Below are positions 1 to 64,000 of a stretch of 64,000 nt of DNA, piece by piece. This stretch comes from Escherichia coli (GTDB lineage: Bacteria > Pseudomonadota > Gammaproteobacteria > Enterobacterales > Enterobacteriaceae). Position 1 is the first letter of the stretch. Every line of letters starts with the position of its first letter. The notes beneath the pieces were generated by a model that was given only the letters and a program-made list of their open reading frames with translations, was not told the DNA's origin and made no database searches. The translations under genes were made by a program, and so were the position numbers. The stretch lies in the NCBI RefSeq assembly GCF_048403405.1, contig NZ_CP183136.1; one strand, written 5' to 3'.

Positions 1-1
1 A

Positions 2-223
2 CCTGAACAGATAATTACTCCCCGTCGTCGGGAAGACAAACAGAACGATCTCTGGACAACCTGGCAGCGGGTTCAGGAGAATATGATAAAAGGTGGATTA
101 TCGGGGCGAAGTGCCTCCGGGAAAAATACCAGGACAAGAGCCATTACAGGTATTGATGGTGATATAAGAATCAACAAGGCGTTATGGGTGATTGCCGAAC
201 AGTTCAGAAAGTGGAAGTCATGA
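2..223 (+). CDS. 3' end of a hypothetical ORF whose start lies outside the window
   Basis: Frame open from window edge to TGA at 221-223, followed by a hairpin terminator; no start codon in window. Confidence 0.4.
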   Translation, partial: PEQIITPRRREDKQNDLWTTWQRVQENMIKGGLSGRSASGKNTRTRAITGIDGDIRINKALWVIAEQFRKWKS

Positions 224-233
224 TAATATAAGT

Positions 234-261
234 AAAGCCCCGAAAAAATTTTCGGGGCTTT
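234..261. terminator. Rho-independent-type hairpin between two convergent genes
   Basis: Inverted repeat AAAGCCCCGAAAA / TTTTCGGGGCTTT with flanking A/T runs. Confidence 0.6.
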
Positions 262-418
262 ACTTATATTATCATTTTGCGGCATTGCTGTGTCGTCTGA
301 TATACCTCAATTTCATCAACCGGCTTTCCGGTTGTCTGTAAATATTGTGCCCGCGAAAAATGGTCTGGCAGGAGGCTGCACAGTTACCGGGTATATATAA
401 GATGGGTTCCCGCTTCGC

Positions 419-494
419 GGGGCTTCGGCCAGTCAGCATTATCACTCATATGATATTTTTGTGTGTGGCCTTCCATGCCGCTGTCGCGGCATAA
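419..494. repeat. Diverged copy of a short element (core CCTTCCATGCCGCTG.CGCGGCATAA) also found near 39.1 kb and 47.7 kb
   Basis: Shared core sequence read directly at three loci; boundaries approximate. Confidence 0.4.
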
Positions 495-584
495 CCGGTA
501 TTTGACAATGTCTATAAGATTAATTGTTCTGCACACTGTTAATTTGCGGAAAGTGATTTCTTCGTGGTCGGAAGCCGGATGCCT

Positions 585-1031
585 TTACTGCTTTTTATCC
601 CAGGTATAAATCCGGTAAACCTCTGATGCGTAGGCAAGACGTCTCTGGTTCTGGCGTTCGGTCTTCCTGAATCCGGCATTGTATGCACCAACGGCCTCCC
701 AGGTGACGCCCCATTTTTTAAAGGCTATTGCCAGATAATAAGCACCGGTATAAATGTTCATACAGGGATCTGTTGTCAGATGTTCCGGCTTAATTCCATA
801 GCGGGCCAGTTCGTTAAAATGCTGGGAATCTACCTGCATCAGTCCGCTGCCATATCCCGTTACCGGATTAATACCGATGGCATTAACCCGGTAACGGGAT
901 TCTTGCCATGATATCGCTCTCAGTAAATCCGGGTCTATTTTGTAATCCCGACCTGCAAGATCAAAGCAATCAGTGGCTTCGCAGATCTCATTTATAAACA
1001 TCAGGCAGATTGTTAACATCCATTTTTTCAT
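585..1031 (-). CDS. Lytic transglycosylase (F-plasmid gene X / orf169 family)
   Basis: Translation matches IncF orf169-type transglycosylase; likely start is the MKKWML methionine at 1031, the ORF-track start at 1124 runs into oriT. Confidence 0.85.
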
Positions 1032-1089
1032 TTTTCCACCTCTGGTGACTTTATCCGTAAATAATTTAACCCACTCCACAAAAAGGCTC

Positions 1090-1445
1090 AACAGGTTGGT
1101 GGTTCTCACCACCAAAAGCACCACACCCTACGCAAAAACAAGTTTTTGCTGATTTTTCTTTAATATCATAGAGTAGTATATGAAAAATTAGTATTGTCTT
1201 AACTCTCTTTATGATATTTAAAAAAGCGGTCGTCGACGCAGCTACAGCAACGCGCCGACACCGCTTTGTAGGGGTGGTACTGACTATTTTTATAAAAAAC
1301 ATTATTTTATATTAGGGGTGCTGCTAGCGGCGCGGTGTGTTTTTTTATAGGATACCGTCTAGGGGCGCTGCTAGCGGTGCGTCCCTGTTTGCACTATGAA
1401 TTCTAGTGTTTCGAAATTAACTTTGTTTTATGTTTAAAAAAGGTA
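1090..1445. other. oriT: Origin of transfer (oriT); predicted nic site on the minus strand near 1122/1123
   Basis: Minus strand reads GCGTAGGGTGT-GGTGCTTTT, the F/R100-type nic motif; sits between the transglycosylase gene and traM; AT-rich tracts. Confidence 0.8.
1310..1392. promoter_or_regulatory. Direct repeats consistent with TraM binding sites upstream of traM
   Basis: AGGGGTGCTGCTAGCGGCGCGGTG and AGGGGCGCTGCTAGCGGTGCG read as near-identical direct repeats. Confidence 0.5.
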
Positions 1446-1452
1446 ATATCTA

Positions 1453-1836
1453 ATGGCTAAGGTGAATCTGTATATCAGCAATGATGCTTATGAAAAAATA
1501 AACGCGATTATTGAAAAACGTCGACAGGAAGGGGCAAGAGAAAAAGATGTCAGTTTTTCAGCAACGGCTTCAATGCTTCTTGAACTGGGTCTTCGTGTAT
1601 ATGAGGCTCAGATGGAGCGCAAAGAGTCTGCATTTAATCAGGCCGAGTTTAATAAACTACTTCTTGAATGCGTTGTAAAAACACAGTCATCAGTAGCGAA
1701 AATTTTGGGTATTGAGTCTCTCAGTCCTCATGTCTCAGGAAATCCAAAGTTTGAATATGCCAATATGGTTGAAGATATCAGAGAGAAGGTGTCGGCTGAG
1801 ATGGAAAGGTTCTTTCCAAAAAATGATGATGAATAA
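1453..1836 (+). CDS. traM: TraM, oriT-binding relaxosome accessory protein
   Basis: 127-aa ORF whose sequence matches F-type TraM; immediately downstream of oriT. Confidence 0.95.
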   Translation: MAKVNLYISNDAYEKINAIIEKRRQEGAREKDVSFSATASMLLELGLRVYEAQMERKESAFNQAEFNKLLLECVVKTQSSVAKILGIESLSPHVSGNPKFEYANMVEDIREKVSAEMERFFPKNDDE

Positions 1837-1949
1837 AGGGAAATAAATTTTGACTTTGTTCAAATATCAGACTTTTTAATGGTTCAAACTGATGACAATA
1901 ATCGAGAGATAATTAGTATATTAATTACGTGGTTAATGCCACGTTAAAA

Positions 1950-2040
1950 TTTGAACTTGAAAATCGCCGATGCAGGGAGCTTGTCCCTCCCTGCATCGAC
2001 TGTCCATAGAATCCTTTGTGAGGAGGTTCCTATGTATCCG
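1950..2040 (-). ncRNA. finP: FinP antisense RNA region (approximate), complementary to the traJ leader
   Basis: Two inverted repeats (ACGTGG..CCACGT and GATGCAGGGA..TCCCTGCATC) just upstream of the traJ start; position conserved in F-like plasmids; ends not determined. Confidence 0.35.
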
Positions 2041-2726
2041 ATGGATCGTATTCAACAAAAACATGCTCGTCAAATCAGATCTGCTGGAAAATCTGACGGC
2101 AGTTATTCAGGATTATCCAAATCCAGCCTGTATCAGGGACGAAACTGGAAAATTTATTTTTTGCAATACGCTGTTTCATGAGTCATTTCTTACACATAGA
2201 TCAAAGTGCTGAAAAATGGCTTCTGTCGCAGAGAGATTTTTGTGAATTGATCTCTGTCACAGAGATGGAAGCATACAGGAATGAGCATACGCATCTTAAT
2301 CTTGTAGAGGATGTTTTTATTCAGAACAGATTCTGGACAATATCTGTCCAGTCATTTCTTAATGGACACAGAAATATTATTACTGGTGGCAATTTTATGA
2401 TGCTGCTCATGTTCGTCATAAAGACAGTTATAATCAAAAAACGATTGTCAGTGATGATATCAGAAATATAATCAGAAGAATGAGTGATGATTCTTCTGTA
2501 TCATCATATGTAAATGATGTCTTTTACTTATATAGCACCGGAATCAGTCATAATGCTATAGCAAGAATATTAAATATATCCATCTCCACATCAAAGATAA
2601 CACGCATCTCTGATATGCGACTACTTCTCTGTTTCTAATAAAGATGAGTTAATTATCTTACTCTACAATAAAAAGTTTATTTATTATTTATACGAGAAGG
2701 CTATGTGTATCATAAATACGCGTTAA
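2032..2726 (+). pseudogene. traJ: traJ (transfer activator), frame-disrupted as sequenced
   Basis: TraJ-like translation is spread over four reading frames (ORFs 1951-2181, 1970-2212, 2178-2471 and a further frame to 2726). Confidence 0.7.
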
Positions 2727-2824
2727 TAAGGTGTTGATAAAATATAGACTTTCCGTCTATTTACCTTTTCTGATTATTCTGTAAACATAAGTGGTAACCA
2801 GAAGATAAACAGCGGGAGGTGTTA

Positions 2825-3229
2825 TTGAAAAGATTTGGTACACGTTCTGCAACAGGTAAGATGGTAAAACTAAAATTACCTGTAGATGTGGAAAGTCTAT
2901 TAATTGAGGCAAGTAACAGAAGCGGAAGAAGTCGATCGTTTGAGGCAGTAATAAGACTTAAAGATCATCTTCACCGCTATCCAAAGTTTAACAGGGCAGG
3001 GAATATCTATGGTAAGTCGCTGGTTAAGTATCTGACAATGCGTCTGGATGATGAAACTAACCAGCTACTTACTTGCAGCCAAAAATCGTAGTGGATGGTG
3101 TAAAACAGATGAGGCATGCAGACAGAGTTATTGATCATTTGATCAAGTTATCCTGATTTTTATAACTCGGAGAAATATTCAGGGAGGCAGATAGAAGAGG
3201 AACGATATCAACATTTAAATACACTCTAG
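2825..3229 (+). pseudogene. traY: traY (F-type), frame-disrupted in the 3' half
   Basis: ORF 2819-3091 matches the TraY N-terminal part then stops early; the remaining TraY-like residues are in other frames. Confidence 0.65.
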
Positions 3230-3266
3230 TTTTATTCATTTATCCGTATTAATTAGAGGTAATCTT

Positions 3267-3637
3267 ATGAATGCTGTTTTAAGTGTTCAGGGTGCTTCTG
3301 CGCCCGTCGAAAAGAAGTCGTTTTTTTCTAAATTCACTCGTCTGAATATGCTTCGCCTGGCTCGCGCAGTGATCCCGGCTGCTGTTCTGATGATGTTCTT
3401 CCCTGCAGCTGGCGATGGCCGCTGGCAGCAATGGTCACGGACCTGATGGCTAAGCGGTCAGGACCACGGTTAAGGCGACCTTCGGTAAGGACTCCAGTAT
3501 CGTTAAATGGGTTGTTCTGGCTGAAGTTCTGGTCGGTGCAGTCATGTACATGATGACCAAAAACGTCAAGTTCCTGGTCGGCTTTGCCATACATCTCTGT
3601 ATTTATTGCTGTGGGTATGGCCGTCGTTGGCTTCTGA
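3267..3637 (+). pseudogene. traA: traA (propilin), frame-disrupted
   Basis: ATG at 3267 gives the pilin leader, then the frame breaks near 3400-3440; the pilin C-terminus appears in the frame of ORF 3544-3963. Confidence 0.7.
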
Positions 3638-3651
3638 CAGGAAATAAAACG

Positions 3652-3963
3652 ATGTCGGGAGACGAGAATAAACTTAAGAAATATCGTTTCCCGGAAACAC
3701 TGACCAACCAGAGCCGCTGGTTTGGCCTGCCACTGGATGAACTGATCCCCGCAGCAATCTGTATTGGCTGGGGTATCACAACATCGAAATATCTGTTCGG
3801 TATTGGTGCAGCGGTTCTGGTTTATTTCGGGATTAAAAAACTGAAAAAAGGGCGGGGCAGTTCCTGGTTACGTGACCTGATTTACTGGTATATGCCAACA
3901 GCCCTGCTGCGCGGTATTTTTCATAATGTTCCCGATTCGTGTTTCCGGCAGTGGATTAAATAG
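3652..3963 (+). CDS. traL: TraL, pilus assembly protein
   Basis: ATG at 3652 within ORF 3544-3963; translation [17 protein letters not shown]... matches TraL. Confidence 0.9.
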
Positions 3964-3984
3964 AACTGATACCAGGATTGTTAT

Positions 3985-4551
3985 ATGGAACACGGTGCCC
4001 GTTTAAGTACCAGTCGTGTAATGGCCATCGCCTTTATATTTATGTCAGTGCTTATTGTTCTCAGCCTCTCTGTTAACGTCATTCAGGGGGTGAATAACTA
4101 CCGTCTTCAGAATGAGCAACGCACTGCCGTGACGCCAATGGCATTTAATGCCCCCTTTGCCGTGTCACAGAACAGTGCCGACGCCTCTTATTTACAGCAG
4201 ATGGCGCTGTCATTTATTGCCCTCCGTCTGAATGTTTCATCAGAAACCGTCGATGCCTCACATCAGGCGCTTCTGCAATATATCCGCCCGGGCGCACAGA
4301 ACCAGATGAAAGTTATTCTGGCTGAAGAAGCGAAGCGTATTAAAAACGATAACGTGAACTCAGCCTTTTTCCAGACCAGTGTTCGTGTCTGGCCTCAGTA
4401 TGGCCGTGTGGAAATTCGAGGTGTGCTTAAAACCTGGATTGGTGATTCAAAACCTTTCACTGATATCAAACATTACATCCTTATTCTGAAGCGGGAAAAC
4501 GGGGTGACCTGGCTGGATAATTTCGGGGAAACAGACGATGAGAAAAAATAA
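3985..4551 (+). CDS. traE: TraE, pilus assembly protein
   Basis: 188-aa ORF with N-terminal membrane anchor; TraE family; conserved order. Confidence 0.9.
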
Positions 4552-5266
4552 TACGGCAATAATATTCGGCAGCCTGTTTTTTTCCTGCAGCGTGATGGCC
4601 GCAAACGGTACGCTGGCCCCCACCGTGGTGCCAATGGTGAACGGTGGTCAGGCCAGTATTGCCATCAGCAATACCAGCCCGAATCTGTTTACCGTTCCCG
4701 GTGACCGGATTATCGCCGTGAACAGTCTGGATGGTGCCCTGACCAATAATGAGCAGACCGCCTCCGGCGGTGTGGTGGTTGCCACCGTCAACAAAAAGCC
4801 CTTTACGTTCATTCTGGAAACAGAACGTGGTCTGAATCTTTCCATTCAGGCCGTTCCCCGTGAAGGCGCGGGGCGTACCATTCAGCTGGTCAGTGACCTG
4901 CGCGGAACCGGAGAAGAAGCCGGTGCGTGGGAAACGTCCACGCCTTACGAATCCCTGCTTGTGACCATCAGCCAGGCCGTCCGTGGCGGAAAATTACCCG
5001 CAGGCTGGTATCAGGTCCCAGTGACAAAGGAAACCCTGCAGGCCCCGGCGGGGCTGTCTTCAGTGGCAGATGCCGTATGGACGGGGAATCACCTGAAGAT
5101 GGTCCGCTTTGCCGTGGAAAATAAAACGCTGTCTGCCCTGAATATCCGGGAAAGTGACTTCTGGCAGCCGGGAACCCGTGCCGTGATGTTCAGCCAGCCT
5201 GCCAGCCAGTTACTGGCAGGTGCGCGCATGGATGTGTATGTCATCCGTGACGGGGAGGGCAACTGA
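4538..5266 (+). CDS. traK: TraK, secretin-like T4SS component
   Basis: 242-aa ORF with signal peptide; overlaps traE and traB as in F. Confidence 0.9.
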
Positions 5267-6693
5267 TGGCCAGTATCAATACCATTGTGAAACGCAAGCA
5301 GTACCTGTGGCTGGGGATTGTGGTTGTCGGTACAGCCTCCGCGATTGGTGGGGCACTGTATCTGTCTGATGTGGACATGTCCGGTAACGGTGAAACCGTG
5401 GCTGAACAGGAGCCTGTGCCGGATATGACCGGTGTGGTGGATACGACCTTTGATGACAAGGTGCGTCAGCATGCCACCACCGAGATGCAGGTGACGGCAG
5501 CGCAGATGCAGAAGCAGTATGAGGAAATCCGTCGTGAGCTGGATGTTCTGAACAAACAGCGCGGTGATGACCAGCGTCGTATTGAAAAGTTGGGACAGGA
5601 CAATGCCGCCCTGGCAGAGCAGGTAAAAGCCCTGGGTGCTAATCCCGTCACGGCGACCGGTGAGCCTGTACCGCAGATGCCTGCCTCACCGCCCGGCCCG
5701 GAAGGCGAACCACAGCCAGGAAACACCCCCGTATCCTTCCCGCCGCAGGGCAGCGTTGCTGTTCCACCGCCGACGGCGTTTTATCCCGGGAATGGTGTCA
5801 CGCCACCACCACAGGTGACGTACCAGTCTGTGCCGGTGCCTAACCGGATACAGCGTAAGGTGTTTACCCGTAATGAGGGAAAACAGGGACCATCACTGCC
5901 GTACATTCCGTCAGGAAGTTTTGCGAAAGCCATGCTGATTGAAGGGGCGGATGCCAATGCCTCTGTCACCGGTAATGAATCCACGGTGCCGATGCAGCTG
6001 CGTATCACCGGCCTGGTGGAAATGCCGAACAGCAAGACGTATGACGCAACGGGATGTTTTGTGGGTCTGGAAGCCTGGGGGGATGTGTCCAGTGAGCGTG
6101 CCATTGTACGCACCCGCAATATCAGTTGCCTGAAGGACGGCAAAACTATTGATATGCCGATTAAGGGGCATGTCAGCTTCCGGGGTAAAAACGGTATCAA
6201 GGGCGAAGTGGTGATGCGTAACGGCAAAATCCTCGGCTGGGCATGGGGCGCGGGATTTGTTGACGGTATCGGTCAGGGAATGGAGCGCGCCTCCCAGCCG
6301 GCTGTCGGGCTGGGTGCCACAGCCGCTTACGGGGCTGGTGATGTCCTGAAAATGGGTATCGGTGGCGGCGCATCGAAAGCCGCACAGACGCTCAGTGACT
6401 ACTACATCAAACGTGCCGAACAGTATCACCCGGTGATACCGATTGGTGCGGGCAACGAAGTGACCGTGGTGTTCCAGGACGGCTTCCAGCTGAAAACCGT
6501 GGAAGAGATGGCGCTGGAACGCACGCAGAGCAGAGCGGAAGAAGACAATCCGGAAAGTCCGGTTCCTGTTCCGCCATCGGCTGAAAGTCATCTTAACGGC
6601 TTTAATACTGACCAGATGCTGAAGCAGCTGGGCAACCTGAATCCGCAGCAGTTTATGTCCGGCAGCCAGGGAGGGGGCAACGATGGCAAATAA
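5266..6693 (+). CDS. traB: TraB, T4SS inner-membrane component (VirB10-like)
   Basis: 475-aa ORF with a proline-rich region and C-terminal conserved domain. Confidence 0.9.
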   Translation: MASINTIVKRKQYLWLGIVVVGTASAIGGALYLSDVDMSGNGETVAEQEPVPDMTGVVDTTFDDKVRQHATTEMQVTAAQMQKQYEEIRRELDVLNKQRGDDQRRIEKLGQDNAALAEQVKALGANPVTATGEPVPQMPASPPGPEGEPQPGNTPVSFPPQGSVAVPPPTAFYPGNGVTPPPQVTYQSVPVPNRIQRKVFTRNEGKQGPSLPYIPSGSFAKAMLIEGADANASVTGNESTVPMQLRITGLVEMPNSKTYDATGCFVGLEAWGDVSSERAIVRTRNISCLKDGKTIDMPIKGHVSFRGKNGIKGEVVMRNGKILGWAWGAGFVDGIGQGMERASQPAVGLGATAAYGAGDVLKMGIGGGASKAAQTLSDYYIKRAEQYHPVIPIGAGNEVTVVFQDGFQLKTVEEMALERTQSRAEEDNPESPVPVPPSAESHLNGFNTDQMLKQLGNLNPQQFMSGSQGGGNDGK

Positions 6694-7273
6694 TATGTCG
6701 TCCCGTCAGGCGTGCCATGCCGCCCGGTATGTTGTCGCCCGGGTTCTGCGAGGACTGTTCTGGTGTCTGAAGTACACCGTCATTCTGCCACTGGCCACAA
6801 TGGCCCTGATGGCTCTGTTTGTTTTATGGAAGGACAACACCACGCCGGGGAAATTACTGGTTAAGGAGATTAACTTCGTAAGACAAACAGCACCTGCCGG
6901 ACAGTTCCCGGTCAGTGAATGCTGGTTTTCTTCCTCTGATTCTTCAGGCAGATCAGAAATACAGGATATCTGCCATTACCGCGCGGCTGATGCTGCAGAT
7001 TATGTCAGGGAGACTGACCGGTCACTGATGCAACTGGTCACCGCATTATGGGCAACACTGGCACTGATGTATGTCTCGCTGGCAGCGATCACCGGGAAAT
7101 ATCCGGTGCGACCAGGAAAAATGAAATGTATCCGGGTGGTAACCGCAGATGAACATCTGAAGGAAGTTTATACGGAAGACGCTTCCCTGCCGGGAAAAAT
7201 CAGGAAATGCCCTGTTTATCTTCCTGATGACAGAACAAACAGAAACAACGGAGATAAAAATGAACATGCGTAA
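6683..7273 (+). CDS. traP: TraP
   Basis: 196-aa membrane protein ORF in the conserved position after traB. Confidence 0.85.
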   Translation: MANNMSSRQACHAARYVVARVLRGLFWCLKYTVILPLATMALMALFVLWKDNTTPGKLLVKEINFVRQTAPAGQFPVSECWFSSSDSSGRSEIQDICHYRAADAADYVRETDRSLMQLVTALWATLALMYVSLAAITGKYPVRPGKMKCIRVVTADEHLKEVYTEDASLPGKIRKCPVYLPDDRTNRNNGDKNEHA

Positions 7274-7457
7274 TATTAATGTTATTACAGCCCTCTCTGT
7301 GCCGGGTAAAACCGTGTCAGATGATTTTATGCATGCTGTTCTCAGTAACTGCGCCACAAGAATCGTACTTCCTGCACCGGAGAAATTCGGTTCTGAGTCA
7401 TTGCCGGACAATTTTAATATGACTGCTGTCGGTGTGATGAAGAATTCAGAAATATAA
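7260..7457 (+). CDS. trbD: TrbD
   Basis: Small ORF starting MNMRNINVIT... at the ATG at 7260 within ORF 7227-7457. Confidence 0.75.
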   Translation: MNMRNINVITALSVPGKTVSDDFMHAVLSNCATRIVLPAPEKFGSESLPDNFNMTAVGVMKNSEI

Positions 7458-7468
7458 GGAACCCTTCG

Positions 7469-7720
7469 ATGAATAAGCTGGTTTCTGATGGCAGCGTCAA
7501 AAAAATAAATTATCCGGTGCTGTATGAGTCCGGAATAACACCTCCGTTATGTGAAGTCAGTGCACCAGAACCTGATGCGGGTGGGAAACGCATTGTGGCA
7601 TATGTTTATAAATCATCACGGAGTACGGTTTTTGAAAATCCTGACATTGTAAAAACCTGTACGGTCAGGGATTTGAAGAAGGATTTTGTGAACTGCGATG
7701 AGAAAGGTGAGGGACAATGA
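7469..7720 (+). CDS. trbG: TrbG
   Basis: 83-aa ORF in conserved position between trbD and traV. Confidence 0.8.
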   Translation: MNKLVSDGSVKKINYPVLYESGITPPLCEVSAPEPDAGGKRIVAYVYKSSRSTVFENPDIVKTCTVRDLKKDFVNCDEKGEGQ

Positions 7721-8232
7721 AACAGATTTCTTTCTTTATTCCTCTGCTGGGGACCTTATTACTTTCCGGCTGTGCCGGAACCAGTACGGAATTTGAGTGT
7801 AACGCCACCACATCCGATACCTGTATGACGATGGAGCAGGCCAATGAGAAGGCCAAAAAACTGGAGCAGTCCTCAGAAGCAAAGCCGGTTGCGGCATCAC
7901 TGCCGCGCCTGGCTGAAGGGAACTTCCGGACAATGCCGGTGCAGACCGTCACCGCGACCACTCCGTCCGGCAGCAGACCTGCGGTGACAGCACATCCGGA
8001 GCAGAAACTGCTGGCACCTCGCCCGCTGTTTACCGCTGCCCGGGAAGTGAAAACGGTTGTTCCGGTCAGTTCAGTTACGCCGGTAACACCTCCTCGTCCG
8101 CTAAGAACGGGTGAGCAGACGGCAGCATTATGGATAGCGCCTTATATTGATAACCAGGATGTTTATCATCAGCCATCCAGCGTGTTTTTTGTTATTAAAC
8201 CGTCTGCGTGGGGAAAACCACGTATTAATTAA
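7717..8232 (+). CDS. traV: TraV, outer-membrane lipoprotein of the T4SS
   Basis: Lipobox LLSGCAG near the N-terminus; 171 aa. Confidence 0.9.
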   Translation: MKQISFFIPLLGTLLLSGCAGTSTEFECNATTSDTCMTMEQANEKAKKLEQSSEAKPVAASLPRLAEGNFRTMPVQTVTATTPSGSRPAVTAHPEQKLLAPRPLFTAAREVKTVVPVSSVTPVTPPRPLRTGEQTAALWIAPYIDNQDVYHQPSSVFFVIKPSAWGKPRIN

Positions 8233-8366
8233 CTGGCCCTGAAGTTGTATATCAGCCGGCAATGCCGGCGGGCTTTCTGTATTCAAAATCCGCCTGTAAA
8301 ACGAGTGCCCTGTGCGTGAAAAGGGATGGGCGGTAGCGTGTCAGAACATGTCGGGAGGAATATTCC

Positions 8367-8588
8367 GTGAGTGATGAAGCCGATGAAGCATATTCAGTGA
8401 CAGAACAACTGACCATGACAGGAATAAACCGGATACGCCAGAAAATAAATGCTCATGGTATTCCTGTTTATCTCTGTGAAGCATGCGGAAATCCTATTCC
8501 GGAAGCCCGGCGGAAAATATTTCCCGGTGTGACGTTGTGCGTTGAATGTCAGGCGTATCAGGAAAGACAGAGAAAACATTATGCATAA
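8367..8588 (+). CDS. traR: TraR, DksA/TraR-type zinc-finger protein
   Basis: 73-aa ORF with C4 motif CEACG...CVEC. Confidence 0.9.
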   Translation: MSDEADEAYSVTEQLTMTGINRIRQKINAHGIPVYLCEACGNPIPEARRKIFPGVTLCVECQAYQERQRKHYA

Positions 8589-8747
8589 GTCAGTCGCAGA
8601 ACATAGTGATTTAATTCCGGATGAACATGAGTGGATATTCAGAAAACAGAAATCTTTGTATATGCGCCGGGAAATGGCGCGTTAATTACAGGTATTCCCT
8701 TCATGGCTACCGCATTTCTCGCTTTATTTTTCAACTAAGGAATTCAT

Positions 8748-11375
8748 GTGAATAACCCACTTGAGGCCGTCACTCAGGCGGTTAACTCCCTCGTCACAGC
8801 ACTGAAACTGCCTGACGAATCCGCAAAGGCCAATGAAGTTCTGGGCGAAATGAGCTTCCCGCAGTTCAGCCGTCTGCTGCCGTACCGTGATTACAACCAG
8901 GAATCCGGTCTGTTCATGAATGACACCACGATGGGCTTTATGCTGGAAGCCATCCCCATCAATGGGGCGAATGAGTCCATTGTGGAGGCCCTCGATCACA
9001 TGCTGCGCACCAAACTGCCGCGCGGTATTCCGTTGTGTATCCATCTGATGTCCAGTCAGCTGGTTGGTGACAGGATTGAATACGGGCTGCGTGAGTTCTC
9101 CTGGTCAGGTGAACAGGCTGAACGGTTTAACGCCATTACCCGGGCCTATTATATGAAAGCGGCAGCGACACAGTTTCCGCTGCCGGAGGGGATGAATCTG
9201 CCCCTGACCCTGCGCCATTACCGGGTGTTTATCTCGTACTGTTCTCCTTCGAAGAAAAAAAGCCGGGCCGACATTCTGGAAATGGAAAACCTGGTGAAAA
9301 TCATCCGGGCGTCGTTACAGGGGGCCAGTATCACCACACAGACGGTGGATGCACAGGCCTTTATCGATATTGTCGGGGAGATGATTAACCATAACCCGGA
9401 CTCCCTGTACCCGAAAAGACGTCAGCTGGACCCGTATTCTGATCTGAATTATCAGTGTGTGGAGGACAGTTTTGATCTGAAAGTCCGGGCTGATTACCTG
9501 ACGCTGGGCCTGCGTGAGAACGGCAGGAACAGCACGGCCCGCATCCTGAATTTCCATCTGGCCCGTAACCCGGAAATCGCCTTCCTGTGGAACGTGGCCG
9601 ACAACTACAGCAACCTGCTGAACCCGGAACTGTCCATCTCCTGTCCGTTCATCCTGACGCTGACTCTGGTGGTGGAAGACCAGGTGAAAACCCACAGCGA
9701 AGCCAACCTGAAGTACATGGACCTGGAGAAAAAGTCGAAGACCTCCTATGCCAAATGGTTTCCGTCCGTGGAGAAAGAGGCGAAGGAGTGGGGGGAACTG
9801 CGTCAGCGGCTGGGCTCCGGTCAGTCCTCCGTGGTGTCCTACTTCCTCAACATCACAGCATTCTGCAAGGACAATAATGAAACGGCGCTGGAAGTGGAGC
9901 AGGACATCCTGAACAGCTTTCGTAAAAACGGTTTTGAGCTGATTTCACCGCGCTTTAACCACATGCGCAATTTCCTGACCTGCCTGCCCTTTATGGCCGG
10001 GAAAGGGCTGTTTAAACAGTTGAAAGAGGCCGGAGTGGTTCAGCGCGCAGAGAGCTTTAATGTTGCCAACCTGATGCCGTTAGTGGCGGATAACCCCCTG
10101 ACACCGGCAGGTCTGCTGGCACCCACCTACCGTAACCAGCTGGCGTTTATCGATATTTTCTTCCGGGGGATGAATAACACCAACTACAACATGGCGGTCT
10201 GTGGCACCTCCGGGGCCGGTAAAACCGGGCTGATACAGCCACTTATCCGCAGCGTGCTGGACTCCGGAGGCTTTGCCGTGGTGTTCGACATGGGGGATGG
10301 ATACAAGTCCCTGTGTGAGAACATGGGCGGGGTGTATCTGGACGGTGAAACCCTGCGTTTTAACCCGTTTGCGAACATCACCGATATTGACCAGTCAGCG
10401 GAGCGTGTCCGTGACCAGTTGTCAGTGATGGCCAGCCCCAACGGTAACCTGGATGAAGTGCATGAAGGTCTGCTGTTGCAGGCGGTCAGAGCCTCCTGGC
10501 TGGCCAAAGAGAACAGAGCACGTATTGATGACGTGGTGGATTTCCTGAAAAACGCCAGTGACAGCGAGCAGTATGCCGAGTCACCGACTATCCGCAGCCG
10601 TCTGGACGAAATGATTGTGCTGCTTGACCAGTACACTGCCAACGGCACTTACGGCCAGTATTTTAACTCTGATGAGCCGTCCCTGCGGGATGACGCAAAA
10701 ATGGTGGTGCTGGAGCTGGGCGGACTGGAAGACCGTCCGTCACTGCTGGTTGCGGTGATGTTCTCCCTGATTATCTACATCGAGAACAGGATGTACCGCA
10801 CGCCGCGTAACCTCAAGAAACTGAACGTTATTGATGAAGGCTGGCGTCTGCTGGACTTCAAAAATCACAAGGTCGGTGAATTTATTGAGAAAGGCTACCG
10901 TACGGCCCGCCGTCATACCGGTGCCTATATCACCATCACACAGAACATCGTCGACTTTGACTCTGATAAGGCCTCCAGTGCTGCCCGCGCGGCATGGGGT
11001 AACTCCTCCTACAAAATTATCCTCAAACAGAGTGCGAAGGAGTTCGCGAAATACAACCAACTGTATCCGGACCAGTTCCTGCCACTGCAGCGCGACATGA
11101 TTGGTAAGTTTGGTGCGGCCAAAGACCAGTGGTTCAGTTCCTTCCTGCTGCAGGTGGAAAACCATTCCTCCTGGCACCGTCTGTTTGTGGACCCGTTAAG
11201 CCGCGCCATGTACAGCTCTGACGGCCCGGATTTTGAGTTTGTGCAGCAGAAGCGTAAAGAGGGGCTGAGTATTCATGAGGCAGTGTGGCAGCTGGCGTGG
11301 AAGAAGTCAGGGCCGGAAATGGCTTCGCTGGAAGCCTGGCTGGAAGAACATGAGAAATACAGGAGTGTGGCATGA
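8748..11375 (+). CDS. traC: TraC, T4SS ATPase (VirB4-like)
   Basis: 875-aa ORF, GTG start, Walker A GTSGAGKT; matches F TraC along its length. Confidence 0.97.
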   Translation: MNNPLEAVTQAVNSLVTALKLPDESAKANEVLGEMSFPQFSRLLPYRDYNQESGLFMNDTTMGFMLEAIPINGANESIVEALDHMLRTKLPRGIPLCIHLMSSQLVGDRIEYGLREFSWSGEQAERFNAITRAYYMKAAATQFPLPEGMNLPLTLRHYRVFISYCSPSKKKSRADILEMENLVKIIRASLQGASITTQTVDAQAFIDIVGEMINHNPDSLYPKRRQLDPYSDLNYQCVEDSFDLKVRADYLTLGLRENGRNSTARILNFHLARNPEIAFLWNVADNYSNLLNPELSISCPFILTLTLVVEDQVKTHSEANLKYMDLEKKSKTSYAKWFPSVEKEAKEWGELRQRLGSGQSSVVSYFLNITAFCKDNNETALEVEQDILNSFRKNGFELISPRFNHMRNFLTCLPFMAGKGLFKQLKEAGVVQRAESFNVANLMPLVADNPLTPAGLLAPTYRNQLAFIDIFFRGMNNTNYNMAVCGTSGAGKTGLIQPLIRSVLDSGGFAVVFDMGDGYKSLCENMGGVYLDGETLRFNPFANITDIDQSAERVRDQLSVMASPNGNLDEVHEGLLLQAVRASWLAKENRARIDDVVDFLKNASDSEQYAESPTIRSRLDEMIVLLDQYTANGTYGQYFNSDEPSLRDDAKMVVLELGGLEDRPSLLVAVMFSLIIYIENRMYRTPRNLKKLNVIDEGWRLLDFKNHKVGEFIEKGYRTARRHTGAYITITQNIVDFDSDKASSAARAAWGNSSYKIILKQSAKEFAKYNQLYPDQFLPLQRDMIGKFGAAKDQWFSSFLLQVENHSSWHRLFVDPLSRAMYSSDGPDFEFVQQKRKEGLSIHEAVWQLAWKKSGPEMASLEAWLEEHEKYRSVA

Positions 11376-11758
11376 GTTCAACGCAGAAACCCGCCGACGT
11401 CATGGCAGAACGACGCAGCCACTGGTGGTGGACGGTGCCGGGATGCCTGGCAATGGTGTTACTGAACGCAGCCGTCAGTTACGGCATTGTCAGACTGAAC
11501 GCACCGGTGACTGTCGCCTTCAACATGAAACAGACCGTGGATGCGTTTTTTGACAGAGCCAGTCAGAAACAACTGTCAGAAGCGCAGTCAAAAGCCCTTT
11601 CAGCGCGTTTTAACACGGCACTGGAAGCCAGCCTGCAGGCGTGGCAGCAGAAACACCACGCGGTCATTCTGGTGTCGCCTGCTGTGGTACAGGGGGCACC
11701 GGATATCACCCGGGAAATCCAGCAGGATATTGCCCGGCGAATGAGGGCGGAACCATGA
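11372..11758 (+). CDS. trbI: TrbI
   Basis: 128-aa ORF overlapping the traC stop; conserved order. Confidence 0.85.
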   Translation: MSSTQKPADVMAERRSHWWWTVPGCLAMVLLNAAVSYGIVRLNAPVTVAFNMKQTVDAFFDRASQKQLSEAQSKALSARFNTALEASLQAWQQKHHAVILVSPAVVQGAPDITREIQQDIARRMRAEP

Positions 11759-12387
11759 GATGCCGGGGGCTGATTGCCCTGCTGATATGGGGGCAGAGTG
11801 TGGCCGCCGCCGATCTTGGTACCTGGGGCGATCTGTGGCCGGTAAAGGAGCCGGACATGCTGACGGTGATCATGCAGCGCCTGACGGCACTGGAGCAGTC
11901 CGGTGAGATGGGCCGGAAAATGGATGCCTTTAAGGAGCGGGTGATCCGCAACAGTCTGCGGCCCCCTGCCGTGCCCGGTATCGGACGCACGGAGAAATAC
12001 GGCAGCCGGTTGTTTGACCCGTCCGTCAGACTGGCTGCGGATATCCGGGATAACGAAGGGCGGGTGTTTGCCCGTCAGGGTGAAGTGATGAATCCGCTGC
12101 AGTATGTTCCTTTTAACCAGACGCTGTATTTCATCAATGGCGATGATCCGGCGCAGGTGGCCTGGATGAAACGCCAGACGCCGCCCACACTGGAGAGCAA
12201 AATTATCCTCGTGCAGGGCAGTATCCCGGAGATGCAGAAGTCTCTGGACAGCCGTGTTTACTTTGACCAGAACGGTGTGCTCTGCCAGCGCCTCGGCATT
12301 GATCAGGTCCCGGCACGGGTGAGCGCCGTTCCCGGCGATCGCTTCCTGAAGGTGGAATTTATTCCGGCAGAGGAGGGCAGAAAATGA
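11755..12387 (+). CDS. traW: TraW, pilus assembly protein
   Basis: ATG at 11755 within ORF 11641-12387 gives a signal peptide MRCRGLIALLIWGQSVAA. Confidence 0.85.
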   Translation: MRCRGLIALLIWGQSVAAADLGTWGDLWPVKEPDMLTVIMQRLTALEQSGEMGRKMDAFKERVIRNSLRPPAVPGIGRTEKYGSRLFDPSVRLAADIRDNEGRVFARQGEVMNPLQYVPFNQTLYFINGDDPAQVAWMKRQTPPTLESKIILVQGSIPEMQKSLDSRVYFDQNGVLCQRLGIDQVPARVSAVPGDRFLKVEFIPAEEGRK

Positions 12388-13376
12388 AGCGAAGGCTGTG
12401 GCTGCTGATGTTATTCCTTTTCGCCGGTCATGTCCCTGCGGCGTCTGCGGATTCTGCCTGTGAGGGGCGTTTTGTAAACCCGATCACAGATATCTGCTGG
12501 AGCTGTATTTTCCCGCTCTCGCTGGGCAGTATCAAAGTCAGTCAGGGGAAGGTCCCCGACACGGCGAACCCGTCGATGCCCATTCAGATTTGTCCGGCAC
12601 TGCCGCCGCTGTTCAGGCGTATCGGGCTGGCCATTGGTTACTGGGAGCCGATGGCGTTGACGGACGTCACCCGGTCACCGGGATGCATGGTGAACCTGGG
12701 CTTCAGCCTGCCGGCTTTTGGTAAAACGGCACAGGGAACGGCGAAAAAGGATGAGAAGCAGGTAAATGGGGCGTTCTATCACGTTCACTGGTACAAATAC
12801 CCGCTGACGTACTGGCTGAACATCATCACATCGCTGGGCTGTCTGGAAGGTGGTGACCTGGATATCGCTTATCTTTCTGAAATCGACCCCACCTGGACGG
12901 ACAGCAGCCTGACCACCATTCTCAATCCGGAAGCTGTCATCTTTGCCAATCCGATAGCACAGGGAGCCTGCGCAGCAGATGCGATTGCCAGCGCCTTTAA
13001 TATGCCTCTCGATGTTCTGTTCTGGTGTGCCGGTTCGCAGGGAAGTATGTACCCGTTCAATGGCTGGGTGAGTAATGAGTCCAGTCCGTTGCAGTCCTCC
13101 CTGCTGGTCAGTGAACGCATGGCGTTCAAGCTGCACCGTCAGGGCATGATTATGGAAACCATCGGGAAAAATAACGCCGTCTGTAATGAATATCCATCCC
13201 CAATCCTGCCCAAAGAACGCTGGCGTTACCAGATGGTGAATATGTACCCGGACAGCGGACAGTGCCACCCGTTCGGGCGCAGTGTGACCCGCTGGGAAAC
13301 CGGGAAAAATCCGCCCAATACAAAGAAAAACTTCGGCTACCTGATGTGGCGTAAACGTAACTGTGTCTTCCTGTGA
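12384..13376 (+). CDS. traU: TraU, pilus assembly / DNA transfer protein
   Basis: 330-aa ORF with signal peptide, conserved order. Confidence 0.9.
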   Translation: MKRRLWLLMLFLFAGHVPAASADSACEGRFVNPITDICWSCIFPLSLGSIKVSQGKVPDTANPSMPIQICPALPPLFRRIGLAIGYWEPMALTDVTRSPGCMVNLGFSLPAFGKTAQGTAKKDEKQVNGAFYHVHWYKYPLTYWLNIITSLGCLEGGDLDIAYLSEIDPTWTDSSLTTILNPEAVIFANPIAQGACAADAIASAFNMPLDVLFWCAGSQGSMYPFNGWVSNESSPLQSSLLVSERMAFKLHRQGMIMETIGKNNAVCNEYPSPILPKERWRYQMVNMYPDSGQCHPFGRSVTRWETGKNPPNTKKNFGYLMWRKRNCVFL

Positions 13377-13381
13377 GGTGA

Positions 13382-14023
13382 ATGATGAAGCTGAGTATGA
13401 AATCTCTGGCAGCACTGCTGATGATGCTGAACGGGGCGGTTATGGCGTCAGAAAACGTGAACACTCCTGAAAACCGCCAGTTCCTGAAGCAGCAGGAAAA
13501 TTTAAGCAGACAACTGCGTGAAAAACCTGACCATCAGCTGAAAGCCTGGGCGGAGAAGCAGGTGCTGGAAACCCCCCTTCAGCGTTCAGATAACCATTTC
13601 CTGGATGAGCTGGTTCGTAAACAGCAGGCTTCGCAGGACGGGAAACCCCGGCAGGGTGCCCTGTATTTTGTGTCGTTTTCCATTCCCGAAGAGGGGCTGA
13701 AACGAATGCTGGGCGAAACCCGGCACTACGGTATACCCGCCACACTGCGGGGCATGGTGAACAATGACCTGAAGACCACCGCTGAAGCCGTGCTGTCCCT
13801 GGTGAAAGACGGCGCGACTGATGGTGTTCAGATCGACCCGACGCTGTTTTCACAGTACGGCATTCGCAGTGTACCGGCACTGGTGGTGTTCTGCAGTCAG
13901 GGATACGACATCATCCGGGGAAACCTGCGGGTCGGCCAGGCGCTGGAGAAAGTGGCCGCCACGGGTGACTGCCGGCAGGTGGCTCATGATTTACTGGCAG
14001 GGAAAGGAGATTCCGGGAAATGA
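13382..14023 (+). CDS. trbC: TrbC, pilus assembly protein
   Basis: 213-aa ORF with signal peptide, conserved order. Confidence 0.85.
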   Translation: MMKLSMKSLAALLMMLNGAVMASENVNTPENRQFLKQQENLSRQLREKPDHQLKAWAEKQVLETPLQRSDNHFLDELVRKQQASQDGKPRQGALYFVSFSIPEEGLKRMLGETRHYGIPATLRGMVNNDLKTTAEAVLSLVKDGATDGVQIDPTLFSQYGIRSVPALVVFCSQGYDIIRGNLRVGQALEKVAATGDCRQVAHDLLAGKGDSGK

Positions 14024-15828
14024 AACGTATTTTACCTCTGATACTGGCTCTGGTTGCCGGCATGGCACAGGCTGACAGCAACAGTGATTACCGGGCCGGC
14101 TCTGATTTTGCTCACCAGATCAAAGGGCAGGGAAGCAGCAGTATTCAGGGCTTTAAGCCACAGGAGAGTATCCCCGGCTATAACGCGAATCCGGACGAGA
14201 CAAAATATTACGGTGGCGTGACTGCCGGCGGGGATGGCGGCCTGAAAAATGACGGCACCACGGAATGGGCGACCGGTGAAACCGGAAAAACCATCACAGA
14301 GTCATTCATGAACAAGCCGAAAGACATTCTTTCACCGGATGCACCGTTTATCCAGACCGGCAGGGATGTGGTGAACCGGGCTGACAGCATTGTGGGAAAC
14401 ACCGGGCAGCAGTGCAGTGCGCAGGAGATTAGCCGGAGTGAATACACGAATTACACCTGTGAGAGGGATTTACAGGTGGAGCAGTACTGCACACGAACTG
14501 CCCGTATGGAGCTGCAGGGGAGTACCACATGGGAAACCCGGACGCTGGAGTATGAAATGAGTCAGCTACCTGCACGTGAAGTGAATGGTCAGTATGTTGT
14601 CTCCATTACCTCTCCCGTTACCGGTGAAATTGTCGATGCGCATTACAGCTGGAGTCGTACTTACCTGCAGAAGAGTGTACCTATGACAATTACAGTACTG
14701 GGAACCCCACTGAGCTGGAATGCCAAATACTCAGCAGATGCCTCATTTACACCAGTACAGAAAACACTGACTGCCGGTGTTGCTTTTACGTCATCTCACC
14801 CCGTCCGGGTCGGGAATACAAAATTCAAACGTCATACGGCAATGAAGCTGCGTCTGGTTGTCAGGGTAAAAAAAGCCTCGTACACCCCGTATGTTGTCTG
14901 GTCTGAAAGCTGCCCGTTCAGCAAGGAGCTGGGGAAACTGACAAAAACAGAATGTACGGAGGCTGGCGGGAACAGGACGCTGGTGAAAGACGGTCAGTCA
15001 TACAGCATGTACCAGAGCTGCTGGGCATACCGGGACACGTATGTCACGCAGTCAGCAGACAAGGGAACCTGTCAGACCTACACCGACAATCCTGCCTGTA
15101 CCCTGGTGTCACACCAGTGTGCCTTTTACTCCGAAGAAGGTGCCTGTCTGCATGAATATGCCACGTACTCCTGTGAGTCAAAAACATCCGGGAAAGTGAT
15201 GGTCTGTGGGGGAGACGTCTTCTGTCTCGATGGCGAATGCGATAAGGCTCAGAGCGGGCAGAGTAATGATTTTGCCGAAGCCGTTTCTCAGCTGGCGGCA
15301 CTGGCCGCAGCAGGTAAGGATGTTGCGGCGCTGAACGGGGTGGATGTCCGTGCTTTCACCGGTCAGGCGAAATTTTGTAAGAAGGCTGCAGCCGGATACA
15401 GCAACTGCTGTAAGGACAGCGGCTGGGGACAGGATATCGGGCTGGCCAAATGCAGCAGTGATGAAAAGGCCCTGGCTAAAGCAAAATCAAACAAACTGAC
15501 CGTCAGCGTCGGGGAGTTCTGTTCGAAGAAAGTGCTGGGTGTCTGTCTGGAGAAAAAACGCAGCTACTGTCAGTTTGATTCGAAGCTGGCGCAGATAGTC
15601 CAGCAGCAGGGGCGCAACGGTCAGTTGCGTATCAGTTTTGGTAGTGCGAAGCATCCTGACTGTCGGGGGATTACGGTTGATGAGCTGCAGAAAATTCAGT
15701 TCAACAGACTGGATTTCACTAACTTCTACGAAGACCTGATGAATAACCAGAAAATCCCGGACAGTGGCGTTCTGACGCAGAAAGTGAAAGAGCAGATTGC
15801 TGACCAGCTGAAACAGGCAGGACAGTAA
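14020..15828 (+). CDS. traN: TraN, cysteine-rich outer-membrane mating-pair stabilisation protein
   Basis: 602-aa ORF with signal peptide and many Cys in the C-terminal half. Confidence 0.95.
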   Translation: MKRILPLILALVAGMAQADSNSDYRAGSDFAHQIKGQGSSSIQGFKPQESIPGYNANPDETKYYGGVTAGGDGGLKNDGTTEWATGETGKTITESFMNKPKDILSPDAPFIQTGRDVVNRADSIVGNTGQQCSAQEISRSEYTNYTCERDLQVEQYCTRTARMELQGSTTWETRTLEYEMSQLPAREVNGQYVVSITSPVTGEIVDAHYSWSRTYLQKSVPMTITVLGTPLSWNAKYSADASFTPVQKTLTAGVAFTSSHPVRVGNTKFKRHTAMKLRLVVRVKKASYTPYVVWSESCPFSKELGKLTKTECTEAGGNRTLVKDGQSYSMYQSCWAYRDTYVTQSADKGTCQTYTDNPACTLVSHQCAFYSEEGACLHEYATYSCESKTSGKVMVCGGDVFCLDGECDKAQSGQSNDFAEAVSQLAALAAAGKDVAALNGVDVRAFTGQAKFCKKAAAGYSNCCKDSGWGQDIGLAKCSSDEKALAKAKSNKLTVSVGEFCSKKVLGVCLEKKRSYCQFDSKLAQIVQQQGRNGQLRISFGSAKHPDCRGITVDELQKIQFNRLDFTNFYEDLMNNQKIPDSGVLTQKVKEQIADQLKQAGQ

Positions 15829-15851
15829 GGTATGGGAAATAACCGGGGGAA

Positions 15852-16112
15852 ATGATGAAAGTCATATTCACGTCGAACCGTTTTATTGATTTTCTTATCC
15901 GGCTTTTGATTACAGCGATTGTCATTTCTCTGGTAATTATCTGGTCGTGGGATACGGTAAAAGAAACCACGGCAGACGGGATGCTTGCCGCTGCTTTCGT
16001 TATCCTTTACTCCGGTGTGCTCCTGTTTATTCTGTATTTTTGTTTTTCTGCCCTGACTGACCTGCAGAAACCTGATGAAAGAAAAAGTGATGAAAGGAAT
16101 GAAGATGAATAA
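15852..16112 (+). CDS. trbE: TrbE
   Basis: 86-aa small membrane protein in conserved position. Confidence 0.8.
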   Translation: MMKVIFTSNRFIDFLIRLLITAIVISLVIIWSWDTVKETTADGMLAAAFVILYSGVLLFILYFCFSALTDLQKPDERKSDERNEDE

Positions 16113-16848
16113 AGCATTACTGCCACTGTTACTCTGCTGCTTTATTTTTCCGGCGTCAGGAAAAGATGCAGGCTGGCAGTGGTATAACGAGAAAATAAAT
16201 CCGAAGGAAAAAGAAAATAAACCTGTACCTGCAGCCCCCCGTCAGGAACCGGATATTATGCAGAAACTGGCCGCACTGCAGACGGCAACAAAGCGGGCGC
16301 TGTACGAAGCCATTCTGTATCCCGGCGTGGATAATTTTGTGAAATATTTCCGGCTGCAAAATTACTGGACTCAGCAGGCCGGGCTTTTCACCATGAGCGC
16401 CAGAAAGGCCATGCTGGCACATCCTGAACTGGACTATAACCTGCAGTACAGCCATTACAACGGCACGGTACGGAACCAGCTGGCAGCAGACCAGGCGCAG
16501 CAGCGACAGGCCATTGCGAAACTGGCTGAACACTACGGCATCATGTTTTTTTACCGGGGGCAGGACCCCATCGACGGGCAGCTGGCGCAGGTCATTAATG
16601 GCTTCCGGGATACCTATGGTCTGAGTGTTATTCCCGTTTCCGTGGATGGCGTGATTAATCCGCTGTTGCCGGATTCCCGGACTGACCAGGGGCAGGCGCA
16701 GCGCCTCGGCGTGAAATATTTCCCGGCCATGATGCTGGTTGACCCGAAACAGGGTAGTGTTCGTCCGTTATCATACGGTTTTATTTCGCAGGACGACCTG
16801 GCAAAACAGTTCCTGAATGTCTCTGAGGATTTTAAACCGAATTTTTAA
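16105..16848 (+). CDS. traF: TraF, thioredoxin-fold pilus assembly protein
   Basis: ATG at 16105 within ORF 16075-16848 gives a 247-aa protein with signal peptide MNKALLPLLLCCF. Confidence 0.9.
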   Translation: MNKALLPLLLCCFIFPASGKDAGWQWYNEKINPKEKENKPVPAAPRQEPDIMQKLAALQTATKRALYEAILYPGVDNFVKYFRLQNYWTQQAGLFTMSARKAMLAHPELDYNLQYSHYNGTVRNQLAADQAQQRQAIAKLAEHYGIMFFYRGQDPIDGQLAQVINGFRDTYGLSVIPVSVDGVINPLLPDSRTDQGQAQRLGVKYFPAMMLVDPKQGSVRPLSYGFISQDDLAKQFLNVSEDFKPNF

Positions 16849-16861
16849 CCAAAGGATATAT

Positions 16862-17203
16862 ATGCATACAGGGGATTTGTGTTTTTTTACAGGTGCCAGC
16901 CTGTTTATCGTGGGGGTTGTTGGTTATTTCTTTACAGGACTAAATAATAAAGGAGTTTATCTACTGAGCTCGTTTGTCTTCTTTGTAGTAAATGTCATAA
17001 GTGTATGTATGCTGCCAGATAATTTCTTGTTTCTTTGTGGTGCGGTTATGAATCAGTGTGCCGTACCGGTTGTTTCAATGGCAGTCAGCACCATGCCGAT
17101 TATCACGAAGTTTGACAGTTTCAGAAGGATGTTTATTTGTATTATGTTGTCAGCCATATGGTCTGGAGTGATGTGGTTTTTTATTATTTCATTAGTGAAA
17201 TGA
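16862..17203 (+). CDS. trbA: TrbA, small membrane protein
   Basis: ATG at 16862 (MHTGDLCFF...) within ORF 16817-17203; hydrophobic. Confidence 0.75.
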   Translation: MHTGDLCFFTGASLFIVGVVGYFFTGLNNKGVYLLSSFVFFVVNVISVCMLPDNFLFLCGAVMNQCAVPVVSMAVSTMPIITKFDSFRRMFICIMLSAIWSGVMWFFIISLVK

Positions 17204-17519
17204 CTGGTGCTAATTTGTCATAAATGCCAAATCCAATAGTGAGGTTGATTACCACAGACCAGAGGATAAACCAGACTGCTATCCAGTGACTTCTGAATAA
17301 ATCACAAAAATAAACATAGATGATTAGAAATAGCCATATCACAACAGCGATAATTGCTATAAATAACAGTATCGTCACAAATAAATCAGCAAAGGTTTTA
17401 ATGGGGAGAGTGTGCAATAATGAATACACCAGTAAAGCAAAAGCCGCATTACCTGATAATGACTCTCTTATGATGTTTCTCACTATTTCCAGTTTTTCTT
17501 TAAAAGATCGCTTTTCCAT
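17184..17519 (-). CDS. artA: ArtA-like antisense ORF
   Basis: 111-aa hydrophobic ORF on the opposite strand between trbA and traQ, as in F; expression not inferable. Confidence 0.45.
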   Translation of the reverse strand: MEKRSFKEKLEIVRNIIRESLSGNAAFALLVYSLLHTLPIKTFADLFVTILLFIAIIAVVIWLFLIIYVYFCDLFRSHWIAVWFILWSVVINLTIGFGIYDKLAPVISLMK

Positions 17520-17599
17520 TTGTACCTCTGACTAATATCACACAAACGCGAATATTACAGACATGAATACTCTCATGTAAATAATAACCGGAGTTTAAC

Positions 17600-17884
17600 A
17601 TGATAAGTAAACGCAGATTCTCTTTACCCCGGCTTGATATTACGGGAATGTGGGTATTTTCCCTGGGCGTCTGGTTTCATATCGTCGCCCGTCTTGTTCA
17701 CAGCAAACCCTGGATGGCTTTTTTTCTGGCGGAGCTGATTGCGGCCATCCTTGTGCTGTTCGGCGCATACCAGGTGCTGGATGCATGGATTGCCCGTGTC
17801 AGCCGGGAAGAGCGTGAGGCACTGGAAGCCAGGCAACAGGCCATGATGGCAGAGCAGCAGGAGGGCGGACATGTCTCTCACTAA
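17600..17884 (+). CDS. traQ: TraQ, pilin chaperone
   Basis: 94-aa membrane protein in conserved position. Confidence 0.9.
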   Translation: MISKRRFSLPRLDITGMWVFSLGVWFHIVARLVHSKPWMAFFLAELIAAILVLFGAYQVLDAWIARVSREEREALEARQQAMMAEQQEGGHVSH

Positions 17885-18425
17885 ATTACTGCCGGTTATT
17901 CTGTTGATGATGGCCACAGGTGTGCAGGCCTCCACCCGGGATGAAATTGAACGACTCTGGCATCCGCAGGGTATGGCTGCGCAGCCTGCACAACCGGCAG
18001 CAGACACGCCAGCCAGGACAGACAAGACAGAAAAGCCGGCTCCCCGCTGGTTCCGCCTCAGCAACGGCAGGCAGGTTAACCTGGCCGACTGGAAGGTGGT
18101 GCTGTTTATGCAGGGGCATTGCCCTTACTGTCACCAGTTTGACCCGGTACTGAAGCAGCTGGCACAGCAGTACGGCTTTTCCGTTTTTCCCTACACTCTG
18201 GATGGTCAGGGGGATATGGCCTTTCCGGAAGCATTACCGGTGCCACCGGACGTGATGCAGACCTTCTTCCCGAATATCCCGGTGGCCACACCGACCACCT
18301 TCCTGGTCAACGTCAACACGCTTGAGGCATTACCGCTTTTACAGGGGGCAACGGATGCCGCCGGTTTTATGGCGCGGATGGATACCGTTCTGCAGATGTA
18401 CGGAGGGAAAAAAGGTGCGAAATAA
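17871..18425 (+). CDS. trbB: TrbB, periplasmic thioredoxin-like disulfide isomerase
   Basis: Signal peptide and CPYC active-site motif. Confidence 0.9.
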   Translation: MSLTKLLPVILLMMATGVQASTRDEIERLWHPQGMAAQPAQPAADTPARTDKTEKPAPRWFRLSNGRQVNLADWKVVLFMQGHCPYCHQFDPVLKQLAQQYGFSVFPYTLDGQGDMAFPEALPVPPDVMQTFFPNIPVATPTTFLVNVNTLEALPLLQGATDAAGFMARMDTVLQMYGGKKGAK

Positions 18426-18729
18426 GCAGGTGGTGTTACTCATTGCCGGAATATCCGGCATCGCGACGGGAATAATCGTCAGCCTGAATATTCCCTTTAT
18501 CCGTCAGGGGCTTTTTTATCCCGCCAGTCCTGTAGAAATAGTCGTTTCGCTGTGTCTTACCTTTTCTGTTTCTGTTGTGTTTTTTGTGGGGGCAATTGTG
18601 GGATGGATTTCGGTGTCTGAAATATATTACAGCCGCATGACCGGTCTGAATGAATCATCAGTAATATCAGAGGAAACTTATAATGACAAAAAACAAAAAG
18701 AATCAGGAATTCAAAATCAGAAAAATTAG
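18415..18729 (+). CDS. trbJ: TrbJ
   Basis: GTG at 18415 within ORF 18322-18729 gives MRNKQVVLLIAG..., a small membrane protein. Confidence 0.7.
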   Translation: MRNKQVVLLIAGISGIATGIIVSLNIPFIRQGLFYPASPVEIVVSLCLTFSVSVVFFVGAIVGWISVSEIYYSRMTGLNESSVISEETYNDKKQKESGIQNQKN

Positions 18730-19075
18730 ACGGAATATTGAGTATAGTTTCAGAGGTTCTGACAGATATTTTTATTTGTTTATTGTTTTCCTTGTTGCCG
18801 GAATTGTTTTATGGGCTGTTATGCACGTTATTTTCGATGTCTGTATTGATTCGTGGATGGCCGACCCGAAATTACTTAATTTCCAGTATATGTGGAATGT
18901 TCTGATGAAAGTCATTCCGTTTACGTTATGGGCGCTGGCAGCAAGGTTTCTTGTTACATTTTTTCTGTCCCCAATGTGCGAATTAATATTCGGAAATATC
19001 ATGATATTCCTGCTGAAACGCCGTATGCGCCGGGAGAACACATTAAGGGAGGGCAAGAATGATGCCACGCATTAA
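18683..19075 (+). CDS. trbF: TrbF
   Basis: 130-aa membrane protein in conserved position. Confidence 0.8.
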   Translation: MTKNKKNQEFKIRKIRRNIEYSFRGSDRYFYLFIVFLVAGIVLWAVMHVIFDVCIDSWMADPKLLNFQYMWNVLMKVIPFTLWALAARFLVTFFLSPMCELIFGNIMIFLLKRRMRRENTLREGKNDATH

Positions 19076-20448
19076 ACCTCTTCTGGTTCTTTGTGCTGCT
19101 TTACTGACGGTCACACCCGCAGCGTCAGCGGATGTGAACAGCGACATGAATCAGTTCTTTAACAAGCTGGGCTTCGCCTCCAATACCACCCAGCCGGGCG
19201 TCTGGCAGGGGCAGGCCGCCGGCTATGCTTACGGTGGCTCCCTGTATGCCCGTACTCAGGTTAAAAATGTTCATCTGATTTCCATGACGCTGCCGGATAT
19301 CAATGCCGGATGTGGCGGCATCGACGCCTATCTCGGCTCGTTCAGCTTTATTAATAGCGAGCAGTTGCAGCGTTTTGTTAAGCAGATTATGAGCAATGCT
19401 GCCGGTTACTTCTTTGACCTTGCCCTGCAGACAACGGTGCCGGAAATCAAAACCGCAAAAGACTTCCTGCAGAAAATGGCAAGCGACATTAACAGTATGA
19501 ACCTCAGTTCCTGCCAGGCGGCACAGGGGATTATCGGCGGGCTTTTCCCCCGGACGCAGGTGTCCCAGCAGAAAGTCTGTCAGGACATTGCCGGTGAGAG
19601 CAATATTTTTGCTGACTGGGCTGCTTCCCGGCAGGGATGTACCGTTGGCGGGAAATCTCGACAGCGTCAGGGATAAAGCCAGCGACAAGGATAAGGAGCG
19701 GGTGACCGAAAAACATCAACATCATGTGGAATGCGCTTTCCAAAAACAGAATGTTTGACGGCAACAAAGAGCTGAAAGAGTTTGTGATGACGCTGACCGG
19801 CTCACTGGTGTTTGGTCCCAGACGGCGAAATCACACCGCTATCGGCGCAGAACCACTGACCGCTCATATTATCCGGGCCATGATGGAAGGCGGTACAGCA
19901 AAAATTTATCACTGCAACGATTCTGACAAATGCCTGAAAGTGGTGGCAGACACACCGGTGACCATCAGCCCGGGATAATGCACTGAAGTCTCAGATTACT
20001 AAACTTCTGGCCAGCATTCAGAACAAGGCTGTCAGTGACACGCCTCTGGATGACAAGGAAAAAGGCTTTATTTCCAGTACCACCATCCCCGTCTTCAAAT
20101 ACCTGGTTGACCCGCAGATGCTCGGTGTTTCCAACAGTATGATTTACCAGCTGACGGACTATATCGGTTACGACATCCTGCTGCAGTACATTCAGGAGCT
20201 GATACAGCAGGCCCGGGCGATGGTGGCCACCGGGAAATTATCGACGAAGCAGTTATCGAACAGTATTAACTGGACAATATGAATGATGCCACCGCGGCAG
20301 ATTGCGGCGTTTCCAGTCACAGGTACAGGTGCAGCAGGATGCGCTGCTGGTCGTCGACCGTCAGATGAGCTACATGCGTCAGCAGCTTTCCGCCCGCATG
20401 CTCAGTCGTTACCAGAACAACTATCACTTCGGAGGGAGCACGCTGTGA
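19059..20448 (+). pseudogene. traH: traH (pilus assembly), frame-disrupted
   Basis: ORF 19059-19676 matches the TraH N-terminal part with signal peptide; later TraH-like segments are in other frames (for example ORF 19724-19978); stop at 20446-20448. Confidence 0.75.
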
Positions 20449-23217
20449 ATGAAGTTTATGTGATTGCCGGTGGTGAATGGTTGCGGAATAACCTGAACGC
20501 CATTGCCGCCTTTATGGGAACCAGGACGTGGGATTCCATTGAAAAAATTGCTCTCACCCTGTCTGTTGTTGCGGTGGCCTTTATGTGGGTACAGCGGCAC
20601 AACGTGATGGATTTGCTGGGCTGGGCGGCGGTGTTTGTGCTTATCAGCCTGCTGGTTAATATCCGTACGTCGGTGCAGATTATTGATAACAGTGACCTGG
20701 TCAAAGTCCATCGGGTGGATAATGTGCCGGTCGGACTGGCGATGCCACTTTCACTGACGACCCGTATCGGGCATGCAATGGTGGCCAGTTACGAGATGAT
20801 CTACACGCAACCGGACAGTTTCACCTACAGCAAAACGGGGATGCTGTTTGGCGCAGAACCTGGTATGCAAAAAGCACCGACTTTTTGTCCCGCAATCCGG
20901 AAATCGCCAATCTTTTTCAGGATTATGTGCAGAACTGTGTGATGGGGGATATTTACCTGAACCACAAATACACGCTGGAGGAGCTGATGGCCTCCGCTGA
21001 TCCCTACACGCTGATTTTTTCCCGCCCCAGTCCGCTGCGGGGCGTTTATGACAGCAATAATAATTTCGTGACCTGTAAGGACGCGTCGGTTTCGCTGAAA
21101 GACAAGCTGAATCTGGACACACAGACGTGGCGGCAAAACCTGGCATTATTATGTGCAGCAGATATTTGGCGGTCAGCCCGGATCCGGACCTGTTATTCAG
21201 TGCAACTGGTTGAGTGACAGTTACCGTTATTTCTACGGCTCCAGCCAGTCTGCCAGTCAGATCATGCGCCAGAACGTCACCATGAATGCGCTGAAGGAGG
21301 GTATCACCAGTTATGCAGCCCGTAACGGTGACTACCGCCAGCCTGGTGAATCTGGCCACCACGTCATCGATGGAGAAGCAACGTCTGGCACATGTCTCCA
21401 TTGGTCATGTGGCTGATGCGAAACACTGCCGATGGCGCAGACCATTCTGGTGGGCATTACCATCGGTATTTTCCCGCTCCTGGTACTGGCGGCTGTCTTC
21501 AACAAACTGACGCTGTCTGTTCTGAGAGGCTATGTGTTTGCCCTGATGTGGTTGCAGTCATGGCCAATGTTGTATGCCATTCTGAACAGCGCCATGACAT
21601 TTTATGCGAAGCAGAATGGTGCACCGGTGGTGCTCTCGGAAATTTCACAGATACAGCTGAAATACTCCGATCTGGCTTCCACTGCCGGGTATCTTTCCAT
21701 GATGATACCCGCCATTATCCTGGATGATGGTCAGAGGCCTTGGCGCCGGTTTTTCCAGCGTGTACAGCCATTTCGCTTCCTCTGCTATCAGCCCGACTGC
21801 CAGTGCGGCAGGCAGTGTGGTTGACGGTAATTACTCCTACGGCAACATGCAGACGGAAAACGTGAACGGCTTCAGCTGGAGCACCAACAGCACCACGTCG
21901 TTTGGTCAGATGATGTACCAGACCGGCAGTGGCGCAACTGCCACACAGACCCGTGACGGTAATATGGTGATGGATGCAAGCGGAGCGATGTCCCGTTTAC
22001 CGGTTGGTATCAATGCAACGCGTCAGATTGCAGCGGCACAACAGGAAATGGCCCGGGAGGCGTCGAACAGAGCAGAAAGCGCCCTGCATGGTTTCAGCAG
22101 CAGTATTGCCAGTGCCTGGAACACGCTCAGTCAGTTTGGTTCTAACCGGGGGAGCAGTGATTCTGTCACCGGTGGCGCTGACAGCACCATGAGTGCACAG
22201 GACTCCATGATGGCCAGCCGTATGCGCAGTGCAGTGGAAAGCTATGCGAAGGCGCATAATATCAGTAATGAGCAGGCGACTCAGGAACTGGCATCAACAG
22301 GTTCTAGGTTCTCGTCTGGCGGAATGTATGCAGATGCTCATGCTGAATGGGGGATTAAACCTGAAATTCTTGGTGTTGGTGGTGGGGTTGGTGTCAGAGG
22401 CGGGTTTAAGGGAAGTCTTGGATGCGAACGGATGATGACTCACATTCTGCAAGTAGTGGCAGCAGAGCTACCCATGATGCTCGCCATGATATTGACGCTA
22501 AAGCCAGTACAGGACTTTAAAGAAGCCAGCGATTACTTTACCAGTCGCAAGGTCAGTGAGTCCGGCAGCCATACTGACAATAATGCTGACTCCCGGGTGG
22601 ACCAGTTGTCTGCAGCCCTGAACTCAGCGAAACAGAGTTACGACCAATACACGACGAATATGACCCGCAGCCATGAATATGCGGAAATGGCCTCCCGTAC
22701 TGAAAGCATGAGCGGGCAGATGAGTGAAGACCTGTCGCAACAGTTTGCACAGTATGTGATGAAACGCGCACCGCAGGATGCAGAAGCTATTCTGACAAAT
22801 ACCAGTTCGCCGGAGATTGCAGAACGTCGTCGGGCGATGGCATGGTCTTTTGTGCAGGAACAGGTACAGCCTGGTGTTGATAATGCCTGGCGGGAATCCC
22901 GTGGCGATATTGGTAAAGGAATGGAGAGCGTACCTTCGGGTGGTGGCAGTCAGGATATTATTGCTGACCATCAGGGACATCAGGCCATTATTGAGCAAAG
23001 AACGCAGAACAGTAATATCCGTAATGATGTAAAACATCAGGTTGATAATATGGTCACAGAATATCGTGGCAATATCGGAGATACTCAGAACAGTATCCGT
23101 GGCGAGGAAAATATTGTAAGACGGGCAGTATTCTGAACTGCAAAATCATCATAAAACAGGAGGCATTATCTACAGAATAATAAATATAATGAAGAGCAAG
23201 AAACGTCAGAAGATTAA
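20445..23217 (+). pseudogene. traG: traG (mating-pair stabilisation / entry exclusion), frame-disrupted in several places
   Basis: GTG at 20445 (MNEVYVIAGG...); TraG-like translation is split over ORFs 20283-20942, 20885-21217, 21153-21416, 21432-21824 and 21724-23136; 3' end approximate. Confidence 0.75.
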
Positions 23218-23290
23218 TACCTGACGCCATCAGAAGAGGCTGTGAAAACAGATGGTGGATGATAAGAAGGATACGACTGAAGGGGCCATT

Positions 23291-23699
23291 ATGATCACTC
23301 ACTATGATATAAAAACGGAGACACAGAAACTAAAGGATGTACTCTCTGTAGAGGGAGTTAATATTCCGCCATTATTACAAGTCATAAAGCCAGGGAACTG
23401 TATGTGTTTTTATGGGTTTTATTATGGCCAACTTTTCTGCGTTTAGCTATCAGTTAAAAGTTGATGTCCGGGATGCTGGCTTTGATATATGTGCTAGTGG
23501 CATGATGGGGTTCCTCCTTTTTGTGGCCATTACAAATGGAATGATGTTATACCTTGCGATTCCTGATAGTTTCAGAAATGAGTCGAAAATAATAACTTTT
23601 ATGTATGATAAGAACAAAACTTATATCTTGTCGTTTGTGATTGTTTTTTCTATGGTTTCCTTTGCTGCATACGTATCTTATTTGGGTTTTTGCATCTAA
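23291..23699 (+). pseudogene. traS: traS (entry exclusion), frame-disrupted
   Basis: ATG at 23291 (MITHYDIK...); hydrophobic translation is split between ORFs 23252-23446 and 23412-23699. Confidence 0.55.
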
Positions 23700-23824
23700 T
23701 GATTACTATTCGTAATTATTTCTCTTGGTGTATACCATAGATATAAATCGTTATAATCTCTCTGCAATAGTCTCAGTAATAGGTCTGTTCAAAAAAGAGT
23801 CTGTTAGTTAAAAGGATATTCTGG

Positions 23825-24556
23825 ATGAAAACAAAAAAATTGATGATGGTTGCACTGGTCAGTTCCACTCTGGCCCTTTCAGGGTGTGGTGCGATGAGCA
23901 CAGCAATCAAGAAGCGTAACCTTGAGGTGAAGACTCAGATGAGTGAGACCATCTGGCTTAAACCCGCCAGCGAACGCACGGTATTTCTGCAGATCAAAAA
24001 CACGTCTGATAAAGACATGAGTGGGCTGCAGGGCAAAATTGCTGATGCTGTGAAAGCAAAAGGATATCAGGTGGTGACTTCTCCGGATGCAGCCTACTAC
24101 TGGATTCAGGCGAATGTGCTGAAGGCCGATAAGATGGATCTGCGGGAGTCTCAGGGATGGCTGAACCGTGGTTATGAAGGCGCAGCTGTTGGTGCAGCGT
24201 TAGGTGCCGGTATTACCGGCTATAACTCAAATTCTGCCGGTGCCACACTCGGTGTAGGCCTTGCTGCTGGTCTGGTGGGTATGGCTGCAGATGCGATGGT
24301 GGAAGATGTGAACTATACCATGATCACGGATGTGCAGATTGCAGAGCGTACTAAGGCAACGGTGACAACGGATAATGTTGCCGCCCTGCGTCAGGGCACA
24401 TCAGGTGCGAAAATTCAGACCAGTACTGAAACAGGTAACCAGCATAAATACCAGACCCGTGTGGTCTCAAATGCGAACAAGGTTAACCTGAAATTTGAAG
24501 AGGCGAAGCCTGTTCTCGAAGACCAGCTGGCCAAATCAATCGCAAATATTCTCTGA
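23825..24556 (+). CDS. traT: TraT, surface-exclusion outer-membrane lipoprotein
   Basis: 243-aa ORF with lipobox LALSGCGAM; matches TraT. Confidence 0.95.
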
Positions 24557-24820
24557 TTATCTTCCGGAGGCTGGTCTGACCGGCCTCCTGACTGACGCCT
24601 CGCTTTGCTCGTTGTCCAACCCCGGAAAGAAATAAAATAAATTTTATTTCTCCCCGGCGTTTCCGAAATAAATATGAAAACACTGAGCGGTTGTGCAAAT
24701 TCTTTGTGCGACCGTGAAGTGTTGCCGGCGAAGCCCGGAATTCTGAACGTGATTATTGAATCTTATTGCGATACGATGTGAATAATCAGTCCGACTGACT
24801 TTTTTCTTCGGAATATCATC

Positions 24821-27155
24821 ATGAGTTTTAACGCAAAGGATATGACCCAGGGCGGTCAGATTGCGTCCATGCGTATCCGCATGTTCAGCCAGATCGCCAA
24901 TATCATGCTTTACTGCCTGTTTATTTTTTTCTGGATACTCGTTGGTCTGGTTTTATGGGTAAAAATAAGCTGGCAGACGTTTGTGAACGGCTGTATTTAC
25001 TGGTGGTGTACCACGCTGGAAGGCATGCGGGATTTAATCAAGTCCCAGCCGGTATATGAGATCCAGTATTACGGCAAAACCTTCCGGATGAACGCTGCTC
25101 AGGTACTGCATGATAAATATATGATTTGGTGCGGAGAGCAGCTATGGTCCGCATTCGTTCTGGCCACAGTTGTGGCACTGGTTATTTGCCTGATTACCTT
25201 CTTTGTTGTCTCCTGGATTCTGGGGCGTCAGGGTAAACAACAGAGCGAAAATGAAGTCACAGGTGGTCGTCAGCTGACAGACAATCCGAAAGACGTTGCC
25301 CGGATGCTGAAAAAAGACGGCAAGGACTCCGATATCCGGATTGGCGACCTGCCGATTATCCGGGATTCCGAAATCCAGAACTTCTGTCTGCACGGCACGG
25401 TCGGGGCCGGTAAGTCGGAGGTTATCCGTCGTCTGGCCAACTACGCCCGTCAGCGCGGTGATATGGTGGTGATTTATGACCGTTCAGGGGAATTTGTTAA
25501 AAGTTACTATGATCCCTCCATCGATAAAATCCTGAATCCGCTGGATGCCCGCTGTGCCGCATGGGATTTGTGGAAGGAGTGCCTGACACAGCCGGATTTT
25601 GATAATACCGCAAATACTCTGATCCCGATGGGTACAAAAGAGGACCCGTTCTGGCAGGGTTCAGGACGTACCATTTTTGCGGAAGCGGCGTACCTGATGC
25701 GTAATGACCCCAACCGCAGCTACAGCAAACTGGTGGACACACTGCTTTCCATCAAAATCGAAAAACTGCGTACCTTCCTGCGTAATTCACCGGCGGCCAA
25801 CCTGGTGGAAGAGAAAATCGAGAAAACGGCGATTTCCATCCGTGCTGTGCTGACCAACTACGTGAAAGCCATCCGTTACCTGCAGGGGATTGAGCATAAC
25901 GGTGAGCCCTTCACCATCCGTGACTGGATGCGTGGTGTCCGGGAAGATCAGAAAAACGGCTGGCTGTTTATCTCATCGAACGCCGACACCCATGCCTCCC
26001 TGAAGCCGGTGATCTCCATGTGGCTGTCCATTGCCATTCGTGGTCTGCTGGCAATGGGAGAAAACCGTAAACGTCGTGTGTGGTTTTTCTGTGACGAGTT
26101 ACCCACGTTACACAAACTGCCGGATCTGGTGGAGATCCTGCCGGAAGCCCGTAAGTTCGGTGGCTGTTATGTGTTTGGTATCCAGTCCTATGCCCAGCTG
26201 GAAGATATCTACGGTGAGAAAGCGGCGGCCACGCTGTTTGACGTCATGAACACCCGTGCTTTTTTCCGTTCTCCCGAGCCATAAGATTGCAGAGTTCGCT
26301 GCCGGTGAGATTGGTGAGAAAGAGCACCTGAAAGCCAGCGAGCAGTATTCCTACGGTGCTGATCCGGTACGTGACGGGGTATCGACCGGTAAGGATATGG
26401 AGCGTCAGACGCTGGTCAGTTATTCCGACATTCAGTCTCTGCCGGATCTGACCTGCTATGTCACTCTGCCCGGACCGTATCCGGCAGTAAAACTCTCTCT
26501 GAAATATCAGGCACGACCGAAGGTCGCTCCGGAGTTTATTCCGCGTGACATCAACCCGGAAATGGAGAACCGTCTGAGTGCCGTACTTGCCGCAAGGGAA
26601 GCAGAAGGTCGTCAGATGGCCAGCCTCTTCGAACCGGAGGTTGCCTCCGGAGAAGATGTGACTCAGGCTGAACAGCCACAACAGCCACAACAGCCACAAC
26701 AGCCACAACAGCCACAACAGTCACAACAGCCACAACAGCCACAACAGCCACAACAGCCACAACAGCCACAACAGCCACAACAGCCACAACAGCCACAACA
26801 GCCACAACAGCCACAACAGCCACAACAGCCACAACAGCCACAACAGCCACAACAGCCACAACAGCCACAACAGCCAGTGTCTCCTGCCATCAACGATAAG
26901 AAGTCAGATGCAGGTGTGAGTGTTCCGGCAGGGGGGATCGAGCAGGAGCTGAAAATGAAACCGGAAGAAGAGATGGAACAGCAACTGCCACCCGGGATCA
27001 GTGAATCCGGTGAAGTGGTGGATATGGCCGCTTATGAGGCATGGCAACAGGAAAATCATCCGGACACCCAGCAGCAGATGCAGCGTCGTGAAGAGGTGAA
27101 CATTAATGTGCACCGGGAGCGCGGGGAGGATGTTGAGCCGGGAGATGATTTCTGA
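24821..27155 (+). pseudogene. traD: traD (coupling protein), frameshifted near 26275 as sequenced
   Basis: ORF 24821-26284 has Walker A GTVGAGKS and ends [11 protein letters not shown]; the TraD C-terminal region with the QQP repeat continues in another frame (ORF 26256-27155). Confidence 0.85.
26673..26870 (+). repeat. Tandem 9-bp repeat (CAGCCACAA, about 22 units) encoding the TraD QQP tract
   Basis: Repeat units read directly; one variant unit CAGTCACAA. Confidence 0.9.
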
Positions 27156-30100
27156 TGTTGAGTTTCAGCGTTGGTTAAATCGGCAGGCAGTGCCGGAAAC
27201 TATTACACCGACAAGGATAATTACTATGTGCTGGGCAGCATGGGAGAACGCTGGGCTGGTCAGGGGGGCTGAACAGCTTGGGACTGCAGGGCAGCGTCGA
27301 TAAGGATGTTTTTACCCGTCTTCTGGAGGGCAGGCTGCCGGACGGAGCGGATTTAAGCCGCATGCAGGATGGCAGTAATAAGCATCGTCCCGGCTACGAC
27401 CTGACCTTCTCCGCCCCCAAAAGTGTCTCCATGATGGCCATGCTCGGGGGCGATAAACGCCTGATTGATGCACATAACCAGGCCGTGGATTTTGCTGTCC
27501 GTCAGGTGGAGGCGCTGGCTTCCACACGGGTGATGACGGACGGACAGTCAGAAACGGTGCTGACCGGTAATCTGGTGATGGCACTGTTTAACCATGACAC
27601 CAGTCGCGATCAGGACCCACAGTTACACACGCATGTAGTGGTGGCTAATGTCACGCAGCATAACGGCGAGTGGAAGACACTGAGCAGTGACAAAGTGGGG
27701 AAAACCGGATTTATCCGAGAACGTGCTACGCGAACCGGATTGCGTTCGGGAAGATCTATCAGAGTGAGTTACTGTCAGCGCAGGTTGAGGCGCTGGGTTA
27801 TGAAACCGAAGTGGTCGGTAAGCACGGTATGTGGGAGATGCCGGGCGTACCGGTGGAGGCCTTTTCCAGTCGTTCACAGGCTATCAGGGAGGCCGTCGGT
27901 GAAGACGCCTCGCTGAAATCCCGGGATGTGGCGGCACTGGATACGCGAAAATCCAAACAGCACGTCGATCCGGAAATCAGAATGGCTGAATGGATGCAGA
28001 CGCTGAAGGAAACCGGGTTCGACATCCGGGCATATCGTGACGCGGCGGATCAGCGTGCGGAGACCCGCACGCAGGCGCCCGGGGCTGTTTCACAGGAGGG
28101 GCCGGATGTGCAGCAGGCGGTGACACAGGCCATTGCCGGATTAAGTGAACGAAAAGTGCAGTTTACGTACACGGACGTGCTGGCCAGAACGGTCGGTATA
28201 CTGCCGCCGGAAAATGGTGTGATTGAACGGGCACGCGCCGGTATCGATGAGGCCATCAGTCGTGAGCAGCTTATCCCCCTCGACCGTGAGAAGGGGCTGT
28301 TCACATCAGGAATTCATGTGCTCGATGAGCTGTCCGTCCGGGCACTCAGTCGTGACATCATGAAACAGAACCGGGTGACCGTACATCCGGAGAAAAGTGT
28401 CCCCCGGACGGCTGGTTACAGCGATGCGGTCAGTGTTCTGGCACAGGACCGTCCGTCGCTGGCCATTGTGTCCGGGCAGGGCGGTGCAGCCGGGCAGCGT
28501 GAGCGGGTGGCTGAACTGGTCATGATGGCCCGGGAGCAGGGGCGGGAGGTGCAGATTATCGCTGCTGACCGTCGCTCGCAGATGAACCTGAAGCAGGATG
28601 AACGGCTGTCCGGTGAGCTGATAACCGGACGTCGTCAGCTGCAGGAGGGCATGGTCTTCACGCCGGGCAGTACTGTTATCGTCGACCAGGGCGAAAAACT
28701 CTCCCTGAAAGAGACGTTAACCCTGCTGGACGGTGCCGCACGTCATAACGTACAGGTCCTGATAACCGACAGCGGGCAGCGAACCGGTACAGGCAGTGCG
28801 CTGATGGCCATGAAGGATGCCGGGGTGAACACGTATCGCTGGCAGGGCGGAGAACAGCGACCGGCAACCATCATCAGTGAACCGGACCGGAATGTCCGCT
28901 ATGACCGGCTGGCCGGAGATTTTGCGGCCAGCGTGAAAGCCGGAGAAGAGAGCGTGGCACAGGTCAGCGGGGTACGGGAACAGGCCATACTGACACAGGC
29001 CATTCGCAGTGAGCTGAAAACACAGGGCGTGCTCGGACACCCGGAGGTGACCATGACCGCCCTGTCACCGGTCTGGCTGGACAGCCGGAGCCGTTATCTG
29101 CGGGATATGTACCGACCGGGGATGGTGATGGAGCAGTGGAACCCGGAGACACGCAGTCATGACCGCTATGTTATCGACCGGGTGACGGCGCAGAGTCACA
29201 GCCTGACCCTGCGGGATGCGCAGGGCGAAACGCAGGTGGTGCGTATTTCCTCCCTGGACAGCAGCTGGTCGCTGTTCCGGCCGGAAAAAATGCCGGTGGC
29301 AGACGGCGAGCGACTGAGGGTGACAGGGAAAATTCCCGGACTCCGCGTCTCCGGCGGTGACCGCCTGCAGGTGGCATCCGTCAGTGAAGATGCGATGACG
29401 GTTGTTGTGCCGGGGCGGGCTGAACCGGCCACCCTGCCTGTGGCTGATTCACCGTTCACGGCACTGAAGCTGGAGAACGGCTGGGTGGAAACGCCCGGGC
29501 ATTCCGTCAGTGACAGTGCGACGGTGTTTGCCTCCGTCACACAGATGGCAATGGACAACGCCACCCTGAACGGTCTGGCCCGCAGCGGTCGTGATGTCCG
29601 GCTGTATTCCTCACTGGATGAAACCCGTACTGCGGAAAAACTTGCCCGCCATCCCTCCTTTACGGTGGTTTCTGAGCAGATAAAGGCGCGGGCCGGTGAG
29701 ACATCGCTGGAAACCGCTATCAGTCTGCAGAAAACCGGGCTGCACACGCCGGCACAGCAGGCCATTCATCTGGCCCTTCCTGTGCTGGAAAGTAAAAACC
29801 TGGCCTTCAGCATGGTGGACCTGCTGACAGAGGCGAAGTCGTTTGCTGCAGAAGGAACCGGTTTTACTGAACTGGGAGGGGAAATCAATGCGCAGATAAA
29901 ACGCGGTGACTTACTGTATGTGGATGTGGCAAAAGGCTATGGCACAGGCCTGCTGGTTTCTCGTGCGTCGTATGAGGCAGAAAAAAGTATTCTTCGCCAT
30001 ATTCTCGAAGGTAAGGAGGCGGTCACGCCGCTGATGGAGAGAGTACCCGGCGAACTCATGGAGACGTTAACGTCGGGACAGCGTGCCGCCACCCGTATGA

Positions 30101-32433
30101 TACTGGAAACGTCCGACCGTTTCACGGTGGTACAGGGTTATGCCGGTGTGGGTAAGACCACACAGTTCCGGGCGGTGATGTCAGCCGTGAACATGCTGCC
30201 GGCGAGTGAGCGTCCCCGAGTTGTGGGGCTGGGGCCCACGCACCGTGCGGTCGGTGAGATGCGCAGCGCCGGCGTGGATGCACAGACGCTGGCGTCCTTT
30301 CTGCATGACACGCAGCTGCAGCAGCGCAGCGGAGAAACGCCGGATTTCAGCAACACGCTGTTCCTGCTCGATGAGAGCTCAATGGTGGGCAATACCGACA
30401 TGGCACGGGCATACGCCCTGATTGCGGCCGGTGGCGGTCGTGCCGTGGCCAGTGGTGACACGGACCAGCTGCAGGCCATCGCGCCCGGTCAGCCTTTCCG
30501 TCTCCAGCAGACGCGCAGTGCTGCCGATGTGGTCATCATGAAGGAGATTGTGCGTCAGACGCCGGAACTGCGGGAGGCGGTATACAGCCTGATTAACCGG
30601 GATGTGGAAAAGGCACTGTCCGGGCTTGAGAGTGTGAAACCGTCTCAGGTGCCACGTCTGGAGGGCGCATGGGCACCGGAGCACTCCGTGACGGAGTTCA
30701 GTCACAGCCAGGAAGCGAAACTGGCAGAAGCGCAGCAGAAGGCGATGCTGAAAGGTGAGACTTTTCCGGATGTCCCCATGACACTGTATGAAGCCATTGT
30801 CCGCGACTATACCGGCAGGACACCGGAAGCACGGGAGCAGACGCTGATTGTCACGCACCTGAATGAGGACCGGCGCGTACTGAACAGCATGATTCATGAT
30901 GCACGGGAAAAGGCCGGTGAGCTGGGGCAGGAGCAGGTCATGGTGCCTGTCCTGAACACAGCGAATATACGTGACGGGGAGCTGCGTCGTCTCTCCACCT
31001 GGGAGAATAACCCGGATGCCCTTGCCCTGGTGGATAGTGTGTATCACCGGATTGCCGGTATCAGCAAGGATGACGGGCTGATAACCCTGGAGGATGCGGA
31101 AGGTAACACGCGGCTGATTTCGCCCCGGGAGGCGGTGGCTGAAGGTGTCACACTGTACACCCCGGACAAAATCCGGGTGGGGACCGGCGACCGGATGCGC
31201 TTCACGAAGAGTGACCGGGAGCGCGGTTATGTGGCCAACAGCGTCTGGACGGTGACAGCGGTTTCCGGTGACAGTGTCACGCTGTCAGACGGACAGCAGA
31301 CCCGGGTGATTCGCCCCGGCCAGGAGCGGGCAGAGCAACATATTGACCTGGCTTATGCCATCACCGCCCACGGTGCGCAGGGGGCGAGTGAAACCTTTGC
31401 CATCGCGCTTGAAGGCACGGAAGGTAACCGGAAACTGATGGCCGGCTTTGAGTCAGCCTACGTGGCCCTGTCGCGTATGAAGCAGCATGTGCAGGTGTAC
31501 ACCGATAACCGTCAGGGCTGGACGGATGCCATTAACAATGCCGTACAGAAAGGAACTGCCCACGATGTGCTGGAGCCGAAACCGGACCGGGAGGTCATGA
31601 ATGCGCAGCGGCTGTTCAGTACGGCACGGGAACTGCGGGACGTGGCGGCAGGCCGTGCCGTTCTCCGTCAGGCAGGGCTGGCCGGGGGAGACAGCCCTGC
31701 ACGGTTTATTGCACCGGGACGTAAATATCCGCAGCCGTATGTGGCACTGCCGGCGTTTGACCGTAACGGCAAGTCAGCTGGTATCTGGCTGAACCCACTG
31801 ACCACGGATGACGGAAACGGGCTGCGGGGATTCAGTGGTGAAGGACGGGTGAAAGGCAGCGGGGATGCGCAGTTCGTGGCCCTGCAGGGCAGCCGTAACG
31901 GAGAGAGCCTGCTGGCTGATAATATGCAGGATGGCGTCCGGATTGCCCGTGATAATCCTGACAGCGGTGTGGTGGTGAGAATTGCCGGTGAAGGTCGTCC
32001 GTGGAATCCCGGTGCCATCACCGGTGGCCGCGTGTGGGGGGATATCCCGGATAACAGCGTCCAGCCGGGGGCCGGAAATGGCGAACCGGTCACGGCAGAG
32101 GTACTGGCACAGCGGCAGGCTGAAGAGGCCATCCGCCGTGAAACGGAACGCCGCGCAGATGAAATTGTCAGGAAAATGGCAGAGAACAAACCTGACTTGC
32201 CGGACGGCAAAACAGAGCTGGCTGTCAGGGATATTGCCGGGCAGGAACGTGACCGGACTGCCACTTCTGAACGGGAAACCGCACTGCCGGAGAGTGTGCT
32301 GCGTGAATCACAACGGGAGCGGGAAGCGGTCCGGGAGGTTGCCCGGGAAAATCTGCTGCAGGAGCGTCTGCAGCAGATGGAGCGGGATATGGTTCGTGAC
32401 CTGCAGAAAGAGAAAACCCTGGGCGGAGACTGA
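27155..32433 (+). pseudogene. traI: traI (relaxase-helicase), N-terminal roughly 650 nt frame-disrupted; remainder intact
   Basis: ATG at 27155 overlaps the traD stop but hits TAA after 7 codons; relaxase-domain residues are spread over three frames (ORFs 27106-27303, 27278-27916); ORF 27811-32433 (1540 aa) has helicase motif GYAGVGKT. Confidence 0.85.
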
Positions 32434-32452
32434 TACAGGAAGACAAACACTG

Positions 32453-33199
32453 ATGACAACGGATAACACGAACACGACACGTAACGATTCACTGGCTGCA
32501 CGGACCGATACCTGGTTGCAGTCGTTTCTGGTCTGGTCACCCGGACAGCGGGATATCATCAAAACGGTGGCGCTGGTGCTGATGGTACTGGACCACATCA
32601 ATCTGATATTCCAGCTGAAGCAGGAATGGATGTTTCTGGCCGGGCGAGGAGCCTTTCCGCTGTTTGCCCTGGTGTGGGGGCTGAATCTGTCCCGTCATGC
32701 GCATATCCGGCAACCGGCCATTAACCGGCTGTGGGGATGGGGAATTATTGCCCAGTTCGCATATTATCTGGCCGGCTTTCCCTGGCATGAGGGGAATATC
32801 CTGTTTGCCTTTGCAGTGGCGGCACAGGTGCTGACGTGGTGTGAAACGCGCAGTGGGTGGCGTACAGCAGCGGCCATTCTTCTGATGGCCCTGTGGGGGC
32901 CTTTGTCCGGCACCAGTTACGGCATTGCCGGGCTGCTGATGCTGGCGGTCAGTTACCGACTGTACCGGGCGGAAGACAGAGCGGAACGTCTGGCGCTGCT
33001 TGCATGCCTGCTGGCCGTTATTCCGGCACTTAACCTTGCCTCCAGTGATGCAGCGGCGGTGGCCGGTCTTGTAATGACGGTGCTGACCGTTGGTCTGGTG
33101 TCGTGTGCAGGAAAATCATTACCCCGTTTCTGGCCCGGGGATTTTTTCCCGGTATTCTACGCCTGTCATCTGGCTGTGCTGGGCGTTCTGGCGTTGTGA
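32453..33199 (+). CDS. traX: TraX, F-pilin acetyltransferase
   Basis: ATG at 32453 gives a 248-aa polytopic membrane protein; conserved position after traI. Confidence 0.9.
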   Translation: MTTDNTNTTRNDSLAARTDTWLQSFLVWSPGQRDIIKTVALVLMVLDHINLIFQLKQEWMFLAGRGAFPLFALVWGLNLSRHAHIRQPAINRLWGWGIIAQFAYYLAGFPWHEGNILFAFAVAAQVLTWCETRSGWRTAAAILLMALWGPLSGTSYGIAGLLMLAVSYRLYRAEDRAERLALLACLLAVIPALNLASSDAAAVAGLVMTVLTVGLVSCAGKSLPRFWPGDFFPVFYACHLAVLGVLAL

Positions 33200-33257
33200 C
33201 TGGTATGATACTGACGCTGATTCTGATTATTAATAAACAACATAACACAGGATATTT

Positions 33258-34118
33258 ATGAAAATTACGGATCACAAACTCTCTGAAGGTATTGCCCTGA
33301 CATTTCGTGTTCCTGAAGGAAATATAAAACATCCTTTGATTATCTTATGCCATGGGTTTTGCGGTATCAGGAATGTTCTGCTCCCTTGCTTTGCGAATGC
33401 CTTCACAGAAGCAGGATTCGCAACGATTACTTTTGATTATCGAGGATTCGGTGAGAGTGATGGAGAACGAGGGCGTCTGGTTCCTGCAATGCAGACCGAA
33501 GATATTATTTCAGTTATCAATTGGGCAGAAAAGCAGGAATGTATTGATAATCAGCGTATTGGGTTATGGGGAACATCGCTGGGAGGGGGGCATGTCTTCA
33601 GTGCAGCTGCGCAGGACCAACGCGTAAAATGTATTGTCAGCCAGCTGGCTTTTGCTGACGGTGATGTTCTGGTTACCGGAGAGATGAATGAATCGGAGAG
33701 AGCGTCTTTTCTGTCCACGCTGAATAAAATGGCAGAGAAGAAGAAAAACACCGGGAAAGAGATGTTTGTGGGGGTTACCCGGGTACTGAGTGATAATGAA
33801 TCAAAGGTATTCTTCGAGAAGGTAAAAGGTCAGTATCCTGAAATGGATATAAAAATACCTTTCCTTACGGTTATGGAGACGTTGCAATATAAACCGGCAG
33901 AGAGCGCAGCCAAAGTACAGTGCCCAGTTTTGATTGTTATTGCCGGCCAGGATAGTGTTAATCCACCAGAACAGGGAAAAGCCTTATATGATGCTGTTGC
34001 TTCTGGTACTAAGGAATTATACGAGGAAGCTGACGCATGCCATTATGATATTTATGAAGGCGCGTTTTTTGAACGTGTGGCGGCAGTACAGACGCAATGG
34101 TTTAAAAAACATCTTTAA
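33258..34118 (+). CDS. Alpha/beta-fold hydrolase
   Basis: 286-aa ORF with GTSLGG nucleophile-elbow motif; a hydrolase is common between traX and finO in IncF backbones. Confidence 0.75.
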   Translation: MKITDHKLSEGIALTFRVPEGNIKHPLIILCHGFCGIRNVLLPCFANAFTEAGFATITFDYRGFGESDGERGRLVPAMQTEDIISVINWAEKQECIDNQRIGLWGTSLGGGHVFSAAAQDQRVKCIVSQLAFADGDVLVTGEMNESERASFLSTLNKMAEKKKNTGKEMFVGVTRVLSDNESKVFFEKVKGQYPEMDIKIPFLTVMETLQYKPAESAAKVQCPVLIVIAGQDSVNPPEQGKALYDAVASGTKELYEEADACHYDIYEGAFFERVAAVQTQWFKKHL

Positions 34119-34220
34119 TTGTCGGTATTAATATGTCAGAGGTCGTTGAGGTCAGCTTAATATCATAGTGAGTAGTTTCAACGACCTGGAGGACATATTT
34201 TCACAAAGGTCAGGGCAATC

Positions 34221-34781
34221 ATGACAGAGCAGAAACGACCGGTACTGACACTGAAACGGAAAACGGAAGGGGAAACACCGACCCGGAGCCGGAAAACCAT
34301 CATCAATGTCACCACGCCACCAAAATGGAAGGTGAAAAAGCAGAAACTGGCGGAGAAGGCTGCCCGGGAAGCAGAGCTGACAGCAAAAAAAGCGCAGGCC
34401 AGACAGGCGCTGTCCATTTATCTGAACCTGCCCTCGCTGGATGAGGCCGTGAACACCCTGAAACCCTGGTGGCCGGGATTATTTGACGGTGACACACCCC
34501 GACTTCTGGCCTGCGGTATCCGGGACGTGTTACTGGAAGACGTGGCGCAGCGGAATATCCCGCTCTCGCATAAAAAACTGCGCAGGGCGCTGAAGGCCAT
34601 CACCCGTTCAGAAAGCTATCTGTGTGCCATGAAAGCCGGTGCCTGCCGGTATGACACGGAAGGGTATGTGACGGAGCATATTTCTCAGGAGGAAGAAGTG
34701 TATGCGGCAGAGCGTCTGGATAAAATCCGCCGCCAGAACCGGATAAAGGCAGAACTTCAGGCCGTGCTTGATGAACAATAA
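34221..34781 (+). CDS. finO: FinO, fertility-inhibition RNA chaperone
   Basis: 186-aa basic protein matching FinO; appears intact. Confidence 0.95.
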
Positions 34782-35353
34782 AAAAGCCTCCTTCACACTA
34801 AAGGAGGCGGAAAAATAAGGCTTCTCTGAAACCTTCTTCCATACCCGGCAGAAGAAGGTTATAAAAATTTATAACACATTCACCGGCCTGGATTAAAGGG
34901 GGAAGGAAAATGAACGGAACAGGGCGTGATTCGCAAAACTCCGGGGTATGGCGCTACCGGCAGGTCGGACGCCGGGCTGTCCGGCTGGAAGTCAGGGGGA
35001 CTGGCCGGGAGCCGCTGAGGCATGGCTACGGGCTGCGCAGTCTGCTCCCCGGACAGACTGGCAGCAGTTTGCCCGAAAAAGGGCTGAACACTGCCACCGG
35101 CGCTGCCGGGGAAGGGTGTAACGAAAAAGCAGCCTTCATTACTCCAGGGATTCAGAAGGCTGAATAATGCATGAGATTTGCTTTTTTTAATATCCGGTCG
35201 GAAAGTATGACCGGACAGTTCTGAGTAGCACAGAGTTTTTTCCATATTAAGTCGTGATTTTATATTTTGTGATTAATTTCACAAAATAAGGTGTTATTCA
35301 GTGTGTGCTGCGATATTCAGGATTACCTGAAATACAGGTGCCATTTATCTGAT

Positions 35354-35827
35354 ATGGAGAATAACATGAGGAAATATATTCCACTGGTATTATTTATCTT
35401 TTCATGGCCGGTATTGTGTGCAGATATTCATGGACGGGTTGTTCGTGTACTGGACGGTGATACCATCGAGGTCATGGACTCACGGAAGGCAGTGCGGATC
35501 AGGCTGATAAATATTGATGCACCGGAAAAGAAACAGGATTATGGCCGGTGGTCAACGGACATGATGAAATCACTGGTTGCAGGAAAAACGGTTACCGTCA
35601 CATATTTTCAGCGAGATCGTTATGGTCGTATTCTCGGGCAGGTTTATGCACCAGACGGAATGAATGTTAATCAGTTTATGGTCCGGGCCGGGGCTGCCTG
35701 GGTATATGAGCAGTACAACACAGATCCCGTGCTGCCTGTCCTTCAGAACGAAGCCAGACAACAAAAACGTGGGCTCTGGTCAGATGCTGATCCGGTTCCC
35801 CCCTGGATATGGAGACACCGTAAATAA
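35354..35827 (+). CDS. Secreted thermonuclease (SNase-like) family nuclease
   Basis: Signal peptide plus RLINIDAPE motif typical of staphylococcal-nuclease homologues; start at 35354 or 35366. Confidence 0.8.
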   Translation: MENNMRKYIPLVLFIFSWPVLCADIHGRVVRVLDGDTIEVMDSRKAVRIRLINIDAPEKKQDYGRWSTDMMKSLVAGKTVTVTYFQRDRYGRILGQVYAPDGMNVNQFMVRAGAAWVYEQYNTDPVLPVLQNEARQQKRGLWSDADPVPPWIWRHRK

Positions 35828-35872
35828 AGCGATGGCAATCTTATCATTCATCTGTTCTCAGCGGGAATAAAA

Positions 35873-36082
35873 ATGGCGAAAACAAAACAGGAATGGCTGT
35901 ATCAGTTACGGCGATGTTCATCAGTCAATACGCTGGAAAAAATTATTCATAAAAACAGAGACAGTTTATTAAACAGTGAACGTGAATCATTTAATTCAGC
36001 AGCAGACCACCGGTTAGCGGAATTAATCACCGGAAAGTTATATGACAGGATACCAAAAGAGATATGGAAATATGTAAGGTAA
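35873..36082 (+). CDS. Hypothetical small protein
   Basis: 69-aa ORF with upstream purine-rich stretch; no recognised domain. Confidence 0.45.
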   Translation: MAKTKQEWLYQLRRCSSVNTLEKIIHKNRDSLLNSERESFNSAADHRLAELITGKLYDRIPKEIWKYVR

Positions 36083-36119
36083 TAATTCAGAATAATTAAT
36101 TACCAGGAGCAGATAAACA

Positions 36120-36710
36120 ATGAAGCTGATTATTTTTATTCTCATTGTTCTGATTATTGCAGCGTTACTTATCCGGATTATCCTCAAAAGTGTAAATCAG
36201 CATTCTCCTTTGCTGATGCAGTTGCATGCGGCAGGTATACGGACCGGTGATGCAGAGCGAATACTGTCCGGCGGTGAATACTGGCAACGTCAGAAGACGC
36301 TGCTGACAGAAAGGGAAGTCAGTTTTATGAAAGGACTGTTCAGAATTGTGGATATGAAGCGGTGGTATCTGTGTCCGCAGGTACGGGTCGCGGATATCGT
36401 CCAGCTGAACGGGAATATCCGGCCACGATCACGCCAGTGGTGGCAGTTATTCAGGATGGTGTCTCAGTGGCATGTTGATGTGGTTATCGTTGAGCGGCGT
36501 TCGTTCAGTATTGTTGCAGCAGTAGAGCTGGATGATGCCAGCCATTTACGACCGGAACGCAGACGCCGGGATATTCTTCTGGAAGAGGTTCTGAGGCAGG
36601 CTGGTATTCCGTTGCTCAGAAGCCACGATGCCAGAAAACTGCTGCAGATGACCGGAGAATGGCTGAATACAACAGGAACTGATCAGCAATCACCGGAACA
36701 TCGTAGCTGA
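36120..36710 (+). CDS. Membrane-anchored hypothetical protein, possibly DUF2726 / nuclease-fold-like
   Basis: N-terminal TM helix; C-terminal region with D..E-type acidic motifs (VDVVIVERR); family assignment from recall only. Confidence 0.55.
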   Translation: MKLIIFILIVLIIAALLIRIILKSVNQHSPLLMQLHAAGIRTGDAERILSGGEYWQRQKTLLTEREVSFMKGLFRIVDMKRWYLCPQVRVADIVQLNGNIRPRSRQWWQLFRMVSQWHVDVVIVERRSFSIVAAVELDDASHLRPERRRRDILLEEVLRQAGIPLLRSHDARKLLQMTGEWLNTTGTDQQSPEHRS

Positions 36711-36949
36711 CGCCTTCGCGTTGCTCAGTTGTCCAACCCCGGAAACGGGAAAAAGCAAGTTTTCCCCGCTCCCGGCGTTTCCATAACTGAAAACCATACT
36801 ATTTCACAGTTTAAATCACATTAAACGACAGTAATCCCCGTTGATTTGTGCGCCAACACAGATCTTCGTCACAATTCTCAAGTCGCTGATTTCAAAAAAC
36901 TGTAGTATCCTCTGCGAAACGATCCCTGTTTGAGTATTGAGGAGGCGAG

Positions 36950-37207
36950 ATGTCGCAGACAGAAAATGCAGTGACTTCCTCATCTGGCGCAAAACGAGCA
37001 TACAGAAAGGGTAAACCTTTGAGTGAAGCAGAACGACAGAGAGCAGCTTCTGCGCGCAAACGATCTGTATGTAAAGAGATCAAGGTTTTCGTCAGACCAG
37101 AACTGAAAAACTACCTTACCAGTCTGTGTGCAGAGGAAGGGGTAACTCAGGCAGAGTTGATAGAAAGGCTTATCGAGAAAGAGGCCTGTCACAGGAACAT
37201 GATGTGA
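36950..37207 (+). CDS. copB: CopB (RepA2), transcriptional repressor of repA1
   Basis: 85-aa ORF starting MSQTENAVTSSSGAKRAYRKG..., characteristic of the IncFII replicon. Confidence 0.9.
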   Translation: MSQTENAVTSSSGAKRAYRKGKPLSEAERQRAASARKRSVCKEIKVFVRPELKNYLTSLCAEEGVTQAELIERLIEKEACHRNMM

Positions 37208-37269
37208 TGGGATCACATTCTTGCTAGTTTTTTCTGTCAGTGCTAGATTACTGATCGTTTAAGGAATTT

Positions 37270-37390
37270 TGTGGCTGGCCACGCCGTAAGGTGGCAGGGA
37301 ACTGGTTCTGATGTGGATTTACAGGAGCCAGAAAAGTGAAAACCCCGATAATCTTCAGCAAGTTTGGCGACTAAGAAGAAGATTAACGGG
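37270..37390 (-). ncRNA. copA: CopA antisense RNA region (approximate)
   Basis: Position between copB and tap on the opposite strand as in R1/R100; ends not determined. Confidence 0.35.
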
Positions 37391-37442
37391 GCTAACAAGA
37401 AACCGCATAGAAGCTGTTGCTCTATGCGGGGAGTATAGTTAT

Positions 37443-37517
37443 ATGCCCGGAAAAGTTCAAGACTTCTTTCTGTGCTCACTCCTTCTGTGCAACATAAGTG
37501 CAGGATGGTGTGACTGA
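37443..37517 (+). CDS. tap: Tap (RepA6) leader peptide, translationally coupled to repA1
   Basis: 24-codon [27 protein letters not shown] whose stop overlaps the repA1 GTG start. Confidence 0.7.
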
Positions 37518-38367
37518 TCTTCACCAAACGTATTACCGCCAGGTAAAGAACCCGAATCCGGTGTTTACACCCCGTAAAGGTGCCGGAACGCTGAAGTTCT
37601 GCGAAAAACTGATGGAAAAGGCGGTGGGCTTCACCTCCCGTTTTGACTTCGCCATTCATGTGGCGCATGCCCGTTCGCGTGGTCTGCGTCGACGCATGCC
37701 ACCGGTGCTGCGTCGACGGGCAATTGATGCGCTGCTGCAGGGGCTGTGTTTCCACTATGACCCGCTGGCCAACCGCGTCCAGTGCTCCATCACCACACTG
37801 GCCATTGAGTGCGGACTGGCGACAGAGTCCGGTGCAGGAAAACTCTCCATCACCCGTGCCACCCGGGCCCTGACGTTCCTGTCAGAGCTGGGACTGATTA
37901 CCTACCAGACGGAATATGACCCGCTTATCGGGTGCTACATTCCGACCGACATCACGTTCACACCGGCACTGTTTGCCGCTCTCGATGTGTCTGAGGTGGC
38001 GGTGGCTTCCGCACGCCGCAGTCGTGTGGAATGGGAAAACAGACAGCGCAAGAAGCAGGGACTGGATGCACTGGGCATGGATGAACTGATAGCGAAAGCC
38101 TGGCGTTTTGTTCGTGAGCGTTTTCGCAGTTATCAGACAGAGCTTAAGTCCCGGGGAATAAAGCGTGCCCGTGCGCGTCGTGATGCGGACAGGGAACGTC
38201 AGGATATTGTCACCCTGGTGAAACGGCAGCTGACGCGCGAAATCGCGGAAGGGCGCTTCACTGCCAATCGTGAGGCGGTAAAACGCGAAGTTGAGCGTCG
38301 TGTGAAGGAGCGCATGATTCTGTCACGTAACCGTAATTACAGCCGGCTGGCCACAGCTTCCCCCTGA
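37510..38367 (+). CDS. repA1: RepA1, IncFII replication initiator
   Basis: GTG at 37510 gives [19 protein letters not shown]..., matching IncFII RepA1 along its length. Confidence 0.95.
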
Positions 38368-38399
38368 AAGTGACCTCCTCTGAATAATCCGGCCCGCGC

Positions 38400-38700
38400 T
38401 GGAGGCATTCGCACGCCTGAAGCCCGTCGATGCACAAAAAAACAGCACCACATACAAAAAACAACCTCATCATCCAGCTTCTGGTGCATCCGGCCCCCCC
38501 TGTTTTCGATACAAAACACGCCTCACAGACGGGGAATTTTGCTTATCCACATTAAACTGCAAGGGACTTCCCCATAAGGTTACAACCGTTCATGTCATAA
38601 AGCGCCAGCCGCCAGTCTTACAGGGTGCAATGTATCTTTTAAACACCTGTTTATATCTCCTTTAAACTACTTAATTACATTCATTTAAAAAGAAAACCTA
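38400..38700. other. oriR, vegetative replication origin region (approximate)
   Basis: Perfect DnaA box TTATCCACA at 38543-38551 and AT-rich tract downstream of repA1. Confidence 0.6.
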
Positions 38701-39083
38701 TTCACTGCCTGTCCTGTGGACAGACAGATATGCACCTCCCACCGCAAGCGGCGGGCCCCGACCGGAGCCATTTTAGTTACAACACTCAAATACAAGCACC
38801 GGGAAAACCCCAGTCCAGCGCAGAACTGAAACCACAAAGCCCCTCCTCATAACTGAAAAGCGGCCCCGCCCCGGCCCGAAGGGCCGGAACAGAGTCGCTT
38901 TTAATTATGAATGTTGTAACTACATCATCATCGCTGTCAGTCTTCTGGCTGGAAGTTCTCAGTACACGCTCGTAAGCGGCCCTGACGGCCCGCTAACGCG
39001 GAGATACGCCCCGACTTCGGGTAAACCCTCGTCGGGACCACTCCGACCGCGCACAGAAGCTCTCTCATAGCTGAAAACGGGTA

Positions 39084-39217
39084 TAGTCTGGCAGGGCAAG
39101 GGATGGGTAAGGTGAAATCTATCAATCAGTACCGGCTTACGCCGGGCTTCGGCGGTTTTACTCCGGTATCACATGTAACCACAGCGTGCCGCCTTCCATG
39201 CCGCTGGCGCGGCATAA
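39084..39217. repeat. Copy of a short element (GGTAAGGTGAAA..CAGTACCGGCTTACGCCGG..GCCGCCTTCCATGCCGCTGGCGCGGCATAA) repeated near 47.7 kb in the same orientation
   Basis: Near-identical stretch at 47724-47815 and a diverged copy at 419-494; contains hairpin CCGGCTTACGCCGG. Confidence 0.6.
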
Positions 39218-39433
39218 GCATATGTTGGTGGCTGTGTCTGAAAGGTTATATACTCTGCATAAAACCTGACAACACGCAGATTGCCAGGCAAATGAGCATT
39301 ATGCATCCGGTTATCGCCTGCCTGTGAAACAATATCACCGGGGCGAATATCGATACTCTGACTCGTTATACCCATGCGTGCGGCATCAAAAAACCTGCAA
39401 TTGCCCTTTATTGAATGAAAGGGGGAGTCAATT

Positions 39434-39697
39434 ATGAATAGCACCACACATTACGAAAACGCCAATTTCCTGCGCGAGCTGGCCGAAAGCCTGCCTCGTA
39501 TTTTTCCAGAAGGCAGTACAGACAAGTCTGCACTATTGCAACGCCTCGCTAATGAAGAACTGGCACGGGCGGAATACGACGAACAGATCCGAGCGAAAGT
39601 TGCCGCTGCCCGCGCCGATAAGCGGCCGGGAATGAGTTCCGCGCAACTGCGCCAGCAACTACAGGGACGTTATCAGGAACTGCGCAATGAGTTATGA
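39434..39697 (+). CDS. Type II antitoxin (ParD/RelB-like)
   Basis: 87-aa ORF overlapping by 11 nt the downstream toxin ORF. Confidence 0.65.
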   Translation: MNSTTHYENANFLRELAESLPRIFPEGSTDKSALLQRLANEELARAEYDEQIRAKVAAARADKRPGMSSAQLRQQLQGRYQELRNEL

Positions 39698-39986
39698 AAT
39701 AGAATGGCGACCAGGTGCGATTGAGGATATAACGGCGTTGTTTGAATATCTGGTCGAGAATGCATCTCTTTGGGATGCAAGGAACGTGACAGAGCGTCTG
39801 ATCACTGCAACCGATCGCCTGGCTGATTACCCCAGGCTGTATGAAACGGATGAACGCTATGGTGAAGGGGTTCGCCGTATTAGCTTACTTGGACAGCATG
39901 TACTTTATGAAGTGAATGATGAGGCCAGTCGTGTCAATATCCTGGCGGTTGTAGGCCAGCGTCAGAATCCCCGATTCATTCTTTGA
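39687..39986 (+). CDS. Type II toxin of the RelE/ParE superfamily
   Basis: 99-aa ORF with RelE/ParE-like character, overlapping the upstream antitoxin. Confidence 0.7.
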   Translation: MSYEIEWRPGAIEDITALFEYLVENASLWDARNVTERLITATDRLADYPRLYETDERYGEGVRRISLLGQHVLYEVNDEASRVNILAVVGQRQNPRFIL

Positions 39987-40021
39987 GTGTCCGGCTTGGA
40001 ACTCCATCTTCAGAGAATCGA

Positions 40022-40687
40022 TCAACGTTCTTTAGCTCCTTCCACTAACAGCCGACCTATCTCAAACACCGCAGCTGACCGTCCCGACTTCACCGCTTCG
40101 GCTTTCTGTCCCTCAACAAACCAGTTATTACCGTCCGTTCGGACCAACTCAAACATCCATGACATATCGTAAACGTGTTCCGGGATCAGCGACCCTTCTC
40201 CGGCCAGAATACCCGCCGTTATGGAGTGGTTGCCCCCGTGCACAAAGCCAATACGCCAGGGCAACCACAGGTCAACATAGTGGTTGTTTTTATCTTGCTT
40301 CCACGGCTTCCCCTTATGGGTTCCAATGCGTGAAACGTTATCGATATAGCGTGGTAGGCTCCAAGGCCACGGCAGCACTATGTCGCTTGCCAGCGACAAC
40401 GGATAATCAGCGCCGTTCATCTCACACTCTTTCATCTTTTCGTAAGATTGTATTTGGGTAAGTCCCTTAAAGAAGAACTCCTGCGGGGTCATATCCGGGC
40501 GGGCATCTGTTCCCTCCTCAGCTACCGCCAGCAAGAAATCACTCTGTACTGGCCGCACGATAGCGCGAATGAGATCTGGTAGCGCCTTAACGGGTAGTTT
40601 CTCTGCCACAGAAAGCAGATGATTGAAGCGTTTTTTTTCATTGGCTATAGTTGCTTTATCTTTCTTGTTTCGGTTCCAGAACATCAC
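40022..40687 (-). CDS. Hypothetical protein, 221 aa, no recognised domain
   Basis: Clean ORF convergent with the TA pair, same strand as the mcb operon, separated from mcbG by about 570 bp without ORFs. Confidence 0.5.
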   Translation of the reverse strand: MMFWNRNKKDKATIANEKKRFNHLLSVAEKLPVKALPDLIRAIVRPVQSDFLLAVAEEGTDARPDMTPQEFFFKGLTQIQSYEKMKECEMNGADYPLSLASDIVLPWPWSLPRYIDNVSRIGTHKGKPWKQDKNNHYVDLWLPWRIGFVHGGNHSITAGILAGEGSLIPEHVYDMSWMFELVRTDGNNWFVEGQKAEAVKSGRSAAVFEIGRLLVEGAKER

Positions 40688-41256
40688 TGTCTGTAGCCCT
40701 CCTTATCGTGATCAGGATGATGGTTTTCATTCTAATGGTGTAGTAGTTTCACGTCACGCGCACGTGCATATTCTTCGAAAGCTTCGGCGTTAGCCGGTCA
40801 ACCAGGGGGTTGAGGCCCAACCGTACGAGATCGTACGCTAAGTTCATTTTTTGAGCAGAAGAGGTGAGTAAAGAAAACGAGGGTTTTGTTTACTCTTCCC
40901 GTCAATGCCAGTAGCCATGCGGTTTCAGGGACTTTCAGTGTTAATAAACTCGGTAATCAAATCAACGTAAACCTGCCTAACAACGCCACGACTTTATTGA
41001 CTTAAAATCATATAGTTAGCTTCTTAGCGTACGTTTCCGCTCCATTGGGCTTCAAACCCCACACCCAATGACATGAGAAAAGCTGGATCTGATTCTCAAA
41101 ATGCTGGGATACCCATCGAGATGGAGAACTCAGTCAATGTTCCATTCTTTCTGAAATATGTGTGGGGACACTGATCTGTCGGGAGCCGGATGCGGTAGTT
41201 CCGCAGGTCCGGTTCTGAGGAGGGGCCCGTCCGGGCAACCGGCGGGTCTACTCACC

Positions 41257-41820
41257 TCATCCCCCTACAACCACTCCCATTCGTTTAAGTATTTTTAAAC
41301 CTGCTTCCTGTGGTATCTTTATAGATAAGATCCTGTTTATCTCAGGATTTATATCGAGACCTTCTGTCATTGAAAAATCACAGTGAGACAAATCAGAATG
41401 TCTGAACTCTGTATTATTAAACTCCGAACCAGTAAAATCAGATTTACGAAGGTCTGTTTCCTCAAATAAACAATCACGGAAGCGACTGGATAAAAAAATA
41501 GATTTCTGTAACCGTAAACTAATAAAATCAACAAATCTCAAATCACAATTTACAAGAGAAAAAGTACAGGGAAACATAATGTCTGCTGCATTTACTCCTT
41601 GTAATAAACAATCTTTGAATTCACAGTCAATAAGTTTAAAAAAATTAAGTTTTAAATTCTTTATTGAGCAGTTTACGAAGCGACATTTTTCGAACTCACA
41701 ATCGCGAAAGTTAAAGTTGTCAAGCTGTATTCGTTCAAATATACAATTGTAATAATTTACACCTGATAATTCACTTTCACTGAGGTGTCGTTTTGTGATT
41801 CTTTTTTCTATTATATCCAT
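41257..41820 (-). CDS. mcbG: McbG, pentapeptide-repeat microcin B17 immunity protein
   Basis: 187-aa ORF made of pentapeptide-like repeats; last gene of the operon. Confidence 0.9.
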   Translation of the reverse strand: MDIIEKRITKRHLSESELSGVNYYNCIFERIQLDNFNFRDCEFEKCRFVNCSIKNLKLNFFKLIDCEFKDCLLQGVNAADIMFPCTFSLVNCDLRFVDFISLRLQKSIFLSSRFRDCLFEETDLRKSDFTGSEFNNTEFRHSDLSHCDFSMTEGLDINPEINRILSIKIPQEAGLKILKRMGVVVGG

Positions 41821-41823
41821 GTG

Positions 41824-42555
41824 TCAGTCTCCTGTTCCCATAACTTCTTTAATAAATGCCTTTTCTGGAGTTGTTTCATTATTGGATTGAATAAAATCAC
41901 TCATATCAGAATAACGATTTATACTATTTTTTGAAAGCATATAGAAGGGGATTTTATCTCTTGTTAATTCATCAAAAATATGAGTTGAGAAAAATACAGT
42001 TTTCCCGTCAGCGGTGATCTTATTTATCAGTTCCCATAACATCATTCTGTACTGAATATCAATGCCTACAGTTGGTTCATCCAGTAAAAATAAACGGGCA
42101 TTTTTGCAAAGCGTTAGCATCAAAGATATGATAAGCCAACGCTTCTCTCCATAACTTACCGTGTAAGTCCTTTTACGTCTTATTTTATCATAGCGAATGA
42201 AAAAATTATCATTCCATTTATGATTAAGCTCTGTCCATGCCTGTTTTTTAGTTAACTTATTGAAGCAGCAAATCAAATCAAGAACCTCCTCATTCCTTAG
42301 TGTACCTGAAAGATTTATGACTTGAGGTAGACTTACTAATTCTCCATCAGAGAAATTTCGCTTGAGGGTCCCTTCATAATTACTGACTCCGCCCCTGATA
42401 AGGTTAAAAAGAGTGGTCTTCCCGGCTCCATTTTCTCCAAGCAGACCTATCAACTCTCCCTGCTCAATCTTAAGCGACAGATTATTGAAAACAGGGGGTA
42501 AATTTACTTTATATGAAAAGCTCAGAGAGTTGATTTCTAAAAGAGGTATGGTCAT
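41824..42555 (-). CDS. mcbF: McbF, ABC transporter ATP-binding protein (microcin B17 export/immunity)
   Basis: Walker A GENGAGKTT; overlaps mcbE. Confidence 0.9.
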   Translation of the reverse strand: MTIPLLEINSLSFSYKVNLPPVFNNLSLKIEQGELIGLLGENGAGKTTLFNLIRGGVSNYEGTLKRNFSDGELVSLPQVINLSGTLRNEEVLDLICCFNKLTKKQAWTELNHKWNDNFFIRYDKIRRKRTYTVSYGEKRWLIISLMLTLCKNARLFLLDEPTVGIDIQYRMMLWELINKITADGKTVFFSTHIFDELTRDKIPFYMLSKNSINRYSDMSDFIQSNNETTPEKAFIKEVMGTGD

Positions 42556-43277
42556 TGAGAACTCCAGACTGGCTCAGTTTTGAAGGTTAGTGCTGAAATA
42601 ATACTTATGATTAACATTATACTATAGAAAAATATCGTCATCAGAGACAACTCCTGATCTGACTGGAGTATTGTAGAATAGATGGCGATAGGATTAACCT
42701 GATTTATCCAGTAAACGATCCCCTCATTATATTTTAATGATACAATTCCTGATACCATACAGACAGTTATTAATACAGAATAGATAGTGCTGGCTGTTTG
42801 GAATGTGACTCTGAACGATGCCATGAAAGTGAGTGAAACCATCATAAATGCATTTATGTATATCGATTTTAAAATAATCATTACTATTTGATAATCTGGA
42901 CTTGCCTGGAATCCTGTTAGTACGACTAAAATGAAAAAAAACACATACAAAATAGACATGATAAGTGAGGCTATTAATTGAGAACGAATAAATAATAGTC
43001 GACCATCCATATTATGCACGAAGGTAGCAATAAAACCACTTTCTCTTCTTCCGACCAGATACAGACAGTAATTAAACAGAACAACAGAAAAAGAAATGTA
43101 GCCTACAAACCATGATATTTGTTTTCCGAGCCATGCTGTATCACCATAATGAAGTTCAATTTCATTGAAATGAAGGAAAAAGAACAACACTGTAGGTGAC
43201 ATAATTGTCCATATTAAGCTGAAAGGGGTTCTGATTTGTTCCATCAGAAAAATTATCGCCATTTTTAATGTAACCAT
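42552..43277 (-). CDS. mcbE: McbE, ABC transporter permease (microcin B17 export/immunity)
   Basis: 241-aa polytopic membrane protein directly upstream of mcbF. Confidence 0.9.
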   Translation of the reverse strand: MVTLKMAIIFLMEQIRTPFSLIWTIMSPTVLFFFLHFNEIELHYGDTAWLGKQISWFVGYISFSVVLFNYCLYLVGRRESGFIATFVHNMDGRLLFIRSQLIASLIMSILYVFFFILVVLTGFQASPDYQIVMIILKSIYINAFMMVSLTFMASFRVTFQTASTIYSVLITVCMVSGIVSLKYNEGIVYWINQVNPIAIYSTILQSDQELSLMTIFFYSIMLIISIISALTFKTEPVWSSQ

Positions 43278-43286
43278 TTGTTATCC

Positions 43287-44477
43287 TTATGGGAATGGTA
43301 CCATCTTTGATTCTCTGACTTTAATACCGTCCCCGGTATGGTAAATTTTATTATTAATGTTTATTGCACCTGAGTTATTCATATGAAGGAAAAAATCAGG
43401 GCTTACTATTTTTGTGTACCAGACAAGGCTGTTACTTACTCTTTCCCTGGCATAGTAAACAAAAATATTATCAGAAATTTGTTGAAGATAGTTTAATAAA
43501 TTTGTGTCTGACGTAATATTTTCCTCAAGCGTTAACTTGACATCATCAGACAGTAGTACCGTATTTTCACACAAATCCGTAAACGACTCGTACTTGTTGC
43601 ATGACATAAAGTGACGCTGGTAACTATCAATGATGTCATCATCAGTATAACCGCCAATAAGAAAGTTGTGCAGGCATATATACGATTGCCACAATTCCAC
43701 TACGGATTTACAAAGTGCTTTTTTCAGACTATTAGCATAGGATAATCCGGTACTGTATTTTATTCGACTGATTTTGTTTTTTGTGCCATACAGGGTTAGT
43801 ACTGCGTGTCCAGGAGCTCCGGGCAGGGTGATATCGAAAATCCTGATATCTCCTTCTGACCTGAGAGCCAGTAAAATCTCATCTATATGATTTATGCCTG
43901 TTACTATTTCACTGGATATTTCAGTATTGGCTTTTCCCTGTAACCAGTAAAGAAGGAGGGACTGTCTCTCCATAAATTCACACAAGGAACCTTCTATGGC
44001 ATCGTTCAAACTACCATGAAAGCTACATCCGCATGTATCTCTGTCAGGATAAAATTTCAGATCATCTGCAGCGGTTATATTGTCGAGTGCAATTATGACT
44101 GCAGGTATTTCTTGTTGTTCAAGGCTAAACAGATTAAAGGCTCTGACCGTTTTAAATTTATGGGTTATGATTTCATCGCGGGTCAGTGATGAGATCTGAA
44201 AAAATGCTTCGGTAAAAGCCTTTGCAGCAGATGGAGGCATCATCTCATATAATGTTTTCTGACCACCGGTGACTATCTCATTAAAAAAATGACGGCGTTC
44301 AAAATATTCACCTATTGCCCCCTGAATTGACTTCAGAGTTTCACCGGCCGCGCTGGCTGGTGTAATACGCTCATAGTCCCATATCTGAGAAAACGTTGGC
44401 ATATTTCTGTTCAGTTTTGGACTCATGGCCATTGTGGCCGGCCATGCGGACATAAGGTTACTGTAGACATTTATCAT
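43287..44477 (-). CDS. mcbD: McbD, YcaO-type cyclodehydratase of microcin B17 synthetase
   Basis: 396-aa ORF in operon position; matches McbD. Confidence 0.9.
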   Translation of the reverse strand: MINVYSNLMSAWPATMAMSPKLNRNMPTFSQIWDYERITPASAAGETLKSIQGAIGEYFERRHFFNEIVTGGQKTLYEMMPPSAAKAFTEAFFQISSLTRDEIITHKFKTVRAFNLFSLEQQEIPAVIIALDNITAADDLKFYPDRDTCGCSFHGSLNDAIEGSLCEFMERQSLLLYWLQGKANTEISSEIVTGINHIDEILLALRSEGDIRIFDITLPGAPGHAVLTLYGTKNKISRIKYSTGLSYANSLKKALCKSVVELWQSYICLHNFLIGGYTDDDIIDSYQRHFMSCNKYESFTDLCENTVLLSDDVKLTLEENITSDTNLLNYLQQISDNIFVYYARERVSNSLVWYTKIVSPDFFLHMNNSGAININNKIYHTGDGIKVRESKMVPFP

Positions 44478-45276
44478 CGTTTACATCTCCAAAAAACTGA
44501 ACGATCAGTGGCGCTACAGTCCTCTGATCCAGATTCATTGTTTTTGCTACGTATGAATCGGTATATCCCGCCCATACCCGGTTTTTCAGTCCTATTTGAT
44601 CTGCAACCAATACTGCGTTCTGATACATCGAACCTGTTTCCATTAAGGCCATCCGGTATCCTCTGTAGCGATATTTGAACAAAGCTTTTTCAAAAATAAT
44701 GCAATAGACGAGAGCAAAATGGGGTTTACCAAGACGTTCCGAATCCCCACCGGACAGGCTTCGGTAGAGTGACTGAGTATTACATGTAGCAACAGGTTCC
44801 AGTGCCTGACTTAGCGGCAGGTAGTGATAAACATTAGTTCCTGCCTGCCAGTTTTCTGTATTTTCAGATAATCTGCATAAAAAAACTTCAATCGGGTACA
44901 ATGCCCCCCCAGAAGGATAAGGTCTTCTTACAGAGCCAGGATCAGGTGAGCTGAATGCATTGACTAATAACTTTTCAATAGTACGAATGGAAAGTTTATT
45001 TTTGTCGCAAAAGTTTATTCCTGATGGGAGCCTTTCACGACTAAAATTATGTGATGAGGATATGTTTATTACGGAGCTGAAACCTGGCCTGAAGAGAACT
45101 TCTTTATTTTCAAATTTCTCCAGATGGGCAAGAGGTACCGCGGACACGAAAGTTCGTTCAGCAAATTCGGGGAGGGAAGCAAAGTTACCTCTGACATGAA
45201 AATCTTTAACAATGGCCAGAACTTCAGGATCTGTGTAATGCGTTACTTCCACTAAAGAGAGTTCGTGTTTTGACAT
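44458..45276 (-). CDS. mcbC: McbC, FMN-dependent dehydrogenase of microcin B17 synthetase
   Basis: 272-aa ORF in operon position; matches McbC. Confidence 0.9.
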   Translation of the reverse strand: MSKHELSLVEVTHYTDPEVLAIVKDFHVRGNFASLPEFAERTFVSAVPLAHLEKFENKEVLFRPGFSSVINISSSHNFSRERLPSGINFCDKNKLSIRTIEKLLVNAFSSPDPGSVRRPYPSGGALYPIEVFLCRLSENTENWQAGTNVYHYLPLSQALEPVATCNTQSLYRSLSGGDSERLGKPHFALVYCIIFEKALFKYRYRGYRMALMETGSMYQNAVLVADQIGLKNRVWAGYTDSYVAKTMNLDQRTVAPLIVQFFGDVNDDKCLQ

Positions 45277-46065
45277 GTTATCTCTCCAGACAGCTGCAAG
45301 CCTGCCAGTGAATTACCGGCTCTTTACATAAAATACAGGTGATTAAATCAGCGCTAACAGATGACATAAAGTTATCGACATGACTTTTAACCAGTGAAGT
45401 ACCTGTCAACTCCTGAAGTCGCCGTTTTATTAAATGATAGCTGAATCCTCTTTCTGATTCGCCTAAAGCCAATGCTGGTAGTGTCATTTGGTATTTTTTC
45501 AGTAACTGAAGTAAGTTTGCCCAGGACATTTCGTTACGTCTGAAGCTTTTTTCTTCCCTGCTCAGCCATCTATCTATATGACAAAAATGGCAGGGAGTAC
45601 CAAGATCAGGTGAATATACTCCATCTATCCTGAATGACTCCTTTAGGTAGTAGCTTTGGATGAAGGCAACACCAGGGTTACTTTCAAATTTTGAATAGAT
45701 TCTTTTTACAATGTCTGAATGATAGTTTTCGAGATGTAACCAGATTAGTGTTGAATCGCTCACATTAATATTATTATCTTTTATATCAATGATATGAGAA
45801 ACAAAAACACCATCAGATTTCCATTGTTCCCGGGCATTACTGAAAAGATGTGGAACATCGCTTATTATGACTGAGTTTACCCAGAGAGGTGATGTTTTCG
45901 TTTTATTTATCACGCCTGTGGTAATAAGAAACTCTTTGCCCTTGTCTTTATCAATAAGCGATTCGTCCAGTAGTTTATCAAGGAGGTATTCAGAAATAAT
46001 ACCCTGTTTGGATCGTAGGCTTTCGAGTACTTTTTTCATTCCCTCATGTGTAATGTCTACTGAAG

Positions 46066-46074
46066 AAATGTAGG
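46066..46074. repeat. Target-site duplication AAATGTAGG, left copy
   Basis: Identical 9 bp directly flank both IS ends. Confidence 0.9.
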
Positions 46075-47131
46075 GGCTTTGTTGAATAAATCGAACTTTT
46101 GCTGAGTTGAAGGATCAGATCACGCATCTTCCCGACAACGCAGACCGTTCCGTGGCAAAGCAAAAGTTCAAAATAACCAACTGGCCCACCTACAATAAAG
46201 CCCTCATCAACCGTGGCTCCATAACTTTCTGGCTGGATGATGAAGCTATTCAGGCCTGGTATGAGTCAGCAACACCTTCTTCACGAGGCAGACCTCAGCG
46301 CTATTCTGACCTTGCCATCACGACTGTGCTGGTCATTAAACGCGTATTCAGGCTGACCCTGCGCGCTGCGCAGGGCTTTATTGATTCCATTTTTTCTCTG
46401 ATGAACGTTCCGCTACGCTGCCCGGATTACAGCTGTGTCAGCAGGCGGGCAAAGTCGGTTAATATCAGTTTCAAAACGCCCACCCGGGGTGAAATCGCAC
46501 ACCTGGTAATTGATTCCACCGGGCTGAAGGTCTTCGGTGAAGGCGAGTGGAAAGTCAAAAAGCATGGTCAGGAACGCCGCCGTATCTGGCGTAAGCTGCA
46601 TCTGGCAGTTGACAGCAACACACATGAAATCATCTGTGCAGACCTGTCGCTGAACAATGTGACGGACTCAGAAGCCTTCCCGGGTCTTATCCGGCAGACT
46701 CACAGAAAAATCAGGGCAGCATCGGCAGACGGCGCTTACGACACCCGGCTCTGTCACGATGAACTGCGGCGTAAGAAAATCAGCGCGCTTATCCCACCCC
46801 GAAAAGGCGCGGGTTACTGGCCCGGTGAATATGCAGACCGTAACCGTGCTGTTGCGAATCAGCGAATGACCGGGAGTAATGCGCGGTGGAAATGGACAAC
46901 AGATTACAACCGTCGCTCGATAGCGGAAACGGCGATGTACCGGGTAAAACAGCTGTTCGGGGGTTCACTGACGCTGCGTGACTACGATGGTCAGGTTGCG
47001 GAGGCTATGGCCCTGGTACGAGCGCTGAACAAAATGACGAAAGCAGGTATGCCTGAAAGCGTGCGTATTGCCTGAAAACACAACCCGCTACGGGGGAGAC
47101 TTACCCGAAATCTGATTTATTCAACAAAGCC
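46075..47131 (+). mobile_element. IS903-type insertion sequence (IS5 family), 1057 bp
   Basis: 18-bp terminal inverted repeats GGCTTTGTTGAATAAATC at both ends, single transposase ORF, 9-bp direct duplication. Confidence 0.9.
46152..47075 (+). CDS. IS903 transposase (DDE)
   Basis: GTG at 46152 within ORF 46107-47075 gives 307 aa; fills the IS. Confidence 0.85.
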   Translation: MAKQKFKITNWPTYNKALINRGSITFWLDDEAIQAWYESATPSSRGRPQRYSDLAITTVLVIKRVFRLTLRAAQGFIDSIFSLMNVPLRCPDYSCVSRRAKSVNISFKTPTRGEIAHLVIDSTGLKVFGEGEWKVKKHGQERRRIWRKLHLAVDSNTHEIICADLSLNNVTDSEAFPGLIRQTHRKIRAASADGAYDTRLCHDELRRKKISALIPPRKGAGYWPGEYADRNRAVANQRMTGSNARWKWTTDYNRRSIAETAMYRVKQLFGGSLTLRDYDGQVAEAMALVRALNKMTKAGMPESVRIA

Positions 47132-47140
47132 AAATGTAGG
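47132..47140. repeat. Target-site duplication AAATGTAGG, right copy
   Basis: Identical 9 bp directly flank both IS ends. Confidence 0.9.
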
Positions 47141-47257
47141 TAATAAGCAGGGTCTTTGTATTTCTGGAAATTATCTCAAACGGCAGAATATTGATCATAT
47201 CTTTTCCTTTTTTAATATCAGGGAGCACCATGCTCCCTGAACGGTTAATTCAACGTA

Positions 47258-47467
47258 TCAGATATGTGAACCACTTCCGCCGCTGCCACCGTTTCCACCA
47301 CTACAACCGTTGCTGCAACCACCACAACCGCCACCTTGACCACCGCAGCTACCGCCGCCGCCGCCGCCGCCACCACCACCAATGCCAACACCTAATGGAG
47401 ACTGGCGTGATAATTTAAGAGCATCAACGGACAAAACTACACCAAATTCACTCGCTTTTAATTCCAT
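47258..47467 (-). CDS. mcbA: McbA, microcin B17 precursor peptide
   Basis: 69-aa ORF with leader then Gly/Ser/Cys-rich core (GGGGGGGGGGSCGGQGGGCGGCSNGCSGGNGGSGGSGSHI). Confidence 0.95.
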   Translation of the reverse strand: MELKASEFGVVLSVDALKLSRQSPLGVGIGGGGGGGGGGSCGGQGGGCGGCSNGCSGGNGGSGGSGSHI

Positions 47468-47620
47468 AAGGACTCCTTTTTTAAGGGAAATTAATGCTTA
47501 TGACATCTGAATAGTATGTTGGCCAACACTAGTTACTTGCCGTAATTAACTATATTTTGCAATGATAATTTGAACTAAATTTGTACGCTTGTTAAATATT
47601 TAATAATAATATCAGTTGGT
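47468..47620 (-). promoter_or_regulatory. Probable mcb operon promoter region
   Basis: AT-rich sequence immediately upstream of mcbA; individual promoter elements not resolved. Confidence 0.35.
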
Positions 47621-47723
47621 TATGTTTATGCTGTTATTGTTTTTTTACAAAAATTAATATTGTGTTTACATTTTGCTTTCAGTTGCTGTCAGGATGTCAC
47701 ACTACCCCTTTAAGCCCCCACTG

Positions 47724-47815
47724 GTCTGGCAGGGCCGGGGGTGGGTAAGGTGAAACCTGTCAATCAGTACCGGCTTACGCCGGTATCATATGCAACAACT
47801 GAGTGCCGCCTTCCA
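47724..47815. repeat. Second copy of the element at 39084-39217, shorter by an internal gap
   Basis: Shares GGTAAGGTGAAA..CAGTACCGGCTTACGCCGG..GCCGCCTTCCAT in the same orientation. Confidence 0.6.
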
Positions 47816-47996
47816 TATCATATCATTTGCCCGTTTCCCGCCGTGCAGATCCGGTTTCCGGCTGAAGTGGATCCAGACCTGATTTGTTGCTGAGTATCGG
47901 TAAAAGAGCGGCTTATAATCTATTCTGAAACATGGCAAGTGAATCTGGGCTGTATAATTCCGGCAAGTGTCATCTGTATTTAAAGGTCGTGTGAGT

Positions 47997-48449
47997 ATGA
48001 AATTTATGGAATGTGCTGTCCGGGATGTGATTTATGGGACCAATGTCCGTATTGTCAAACCGGTCAACATTTATGAATGTGAACTCAGGGACAATGTGTT
48101 TGTCGGCCCCTTCGTTGAGATACAGAAAGGCTGTGTCATTGGTAGTGGAAGCCGGATACAGTCGCACACGTTTATTTGTGAGAACGTAACACTGGGGGAG
48201 AACTGCTTCATTGGTCATAACGTGACGTTCGCCAACGATCTGTTTCGTTCAGGAGCACCAGATCCGTCACCGGATAACTGGATCAGCATTACCCTGGGGG
48301 ATTCGGTTACTGTTGGCAGTGGAGCCATTATTCTGTCTCCGTATATATGCAGCGGAGCTGTTATTGGTGCGGGGGCAGTTGTAGTAAAACCGATTGAGAA
48401 CAAAGGCATTTATGCAGGAAACCCGGCAAGACTGATCAGAATATTATGA
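47997..48449 (+). CDS. Hexapeptide-repeat (left-handed beta-helix) acyltransferase
   Basis: Tandem imperfect hexapeptide repeats (IGSGSRIQSHTFICENVTLGENCFIGHNVTF...); ATG at 47997 within ORF 47967-48449. Confidence 0.7.
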   Translation: MKFMECAVRDVIYGTNVRIVKPVNIYECELRDNVFVGPFVEIQKGCVIGSGSRIQSHTFICENVTLGENCFIGHNVTFANDLFRSGAPDPSPDNWISITLGDSVTVGSGAIILSPYICSGAVIGAGAVVVKPIENKGIYAGNPARLIRIL

Positions 48450-48454
48450 AAAAG

Positions 48455-48480
48455 AAAAGGGCCGTTACTGGCCCTTTTTA
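48455..48480. terminator. Hairpin terminator after the acyltransferase gene
   Basis: AAGGGCC-GTTACT-GGCCCTT followed by a T-run. Confidence 0.6.
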
Positions 48481-48851
48481 TCAGAGGTAGGTCTGTGAAT
48501 ACGGCAGGTGTACAGAAATCGACTGCCGGGGATCGATTTCCAGGGCCGCCCGGTATTCTGCGTCAGTGATATCACCTTTTTTCAGTAAATAACCGAGAGC
48601 ATCGTTTCCCAGCCCTGACAGTATGCGTATTCTGGCGATCCGGACTGGCAAATAACCCATCAAAAACGTTATTGCCAGACATTGCGAACTCACCAATTTT
48701 GATTATTGGAGCCACTTTTTCATAAGTTCCGTGAAATTATTTCATAATAACGACCCTGTTTATTTTATGTAATGACTGGCAATAAAATAACTTGATTAAG
48801 TTCCCTTTATCCAGCCTGATAGTGGATAAAGGAAACTCAATCATAATTTAA

Positions 48852-49205
48852 TTAGTTTATTAACTTCATCGCATTCTTTTTTGTCTCCTCATCACTTTTT
48901 TGCTCCGATTGTGAAGAGGACTGAATGATTGTTGAAGAATTTAAATCGGCCATCTCTTTTGGAAATAGCGATCTCAATATATTCACGATATCTGAAAATG
49001 TGGTTTCTTTCGTCAGCAGTTCACATAAAAGGAAAGGGGCCCTGGGATCTTGTCTGTATAAGGCCAGACCTGCCGTCAGTGCAGCCCGGTTAAGGCGGCT
49101 GCGTTCCCCTTGCGGGATACTGTCCAGTGTATCACAAACAATTTTATCTGTTTGATTTACATCTGGATTTAGCTTAAAGGCAATGGTTCTGCGCTTGTCC
49201 ATCAT
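48852..49205 (-). CDS. parR: ParR (StbB), partition adaptor/repressor
   Basis: 117-aa ORF matching R1-type ParR; directly downstream of parM. Confidence 0.9.
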   Translation of the reverse strand: MMDKRRTIAFKLNPDVNQTDKIVCDTLDSIPQGERSRLNRAALTAGLALYRQDPRAPFLLCELLTKETTFSDIVNILRSLFPKEMADLNSSTIIQSSSQSEQKSDEETKKNAMKLIN

Positions 49206-50167
49206 TAATTACCTATGAGATACATACCGTTAACTAAATCATATTGAGAGTTATTGGTTTTAAAAAAACGTTCATCACGAATCTGTGTGTGTTTTTTTAC
49301 TGCATCGCATATTAATTCTGCGCCACCACCTATAACCATAACATGAGTATAACCAGAAAATTCATTGAGTGTATTTAATACACGTTGCTCAAGTTTACGA
49401 AGTGCTTCATTCATTGCTTCGGTGACTATTGATATTTTGTTCTCATCATTAATTCGTTGCTTCAGATAGTTATTATCTTTTCTGTGAATAATTATATCAT
49501 CAGCAAGATAGCTACTTCCTTTTGTTCTCGCAAGAGAAAGGGCATCTTTTACTGCAGATGTGACCAGAGATACACCAAGAGATGAGTCTCCGTATATTTT
49601 ACTGATCCCCGATAATTTCCCCATTACCTGAGAAATATCTAATGTGGTGCCCCCGAGATCTATAATTAATAAAGAATCTAACTCATCCAGTTCTTGTAGA
49701 ACTTCATAACCTGCCGGTATAGATTCAGGCATGACTTTTACATCTTTTATTGTGAATGTATCCCCACCATTTAATGTAATTTTTTTCCGGAAGTTTGCTT
49801 TCTTACGCTCAATATTTTCCGTATTGGGTTGGTTATTCCTGTCGTAATACTCTGTCAGAGGAAGTGTGCAAACAATATCCACTTCGCTTACCGGCAGACC
49901 ACTGGTCAGTAAGGCGTGGTGCACCGCAACGACATTAACGTCGCTGTATTGCCATGCGATATTGGTTGTGACTACAGCATCCGGGCTGATTGGATCAAAT
50001 GAATACTGTTCGCCGTTCAGTGTGTAGTTAAAGACCTTTTTATCACCAAAAGAAACTGCCCACTCGCGTTTGAAGCTGTTCGGGCTAATGTGCTGTTTAA
50101 TTGTTCCGTCGCTTTCCTGCCACTGTAGTTTGATGTTTGTTGAACCGTCATCAATGAATACCAACAT
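49205..50167 (-). CDS. parM: ParM (StbA), actin-like partition ATPase
   Basis: 320-aa ORF matching R1-type ParM. Confidence 0.95.
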
Positions 50168-50335
50168 TTATAAAACTCCTTATGGTGTTTTTTTGGTGTT
50201 TGTTTGGGTGTGTTTTGGGCTTTAAATGGGTTTATTTGTCAAGTTTACCCCATTTTAACTATCAATCAATGATTATTTGTCTTGTTTTGGTGTTTTGTTG
50301 GGCTTGGTATGGGTTGTTTTTGGGTTTTGTTTGGC
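50168..50335. promoter_or_regulatory. parC: parC-like centromere/promoter region
   Basis: Clustered short direct repeats (GGTGTTTT/GGGTGTGTTTTGG-type) upstream of parM; boundaries approximate. Confidence 0.55.
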
Positions 50336-50347
50336 GGATAACAAAAG

Positions 50348-50660
50348 ATGTCGCCGGGCTCCTCTTTTTACTGCGCCGGCTGACGCGGCGCGGCATAAAC
50401 GCTGCCTGTGGTCAGTGTCCCGCGTCCGGTGGGCACGGGACGGGCGCTTTTACCGCTCCCGGCTGGCGTCGGTGACAGTGTACGCCAGCCTGTCGCCCTT
50501 TTCTGATGAACGCCCTTCAAGCCGCTTTCGCGGCATAGCCTTGCCGTCAGAAAGACGACGGCTGCGGTATTCCACGGTCGGCCTGACCCGTTACCGGACG
50601 CGGTGAACAGCCCACAGGCAGCGGGGAACGGGCGCCACAGGGGCGCCCTCCCGATGCTCC
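50348..50660 (+). repeat. Large repeat, family A copy 1 (about 315 bp, GC-rich, structured); candidate Frpo-type single-strand promoter
   Basis: Near-identical to 51652-51970; ORF-track entries 50277-50606 and 51567-51911 are the same sequence translated. Confidence 0.7.
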
Positions 50661-50661
50661 T

Positions 50662-51603
50662 GTGAGGATAATTCCCATGCCAAACTGGTGCTCGAATCGT
50701 ATGTATTTTTCTGGTGAACCGGCACAGATCGCTGAGATTAAACGACTGGCCAGCGGTGCAGTCACACCGCTTTATCGCCGCGCCACAAATGAAGGTATTC
50801 AGCTGTTTCTGGCCGGAAGTGCCGGACTTCTGCAGATCACTGAAAATATCCGCTCTGAGCAGTGCCCCGGAGTGACGGCTGCCGGACGTGGTGCTGTATC
50901 ACTGGAAAATATCGCGTTCACCCGCTGGCTGACACACCTGCAGAACGGTGTACTGCTGGATGAGCAAAACTGCCTGATGCTGCATGAACTCTGGCTGCAG
51001 AGCGGTACTGGACAGCGTCGCTGGGAAGGGTTACCGGATGATGTCAGGGAAACTATCACTGTGCATTTCACCGCAAAAAGAGGTGACTGGTGTGACATCT
51101 GGGGTAACGAGGATGTATCGGTGTGGTGGAACCGTCTGTGTGACAACGTACTGCCGGAAAAAACCATGCCGTTTGACCTGCTGACGGTTTTGCCGACCCG
51201 CCTGGATATTGAAGTGAATGGCTTTAACGGCGGTGTTCTGAACGGTGTTCCTTCTGCATATCACTGGTATACAGAACGGTATGGCGTGAAGTGGCCTTGT
51301 GGGTATGACCTGAATATCAGCAGTCAGGGGGAAAACTTCATTCAGGTGGATTTCGACACGCCGTGGTGTCAGCCGGAAAGCGACGTTGTTGCAGAATTAA
51401 GCCGCCGTTTCGGCTGCACGCTGGAGCACTGGTACGCCGAACAGGGCTGCAATTTCTGTGGCTGGCAGTTGTATGAGCGCGGAGAGCTTGTTGATGTGCT
51501 GTGGGGGGAACTGGAATGGTCTTCCCCGACAGATGACGATGAGCTGCCGGAAGTCACCGGACCTGCGTGGATAGTCGACAATGTGACGCATTATGGCGGA
51601 TGA
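50662..51603 (+). CDS. Hypothetical leading-region protein, 313 aa (possibly DUF1281-like)
   Basis: Clean ORF between the two family-A repeat copies; family name from recall only. Confidence 0.55.
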   Translation: MRIIPMPNWCSNRMYFSGEPAQIAEIKRLASGAVTPLYRRATNEGIQLFLAGSAGLLQITENIRSEQCPGVTAAGRGAVSLENIAFTRWLTHLQNGVLLDEQNCLMLHELWLQSGTGQRRWEGLPDDVRETITVHFTAKRGDWCDIWGNEDVSVWWNRLCDNVLPEKTMPFDLLTVLPTRLDIEVNGFNGGVLNGVPSAYHWYTERYGVKWPCGYDLNISSQGENFIQVDFDTPWCQPESDVVAELSRRFGCTLEHWYAEQGCNFCGWQLYERGELVDVLWGELEWSSPTDDDELPEVTGPAWIVDNVTHYGG

Positions 51604-51651
51604 AGTATGACGGAGACGGGCGGGCAACCGCCCGTTTCTTTTCCGACAAAG

Positions 51652-51970
51652 GATGTCGCCGTGCTCCTCTTTTTACTGCGCCGGCTGACGCGGCGCGGCA
51701 TAAACGCTGCCTGTGGTCAGTGTCCCGCGTCCGGCGGGCACGGGGCGGGCGCTTTTACCGCTCCCGGCTGGCGTCGGTGACAGTGTACGCCAGCCCGTCG
51801 CCCTTTTCTGATGAACGCCCTTCAAGCCGCTTTCGCGGCATAACCTTGCCGTCAAAAAGACGACGGCTGCGGTATTCCACGGTCGGCCTGACCCGTTACC
51901 GGACGCGGTGAACAGCCCACAGGCAGCGGGGAACGGGCACCACAGGGGTGCCCTCCCGGTGCCCTCTGTA
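51652..51970 (+). repeat. Large repeat, family A copy 2; candidate single-strand promoter upstream of the methyltransferase operon
   Basis: Near-identical to 50348-50660. Confidence 0.7.
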
Positions 51971-51986
51971 AGAGAAGGAGTTTCGT

Positions 51987-52670
51987 ATGTCCCGTTTTGT
52001 CCTCGGTAACTGCATCGATGTTATGGCCCGTATTCCTGATAACGCCATTGATTTCATCCTCACCGACCCGCCATATCTCGTCGGTTTCCGTGACCGTTCC
52101 GGGCGCACCATCGCCGGCGATAAAACCGATGAGTGGCTGCAACCGGCCTGTAATGAAATGTTCCGCGTGCTGAAAAAAGACGCGTTAATGGTGAGCTTCT
52201 ACGGCTGGAACCGCGTCGATCGCTTTATGGCCGCCTGGAAAAATGCGGGATTCAGCGTTGTTGGTCACCTGGTCTTCACCAAAAACTATACATCGAAGGC
52301 CGCATATGTGGGCTATCGCCACGAATGCGCCTACATCCTGGCAAAAGGCCGTCCACGTCTGCCACAAAACCCGCTGCCGGACGTGCTGGGCTGGAAATAT
52401 TCGGGCAATCGCCATCACCCGACGGAAAAGCCCGTTACCAGCCTGCAACCGCTGATTGAGAGCTTCACACACCCGAACGCAATTGTGCTGGACCCGTTTG
52501 CAGGCAGCGGCTCAACCTGCGTCGCCGCCCTCCAGTCCGGACGCCGGTATATCGGTATCGAGCTGCTTGAGCAGTATCACCGTGCCGGGCAGCAACGCCT
52601 TGCCGCCGTGCAACGGGCCATGCAGCAGGGGGCCGCGAATGATAACTGGTTTATGCCGGAGGCTGCGTAA
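51987..52670 (+). CDS. Orphan DNA amino-methyltransferase (N6-adenine or N4-cytosine)
   Basis: DPPY catalytic motif followed by FAGSGST AdoMet motif; no adjacent restriction endonuclease ORF. Confidence 0.85.
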   Translation: MSRFVLGNCIDVMARIPDNAIDFILTDPPYLVGFRDRSGRTIAGDKTDEWLQPACNEMFRVLKKDALMVSFYGWNRVDRFMAAWKNAGFSVVGHLVFTKNYTSKAAYVGYRHECAYILAKGRPRLPQNPLPDVLGWKYSGNRHHPTEKPVTSLQPLIESFTHPNAIVLDPFAGSGSTCVAALQSGRRYIGIELLEQYHRAGQQRLAAVQRAMQQGAANDNWFMPEAA

Positions 52671-52892
52671 ATGAACTATGCAGGACACGAAAAACTGCGC
52701 GCCGAAGTGGCGGAGGTGGCCAATGCCATGTGCGACCTGCGTACAACCATGAATGAGATGGAGCAGCGGTACAGCTTTAATGCCGACACCCTGCCGGAAC
52801 GTCTGGTGCGTCAGACGCTGTTTCGCGCAAACCGCCTCCTGATGGAGGCATATACCGAAATTCTGGAACTGGATGCGTGCTTTAAAGATTGA
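52671..52892 (+). CDS. Hypothetical small protein
   Basis: 73-aa ORF immediately after the methyltransferase gene. Confidence 0.5.
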   Translation: MNYAGHEKLRAEVAEVANAMCDLRTTMNEMEQRYSFNADTLPERLVRQTLFRANRLLMEAYTEILELDACFKD

Positions 52893-52905
52893 GAAGGAGA
52901 CGAGA

Positions 52906-53340
52906 ATGTACGGAACATGCGAAACGCTATGCCGGGAGCTGGCAGTAAAGTATCCGGGAGACATGCCGCTGATGCTGGTTATCTGGTCCCCGGAAGAGAT
53001 TCAGGCCCTCGCTGACGGAATGGATATTTCCCTGTCCGATCATGAAATCAGAACCGTCCTGGCGCGCCTGGAGGACATCCCGGAAGACCAGCGGACTGAA
53101 TCCGGTATTTCTTCCGGCGTGGCGATGGAGATCATCAATAACGTGAGCGAAAACCGCCAGGTGACCGTCCCTGCTGAACTGCTGGCGTCCCTGATTCAGA
53201 CCGCTGAACAGGCATTGTGGAAACGTGAATGGGCCGCCCGGGATCATGGCCTCGCCGTCCCGGAATGCGTCACCCGCCGTCAGGCGGTGATTAATCAGGC
53301 CCGCACCCTGCTGAAAAACAACAGACACGAAAACGACTGA
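52906..53340 (+). CDS. Hypothetical protein (DUF1380-like), paralogue of 55048-55467
   Basis: Shares MY.T..E...E and RQVTVPA motifs with the paralogue; start chosen at the MYGTCETL methionine. Confidence 0.55.
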   Translation: MYGTCETLCRELAVKYPGDMPLMLVIWSPEEIQALADGMDISLSDHEIRTVLARLEDIPEDQRTESGISSGVAMEIINNVSENRQVTVPAELLASLIQTAEQALWKREWAARDHGLAVPECVTRRQAVINQARTLLKNNRHEND

Positions 53341-53385
53341 TGTTATCGCCGCCTCCGGGCGGCGATTCAGGGAGAACGATTAATC

Positions 53386-54162
53386 ATGAACGAAAACACA
53401 ACGCTGAACGCACTGATTTGTCGCCACGCCCGTAACCTGCTGCTGGCGCAGGGCTGGCCGGAAGAGACGGATGTTGACCAGCGAAATCCGAACCATCCGG
53501 GCTGGATCAGCATTTACGTGCGGCTGGATGCGCCCCGGCTGGCGACGTTACTTATCAACCGTCACGGCGGCGTACTGCCGCCGGTCCTGGCGTCTGCCAT
53601 GCAAAAACTGACCGGAACCGTGGCGGAACTTGTACTGTCCGGCAGCCAGTGGCAGGCGCTGCCGGTACTTCCGGCAGACGGAACGCAGGTGTTTTTCCCG
53701 TATGCCGGTGAATGGCTGACGGAGGAAGAAATCAGGGCAGTTCTTGATGCGGTGCGCAATGCAGTACGAAGCATCTGTTACCAGGTGGCAGACGATGCGC
53801 GGCGTATCCGGGCGGCGCTGACCACCACCGGTCAGACGTTGCTGACCCGGCAGACGCGCCGCTTTCGTCTGGTTGTGAAGGAAAGCGATTACCCCTGCTG
53901 GCTTGATGAAGATGACGAAAATCTGCCCGTGGTGCTCGATGCCATTCTGAACCGTGGCGCCCGTTTTTCCTCTGTGGAAATGTACCTGGTCTGTGAGTGT
54001 GTGGAGCATATCCTGGCCAGTGGTCTGGTCTGTGATGTGCTGCGTATACCGGATGAACCGTCCCGTCGCTGGTTTGACAGGGATATTCTGCGGGAGGTTG
54101 TTCTGGAGGCACGGGATGAAATCCGCAGCATGGCGGATGCACTGGCGAAAATCAGGGGCTGA
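53386..54162 (+). CDS. Hypothetical leading-region protein, 258 aa
   Basis: Clean ORF in the same-strand array. Confidence 0.5.
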
Positions 54163-54575
54163 TGATGGCGGGGAAAATCCCCGCCTTTTTCCTGCCGGTC
54201 CCCGGACAGAGCACAAAGGAAGTCGCCGCCGGCTCCGCTTTACCCGGCCATGCGGGGCATGGCCTTGTGGGGGTTCAGTTATGTGGCCTCAGCGTCGTGT
54301 GCGGGCTGTGCCGTGCCTCCATCGTAGCCGGGCTTCTGCGGGCGGGTTGCAAGGTAAGGTGAACCGCTGCGGTCACCCGGTCCCTCCTTCCCGTCTGCCG
54401 TGATTTTCCGGTCGTTCACCCGCTCAGATTTCGCGGTCTCACCCTCCAACTCCCGCCAGCCGTGTGCGTCAGGCTGCGGCTTCCCTTGCGCCCTTGCAAC
54501 CCTGCAGGCCCGGCAAAGATGGAGGCACGGCACCGCCCGGTGTCGCGGAATATGTGAACAACGGAGGAAAACATC

Positions 54576-55001
54576 ATGCAATATGCGAAACCTGTCACTC
54601 TGAACGTTGAAGAGTGTGACCGTCTCTCCTTTCTGCCTTACCTGTTTGGCAACGATTTTCTGTATGCCGAGGCGTATGTGTACGCGCTGGCGCAAAAAAT
54701 GATGCCGGAATATCAGGGAGGCTTCTGGCATTTCATCCGCCTGCCGGACGGTGGCGGTTACATGATGCCGGATGGCGACCGTTTTCATCTGGTCAACGGT
54801 GAAAACTGGTTTGACCGCACTGTGAGTGCTGATGCCGCAGGTATCATCCTGACTTCCCTTGTGATTAACCGCCAGTTGTGGCTGTACCACGACAGCGGGG
54901 ATGCGGGACTGACACACCTTTACCGGATGCGCGATGCGCAGTTGTGGCGTCACATCGAATTTCACCCCGAATGCAATGCGATTTACGCGGCACTGGACTG
55001 A
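54576..55001 (+). CDS. Antirestriction protein of the ArdB/KlcA family (likely)
   Basis: 141-aa ORF with size and sequence character of KlcA-type proteins; family from recall only. Confidence 0.6.
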
Positions 55002-55047
55002 TTAACGGACGGGGCGGCGATGCCGCCCCTGTAAAGGAGACGAGAAC

Positions 55048-55467
55048 ATGTACTGTACTGTTAAAGAAATTATCCGCGAAGTGCTGGATACAGACGTGCC
55101 GGACAGTGAATGCGTTTTTGCCGTGGTGCTGACCCGTGGGGATGTGCGTCACATAGCCCAGGACTGGAGTCTGACAGACGATGAGCTGGAAACCGTCATG
55201 CAGCGGCTGGACGATGCCTTTGAGCATGGTGCTGATGTCAGCATTGTTCACGACGTTGTTTGTGAACTGATGGAAGAAAAGCGCGCCAGCCGTCAGGTGA
55301 CAGTCCCGGCGGTGATGCTGGAAAAAGTGATGGCGCTGGCAGGCAGTGAAATGAAGCGCCTGTATGCCGTCGGGAGTGAGAACGGGGGCGACGGTGACGC
55401 ATTTGTCAGGGAAGAACGTGAGATTATGCGGGTGATGCGTCAGGCGCTGGACGGGGAGAATGGGTAA
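55048..55467 (+). CDS. Hypothetical protein (DUF1380-like), paralogue of 52906-53340
   Basis: 139-aa ORF sharing motifs with the paralogue. Confidence 0.55.
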   Translation: MYCTVKEIIREVLDTDVPDSECVFAVVLTRGDVRHIAQDWSLTDDELETVMQRLDDAFEHGADVSIVHDVVCELMEEKRASRQVTVPAVMLEKVMALAGSEMKRLYAVGSENGGDGDAFVREEREIMRVMRQALDGENG

Positions 55468-55658
55468 TGAATATCAGCAAGGAAACCCGCGAAATTCTGC
55501 GTAATTACAGGGCCGTGATTAATGCGCGGCGTCGTGAAATGGGGCAGAAACCGCTCACCACCGCGCAGATTGTTGATGAAATATGTGATTTTGTGGTGAA
55601 TCAGCAGGCTGTTTTCCTCGGTGGTCACTACATCCTTCAGGGCAGCAGGCACAGGTGA
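55467..55658 (+). CDS. Hypothetical small protein
   Basis: 63-aa ORF overlapping the upstream stop codon. Confidence 0.4.
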   Translation: MNISKETREILRNYRAVINARRREMGQKPLTTAQIVDEICDFVVNQQAVFLGGHYILQGSRHR

Positions 55659-55789
55659 TACAGGGCAGGCGGTGGAGGCCGCCTGTCAGCCCGCGCGAAA
55701 ACCCCTGGCAGGCTGGCGCCTGCCGGAAGGGAAGCGGGCCACGCTGGCGCGTCGCCCGTTACCCTTCCCGTTTGTGATGTGTCCGGAAT

Positions 55790-56395
55790 GTTTTTTCCTG
55801 ATGTTATGTTTCTGTGGTTACTGTTCTTCTTCTTCCTCTTCTTTCCGTTCCTCTCCTGTTTATGCCTTTTCCGGGCGTCCCCCTGGCGGGGCGGGCTGTC
55901 GTGAACGGAGCCAGCGGAGCTGTCTCCGCCCTGGCGGGCTTCCATCCCTGACGCAAAACCCCGGGTTTGCAGCGACCGGAACGGTCGCGCCACCCCTGTC
56001 GCGCCGTGGCCTGCGCTCCCGGCATCCCGGCAAAAAGACGCCGGGATGTAAGGAGCAACGCCGTTTCGCAAACCGCGCTTCACGTCGTTGCAGCGGGTCC
56101 CTGCTCATTGCCTGCCGGGTGCCACACACCCGTATGAGTCCCTGTCGCCGGGGGCTGATACAGCCACAACCTGCCGCACTGACTGTCCAGGGTAAATGAA
56201 CAGCCCACAAAATTTTTTACCCAAAACCCGGTAAAAAATTTTGCGTTCTGCCCAGGACAGGTGCGTCAGGCCGTGGCAGTGATGCCCCTTGCGGCGAAGG
56301 TTCTCAAACGGGTGAAGTTCATACCACAGGGAATACAGCAGCAGGTTCCCGCGAAACGTCAAAACCGCGGCTCCCGAAACTCAACGGGTGATGTT
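55790..56395 (+). repeat. Large repeat, family B copy 1 (about 600 bp); Frpo-type single-strand promoter candidate
   Basis: Long near-identity with 59040-59695, including hairpin CAAAATTTTTTACCC..GGGTAAAAAATTTTG. Confidence 0.7.
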
Positions 56396-56625
56396 CTTTA
56401 AAAATCAGGATTTATTTCAGGCTCCGGCAATACGCATTTATGTGTTCTGTCAGTCATCCGGCTGGCAGGTAATGAAAACGCAGGAACAGAAGGAGGAAAA
56501 CACCGGAAAGCGTCAGATGCAGATATGAAAAAAAGCAGGTCAGGGACCTGCTTAATCCACGCCGTAAGAATTGTGCGACCAATTTTGACGGCATTGTTAA
56601 CCAATTTGTCATAAGGAATCCATTT

Positions 56626-56856
56626 ATGACTGTAAGCATTGTTTCACCTTCCGCAGCGGCTGTAAAGCCCCGCCGTCATCCCCGTTTCAGACGCGAAGAC
56701 ATCCCCGCGCCGGAACTTGACCCCGTGCTGAAAGCCTTCGGGCGACACATTGCCCGGAGTTTTCGCCGGGGGCGTGGTGTACACATCCCCGCCATGAAAA
56801 ACACGGCCTTCGGGCAGGTGCTCCGCACACTCGAACTGAAACGCGCTTTTAACTGA
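56626..56856 (+). CDS. Hypothetical small basic protein
   Basis: 76-aa ORF, first after the family-B repeat. Confidence 0.4.
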   Translation: MTVSIVSPSAAAVKPRRHPRFRREDIPAPELDPVLKAFGRHIARSFRRGRGVHIPAMKNTAFGQVLRTLELKRAFN

Positions 56857-56907
56857 TGAGGTGAGCCGCCCCGCGAGGGGCGGCAACAGACGGAAGGAGA
56901 ACATTTT

Positions 56908-58269
56908 ATGACATTAGCAGCAATCACCATGACCGCCCCGGAAGCCGCCAGCCCGGTGCAGATGTACCGCGCGACCTACTCACCGGATGACAACAAACTG
57001 CGCCTGTATGCCGTGTCACGTCTTGACCCGGAGACGTATAAAAAAGTGCATGATGCCGGTTTTCGCTGGGCACCAGAACAGGCGCTGTTTGTGGCTCCAG
57101 CCTGGACACCGGGCCGGGAAGACGTGCTCCTCTCACTTGCCGGAGAGATTGAGGATGAAGACAGCACGCTCGCTGAACGTCAGGAAGCACGGGCGGAGCG
57201 GTTTACCGGATACAGCGGAAAGCGGGCCAGTGAATCCGCACAGGCACTTGATGAAGTGGAAAGACTGGCCGCGATGATCCCGCCCGGTCAGCCCATTCTT
57301 GTGGGGCATCACAGCGAACGCCGCGCCCGTCGTGATGCGCAGCGTATTGAAAACGGCATGAAACGTGCCGTGATGCTCTTTGAACGTGCGGAATACTGGG
57401 AAGAACGTGCGCGGTCGGCACTGCTTCACGCGAAGTATAAAGAACGTCCGGACGTTCGCTGGCGTCGTATCAAAAAAATCGAAGCTGATTTGCGCAAGGC
57501 TGAAAAGACCATCGCACAGTCGCAGAAATATCTGACGATGTGGCGGGCTGAATCGCTGGATCTGAATATGGCAAAACTCATCAGCAGTCATGACCATATC
57601 AGCGCCTGTTTCCCGCTGGATACGTATCCGCGCCCGGCAGAAAAAAGCCAGTATGAAGGAAGTCGATCGTTATGGTCGGCCCTGGATGATGACATCATCA
57701 CCACGGAGCAGGCCCGCGAAATTGCGATCCGCTGTCATGAACGGCAGATTCAGCATCAGCAACGCTGGGTTAACCACTATCAGAACCGCCTGATCTATGA
57801 GCGTGCCATGCTGGACGAAAGCGGCGGCGTGGTTACCCGGACACAGGATTTTGAGCCGGGCGGACAGGTTTTCAGCCGGGGCGAGTGGCTGACCATCATC
57901 CGCGTGAACAAAAGCAACGGGGCGGTGAGTTCAGTCACAACGCCGAATTACAGTTTTCTCGGGTACAGCGGCACGATGAAAGTGACGCCCGATCGCATCA
58001 CGGACTACAAAGCACCATCGGCAGAAGAGGCTGCCGTCGCCAGCCAGGCCGCGAAGCGTCCGCCGGTAGTCAACTATCCGGGGGAAGGTTTCCGGGAAAT
58101 GACAAAGGCGCAGTGGGCCGCCCTGCCCCGGGACTGTAAGGCCGTGCGCAGTGTGGCAGAGACAGAAGACCACGGGGCATACCGCTACCGCCGCACAATG
58201 GACAATAATTTCCGCCTGGTGAATGTGTATATCACCGACATGAAAATCACGGAAATCCCGCAGAAATAA
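56908..58269 (+). CDS. Hypothetical leading-region protein, 453 aa
   Basis: Clean ORF with coiled-coil-like central region; no domain recognised. Confidence 0.55.
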   Translation: MTLAAITMTAPEAASPVQMYRATYSPDDNKLRLYAVSRLDPETYKKVHDAGFRWAPEQALFVAPAWTPGREDVLLSLAGEIEDEDSTLAERQEARAERFTGYSGKRASESAQALDEVERLAAMIPPGQPILVGHHSERRARRDAQRIENGMKRAVMLFERAEYWEERARSALLHAKYKERPDVRWRRIKKIEADLRKAEKTIAQSQKYLTMWRAESLDLNMAKLISSHDHISACFPLDTYPRPAEKSQYEGSRSLWSALDDDIITTEQAREIAIRCHERQIQHQQRWVNHYQNRLIYERAMLDESGGVVTRTQDFEPGGQVFSRGEWLTIIRVNKSNGAVSSVTTPNYSFLGYSGTMKVTPDRITDYKAPSAEEAAVASQAAKRPPVVNYPGEGFREMTKAQWAALPRDCKAVRSVAETEDHGAYRYRRTMDNNFRLVNVYITDMKITEIPQK

Positions 58270-58315
58270 GGTATATCCCCCCGGGAAATCCCCGGGGGAT
58301 GACGGAGATAATGAT

Positions 58316-58879
58316 ATGCACAGTCAGTTAAAAGAACGTATCCGGCTGATGCGCGCAAGGCTGGATAACGCCGCGCCGGTTGCTGAAATCCGGGCTGAAT
58401 CTCAGCTTTTTGTGACTCCTGCCCCGGTCTGTGATCGCCTGGTGACGCTGGCGGAGATCAGCAACCGTGATCACATTCTGGAACCCTCTGCCGGCACCGG
58501 GGCCATACTGCGGGCGATTCGTCATGTCGCGCCGGGGGCCATGTGTGATGCGGTGGAGATTAACAGCGGGCTGGTCCGGTATCTGCGGGATAATTTTAAC
58601 GGTGTCAGGGTTCAGTGTGGCGACTTCATGGAATGGCAGCCGGTGCAGTATTACAGCCGGATTATCATGAATCCGCCGTTCAGTCACGGGCAGGATATCC
58701 GGCATATCCTGCGGGCTTTTTCCCTGTTGCGTCCGGGTGGTGTGCTGGTTGCCGTCTGTCTGAACGGGCCGCGCCAGCAGGAGAAGCTGTTACCGTTTTC
58801 TGATGTCCGCGAGGTGCTGCCGTGCGGCACATTTGCTTATACCCGTGTTCCGACGATGATTATTCGTCTGCGTGCCTGA
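58316..58879 (+). CDS. Small orphan AdoMet-dependent methyltransferase (probable DNA amino-methyltransferase)
   Basis: EPSAGTG AdoMet motif and NPPF catalytic motif; no adjacent endonuclease. Confidence 0.75.
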   Translation: MHSQLKERIRLMRARLDNAAPVAEIRAESQLFVTPAPVCDRLVTLAEISNRDHILEPSAGTGAILRAIRHVAPGAMCDAVEINSGLVRYLRDNFNGVRVQCGDFMEWQPVQYYSRIIMNPPFSHGQDIRHILRAFSLLRPGGVLVAVCLNGPRQQEKLLPFSDVREVLPCGTFAYTRVPTMIIRLRA

Positions 58880-59039
58880 TGACTCCGGGCAGGCGGGAGG
58901 ATAAATGCCCGTCTGCCCGCGCCGGGAAAAGACCGCGCGCCGGTGGCGCTGAAAGGGGCCGCGCTTACGCGCCGCCCCTTTCATTACGCGGACGTTCTGC
59001 TGTGGGCTTCTGTCTTTTCAGACCTGTCATTTGCTTGTT

Positions 59040-59695
59040 ACTGATGATGTTGTTGTTCCTGCTACTGCTACTGCTACTGCTACTGCTACTGCTACTGCTA
59101 CTGCTACTGCTACTGTTCTTCTTTTTTCTGCTGCTCTGATTACTGTCTGTTTTGTTGTTCTCCTGCTTATGCCTTTTCCGGGCGTCCCCCTGGCGGGGCG
59201 GGCTGTCGTGAACGGAGCCAGCGGAGCTGTCTCCGCCCTGGCGGGCTTCCATCCCTGACGCAAAAACCCGGGTTTGCAGCGACCGGAACGGTCGCGCCAC
59301 CCTTGTCGCGCCGTGGCCTGCGCTCCCGGCATCCCGGCAAAAGACGCCGGGATGTAAGGAGCAACGCCGTTTCGCAAACCGCGCTTCACGTCGTTGCGGC
59401 GGGTCCCTGCCCGTTGTTCTGTCCGGTGCCATTCACCTGTTTAAGCCCCTGTCGCCGGGGGCATAGACAGCCACAACCTGCCGCACTGACTGTCCAGGGT
59501 AAATGAACAGCCCACAAAATTTTTTACCCAAAACCCGGTAAAAAATTTTGCGTTCTGCCCAGGACAGGTGCGTCAGGCCGTGGCAGTGATGCCCCATGCG
59601 GCGAAGGTTCTCAAACAGGTGATGGTGAATACCGGAGGGAACAAAAGGCAGGTCCCCGCAAAACGTCAAAACCGCGGCTCCCGAAACTCAACAGA
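59040..59695 (+). repeat. Large repeat, family B copy 2, upstream of ssb; Frpo-type single-strand promoter candidate
   Basis: Near-identical to 55790-56395 apart from the hexanucleotide tract and a short variable segment. Confidence 0.7.
59059..59115 (+). repeat. Hexanucleotide microsatellite (CTGCTA), about 9.5 units
   Basis: Read directly; absent from the paralogous repeat copy, which has an irregular pyrimidine tract instead. Confidence 0.9.
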
Positions 59696-59733
59696 TGATG
59701 GGGGCTGAAAACATCAACAGAAGGAGACACATC

Positions 59734-60261
59734 ATGGCAGTTCGTGGCATTAACAAGGTCATTCTTGTCGGTCGTCTGGGAAAAGATCCGGAAGTCCGTT
59801 ACATCCCCAACGGGGGCGCAGTGGCAAACCTGCAGGTGGCCACGTCAGAAACCTGGCGCGACAAACAGACGGGGGAAATGAAGGAGCAGACGGAATGGCA
59901 CCGCGTGGTGCTGTTCGGCAAGCTCGCGGAAGTGGCAGGTGAATATCTGCGTAAGGGGGCGCAGGTCTACATTGAAGGCCAGCTTCGCACCCGTAGCTGG
60001 GAAGATAACGGTATTACCCGTTACGTCACCGAAATCCTTGTTAAAACCACGGGCACCATGCAGATGCTGGGGAGTGCACCACAGCAGAACGCTCAGGTGC
60101 AACCGCAGCCTCAGCAGAATGGTCAGTCACAGAGTGCTGACGCGACGAAAAAAGGGAGCGCGAAAACGAAAGGCCGTGGACGTAAGGCTGCGCAGCCGGA
60201 GCCTCAGCCGCAACCACCGGAGGGGGAGGATTACGGGTTTTCAGACGATATCCCGTTCTGA
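59734..60261 (+). CDS. ssb: Plasmid single-stranded DNA-binding protein
   Basis: 175-aa ORF with SSB fold sequence and acidic C-terminal tail DDIPF; ATG at 59734 within ORF 59695-60261. Confidence 0.95.
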
Positions 60262-60279
60262 CTGGCCTGACTGTGATAA

Positions 60280-60552
<273 letters not shown>

Positions 60553-60612
60553 GAGAGGTGCCGGACGGGGATCACGTCCGGCAGACATTAACTACACAAT
60601 AAGGGGATAGTC

Positions 60613-62577
60613 ATGTCAGTAACAAAGTCTGAACCAAAATCTACCCGTAAAGCAAGCCGTAAACCTGCAAAAACGCAGGAAACTGTCCTGTCTGCCCTGC
60701 TGGCGCAGACGGAGGAAGTGAGCGTGCCGCTGGCCTCGCTGATTAAGTCACCACTGAATGTGCGCACGGTGCCGTATTCTGCGGAGTCCGTCAGCGAACT
60801 GGCTGATTCCATTAAGGGGGTCGGCCTGCTGCAGAATCTGGTTGTTCATGCCCTGCCAGGTGACCGCCACGGTGTCGCCGCAGGTGGTCGCCGACTGGCA
60901 GCACTCAACATGCTGGCAGAGCGTGGCATCATTCCGGCTGACTGGCCTGTCCGCGTGAAAATTATTCCGCAGGAACTGGCGACGGCCGCATCGATGACCG
61001 AGAACGGTCATCGTCGGGATATGCACCCAGCCGAACAGATTGCCGGATTCTGTGCAATGGCGCAGGAAGGCAAAACACCTGCACAAATCGGTGATTTGCT
61101 GGGCTATTCACCCCGCCACGTTCAGCGAATGCTGAAACTGGCTGACCTTGCGCCTGTCATCCTCGATGCGCTGGCAGAAGACCTCATCACCACCGAGCAC
61201 TGTCAGGCGCTGGCGCTGGAGAACGACACCGCGCGTCAGGTGCAGGTGTTTGAAGCCGCCTGTCAGTCGGGATGGGGCGGTAAACCGGAAGTACAGACCA
61301 TTCGTCGTCTGGTGACCGAAAGTGAAGTGGCGGTGGCAGGGAACAGTAAATTCCGCTTCGTGGGGGCTGATGCCTTCTCGCCAGATGAACTGCGCACTGA
61401 CCTGTTCAGCGACGACGAGGGTGGCTATGTGGACTGCGTGGCGCTCGATGCCGCCCTGCTGGAAAAACTCCAGGCTGTTGCTGAACACCTTCGGGAAGCC
61501 GAAGGCTGGGGATGGTGCGCCGGACGCATGGAGCCTGTCGGTGAGTGCCGTGAGGATGCCGGAACATACCGCTGTCTGCCGGAGCCGGAAGCGGTGCTGA
61601 CGGAGGCGGAAGAAGAACGTCTGAACGAACTGATGACGCGTTACGACGCGCTGGAAAACCAGTGTGAGGAATCTGACCTGCTGGAAGCAGAAATGAAGCT
61701 GATGCGCTGCATGGCGAAGGTCAGGGCGTGGACGCCGGAGATGCGTGCCGGAAGCGGTGTGGTGGTGTCCTGGCGTTATGGCAACGTGTGTGTCCAGCGT
61801 GGTGTGCAGTTGCGCAGCGAGGATGATGCGGCTGACGACGCTGACCGCACGGAACAGGTGCAGGAGAAAGCGCCCGTGGAGGAAATCAGTCTGCCACTGC
61901 TGACGAAAATGTCTTCCGAACGCACGCTGGCAGTCCAGGCAGCACTGATGCAGCAACCGGACAAATCTCTGTCACTGCTGGCATGGACGCTCTGCCTGAA
62001 TGTGTTTGGCAGCGGAGCGTACAGTAAACCAGCACAAATCAGCCTGGAATGTAAACATTATTCGCTGACCAGCGATGCGCCATCGGGGAAGGACGGTGCC
62101 GCATTCCTGGCGCTGATGGCAGAAAAAGCCCGTCTTGCAGCCCTGTTACCGGAGGGATGGTCACGGGATATGACGACATTCCTGTCACTCAGCCAGGAGG
62201 TACTGTTATCCCTGCTCAGTTTCTGCACCGCGTGCAGCATCCACGGCGTTCAGACCCGCGAGCATGGTCACACGTCACGCAGTCCGCTGGACTCGCTGGA
62301 GAGCGCTATCGGATTCCACATGCGCGACTGGTGGCAGCCGACGAAAGCAAACTTCTTCGGACACCTGCAAAAGCCGCAGATTATCGATGCCCTGAATGAT
62401 GCCGGACTGTCCGGTGCTGCGCGGGACGCGGAGAAAATGAAGAAAGGCGATGCCGCTGAACATGCAGAGTTCCACATGAAAGACAACCGCTGGGTGCCTG
62501 GCTGGATGTGTACACCACGTCCACAGGCAGAGACGGAAACCACGGAGTACCGTGACGACCAGGCAGAAGCCGCCTGA
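60613..62577 (+). CDS. ParB-like nuclease-domain protein of the leading region
   Basis: 654-aa ORF with N-terminal ParB/Srx-like region; conserved position between ssb and psiB. Confidence 0.8.
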
Positions 62578-62645
62578 CCGCCAGTCATAAACCATTTATC
62601 ACGCCGCCCTGCCGGAGACGGGGCGGCAGCAAGGGAGATACCGTG

Positions 62646-63080
62646 ATGAAAACTGAACTGACCCTGAATGTATTACAGACCATGAGCGCACAGGAATATG
62701 AAGATATCCGGGCTGCCGGAAGTGATGAACGTCGTGAACTCACACATGCCGTGATGCGGGAGCTGGATGCGCCGGATAACTGGACGATGAACGGCGAGTA
62801 TGGCAGCGAGTTCGGCGGCTTTTTCCCCGTCCAGGTCCGTTTCACGCCTGCCCACGAACGTTTTCACCTGGCGTTATGTTCACCGGGCGATGTCTCTCAG
62901 GTCTGGGTGCTGGTTCTGGTGAATGCCGGTGGTGAGCCGTTTGCGGTGGTTCAGGTACAGCGGCGGTTTGCACCGGAAGCCGTCAGCCATTCACTGGCAC
63001 TGGCGGCGTCACTGGACGCGCAGGGGTACAGCGTCAGTGACATCATCCATATCCTGATGGCGGAAGGAGGTCAGGCATGA
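62646..63080 (+). CDS. psiB: PsiB, plasmid SOS-inhibition protein
   Basis: Translation [12 protein letters not shown]... matches PsiB; ATG at 62646. Confidence 0.95.
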
Positions 63081-63796
63081 GCGCACGTTCACAGGCACTG
63101 GTTCCCCTCAGCGCAGAGCAACAGGCCGCATGGCGGGCGGTGGCGGAGACAGAAAAACGCCGCCACCAGGGAAACACGCTGGCGGAATATCCGTATGCGG
63201 GGGCGTTTTTCCGCTGTCTGAACGGAAGCCGCAGGATATCGCTGTCTGACCTGCGATTTTTCATGCCGTCCCTGACCGCAGAAGAACTGCGCGGCAACCG
63301 TTCTCAGTGGCTGTATGCCGTCGATGTGCTGATTGAAACTCAGGGCGAGGTCTGCCTTCTTCCCCTTCCCGGCGATGCAGCAGAGCGGCTGTTCCCGTCG
63401 GTGCGGTTCCGTGTCAGGGAGCGCAGTCGCCACAAATCCGCACTGGTCATGCAAAAGTACAGCCGCCAGCAGGCGAGGGAGGCAGAGCAGAAAGCCCGTG
63501 CGTACCAGGCGCTGGTCGCTCAGGCTGAAATCGAACTGGCATTCCATTCGCCGGAAACAGTCGGAAGCTGGCATGCCCGCTGGAGTGACCGGGTGGCAGA
63601 GCATGACCTGGAAACCCTGTTCTGGCAGTGGGGTGAGCGTTTTCCGTCACTGGCCGGAATGGAACGCTGGCAGTGGCAGGATATGCCGTTCTGGCAGGTT
63701 ATTGCGGAAGCCAGTCTTGCAGCAAGAGAGGCCGGTCACGCTGTCCGTGAGATGGAGCGGTGGATGGTGCCGAACAAACTCCGGGAGGCGGCGTGA
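63077..63796 (+). CDS. psiA: PsiA
   Basis: 239-aa ORF overlapping the psiB stop; matches PsiA. Confidence 0.95.
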
Positions 63797-63799
63797 TGC

Positions 63800-64000
63800 G
63801 GCAACAATCACACAGATTACCCGTAAACAGCCTGAATGAGCGGGTTATTTTCAGGAAAAGTGAGTGTGGTCAGCGTGCAGGTATATGGGCTATGATGTGC
63901 CCGGCGCTTGAGGCTTTCTGCCTCATGACGTGAAGGTGGTTTGTTACCGTGTTGTGTGGCAGAAAGAAGATAGCCCCGTAGTAAGTTAATTTTCATTAAC
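63800..64000. other. 5' part of a hok/sok-type (flm) post-segregational killing locus, cut by the window end
   Basis: Sequence after psiA matches the upstream/leader part of hok/sok loci from recall (GTGCAGGTATATGGGCTATGATGTGCCCGGCGCTTGAGGCTTTCTGCCTCATGACGTGAAGG); the hok ORF lies beyond the window. Confidence 0.6.

Follow-up and report, generated by a model that had tools for sequence, protein, structure and literature searches.

Organization of the locus

The window, a 64-kb stretch of DNA, is the leading region of an IncF plasmid. It carries two genes for DUF1380 proteins, referred to here as paralogues A and B (coordinates from the ORF list), set in the following array of genes and structured elements:

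51646–51945, minus strand: structured non-coding element upstream of the methylase gene, a copy of direct repeat family D1, recognized by fold and repeat
51987–52670, plus strand: N6/N4 DNA methyltransferase, M.EcoGIX orthologue, first gene of cassette 1 (PF01555, E 9.7e-40)
52671–52892, plus strand: YubE-family ORF, 73 aa (PHROG 4830; homologues in PF27407:YubE)
52906–53340, plus strand: paralogue A, DUF1380 protein of the YubF/YcgB type, 144 aa, pI 4.8 (PF07128, 177 bits)
53386–54162, plus strand: YchA/YubG-family ORF, 258 aa, last gene of cassette 1 (PHROG 8919; family 10 of Samuel et al.)
54167–54185, plus strand: intrinsic-terminator-like GC hairpin, GGCGGGGAAAATCCCCGCC then TTTTT, beginning 5 nt past the stop codon of the 258-aa ORF
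54302–54539, minus (template and transferred) strand: long imperfect hairpin at the start of cassette 2, homologue of the F ssp2 region (class 2)
54576–55001, plus strand: KlcA/ArdB antirestriction protein (YubI/YfgB), 141 aa, first gene of cassette 2 (PF03230)
55048–55467, plus strand: paralogue B, DUF1380 protein of the YubJ/YcgC/YcjA type, 139 aa, pI 4.45, net charge −15 (BLASTP against A)
55467–55658, plus strand: basic ORF, 63 aa, kept in F (94%) and in related locus L007 (43%)

The DUF1380 pair is already known as YubF and YubJ of F-like and I1-like resistance plasmids. Paralogue A is 92% identical to F plasmid YubF (YcgB/YfcB; NC_002483, 54965–55519) and paralogue B is 93% identical to YubJ (YcgC/YcjA/YfeC; NC_002483, 57227–57649), both annotated as DUF1380 family proteins. 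The F gene order—methylase, 73 aa, DUF1380, 258 aa, 413-nt spacer, antirestriction gene, DUF1380, 63 aa—is identical, and within the block the two plasmids differ by point substitutions only. Unlike F, the plasmid in the window carries an extra DUF3560-methyltransferase unit and a second structured repeat of ~510 nt between the cassette and ssb. The M.EcoGIX and klcA operons of the IncI1 plasmid pESBL-EA11 (NC_018659, 54782–58453) comprise the same eight-gene block in the same order; pESBL-EA11 differs in its IncI1 backbone, its MOBP relaxase NikB, and the presence of ardA and other genes further toward oriT. Among the matches listed, at least 5000 plasmids of PLSDB carry this block.

The methylase is 95% identical to that of pESBL-EA11 (54782–55465); M.EcoGIX is single-strand-specific and protective on entry (PMC7736820). 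The start codon of the YubE-family ORF directly abuts the methylase stop codon, and precomputed PF27407:YubE matches are present on its homologues in every related locus. The 258-aa ORF had no match in Pfam, NCBIfam, PADLOC, or the PDB. The original prediction, that the DUF1380 genes bracket this ORF and a KlcA/ArdB-like ORF, agrees with the gene order, and the latter ORF belongs to PF03230 (Antirestrict; 92.3 bits, gathering score 25). It is 99% identical to the F protein, and alleviation of type I restriction in vivo has been published for its homologues. The stop codon of paralogue B and the start codon of the 63-aa ORF have one base in common (TAATG), an arrangement that suggests translational coupling of the two.

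Two paralogous DUF1380 proteins

The two DUF1380 proteins had been proposed to be paralogues with common MY.T..E and RQVTVPA motifs, with pairwise alignment as the check. A single BLASTP comparison aligned A and B over 111 aa (E 2e-10), with 32% identical and 51% positive positions, and the alignment displayed both motifs, MY.T..E at the N terminus and RQVTVPA as an exact heptapeptide. Paralogue A matched the Pfam profile of DUF1380 (PF07128; gathering score for membership, 26 bits) over positions 1–137 of 137 with 177 bits (E 2.5e-52). Paralogue B fell below this threshold, with 21.1 bits (E 3.6e-4) over positions 1–102 only, and precomputed PF07128 matches of B-type proteins are graded 'weak'. 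Both proteins match PHROG 9024 (B at E 1.3e-5), a joint A/B profile recovered both types and intermediates in 259 clusters, and paralogue B is named 'DUF1380 family protein' by NCBI. As judged from these sequence comparisons, paralogue B is homologous to bona fide DUF1380 members despite its sub-threshold Pfam score.

DUF1380 is a small family of acidic, helical proteins of ~140 aa. Its alignment hallmarks are a length of ~135–145 aa, an N-terminal M-[YF]-G/C-T, a central L-[ST]-D-x-E helix, and R-x-V-T-V-P-A followed by a C-terminal helical hairpin, a pattern that A and B both fit. For paralogue A we placed the start at 52906 instead of at the first ATG of the ORF (52873), because homologues begin MYGT and an AGGAG precedes 52906 by a few bases. 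A six-frame profile scan of the 64 kb returned exactly two copies, A and B, and no third. All identified carriers of DUF1380 are Enterobacterales plasmids, and every context examined was plasmid-like. A phage origin was considered and rejected: tblastn found no match among 50,697 phage records, PHROG membership notwithstanding.

These proteins correspond to families 7 (DUF1380/YubF) and 14 (YubJ) in Supplementary Table 1 of Samuel et al. 2024, who listed families 7, 14, 10, and 11 as uncharacterized and top among those enriched in leading regions. By abundance, both DUF1380 families rank in the top fifteen of the gene families with specific enrichment in plasmid leading regions, and thousands of IncF and IncI1 resistance plasmids from clinical sources carry them. 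Median distances from oriT were 19 and 15 ORFs for families 7 and 14, with KlcA between them at 16. Samuel et al. treated 7 and 14 as two separate families, the latter tagged as a putative methyltransferase; the present analysis unites them in one paralogous, all-helical family.

Two cassettes rather than one operon

Both paralogues had been placed within a single operon. The block is instead split into two cassettes by the terminator-like hairpin at 54167–54185, which is conserved in F, and a hairpin of ~240 nt beyond it. The 413-nt spacer preceding klcA shares 95% identity with the one that separates the 258-aa gene from klcA in F. The minus strand of the spacer in the window folds into this ~240-nt hairpin (−77.4 kcal/mol, z −6.6), with 0 of 200 shuffles as stable. 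Because a terminator follows the 258-aa ORF and the hairpin spacer is 95% identical to the ssp2-bearing spacer of F, we conclude that paralogues A and B lie in two adjacent transcription units. The description 'duplicated genes in one operon' needs correcting accordingly: A and B are each a constant component of a separate cassette. Cassette 1 consists of a hairpin, the M.EcoGIX-like methylase, YubE, DUF1380-A, and optionally YchA; cassette 2 consists of an ssp2-type hairpin, KlcA/ArdB, DUF1380-B, and the 63-aa ORF.

In F, the single-stranded promoter ssp2 has been placed between yffB and yfgB, 770 nt apart. From the spacer homology we infer that the hairpin at 54302–54539 is the ssp2 counterpart, an assignment made at the level of the spacer rather than of exact ssp2 coordinates. 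In related loci L002, L006, and L007 the spacers upstream of klcA are likewise structured, share the GCCGTGCC/GGCACGGC base, and fold with z −3.8 to −4.1. Inspection by eye of the klcA-upstream hairpin revealed no convincing −35 or −10 boxes.

The element upstream of the methylase belongs to a repeat with two 300-nt copies that are 97% identical, the other copy (50341–50640) lying upstream of a DUF1281 gene. The minus strand of 51620–51986 folds with −109.5 kcal/mol (z −6.6); another hairpin in the region reaches z −9.4. This element is a candidate single-stranded-DNA promoter of cassette 1 and, by position, would correspond to the promoter class upstream of M.EcoGIX in pESBL and F. Each DUF1380 copy is tied to a different anti-restriction lead gene and to its own putative entry-activated hairpin promoter.

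Conservation and divergence

The association of each DUF1380 type with its cassette extends to distant relatives. A methyltransferase–YubE pair precedes every A-type protein examined (L002, L003, L004, L006, L007, L009, and L010), and a PF03230 gene precedes every B-type or third-clade protein examined (L002/3, L005, L006, L007/8, and L011). This pairing is kept although the DUF1380 proteins are only 22–37% identical to A or B, which argues from sequence that the cassette split is old. DUF1380 is also the most diverged gene of the block, at 22–37% identity compared with 70–83% for the methylase and 40–44% for KlcA. Fast divergence is usual for proteins in host–parasite conflict.

Low constraint could also be read as a sign that the DUF1380 genes have nothing to do with host entry, being maintenance or fitness genes, or near-neutral passengers locked in a methylase/KlcA/SSB/PsiB block. 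No phenotype is known for them; the neighboring 258-aa ORF is dispensable in some lineages (L004 and L007 have it; L002, L003, and L006 lack it); and in-frame deletion fusions of paralogue A with this ORF circulate in nature, which would also predict contact between paralogue A and YchA. We consider this account unlikely. The ORFs are intact and have good ribosome-binding sites, their length, motifs, and position are conserved over deep divergence, and they are among the largest leading-region-enriched families and lie on the strand transcribable on entry.

Predicted structure and fold

Structure prediction, another check proposed for the pair, was run on paralogue A and gave an all-helical AlphaFold model with seven helices and no strand (pLDDT 85). 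A tandem, linker-joined model contained only two strands, residues 85–89 and 259–263 (pLDDT 70–83, pTM 0.48). This conversion of both RQVTVP segments to strand suggests that the proteins may form dimers, with a putative ribbon obtained through the artifice of a linker. As to a possible heterodimer of A with B, set aside only provisionally, a comparison of four plasmids (n=4) revealed no co-variation of the ribbon motif between the two copies that each plasmid carries.

The predicted fold has no known relative. Searches of PDB sequences and profiles with the whole protein, the N-terminal half, and the C-terminal half yielded nothing beyond designed proteins, ankyrin designs, and sub-threshold matches to calmodulin helices (E ~0.09), all rejected as compositional. 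Pfam, NCBIfam, PHROGs, and PADLOC assigned A and B to DUF or unknown families only, with no match in PADLOC. DNA mimicry was also set aside: net charges of −9 and −15 fall well short of those of classic DNA mimics, and that of paralogue A is too modest.

The methyltransferase label on paralogue B (family 14) finds no support in these results. It appears as the UniProt name 'Adenine-specific methyltransferase' on 1082 of 3145 members and as 'putative DNA-methyltransferase' in the legend to Fig. 1c of Samuel et al. The model of the homologous paralogue A has no β-sheet and hence no predicted Rossmann-type fold, so that the structure prediction indicates a protein that is not a methyltransferase; neither A nor B has a Pfam methyltransferase match; [DNS]PP[YFW] and FxGxG are absent from both, while the adjoining true methylase has the two motifs; and 139 aa is too small for such an enzyme. 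Transfer from the adjoining methylase gene is the simplest explanation for the names, and we regard a methyltransferase identity as scarcely credible.

A different reading makes each DUF1380 protein a DNA-binding regulator of the ribbon-helix-helix (RHH) type, with the RHH at the C terminus, as in HicB, and a sensor or partner domain at the N terminus; each would autoregulate its own cassette or shut it off. On this account, shut-off would come once the plasmid is double-stranded. The segment R-x-V-T-V-P-A-x-x-L followed by two helices is an RHH pattern and, in the tandem model, is predicted as strand in both copies, the sole strands present. The resemblance to RHH proteins (CopG/Arc/MetJ; the C-terminal RHH of HicB) extends to the strand-helix-helix order, alternating hydrophobic strand residues, a Pro/Ala helix cap, and the predicted pairing of the two strands in the tandem model. 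One of 20 C-terminal halves matched Pfam RHH_5 (E 0.022), and the presence of a single copy in each cassette would be in keeping with a separate regulator for each unit. Set against this, no significant match was obtained by profile or fold, and the PDB profile search returned no RHH chain. DUF1380 proteins differ from RHH proteins in having an 80-residue N-terminal helical domain, an acidic overall composition, and longer helices of 19–24 residues; typical RHH helices are well shorter than this. In some members the outward strand positions are E/L, P/G, or S/A, poor choices for reading bases. The genes stand second or third in their units, not first, and single-stranded promoters are reported to be inactive when double-stranded, so that no dedicated repressor would be needed. 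An RHH regulator seems improbable.

Probable entry-activated expression and possible roles

The original prediction regarded the pair as plausible anti-defense factors. The genomic context fits this part of the proposal: the genes lie in the leading region, are oriented for transcription from the entering strand, and have hairpin promoters, putative in this plasmid, upstream of each cassette. The homology searches assigned no activity to the DUF1380 proteins themselves, whose part in anti-defense would be hypothetical. Samuel et al. 2024 had already flagged families 7 and 14 as probable anti-defense genes, and reported for them no homology to known anti-restriction or anti-CRISPR sets, a few mis-fused members excepted.

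For F and pESBL, early induction of the KlcA and M.EcoGIX operons has been published at the operon level, with the incoming single strand serving as template within minutes of its arrival; in pESBL-EA11, early induction, transcription start sites, and class 2 and class 3 hairpin promoters were measured. According to published work, transfer into restriction-proficient hosts depends on the unit that ssp2 drives: deletion of ssp2 in F lowered transfer 21-fold or more with wild E. coli as recipients, 36-fold with a host carrying EcoGIII (type II), and 5-fold with one carrying EcoKI. A literature search for DUF1380, yubF, yubJ, and related names found nothing functional, and an mBio paper related to work on pED208 protein translocation leaves DUF1380 genes unmentioned.

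We propose that DUF1380-A and DUF1380-B are each fixed in their own 'zygotic induction' cassette of the IncF/IncI1 leading region. With the incoming strand as template, the hairpin promoters would fire and the cassettes would be transcribed early in the recipient. The DUF1380 proteins, which would be neither enzymes nor methyltransferases, could then be made early as establishment or anti-defense helpers acting through protein–protein binding, perhaps as dimers held by a modeled two-stranded ribbon from the conserved R-x-V-T-V-P segment. Each might act as an independent inhibitor of host defense or as a partner of the lead enzyme of its own cassette. Taken as a whole, with the helper role drawn from context, this explanation strikes us as somewhat better than an even bet.

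Among the points against a helper role are these: the published phenotypes are at the operon or promoter level and are explicable by KlcA and the methylase alone, and homologues of KlcA/ArdB and M.EcoGIX work in vivo when cloned without DUF1380 neighbors. No DUF1380 partner is mentioned for KlcA of pB10/RP4 or ArdB of RIP113, each of which acts, or was tested, on its own. KlcA/ArdB (PF03230) and DUF1380 share a cassette and are similar in size and acidity, so that simultaneous production is expected; the two have no sequence or fold relation.

A more specific version of the early-helper proposal is that the DUF1380 proteins form a hitherto undescribed class of anti-restriction factors or cofactors that act as dimers, with roles such as YubJ acting against EcoGIII or either copy partnering a lead protein; we offer this tentatively, as a one-in-several prospect. 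The EcoGIII phenotype of the ssp2 deletion is not obviously explained by KlcA alone. KlcA/ArdB, known only to act against type I systems, is not expected to protect against a type II enzyme; the protection from EcoGIII that F owes to ssp2 may come from the YubJ-type copy. Alternatively or additionally, A and B may be missing partners of the lead proteins of their cassettes. If they are true anti-defense factors or cofactors, DUF1380 proteins would be targets for blocking plasmid establishment.

Gene content and division into two cassettes

The two paralogous genes, DUF1380-A (YubF type; paralogue A) and DUF1380-B (YubJ type; paralogue B), belong to a block with the following features:

51987–52670, + strand: N6/N4 DNA methylase
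52671–52892, + strand: 73-aa ORF (YubE)
52906–53340, + strand: paralogue A, 144-aa ORF
53386–54162, + strand: 258-aa ORF (YchA/YubG)
54163–54575: spacer, 413 nt
54576–55001, + strand: KlcA/ArdB ORF, 141 aa
55048–55467, + strand: paralogue B, 139-aa ORF
55467–55658, + strand: 63-aa ORF

For paralogue A, a start at 52906 is favoured over the ATG at 52873: homologues open with MYGT, and AGGAG lies just 5′ of 52906. The TAA of the methylase gene directly abuts the ATG of YubE, and paralogue B overlaps the 63-aa ORF in the sequence TAATG; both junctions suggest coupling. Neighbours of the block include parM/parR, DUF1281, ssb, a ParB-like gene, psiB and psiA, and the leading-region genes all lie on the + strand, directed at an oriT past the window's right end. 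The ORF coordinates place the 258-aa and KlcA/ArdB ORFs between A and B, as originally predicted. The accompanying proposal of a single operon for A, B and the KlcA/ArdB gene gives way to two cassettes, parted by a terminator-like hairpin and a structured spacer.

The first of these elements is a GC-rich hairpin followed by TTTTT (54167–54185), 5 bases past the stop of the 258-aa ORF. On the − strand, the remainder of the spacer forms a hairpin of ~240 nt (54302–54539; −77.4 kcal/mol; fold stability against shuffled sequence, z, −6.6, with 0 shuffles as stable). The 413-nt spacer is 95% identical to that of F, with some of the stem changes paired, and it is between the genes flanking the corresponding spacer that F carries the single-stranded-DNA promoter ssp2, which drives yfgB, the klcA homologue. 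A structured 300-nt element (51646–51945; − strand z −6.6) precedes the methylase gene. Wen et al. (NAR 2025) showed the KlcA and M.EcoGIX operons, in pESBL and by homology in F, to be separate and strongly induced, each with its own hairpin promoter (classes 2 and 3). From the terminator, the spacer hairpin, ssp2, the upstream structured elements and these operons follows the anatomy of the block: a hairpin, methylase–YubE–DUF1380A–YchA and a terminator (cassette 1), then an ssp2-like hairpin and KlcA–DUF1380B–63-aa ORF (cassette 2).

Further structured elements lie outside the cassettes. A second copy of the 51646–51945 element (50341–50640; 97% identical), upstream of the DUF1281 (YubB-like) gene, probably represents the same hairpin-promoter type. 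A structured repeat of ~510 nt is found 3′ of the klcA unit (55807–56315; − strand z −9.4), upstream of a 76-aa/DUF3560/methyltransferase unit, and again before ssb (59114–59622), the copies being 90–96% identical; it resembles single-stranded promoters of the Frpo/ssi class.

Paralogy, plasmid source and published status

The relatedness of A and B holds well beyond chance: the pairwise BLASTP alignment gives 32% identity over 111 residues (E 2e-10), both proteins carry an N-terminal MY.T and an exact RQVTVPA, and both match PHROG 9024. Paralogue A scores 177 bits against Pfam DUF1380 (PF07128) and B 21 bits, below the 26-bit cut-off. A joint A+B profile run over six frames of the window found no copies beyond these two.

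The 3.1-kb block has matches of 90–97% identity in at least 5000 PLSDB plasmids; most of those listed are conjugative IncF plasmids from Escherichia, Klebsiella, Salmonella and Shigella. Over its right-hand 24 kb, the window shares 99% identity with IncFII/FIA plasmids. Gene order in the F plasmid is identical, with counterparts 92% identical to A and 93% to B, both named "DUF1380 family protein" in RefSeq. The two genes are F-plasmid yubF and yubJ and are therefore already known. All eight genes of the block are also present in the IncI1 plasmid pESBL-EA11, whose methylase, M.EcoGIX, is 95% identical to that of the window.

These families feature among the largest leading-region-enriched families, coded for entering-strand transcription, in Supplementary Table 1 of Samuel et al. 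(Nature 2024): DUF1380 (YcgB/YubF) as family 7, with 3957 members; YcgC/YcjA/YubJ, "PF07128 family", as family 14, with 3145; the methylase as family 8; KlcA as family 9; YchA/YubG, the 258-aa ORF, as family 10; and YfcA as family 11, to which the 73-aa ORF was assigned by position. Every non-enzymatic family among them is labelled "uncharacterized", and Samuel et al. argued that such families are probably anti-defence. The original prediction, that A and B are plausible anti-defence factors, thus repeats a published hypothesis; this interpretation is reasonable, unproven and already in print. Both families rank among the commonest of leading regions.

Conservation of the pairing in distant relatives

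Only 259 DUF1380 clusters, many of them fragments, were found among 1.84 billion cluster representatives at E ≤ 0.001; the family is small. Named sources were Enterobacterales in all cases, and each fetched context was plasmid-like. Genomic contexts were examined for divergent members with 22–37% identity to the window proteins. Methylase–YubE precedes every A-type protein (loci L002, L003, L004, L006, L007, L009 and L010), and a PF03230 antirestriction gene precedes every B-type or third-clade protein (L002/3, L005, L006, L007/8 and L011). The methylase–A and KlcA–B pairing is ancient. The 258-aa gene is optional, being missing from L002, L003 and L006, and structured spacers built on the same base, GCCGTGCC...GGCACGGC, lie 5′ of klcA in L002, L006 and L007. 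Identity between the window and the distant plasmids is 70–83% for the methylase, 52–60% for YubE, 40–44% for KlcA, 41–44% for YchA, 24–33% for DUF1380-A and 22–37% for DUF1380-B. Within this positionally rigid block, the DUF1380 genes evolve fastest.

Additional anti-defence cargo around the conserved cassettes differs between two of these loci: L006 (GCA_048191805.1 contig, 8370–8870 and surroundings) has ArdA, PsiB, an N6_Mtase-like gene and HicAB, and L007 has an Hha-like gene and, between YchA and klcA, two additional ORFs (262 and 111 aa).

Predicted structure of the DUF1380 proteins

An AlphaFold model of A (28-sequence alignment; pLDDT 85) contains seven helices and no strands: five short helices within residues 5–82, the RQVTVPA segment as coil, and two long antiparallel helices (90–113 and 120–142). 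A and B are both acidic (A: pI 4.8, net charge −9; B: pI 4.45, net charge −15). Some names call these proteins "adenine-specific methyltransferase", and family 14 is tagged "putative DNA-methyltransferase" in Samuel et al. 2024. The all-helical fold, together with the absence of methyltransferase motifs and of Pfam methyltransferase matches in A and B, argues against both labels, which are best explained as transfer from the adjoining methylase gene; that a DUF1380 protein is itself a methyltransferase is scarcely credible.

The R-x-V-T-V-P-A-x-x-L segment followed by two helices is like the strand–helix–helix unit of ribbon-helix-helix proteins. When two copies of A, joined by a 30-residue Gly/Ser linker, were modelled with a matching tandem alignment (pLDDT 70–83, pTM 0.48), the motif became a strand in both copies (85–89 and 259–263). 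No further strands formed, so neither has another pairing partner in the model. This supports dimerisation through the motif, though weakly: only 1 of 20 C-terminal halves matched Pfam RHH_5 (E 0.022). Several members have E/L, P/G or S/A at the strand positions that face outward; such residues are poor for base reading, which favours a structural over a DNA-reading ribbon. A regulator of the ribbon-helix-helix type is considered unlikely.

Possible role during plasmid entry

The cassettes take the entering single strand as template, and their hairpin promoters are reported to be inactive once the DNA is double-stranded (Wen et al. 2025). M.EcoGIX is a single-strand methylase that guards against restriction during entry (PMC7736820). 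Loss of ssp2 from F reduces transfer: by at least 21-fold when the recipients are wild strains, by 36-fold for a host with EcoGIII (type II) and by 5-fold for one with EcoKI. Another hairpin promoter in place of ssp2 restored the EcoGIII case. We lean slightly towards a role for DUF1380, broadly understood, in helping establishment or anti-defence, and consider the absence of any role in entry improbable. The proteins would be made early and would help establishment by protein binding, probably as dimers. This role could take two forms. Action as independent inhibitors of host systems would fit the proteins' fast evolution and acidity, as well as the EcoGIII effect; KlcA, whose known activity is against type I systems only, does not obviously account for that effect. 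Action as partners of each cassette's lead protein would fit the rigid synteny; against this form, both lead proteins are functional when cloned alone.

Other features of the window

Imperfect 15-nt direct repeats, gcccgcaccctgctg (53299–53313) and gcccgtaacctgctg (53428–53442), lie 129 nt apart, and deletion between them yields an in-frame 375-aa DUF1380A–YchA fusion that is found in public assemblies (cluster P0436 on 15 contigs, P0241 on 5, and several further clusters). Either the deletion is tolerated, or the fusions hint that A and YchA work together.

The unit at 56626–58879 encodes a basic 76-aa ORF (pI 12; 56626–56856), a 453-aa DUF3560 protein (family 28 in Samuel et al. 2024) and a 187-aa small SAM-methyltransferase-like protein. 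The ~510-nt repeats flank this unit, which F lacks, suggesting insertion or deletion via recombination between the copies. Overlapping the start of the 76-aa ORF is a − strand match to Rfam AS-pc01 (RF02875, "antisense to pHK01_035"; 56530–56631; 79.4 bits against a gathering score of 79), flanked by a promoter-like site (56666–56638, − strand) and a terminator-like hairpin (56553–56533). A long simple-repeat tract (~59050–59140), translating as poly-Leu/Phe on the + and poly-Ser on the − strand, adjoins the second ~510-nt copy; the matching tract in the first (~55800–55900) is far shorter, and length variability is possible.

Finally, a low-GC island (GC 0.36–0.43; 41257–46039, − strand) holds a gene cluster composed like the microcin B17 operon: a 253-aa ORF with no Pfam match, a nitroreductase-type dehydrogenase, a YcaO cyclodehydratase, an ABC-2 membrane protein, an ABC ATPase and a pentapeptide-repeat protein. 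The best plasmid matches carry the annotation "YcaO-like family protein" in this region.

Follow-up and report, generated by a model that had tools for sequence, protein, structure and literature searches.

Does a perfect short tandem repeat in front of the ssb gene of an F-like plasmid tune the early expression of ssb and psiB, or is it a sequence that simply tends to slip and whose length matters little? The question is raised by an array of the hexanucleotide CTGCTA in the window, by which we mean the whole stretch of 64,000 nucleotides (nts) that was analysed. The reading that we favor, to which we assign a probability of about 0.8, is that the array is a non-coding repeat of the VNTR-37 locus carried on an IncFII F-like plasmid, that it lies outside the Frpo2 module, and that it is prone to slippage and near-neutral in its length.

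Sequence and position of the array

Tandem Repeats Finder (TRF) reported at 59059-59115 a perfect (CTGCTA) array with a period of 6, 9.5 copies, 100% matches and no indels. The raw sequence agrees with this result, and also with the first-pass annotation, which had described a tract of about 9.5 units at this place. The value of 9.5 is the TRF count, which becomes 9 or 10 according to the rounding convention and is not on the EDL933 MLVA allele scale. For such an array to form by chance, 51 bases must copy the first unit, and direct calculation gives a probability of approximately 4^-51 per site and, when both strands of the 64 kb are counted, approximately 1e-26, which excludes chance.

The window represents an almost complete IncFII F-like plasmid, in which Rfam finds the traJ 5′ UTR, FinP and CopA. 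The plus strand at approximately 1100-1130 is what we take to be the reverse complement of the F/R100 oriT nick region, and from this orientation the transferred strand is the minus strand of the window, with the leading-region genes on the plus strand. The assignment is supported by F ssiD, because Samuel et al. list it in transferred-strand orientation and it matches the minus strand. On the transferred strand the array reads (TAGCAG)n.

Upstream of the array is the DUF3560-methyltransferase operon and downstream of it the Frpo2 (ssp1b) module, from which ssb and psiB are expressed; the array itself occupies the spacer that separates the two. Table 1 gives the features around it. The local order is an antirestriction cluster, Frpo-like copy A (approximately 55850-56400), the DUF3560 gene (56908-58269), the methyltransferase gene, inverted repeats and the array, which is followed by a pyrimidine tract, a GC-rich domain, the ssiD/Frpo2 homologue, ssb, DUF905, a ParB-like gene, psiB and psiA. 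The inverted repeats after the methyltransferase gene could be terminator hairpins of the upstream operon, with no clear U-run behind them.

Table 1. Coordinates of the array and of the features surrounding it in the window
Feature	Position	Strand	Basis and remarks
Paralogous pyrimidine-rich tract preceding the other Frpo-like copy	55789..55889	+	TRF and composition; TTC x6.7 at 55824-55843, no CTGCTA array
Gene for a class I SAM-dependent methyltransferase, closing the upstream leading-region operon	58316..58879	+	ORF, Pfam, related plasmids
Two GC-rich inverted repeats after the methyltransferase stop	58886-58919, 58950-58983		12-nt and 15-nt arms, 92-93% complementary
PulseNet VNTR-37 forward primer site	58971..58997	+	2 mismatches in the window, 0 in pO157; overlaps the right arm of the second GC-rich inverted repeat
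Perfect hexanucleotide array (CTGCTA)9.5	59059..59115		TRF, sequence, allele counts, primer mapping; orthologue of VNTR-37 / O157-37
Pyrimidine-rich tract (C+T at least 80%), poor in A, immediately downstream of the array	59116..59179	+	Composition
PulseNet VNTR-37 reverse primer site	59130..59166	-	0 mismatches in the window
Conserved GC-rich structured domain common to Frpo-like copies	59157..59354		Located between array and ssiD homologue; predicted separate stem-loops (transferred strand)
Homologue of F ssiD / Frpo2 (ssp1b) single-strand promoter	59355..59704	-	89% identical to D90178; predicted hairpin 59371-59687
Plasmid ssb (annotated start MAVRG...), the first gene under Frpo2 control	59735..60261	+	ORF / plasmid comparison

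The tract had been described as lying inside the repeat copy upstream of ssb. It does adjoin that element, but it is found at the upstream edge and not within it: high-identity homology to the other copy in the window begins at approximately 59157, the gapless match of 90% begins at 59114, and homology to a third copy in related plasmids (99%) begins at 59124, just past the array.

Identity with the typing marker VNTR-37

The array is the same locus as the E. coli O157:H7 MLVA marker VNTR-37, also called O157-37, on pO157, and it is already known rather than new. VNTR-37 is a marker in routine use for the typing of E. coli O157:H7 (PulseNet / Keys et al. MLVA) and is described as a 6-bp repeat on pO157, "inside ORF L7083" (PMC3321953). 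In 202 strains the repeat number ran from 3 to 17, with 11 alleles and a diversity index of 0.82 (PMC3321953). The PulseNet primers, the sequences of which are printed in the same report (PMC3321953), flank the array in convergent orientation, and each of them matches the window once and the shuffles not at all. In pO157 of strain TW14359, both primers match perfectly and the array is located between methyltransferase and ssb genes, as in the window.

The unit of 6 bp, the bracketing primer sites, the pO157 context from methyltransferase to ssb and the polymorphic copy number were all found, and the ranges of repeat number are comparable (3-17 in the literature, 1.5-16.5 here). The difference is that the window's array is carried on an IncFII F-like plasmid and not on pO157. 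The O157 hexanucleotide loci VNTR-3, -9, -17, -19 and -25, as well as VNTR-36 (7 bp, on pO157), belong to the same marker class and show similar allele ranges, and the in vitro mutation rates published for O157 MLVA loci of this class are 4e-5 to 1e-4 per generation. These other loci occupy different genomic positions, and only VNTR-36 and VNTR-37 are plasmid-borne and so horizontally transferable. In the MLVA papers on VNTR-37 that were consulted we found no mention of Frpo, of the leading region or of the position relative to Frpo2, and a full-text literature search with the repeat as a sequence string gave no plasmid paper among the matches listed.

Variation of copy number among plasmids and metagenomes

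The first-pass annotation had supposed that the tract varies in length and might be a slipped-strand hotspot, and had suggested comparing the repeat number across related plasmids. When eight related plasmid loci were fetched, the seven for which directly counted units are given had 3.5, 6.5, 7.5, 8.5, 9.5, 10.5 and 16.5 units. Repeat number is thus not invariant, and the related plasmids differ in the number of whole units. The immediate junctions of these seven alleles were identical, with only scattered point differences further out. For pO157 of TW14359, the length of the match implies 6.5 units, which were not directly counted, and match lengths in pO157 records of clonal O157:H7 imply 5.5-8.5 units. 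The 2-kb region around the array matches at least 5000 plasmid records, and in those with at least 99% identity the match lengths ran from 1965 to 2001 in steps of 6, apart from one of 2006 and one of 1964, each one base off.

A wider sample was obtained by an exact-match scan of metagenome contigs with the left flank alone, which gave 119 loci and 118 complete alleles. Among the 118 alleles, the median repeat number was 5 and the extremes were 1.5 and 13.5 units, always in whole-unit steps, and only 9% of them reach the length of the window's allele. The arrays were nearly always unbroken, interruptions being found in 3 of the 68 arrays of the main junction class. No allele had lost the array completely, the minimum being 1.5 units, which is also expected from slippage alone. 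The array was downstream of the methyltransferase gene in 114 of 121 metagenome matches. Between alleles the total length of the spacer differs by 90 nts, and no compensating change was found in the flanks.

Among 26 pairs with identical 790-nt flanks, copy number differed in 69%, compared with 90% of unrelated pairs; flank identity barely predicts copy number. Since so large a fraction of identical-flank pairs differs, the array changes much faster than a flank of approximately 800 nts gains one substitution. Changes at this locus have also been recorded directly, because published serial passage of O157 strains yielded one single-unit insertion and one multi-unit deletion at O157-37, with a rate of 4.3e-5 per generation in each strain where a change occurred. 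Together with the whole-unit variation, these passage changes bear out the notion of a slippage hotspot. On the other hand, an epidemic plasmid group from Klebsiella, Salmonella and E. coli (records of 70,438-70,817 bp, most of them exactly 70,656 bp) showed one match length in about a dozen isolates, indicating that the locus is not switching at very high frequency.

Of 5426 complete E. coli genomes, 1224 (about a quarter) carry the locus, almost always on plasmids, and it is also found in plasmids of Klebsiella, Salmonella and Shigella. Because the backbone that carries it is mobile, F-like and shared with these other genera, the typing locus is neither O157-specific nor vertically inherited.

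Pyrimidine-rich tracts upstream of Frpo-like copies

In the 64-kb window, a pyrimidine content of at least 80% is reached only by the two tracts given in Table 1, each of which is found just upstream of a Frpo-like core. The paralogous place near 55800 had been said to hold an irregular pyrimidine-rich tract only, and this is what we observed, the TTC run there being imperfect. In all five distinct tracts examined, from the window, a Shigella plasmid and F, T accounts for 45-52% and A for 4-11% of the bases, and the tracts are 70-130 nts long. Beyond the window they are located at approximately 13090-13200 of a related plasmid (L007) and at approximately 7950-8085 and 13340-13473 of F (L127). 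Each tract has a simple repeat of its own, which is CTGCTA here, TTC in copy A and CCTCTTCTT-like in F. At the equivalent place of ColIb-P9 (L129, approximately 12720-12750) there is only a short T-rich stretch of approximately 30 nts, and therefore a long tract is not a general requirement. The tracts could be a functional, unstructured insulator or terminator, or equally a low-complexity sequence that is tolerated.

If they were functional, the array might be the expandable part of an insulator that ends transcripts of the methyltransferase operon, by Rho loading or by a weak RNA-DNA hybrid, and so shields the Frpo2 hairpin from read-through. The tract is purine-rich and unstructured on the transferred strand, its RNA copy would be rich in U and C, and its length could then matter. 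The location of the only two such stretches of the window upstream of both Frpo-like cores and the constant composition of the five tracts are consistent with this idea, as is the predicted absence of structure in the region, both as RNA and as DNA. However, the argument is compositional throughout, and the CTGCTA unit itself is only 67% pyrimidine and contains neither of the dinucleotides UC and CC that Rho prefers. Moreover, the long tract is absent from ColIb-P9, and the spacer tolerates the above difference in length with unchanged flanks. We therefore consider a role of the array in insulation unlikely. The stronger form of the idea is that array and tract together would make a length-tunable insulator, altering how often upstream transcription or complementary-strand synthesis reaches and melts the Frpo2 hairpin, and this seems to us very unlikely. 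If it were true, repeat length would set the duration of zygotic ssb/psiB induction, and lineages would differ in establishment.

Relation to the Frpo2 single-strand promoter

The first-pass annotation placed the tract inside a candidate single-strand promoter. In F, Frpo2 is required for early ssb expression (PMC9849209), and Samuel et al. found that a Frpo2 fragment before acrIIA4 conferred leading-region-dependent anti-CRISPR protection. We located Frpo2 in the window by homology to ssiD and to this published functional fragment rather than by hexamer calls; its -35 and -10 hexamers were sought by eye, with no convincing assignment. The functional fragment aligns to 59447-59736 with 97% identity. 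The array ends 240 nts short of the ssiD homologue and 330 nts short of the functional fragment, and the published construct, which starts at the equivalent of 59447, expressed the leading region without the region of the array.

When the transferred strand was folded as DNA, a long hairpin (59371-59687) and a second set of stem-loops (59146-59370) were predicted, with -180.6 kcal/mol and a z-score of -12.5, and the array was unpaired in the centroid fold. Arrays of 1.5 to 25.5 units were then modelled, and the predicted fold of 59116-59735 was 96-100% unchanged, with a mean pairing probability of 0.70-0.71. A sigma-70 promoter scan of 58700-59800 gave none, and terminator-like matches were no more frequent than in shuffles; the Rfam gathering scan of the whole window gave no family within 58800-59750. 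The array thus lies outside the sequence homologous to ssiD/Frpo and takes no part in a predicted stem-loop, unlike what is expected for part of a class 1 promoter of the Frpo / ssi type. Its placement inside the promoter has to be given up, because it lies outside both the ssiD homologue and the functional fragment, is unpaired, leaves the fold unaffected and has no sigma-70-like promoter across it.

The array and Frpo2 (ssp1b, of the F ssiD type, class 1) are adjoining and share one intergenic region, and the array borders on the upstream end of the repeated element that contains Frpo. In contrast, it is outside the ssiD homologue, the hairpin and the functional fragment, and Frpo2 of F exists without it: F (NC_002483.1, the sequence used here) has no CTGCTA array and no DUF3560-methyltransferase block. 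Its exact position relative to the Frpo2/ssp1b module therefore removes the array as a candidate promoter element.

This result bears on the proposal that the array is a tunable part of the single-strand promoter and acts as a contingency locus, its length setting the level or timing of early ssb/psiB expression. The array is indeed length-polymorphic and lies upstream of Frpo2, and since a delay in the leading region's conversion raises PsiB output in F (bioRxiv 10.64898/2026.01.09.698686), upstream sequence could matter in principle. Against this, the distances of 240 and 330 nts place the array outside a fragment that is sufficient for Frpo2-driven expression, the predicted fold of the promoter is insensitive to repeat number, and F has a functional Frpo2 without the array. 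The measured rate of change, approximately 4e-5 per generation, is modest, and a 6-nt unit at this position fits neither frame shifting nor the spacing between -35 and -10. Phase-variable contingency loci, such as the tetranucleotide genes of Haemophilus and the promoter-spacer repeats of Neisseria, likewise mutate by slipped-strand mispairing within a perfect array of short tandem repeats. However, the unit of the present array keeps the reading frame, the array is not between promoter hexamers, no supported gene runs across it for it to switch, and its rate is modest. A tuning role for repeat number is accordingly unsupported rather than disproved, and on the present evidence we hold it to be quite improbable.

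The GC-rich domain between the array and the ssiD homologue (59157-59354, and 55850-56048 in copy A) is as conserved among the Frpo copies as the promoter hairpin, and a stretch of approximately 90 nts is identical in the two copies of the window. Neither the ssiD sequence as published nor the functional Frpo2 fragment includes this domain. Downstream of the array, 37 of the 118 metagenome alleles carry the first half of the domain in a ColIb-like version.

Coding potential of the array

The array could in principle encode part of a poly-Ser protein on the minus strand (L7083 in pO157) or a plus-strand poly-Leu micro-ORF, MMLLF(LL)nFFFFLLL*, rich in the rare codon CUA. No stop codon interrupts the array in five of the six frames, some records carry a PGAP annotation of a minus-strand hypothetical protein of approximately 150 amino acids that spans it, the locus is placed within ORF L7083 by the MLVA literature, and a stop codon of the Leu frame 21 nts past the array is common among the loci. 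However, the four ORFs across the array matched no Pfam family above the cut-off, giving only the low-complexity SR-25 and Fig1 below threshold, and the boundaries of the Ser-frame ORF are not conserved, with 27 start/stop classes in 82 loci. The minus-strand ORF is antiparallel to every leading-region gene and overlaps conserved structured DNA, while the ATGATG of the Leu frame is not preceded by a Shine-Dalgarno-like sequence. Hydrophobic ORFs arise from pyrimidine-rich DNA whatever the frame, and from the paralogous tract too. As for annotation, the gene table of PLSDB, which is incomplete, has no gene under the match in most plasmid records, and RefSeq E. coli records give a hypothetical protein. 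A coding function is the least probable of the explanations considered here and hardly credible; judged from its sequence, the array appears to be non-coding, as far as can be told.

Three further candidates were rejected: DnaG primase CTG sites, as the transferred strand carries TAGCAG without CTG, a Chi-like sequence, for which there is no similarity to Chi, and a triplex-forming mirror repeat, for which there is no mirror symmetry.

Origin and meaning of the length variation

The pattern in the population is one of whole 6-nt units, which would be gained and lost by strand slippage during DNA synthesis. MutS-dependent mismatch repair of E. coli corrects loops of up to approximately 4 nts, and loops of 6 nts escape it. 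Slipped intermediates therefore tend to be fixed. Conjugation adds rounds of synthesis on a single-stranded template and may be an additional source of slippage. In the recipient, the complementary strand would be made in the direction of transcription, so that the polymerase would copy (TAGCAG)n just before the folded GC-rich domain and the Frpo2 hairpin, where a pause favoring slippage is plausible. A different leading-region hairpin, ssp2, stalls this synthesis in F (bioRxiv 10.64898/2026.01.09.698686).

Under our preferred reading as a slippage-prone, non-coding VNTR, repeat length most likely has no effect on ssb/psiB expression and would behave as a near-neutral marker of plasmid lineage. 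We judge the length to be near-neutral because the spacer varies by 90 nts with no compensating change of the flanks. A hint against neutrality is that a pyrimidine tract recurs upstream of every F-type Frpo copy examined, and the spacer itself could matter. The array is a routinely typed VNTR and no new regulatory element, and it could serve as a fast marker for tracking lineages of F-like plasmids. The pyrimidine-rich, repeat-spawning spacer before each F-type Frpo copy is a regularity relevant to research on single-strand promoters.

Neighboring elements and other repeats

The compared loci differ in the genes around Frpo2. In F (L127, NC_002483.1, 7650-8650), everything from Frpo copy A to the methyltransferase gene, DUF3560 included, is missing, and Frpo2 directly follows the antirestriction/DUF1380 cluster, with CCTCTTCTT-type repeats in the upstream tract in place of CTGCTA. 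The first downstream gene in the metagenome loci (L008-L126) was classed by BLAST. In 10 of the 66 contigs with at least 1.3 kb downstream (for example L020, 730-1020 of the oriented extract), the VNTR and Frpo were followed first by a ygeA-like gene instead of ssb, and the ssb-psiB-psiA-hok block was absent at that position. Couturier et al. predicted recombination between Frpo copies, and replacement of the ssb block by a ygeA-like gene is the outcome expected from it.

PGAP annotates a hypothetical protein of 68 amino acids (WP_000547944 / WP_000547965) inside the Frpo2 hairpin at four loci (L001, L004, L006 and L128), corresponding to approximately 59500-59708 of the window. The frame lies just upstream of ssb, is interrupted in the window and probably represents a spurious ORF across the single-strand promoter. 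The only Rfam match near the array was to AS-pc01 (antisense to pHK01_035), on the minus strand at 56530-56631 between Frpo copy A and the DUF3560 gene, with 79.4 bits, just at the gathering score; it would correspond to antisense transcription within the leading region.

Three other sets of repeats were observed in the window. A tandem array of the 9-nt unit AACAGCCAC (x22.9, 98% matches) is located at 26671-26876 and encodes a long (QQP)n run in a mechanical ORF of 299 amino acids on the plus strand (26256-27155), presumably the C-terminal part of TraD from its position in the tra region; this array is probably another length-variable repeat. At 50184-50334, two adjoining arrays of 11-nt repeats, GGTGTTTTTTG (x3.2) and TTGTGTTTGGG (x4.9), are found beside an ORF that matches parM in related plasmids, and they look like centromere iterons of the parC type. 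Finally, at the start of the leading region there is a direct repeat of 300 nts (50341-50640 and 51646-51945), the copies of which are 97% identical and 1305 nts apart.
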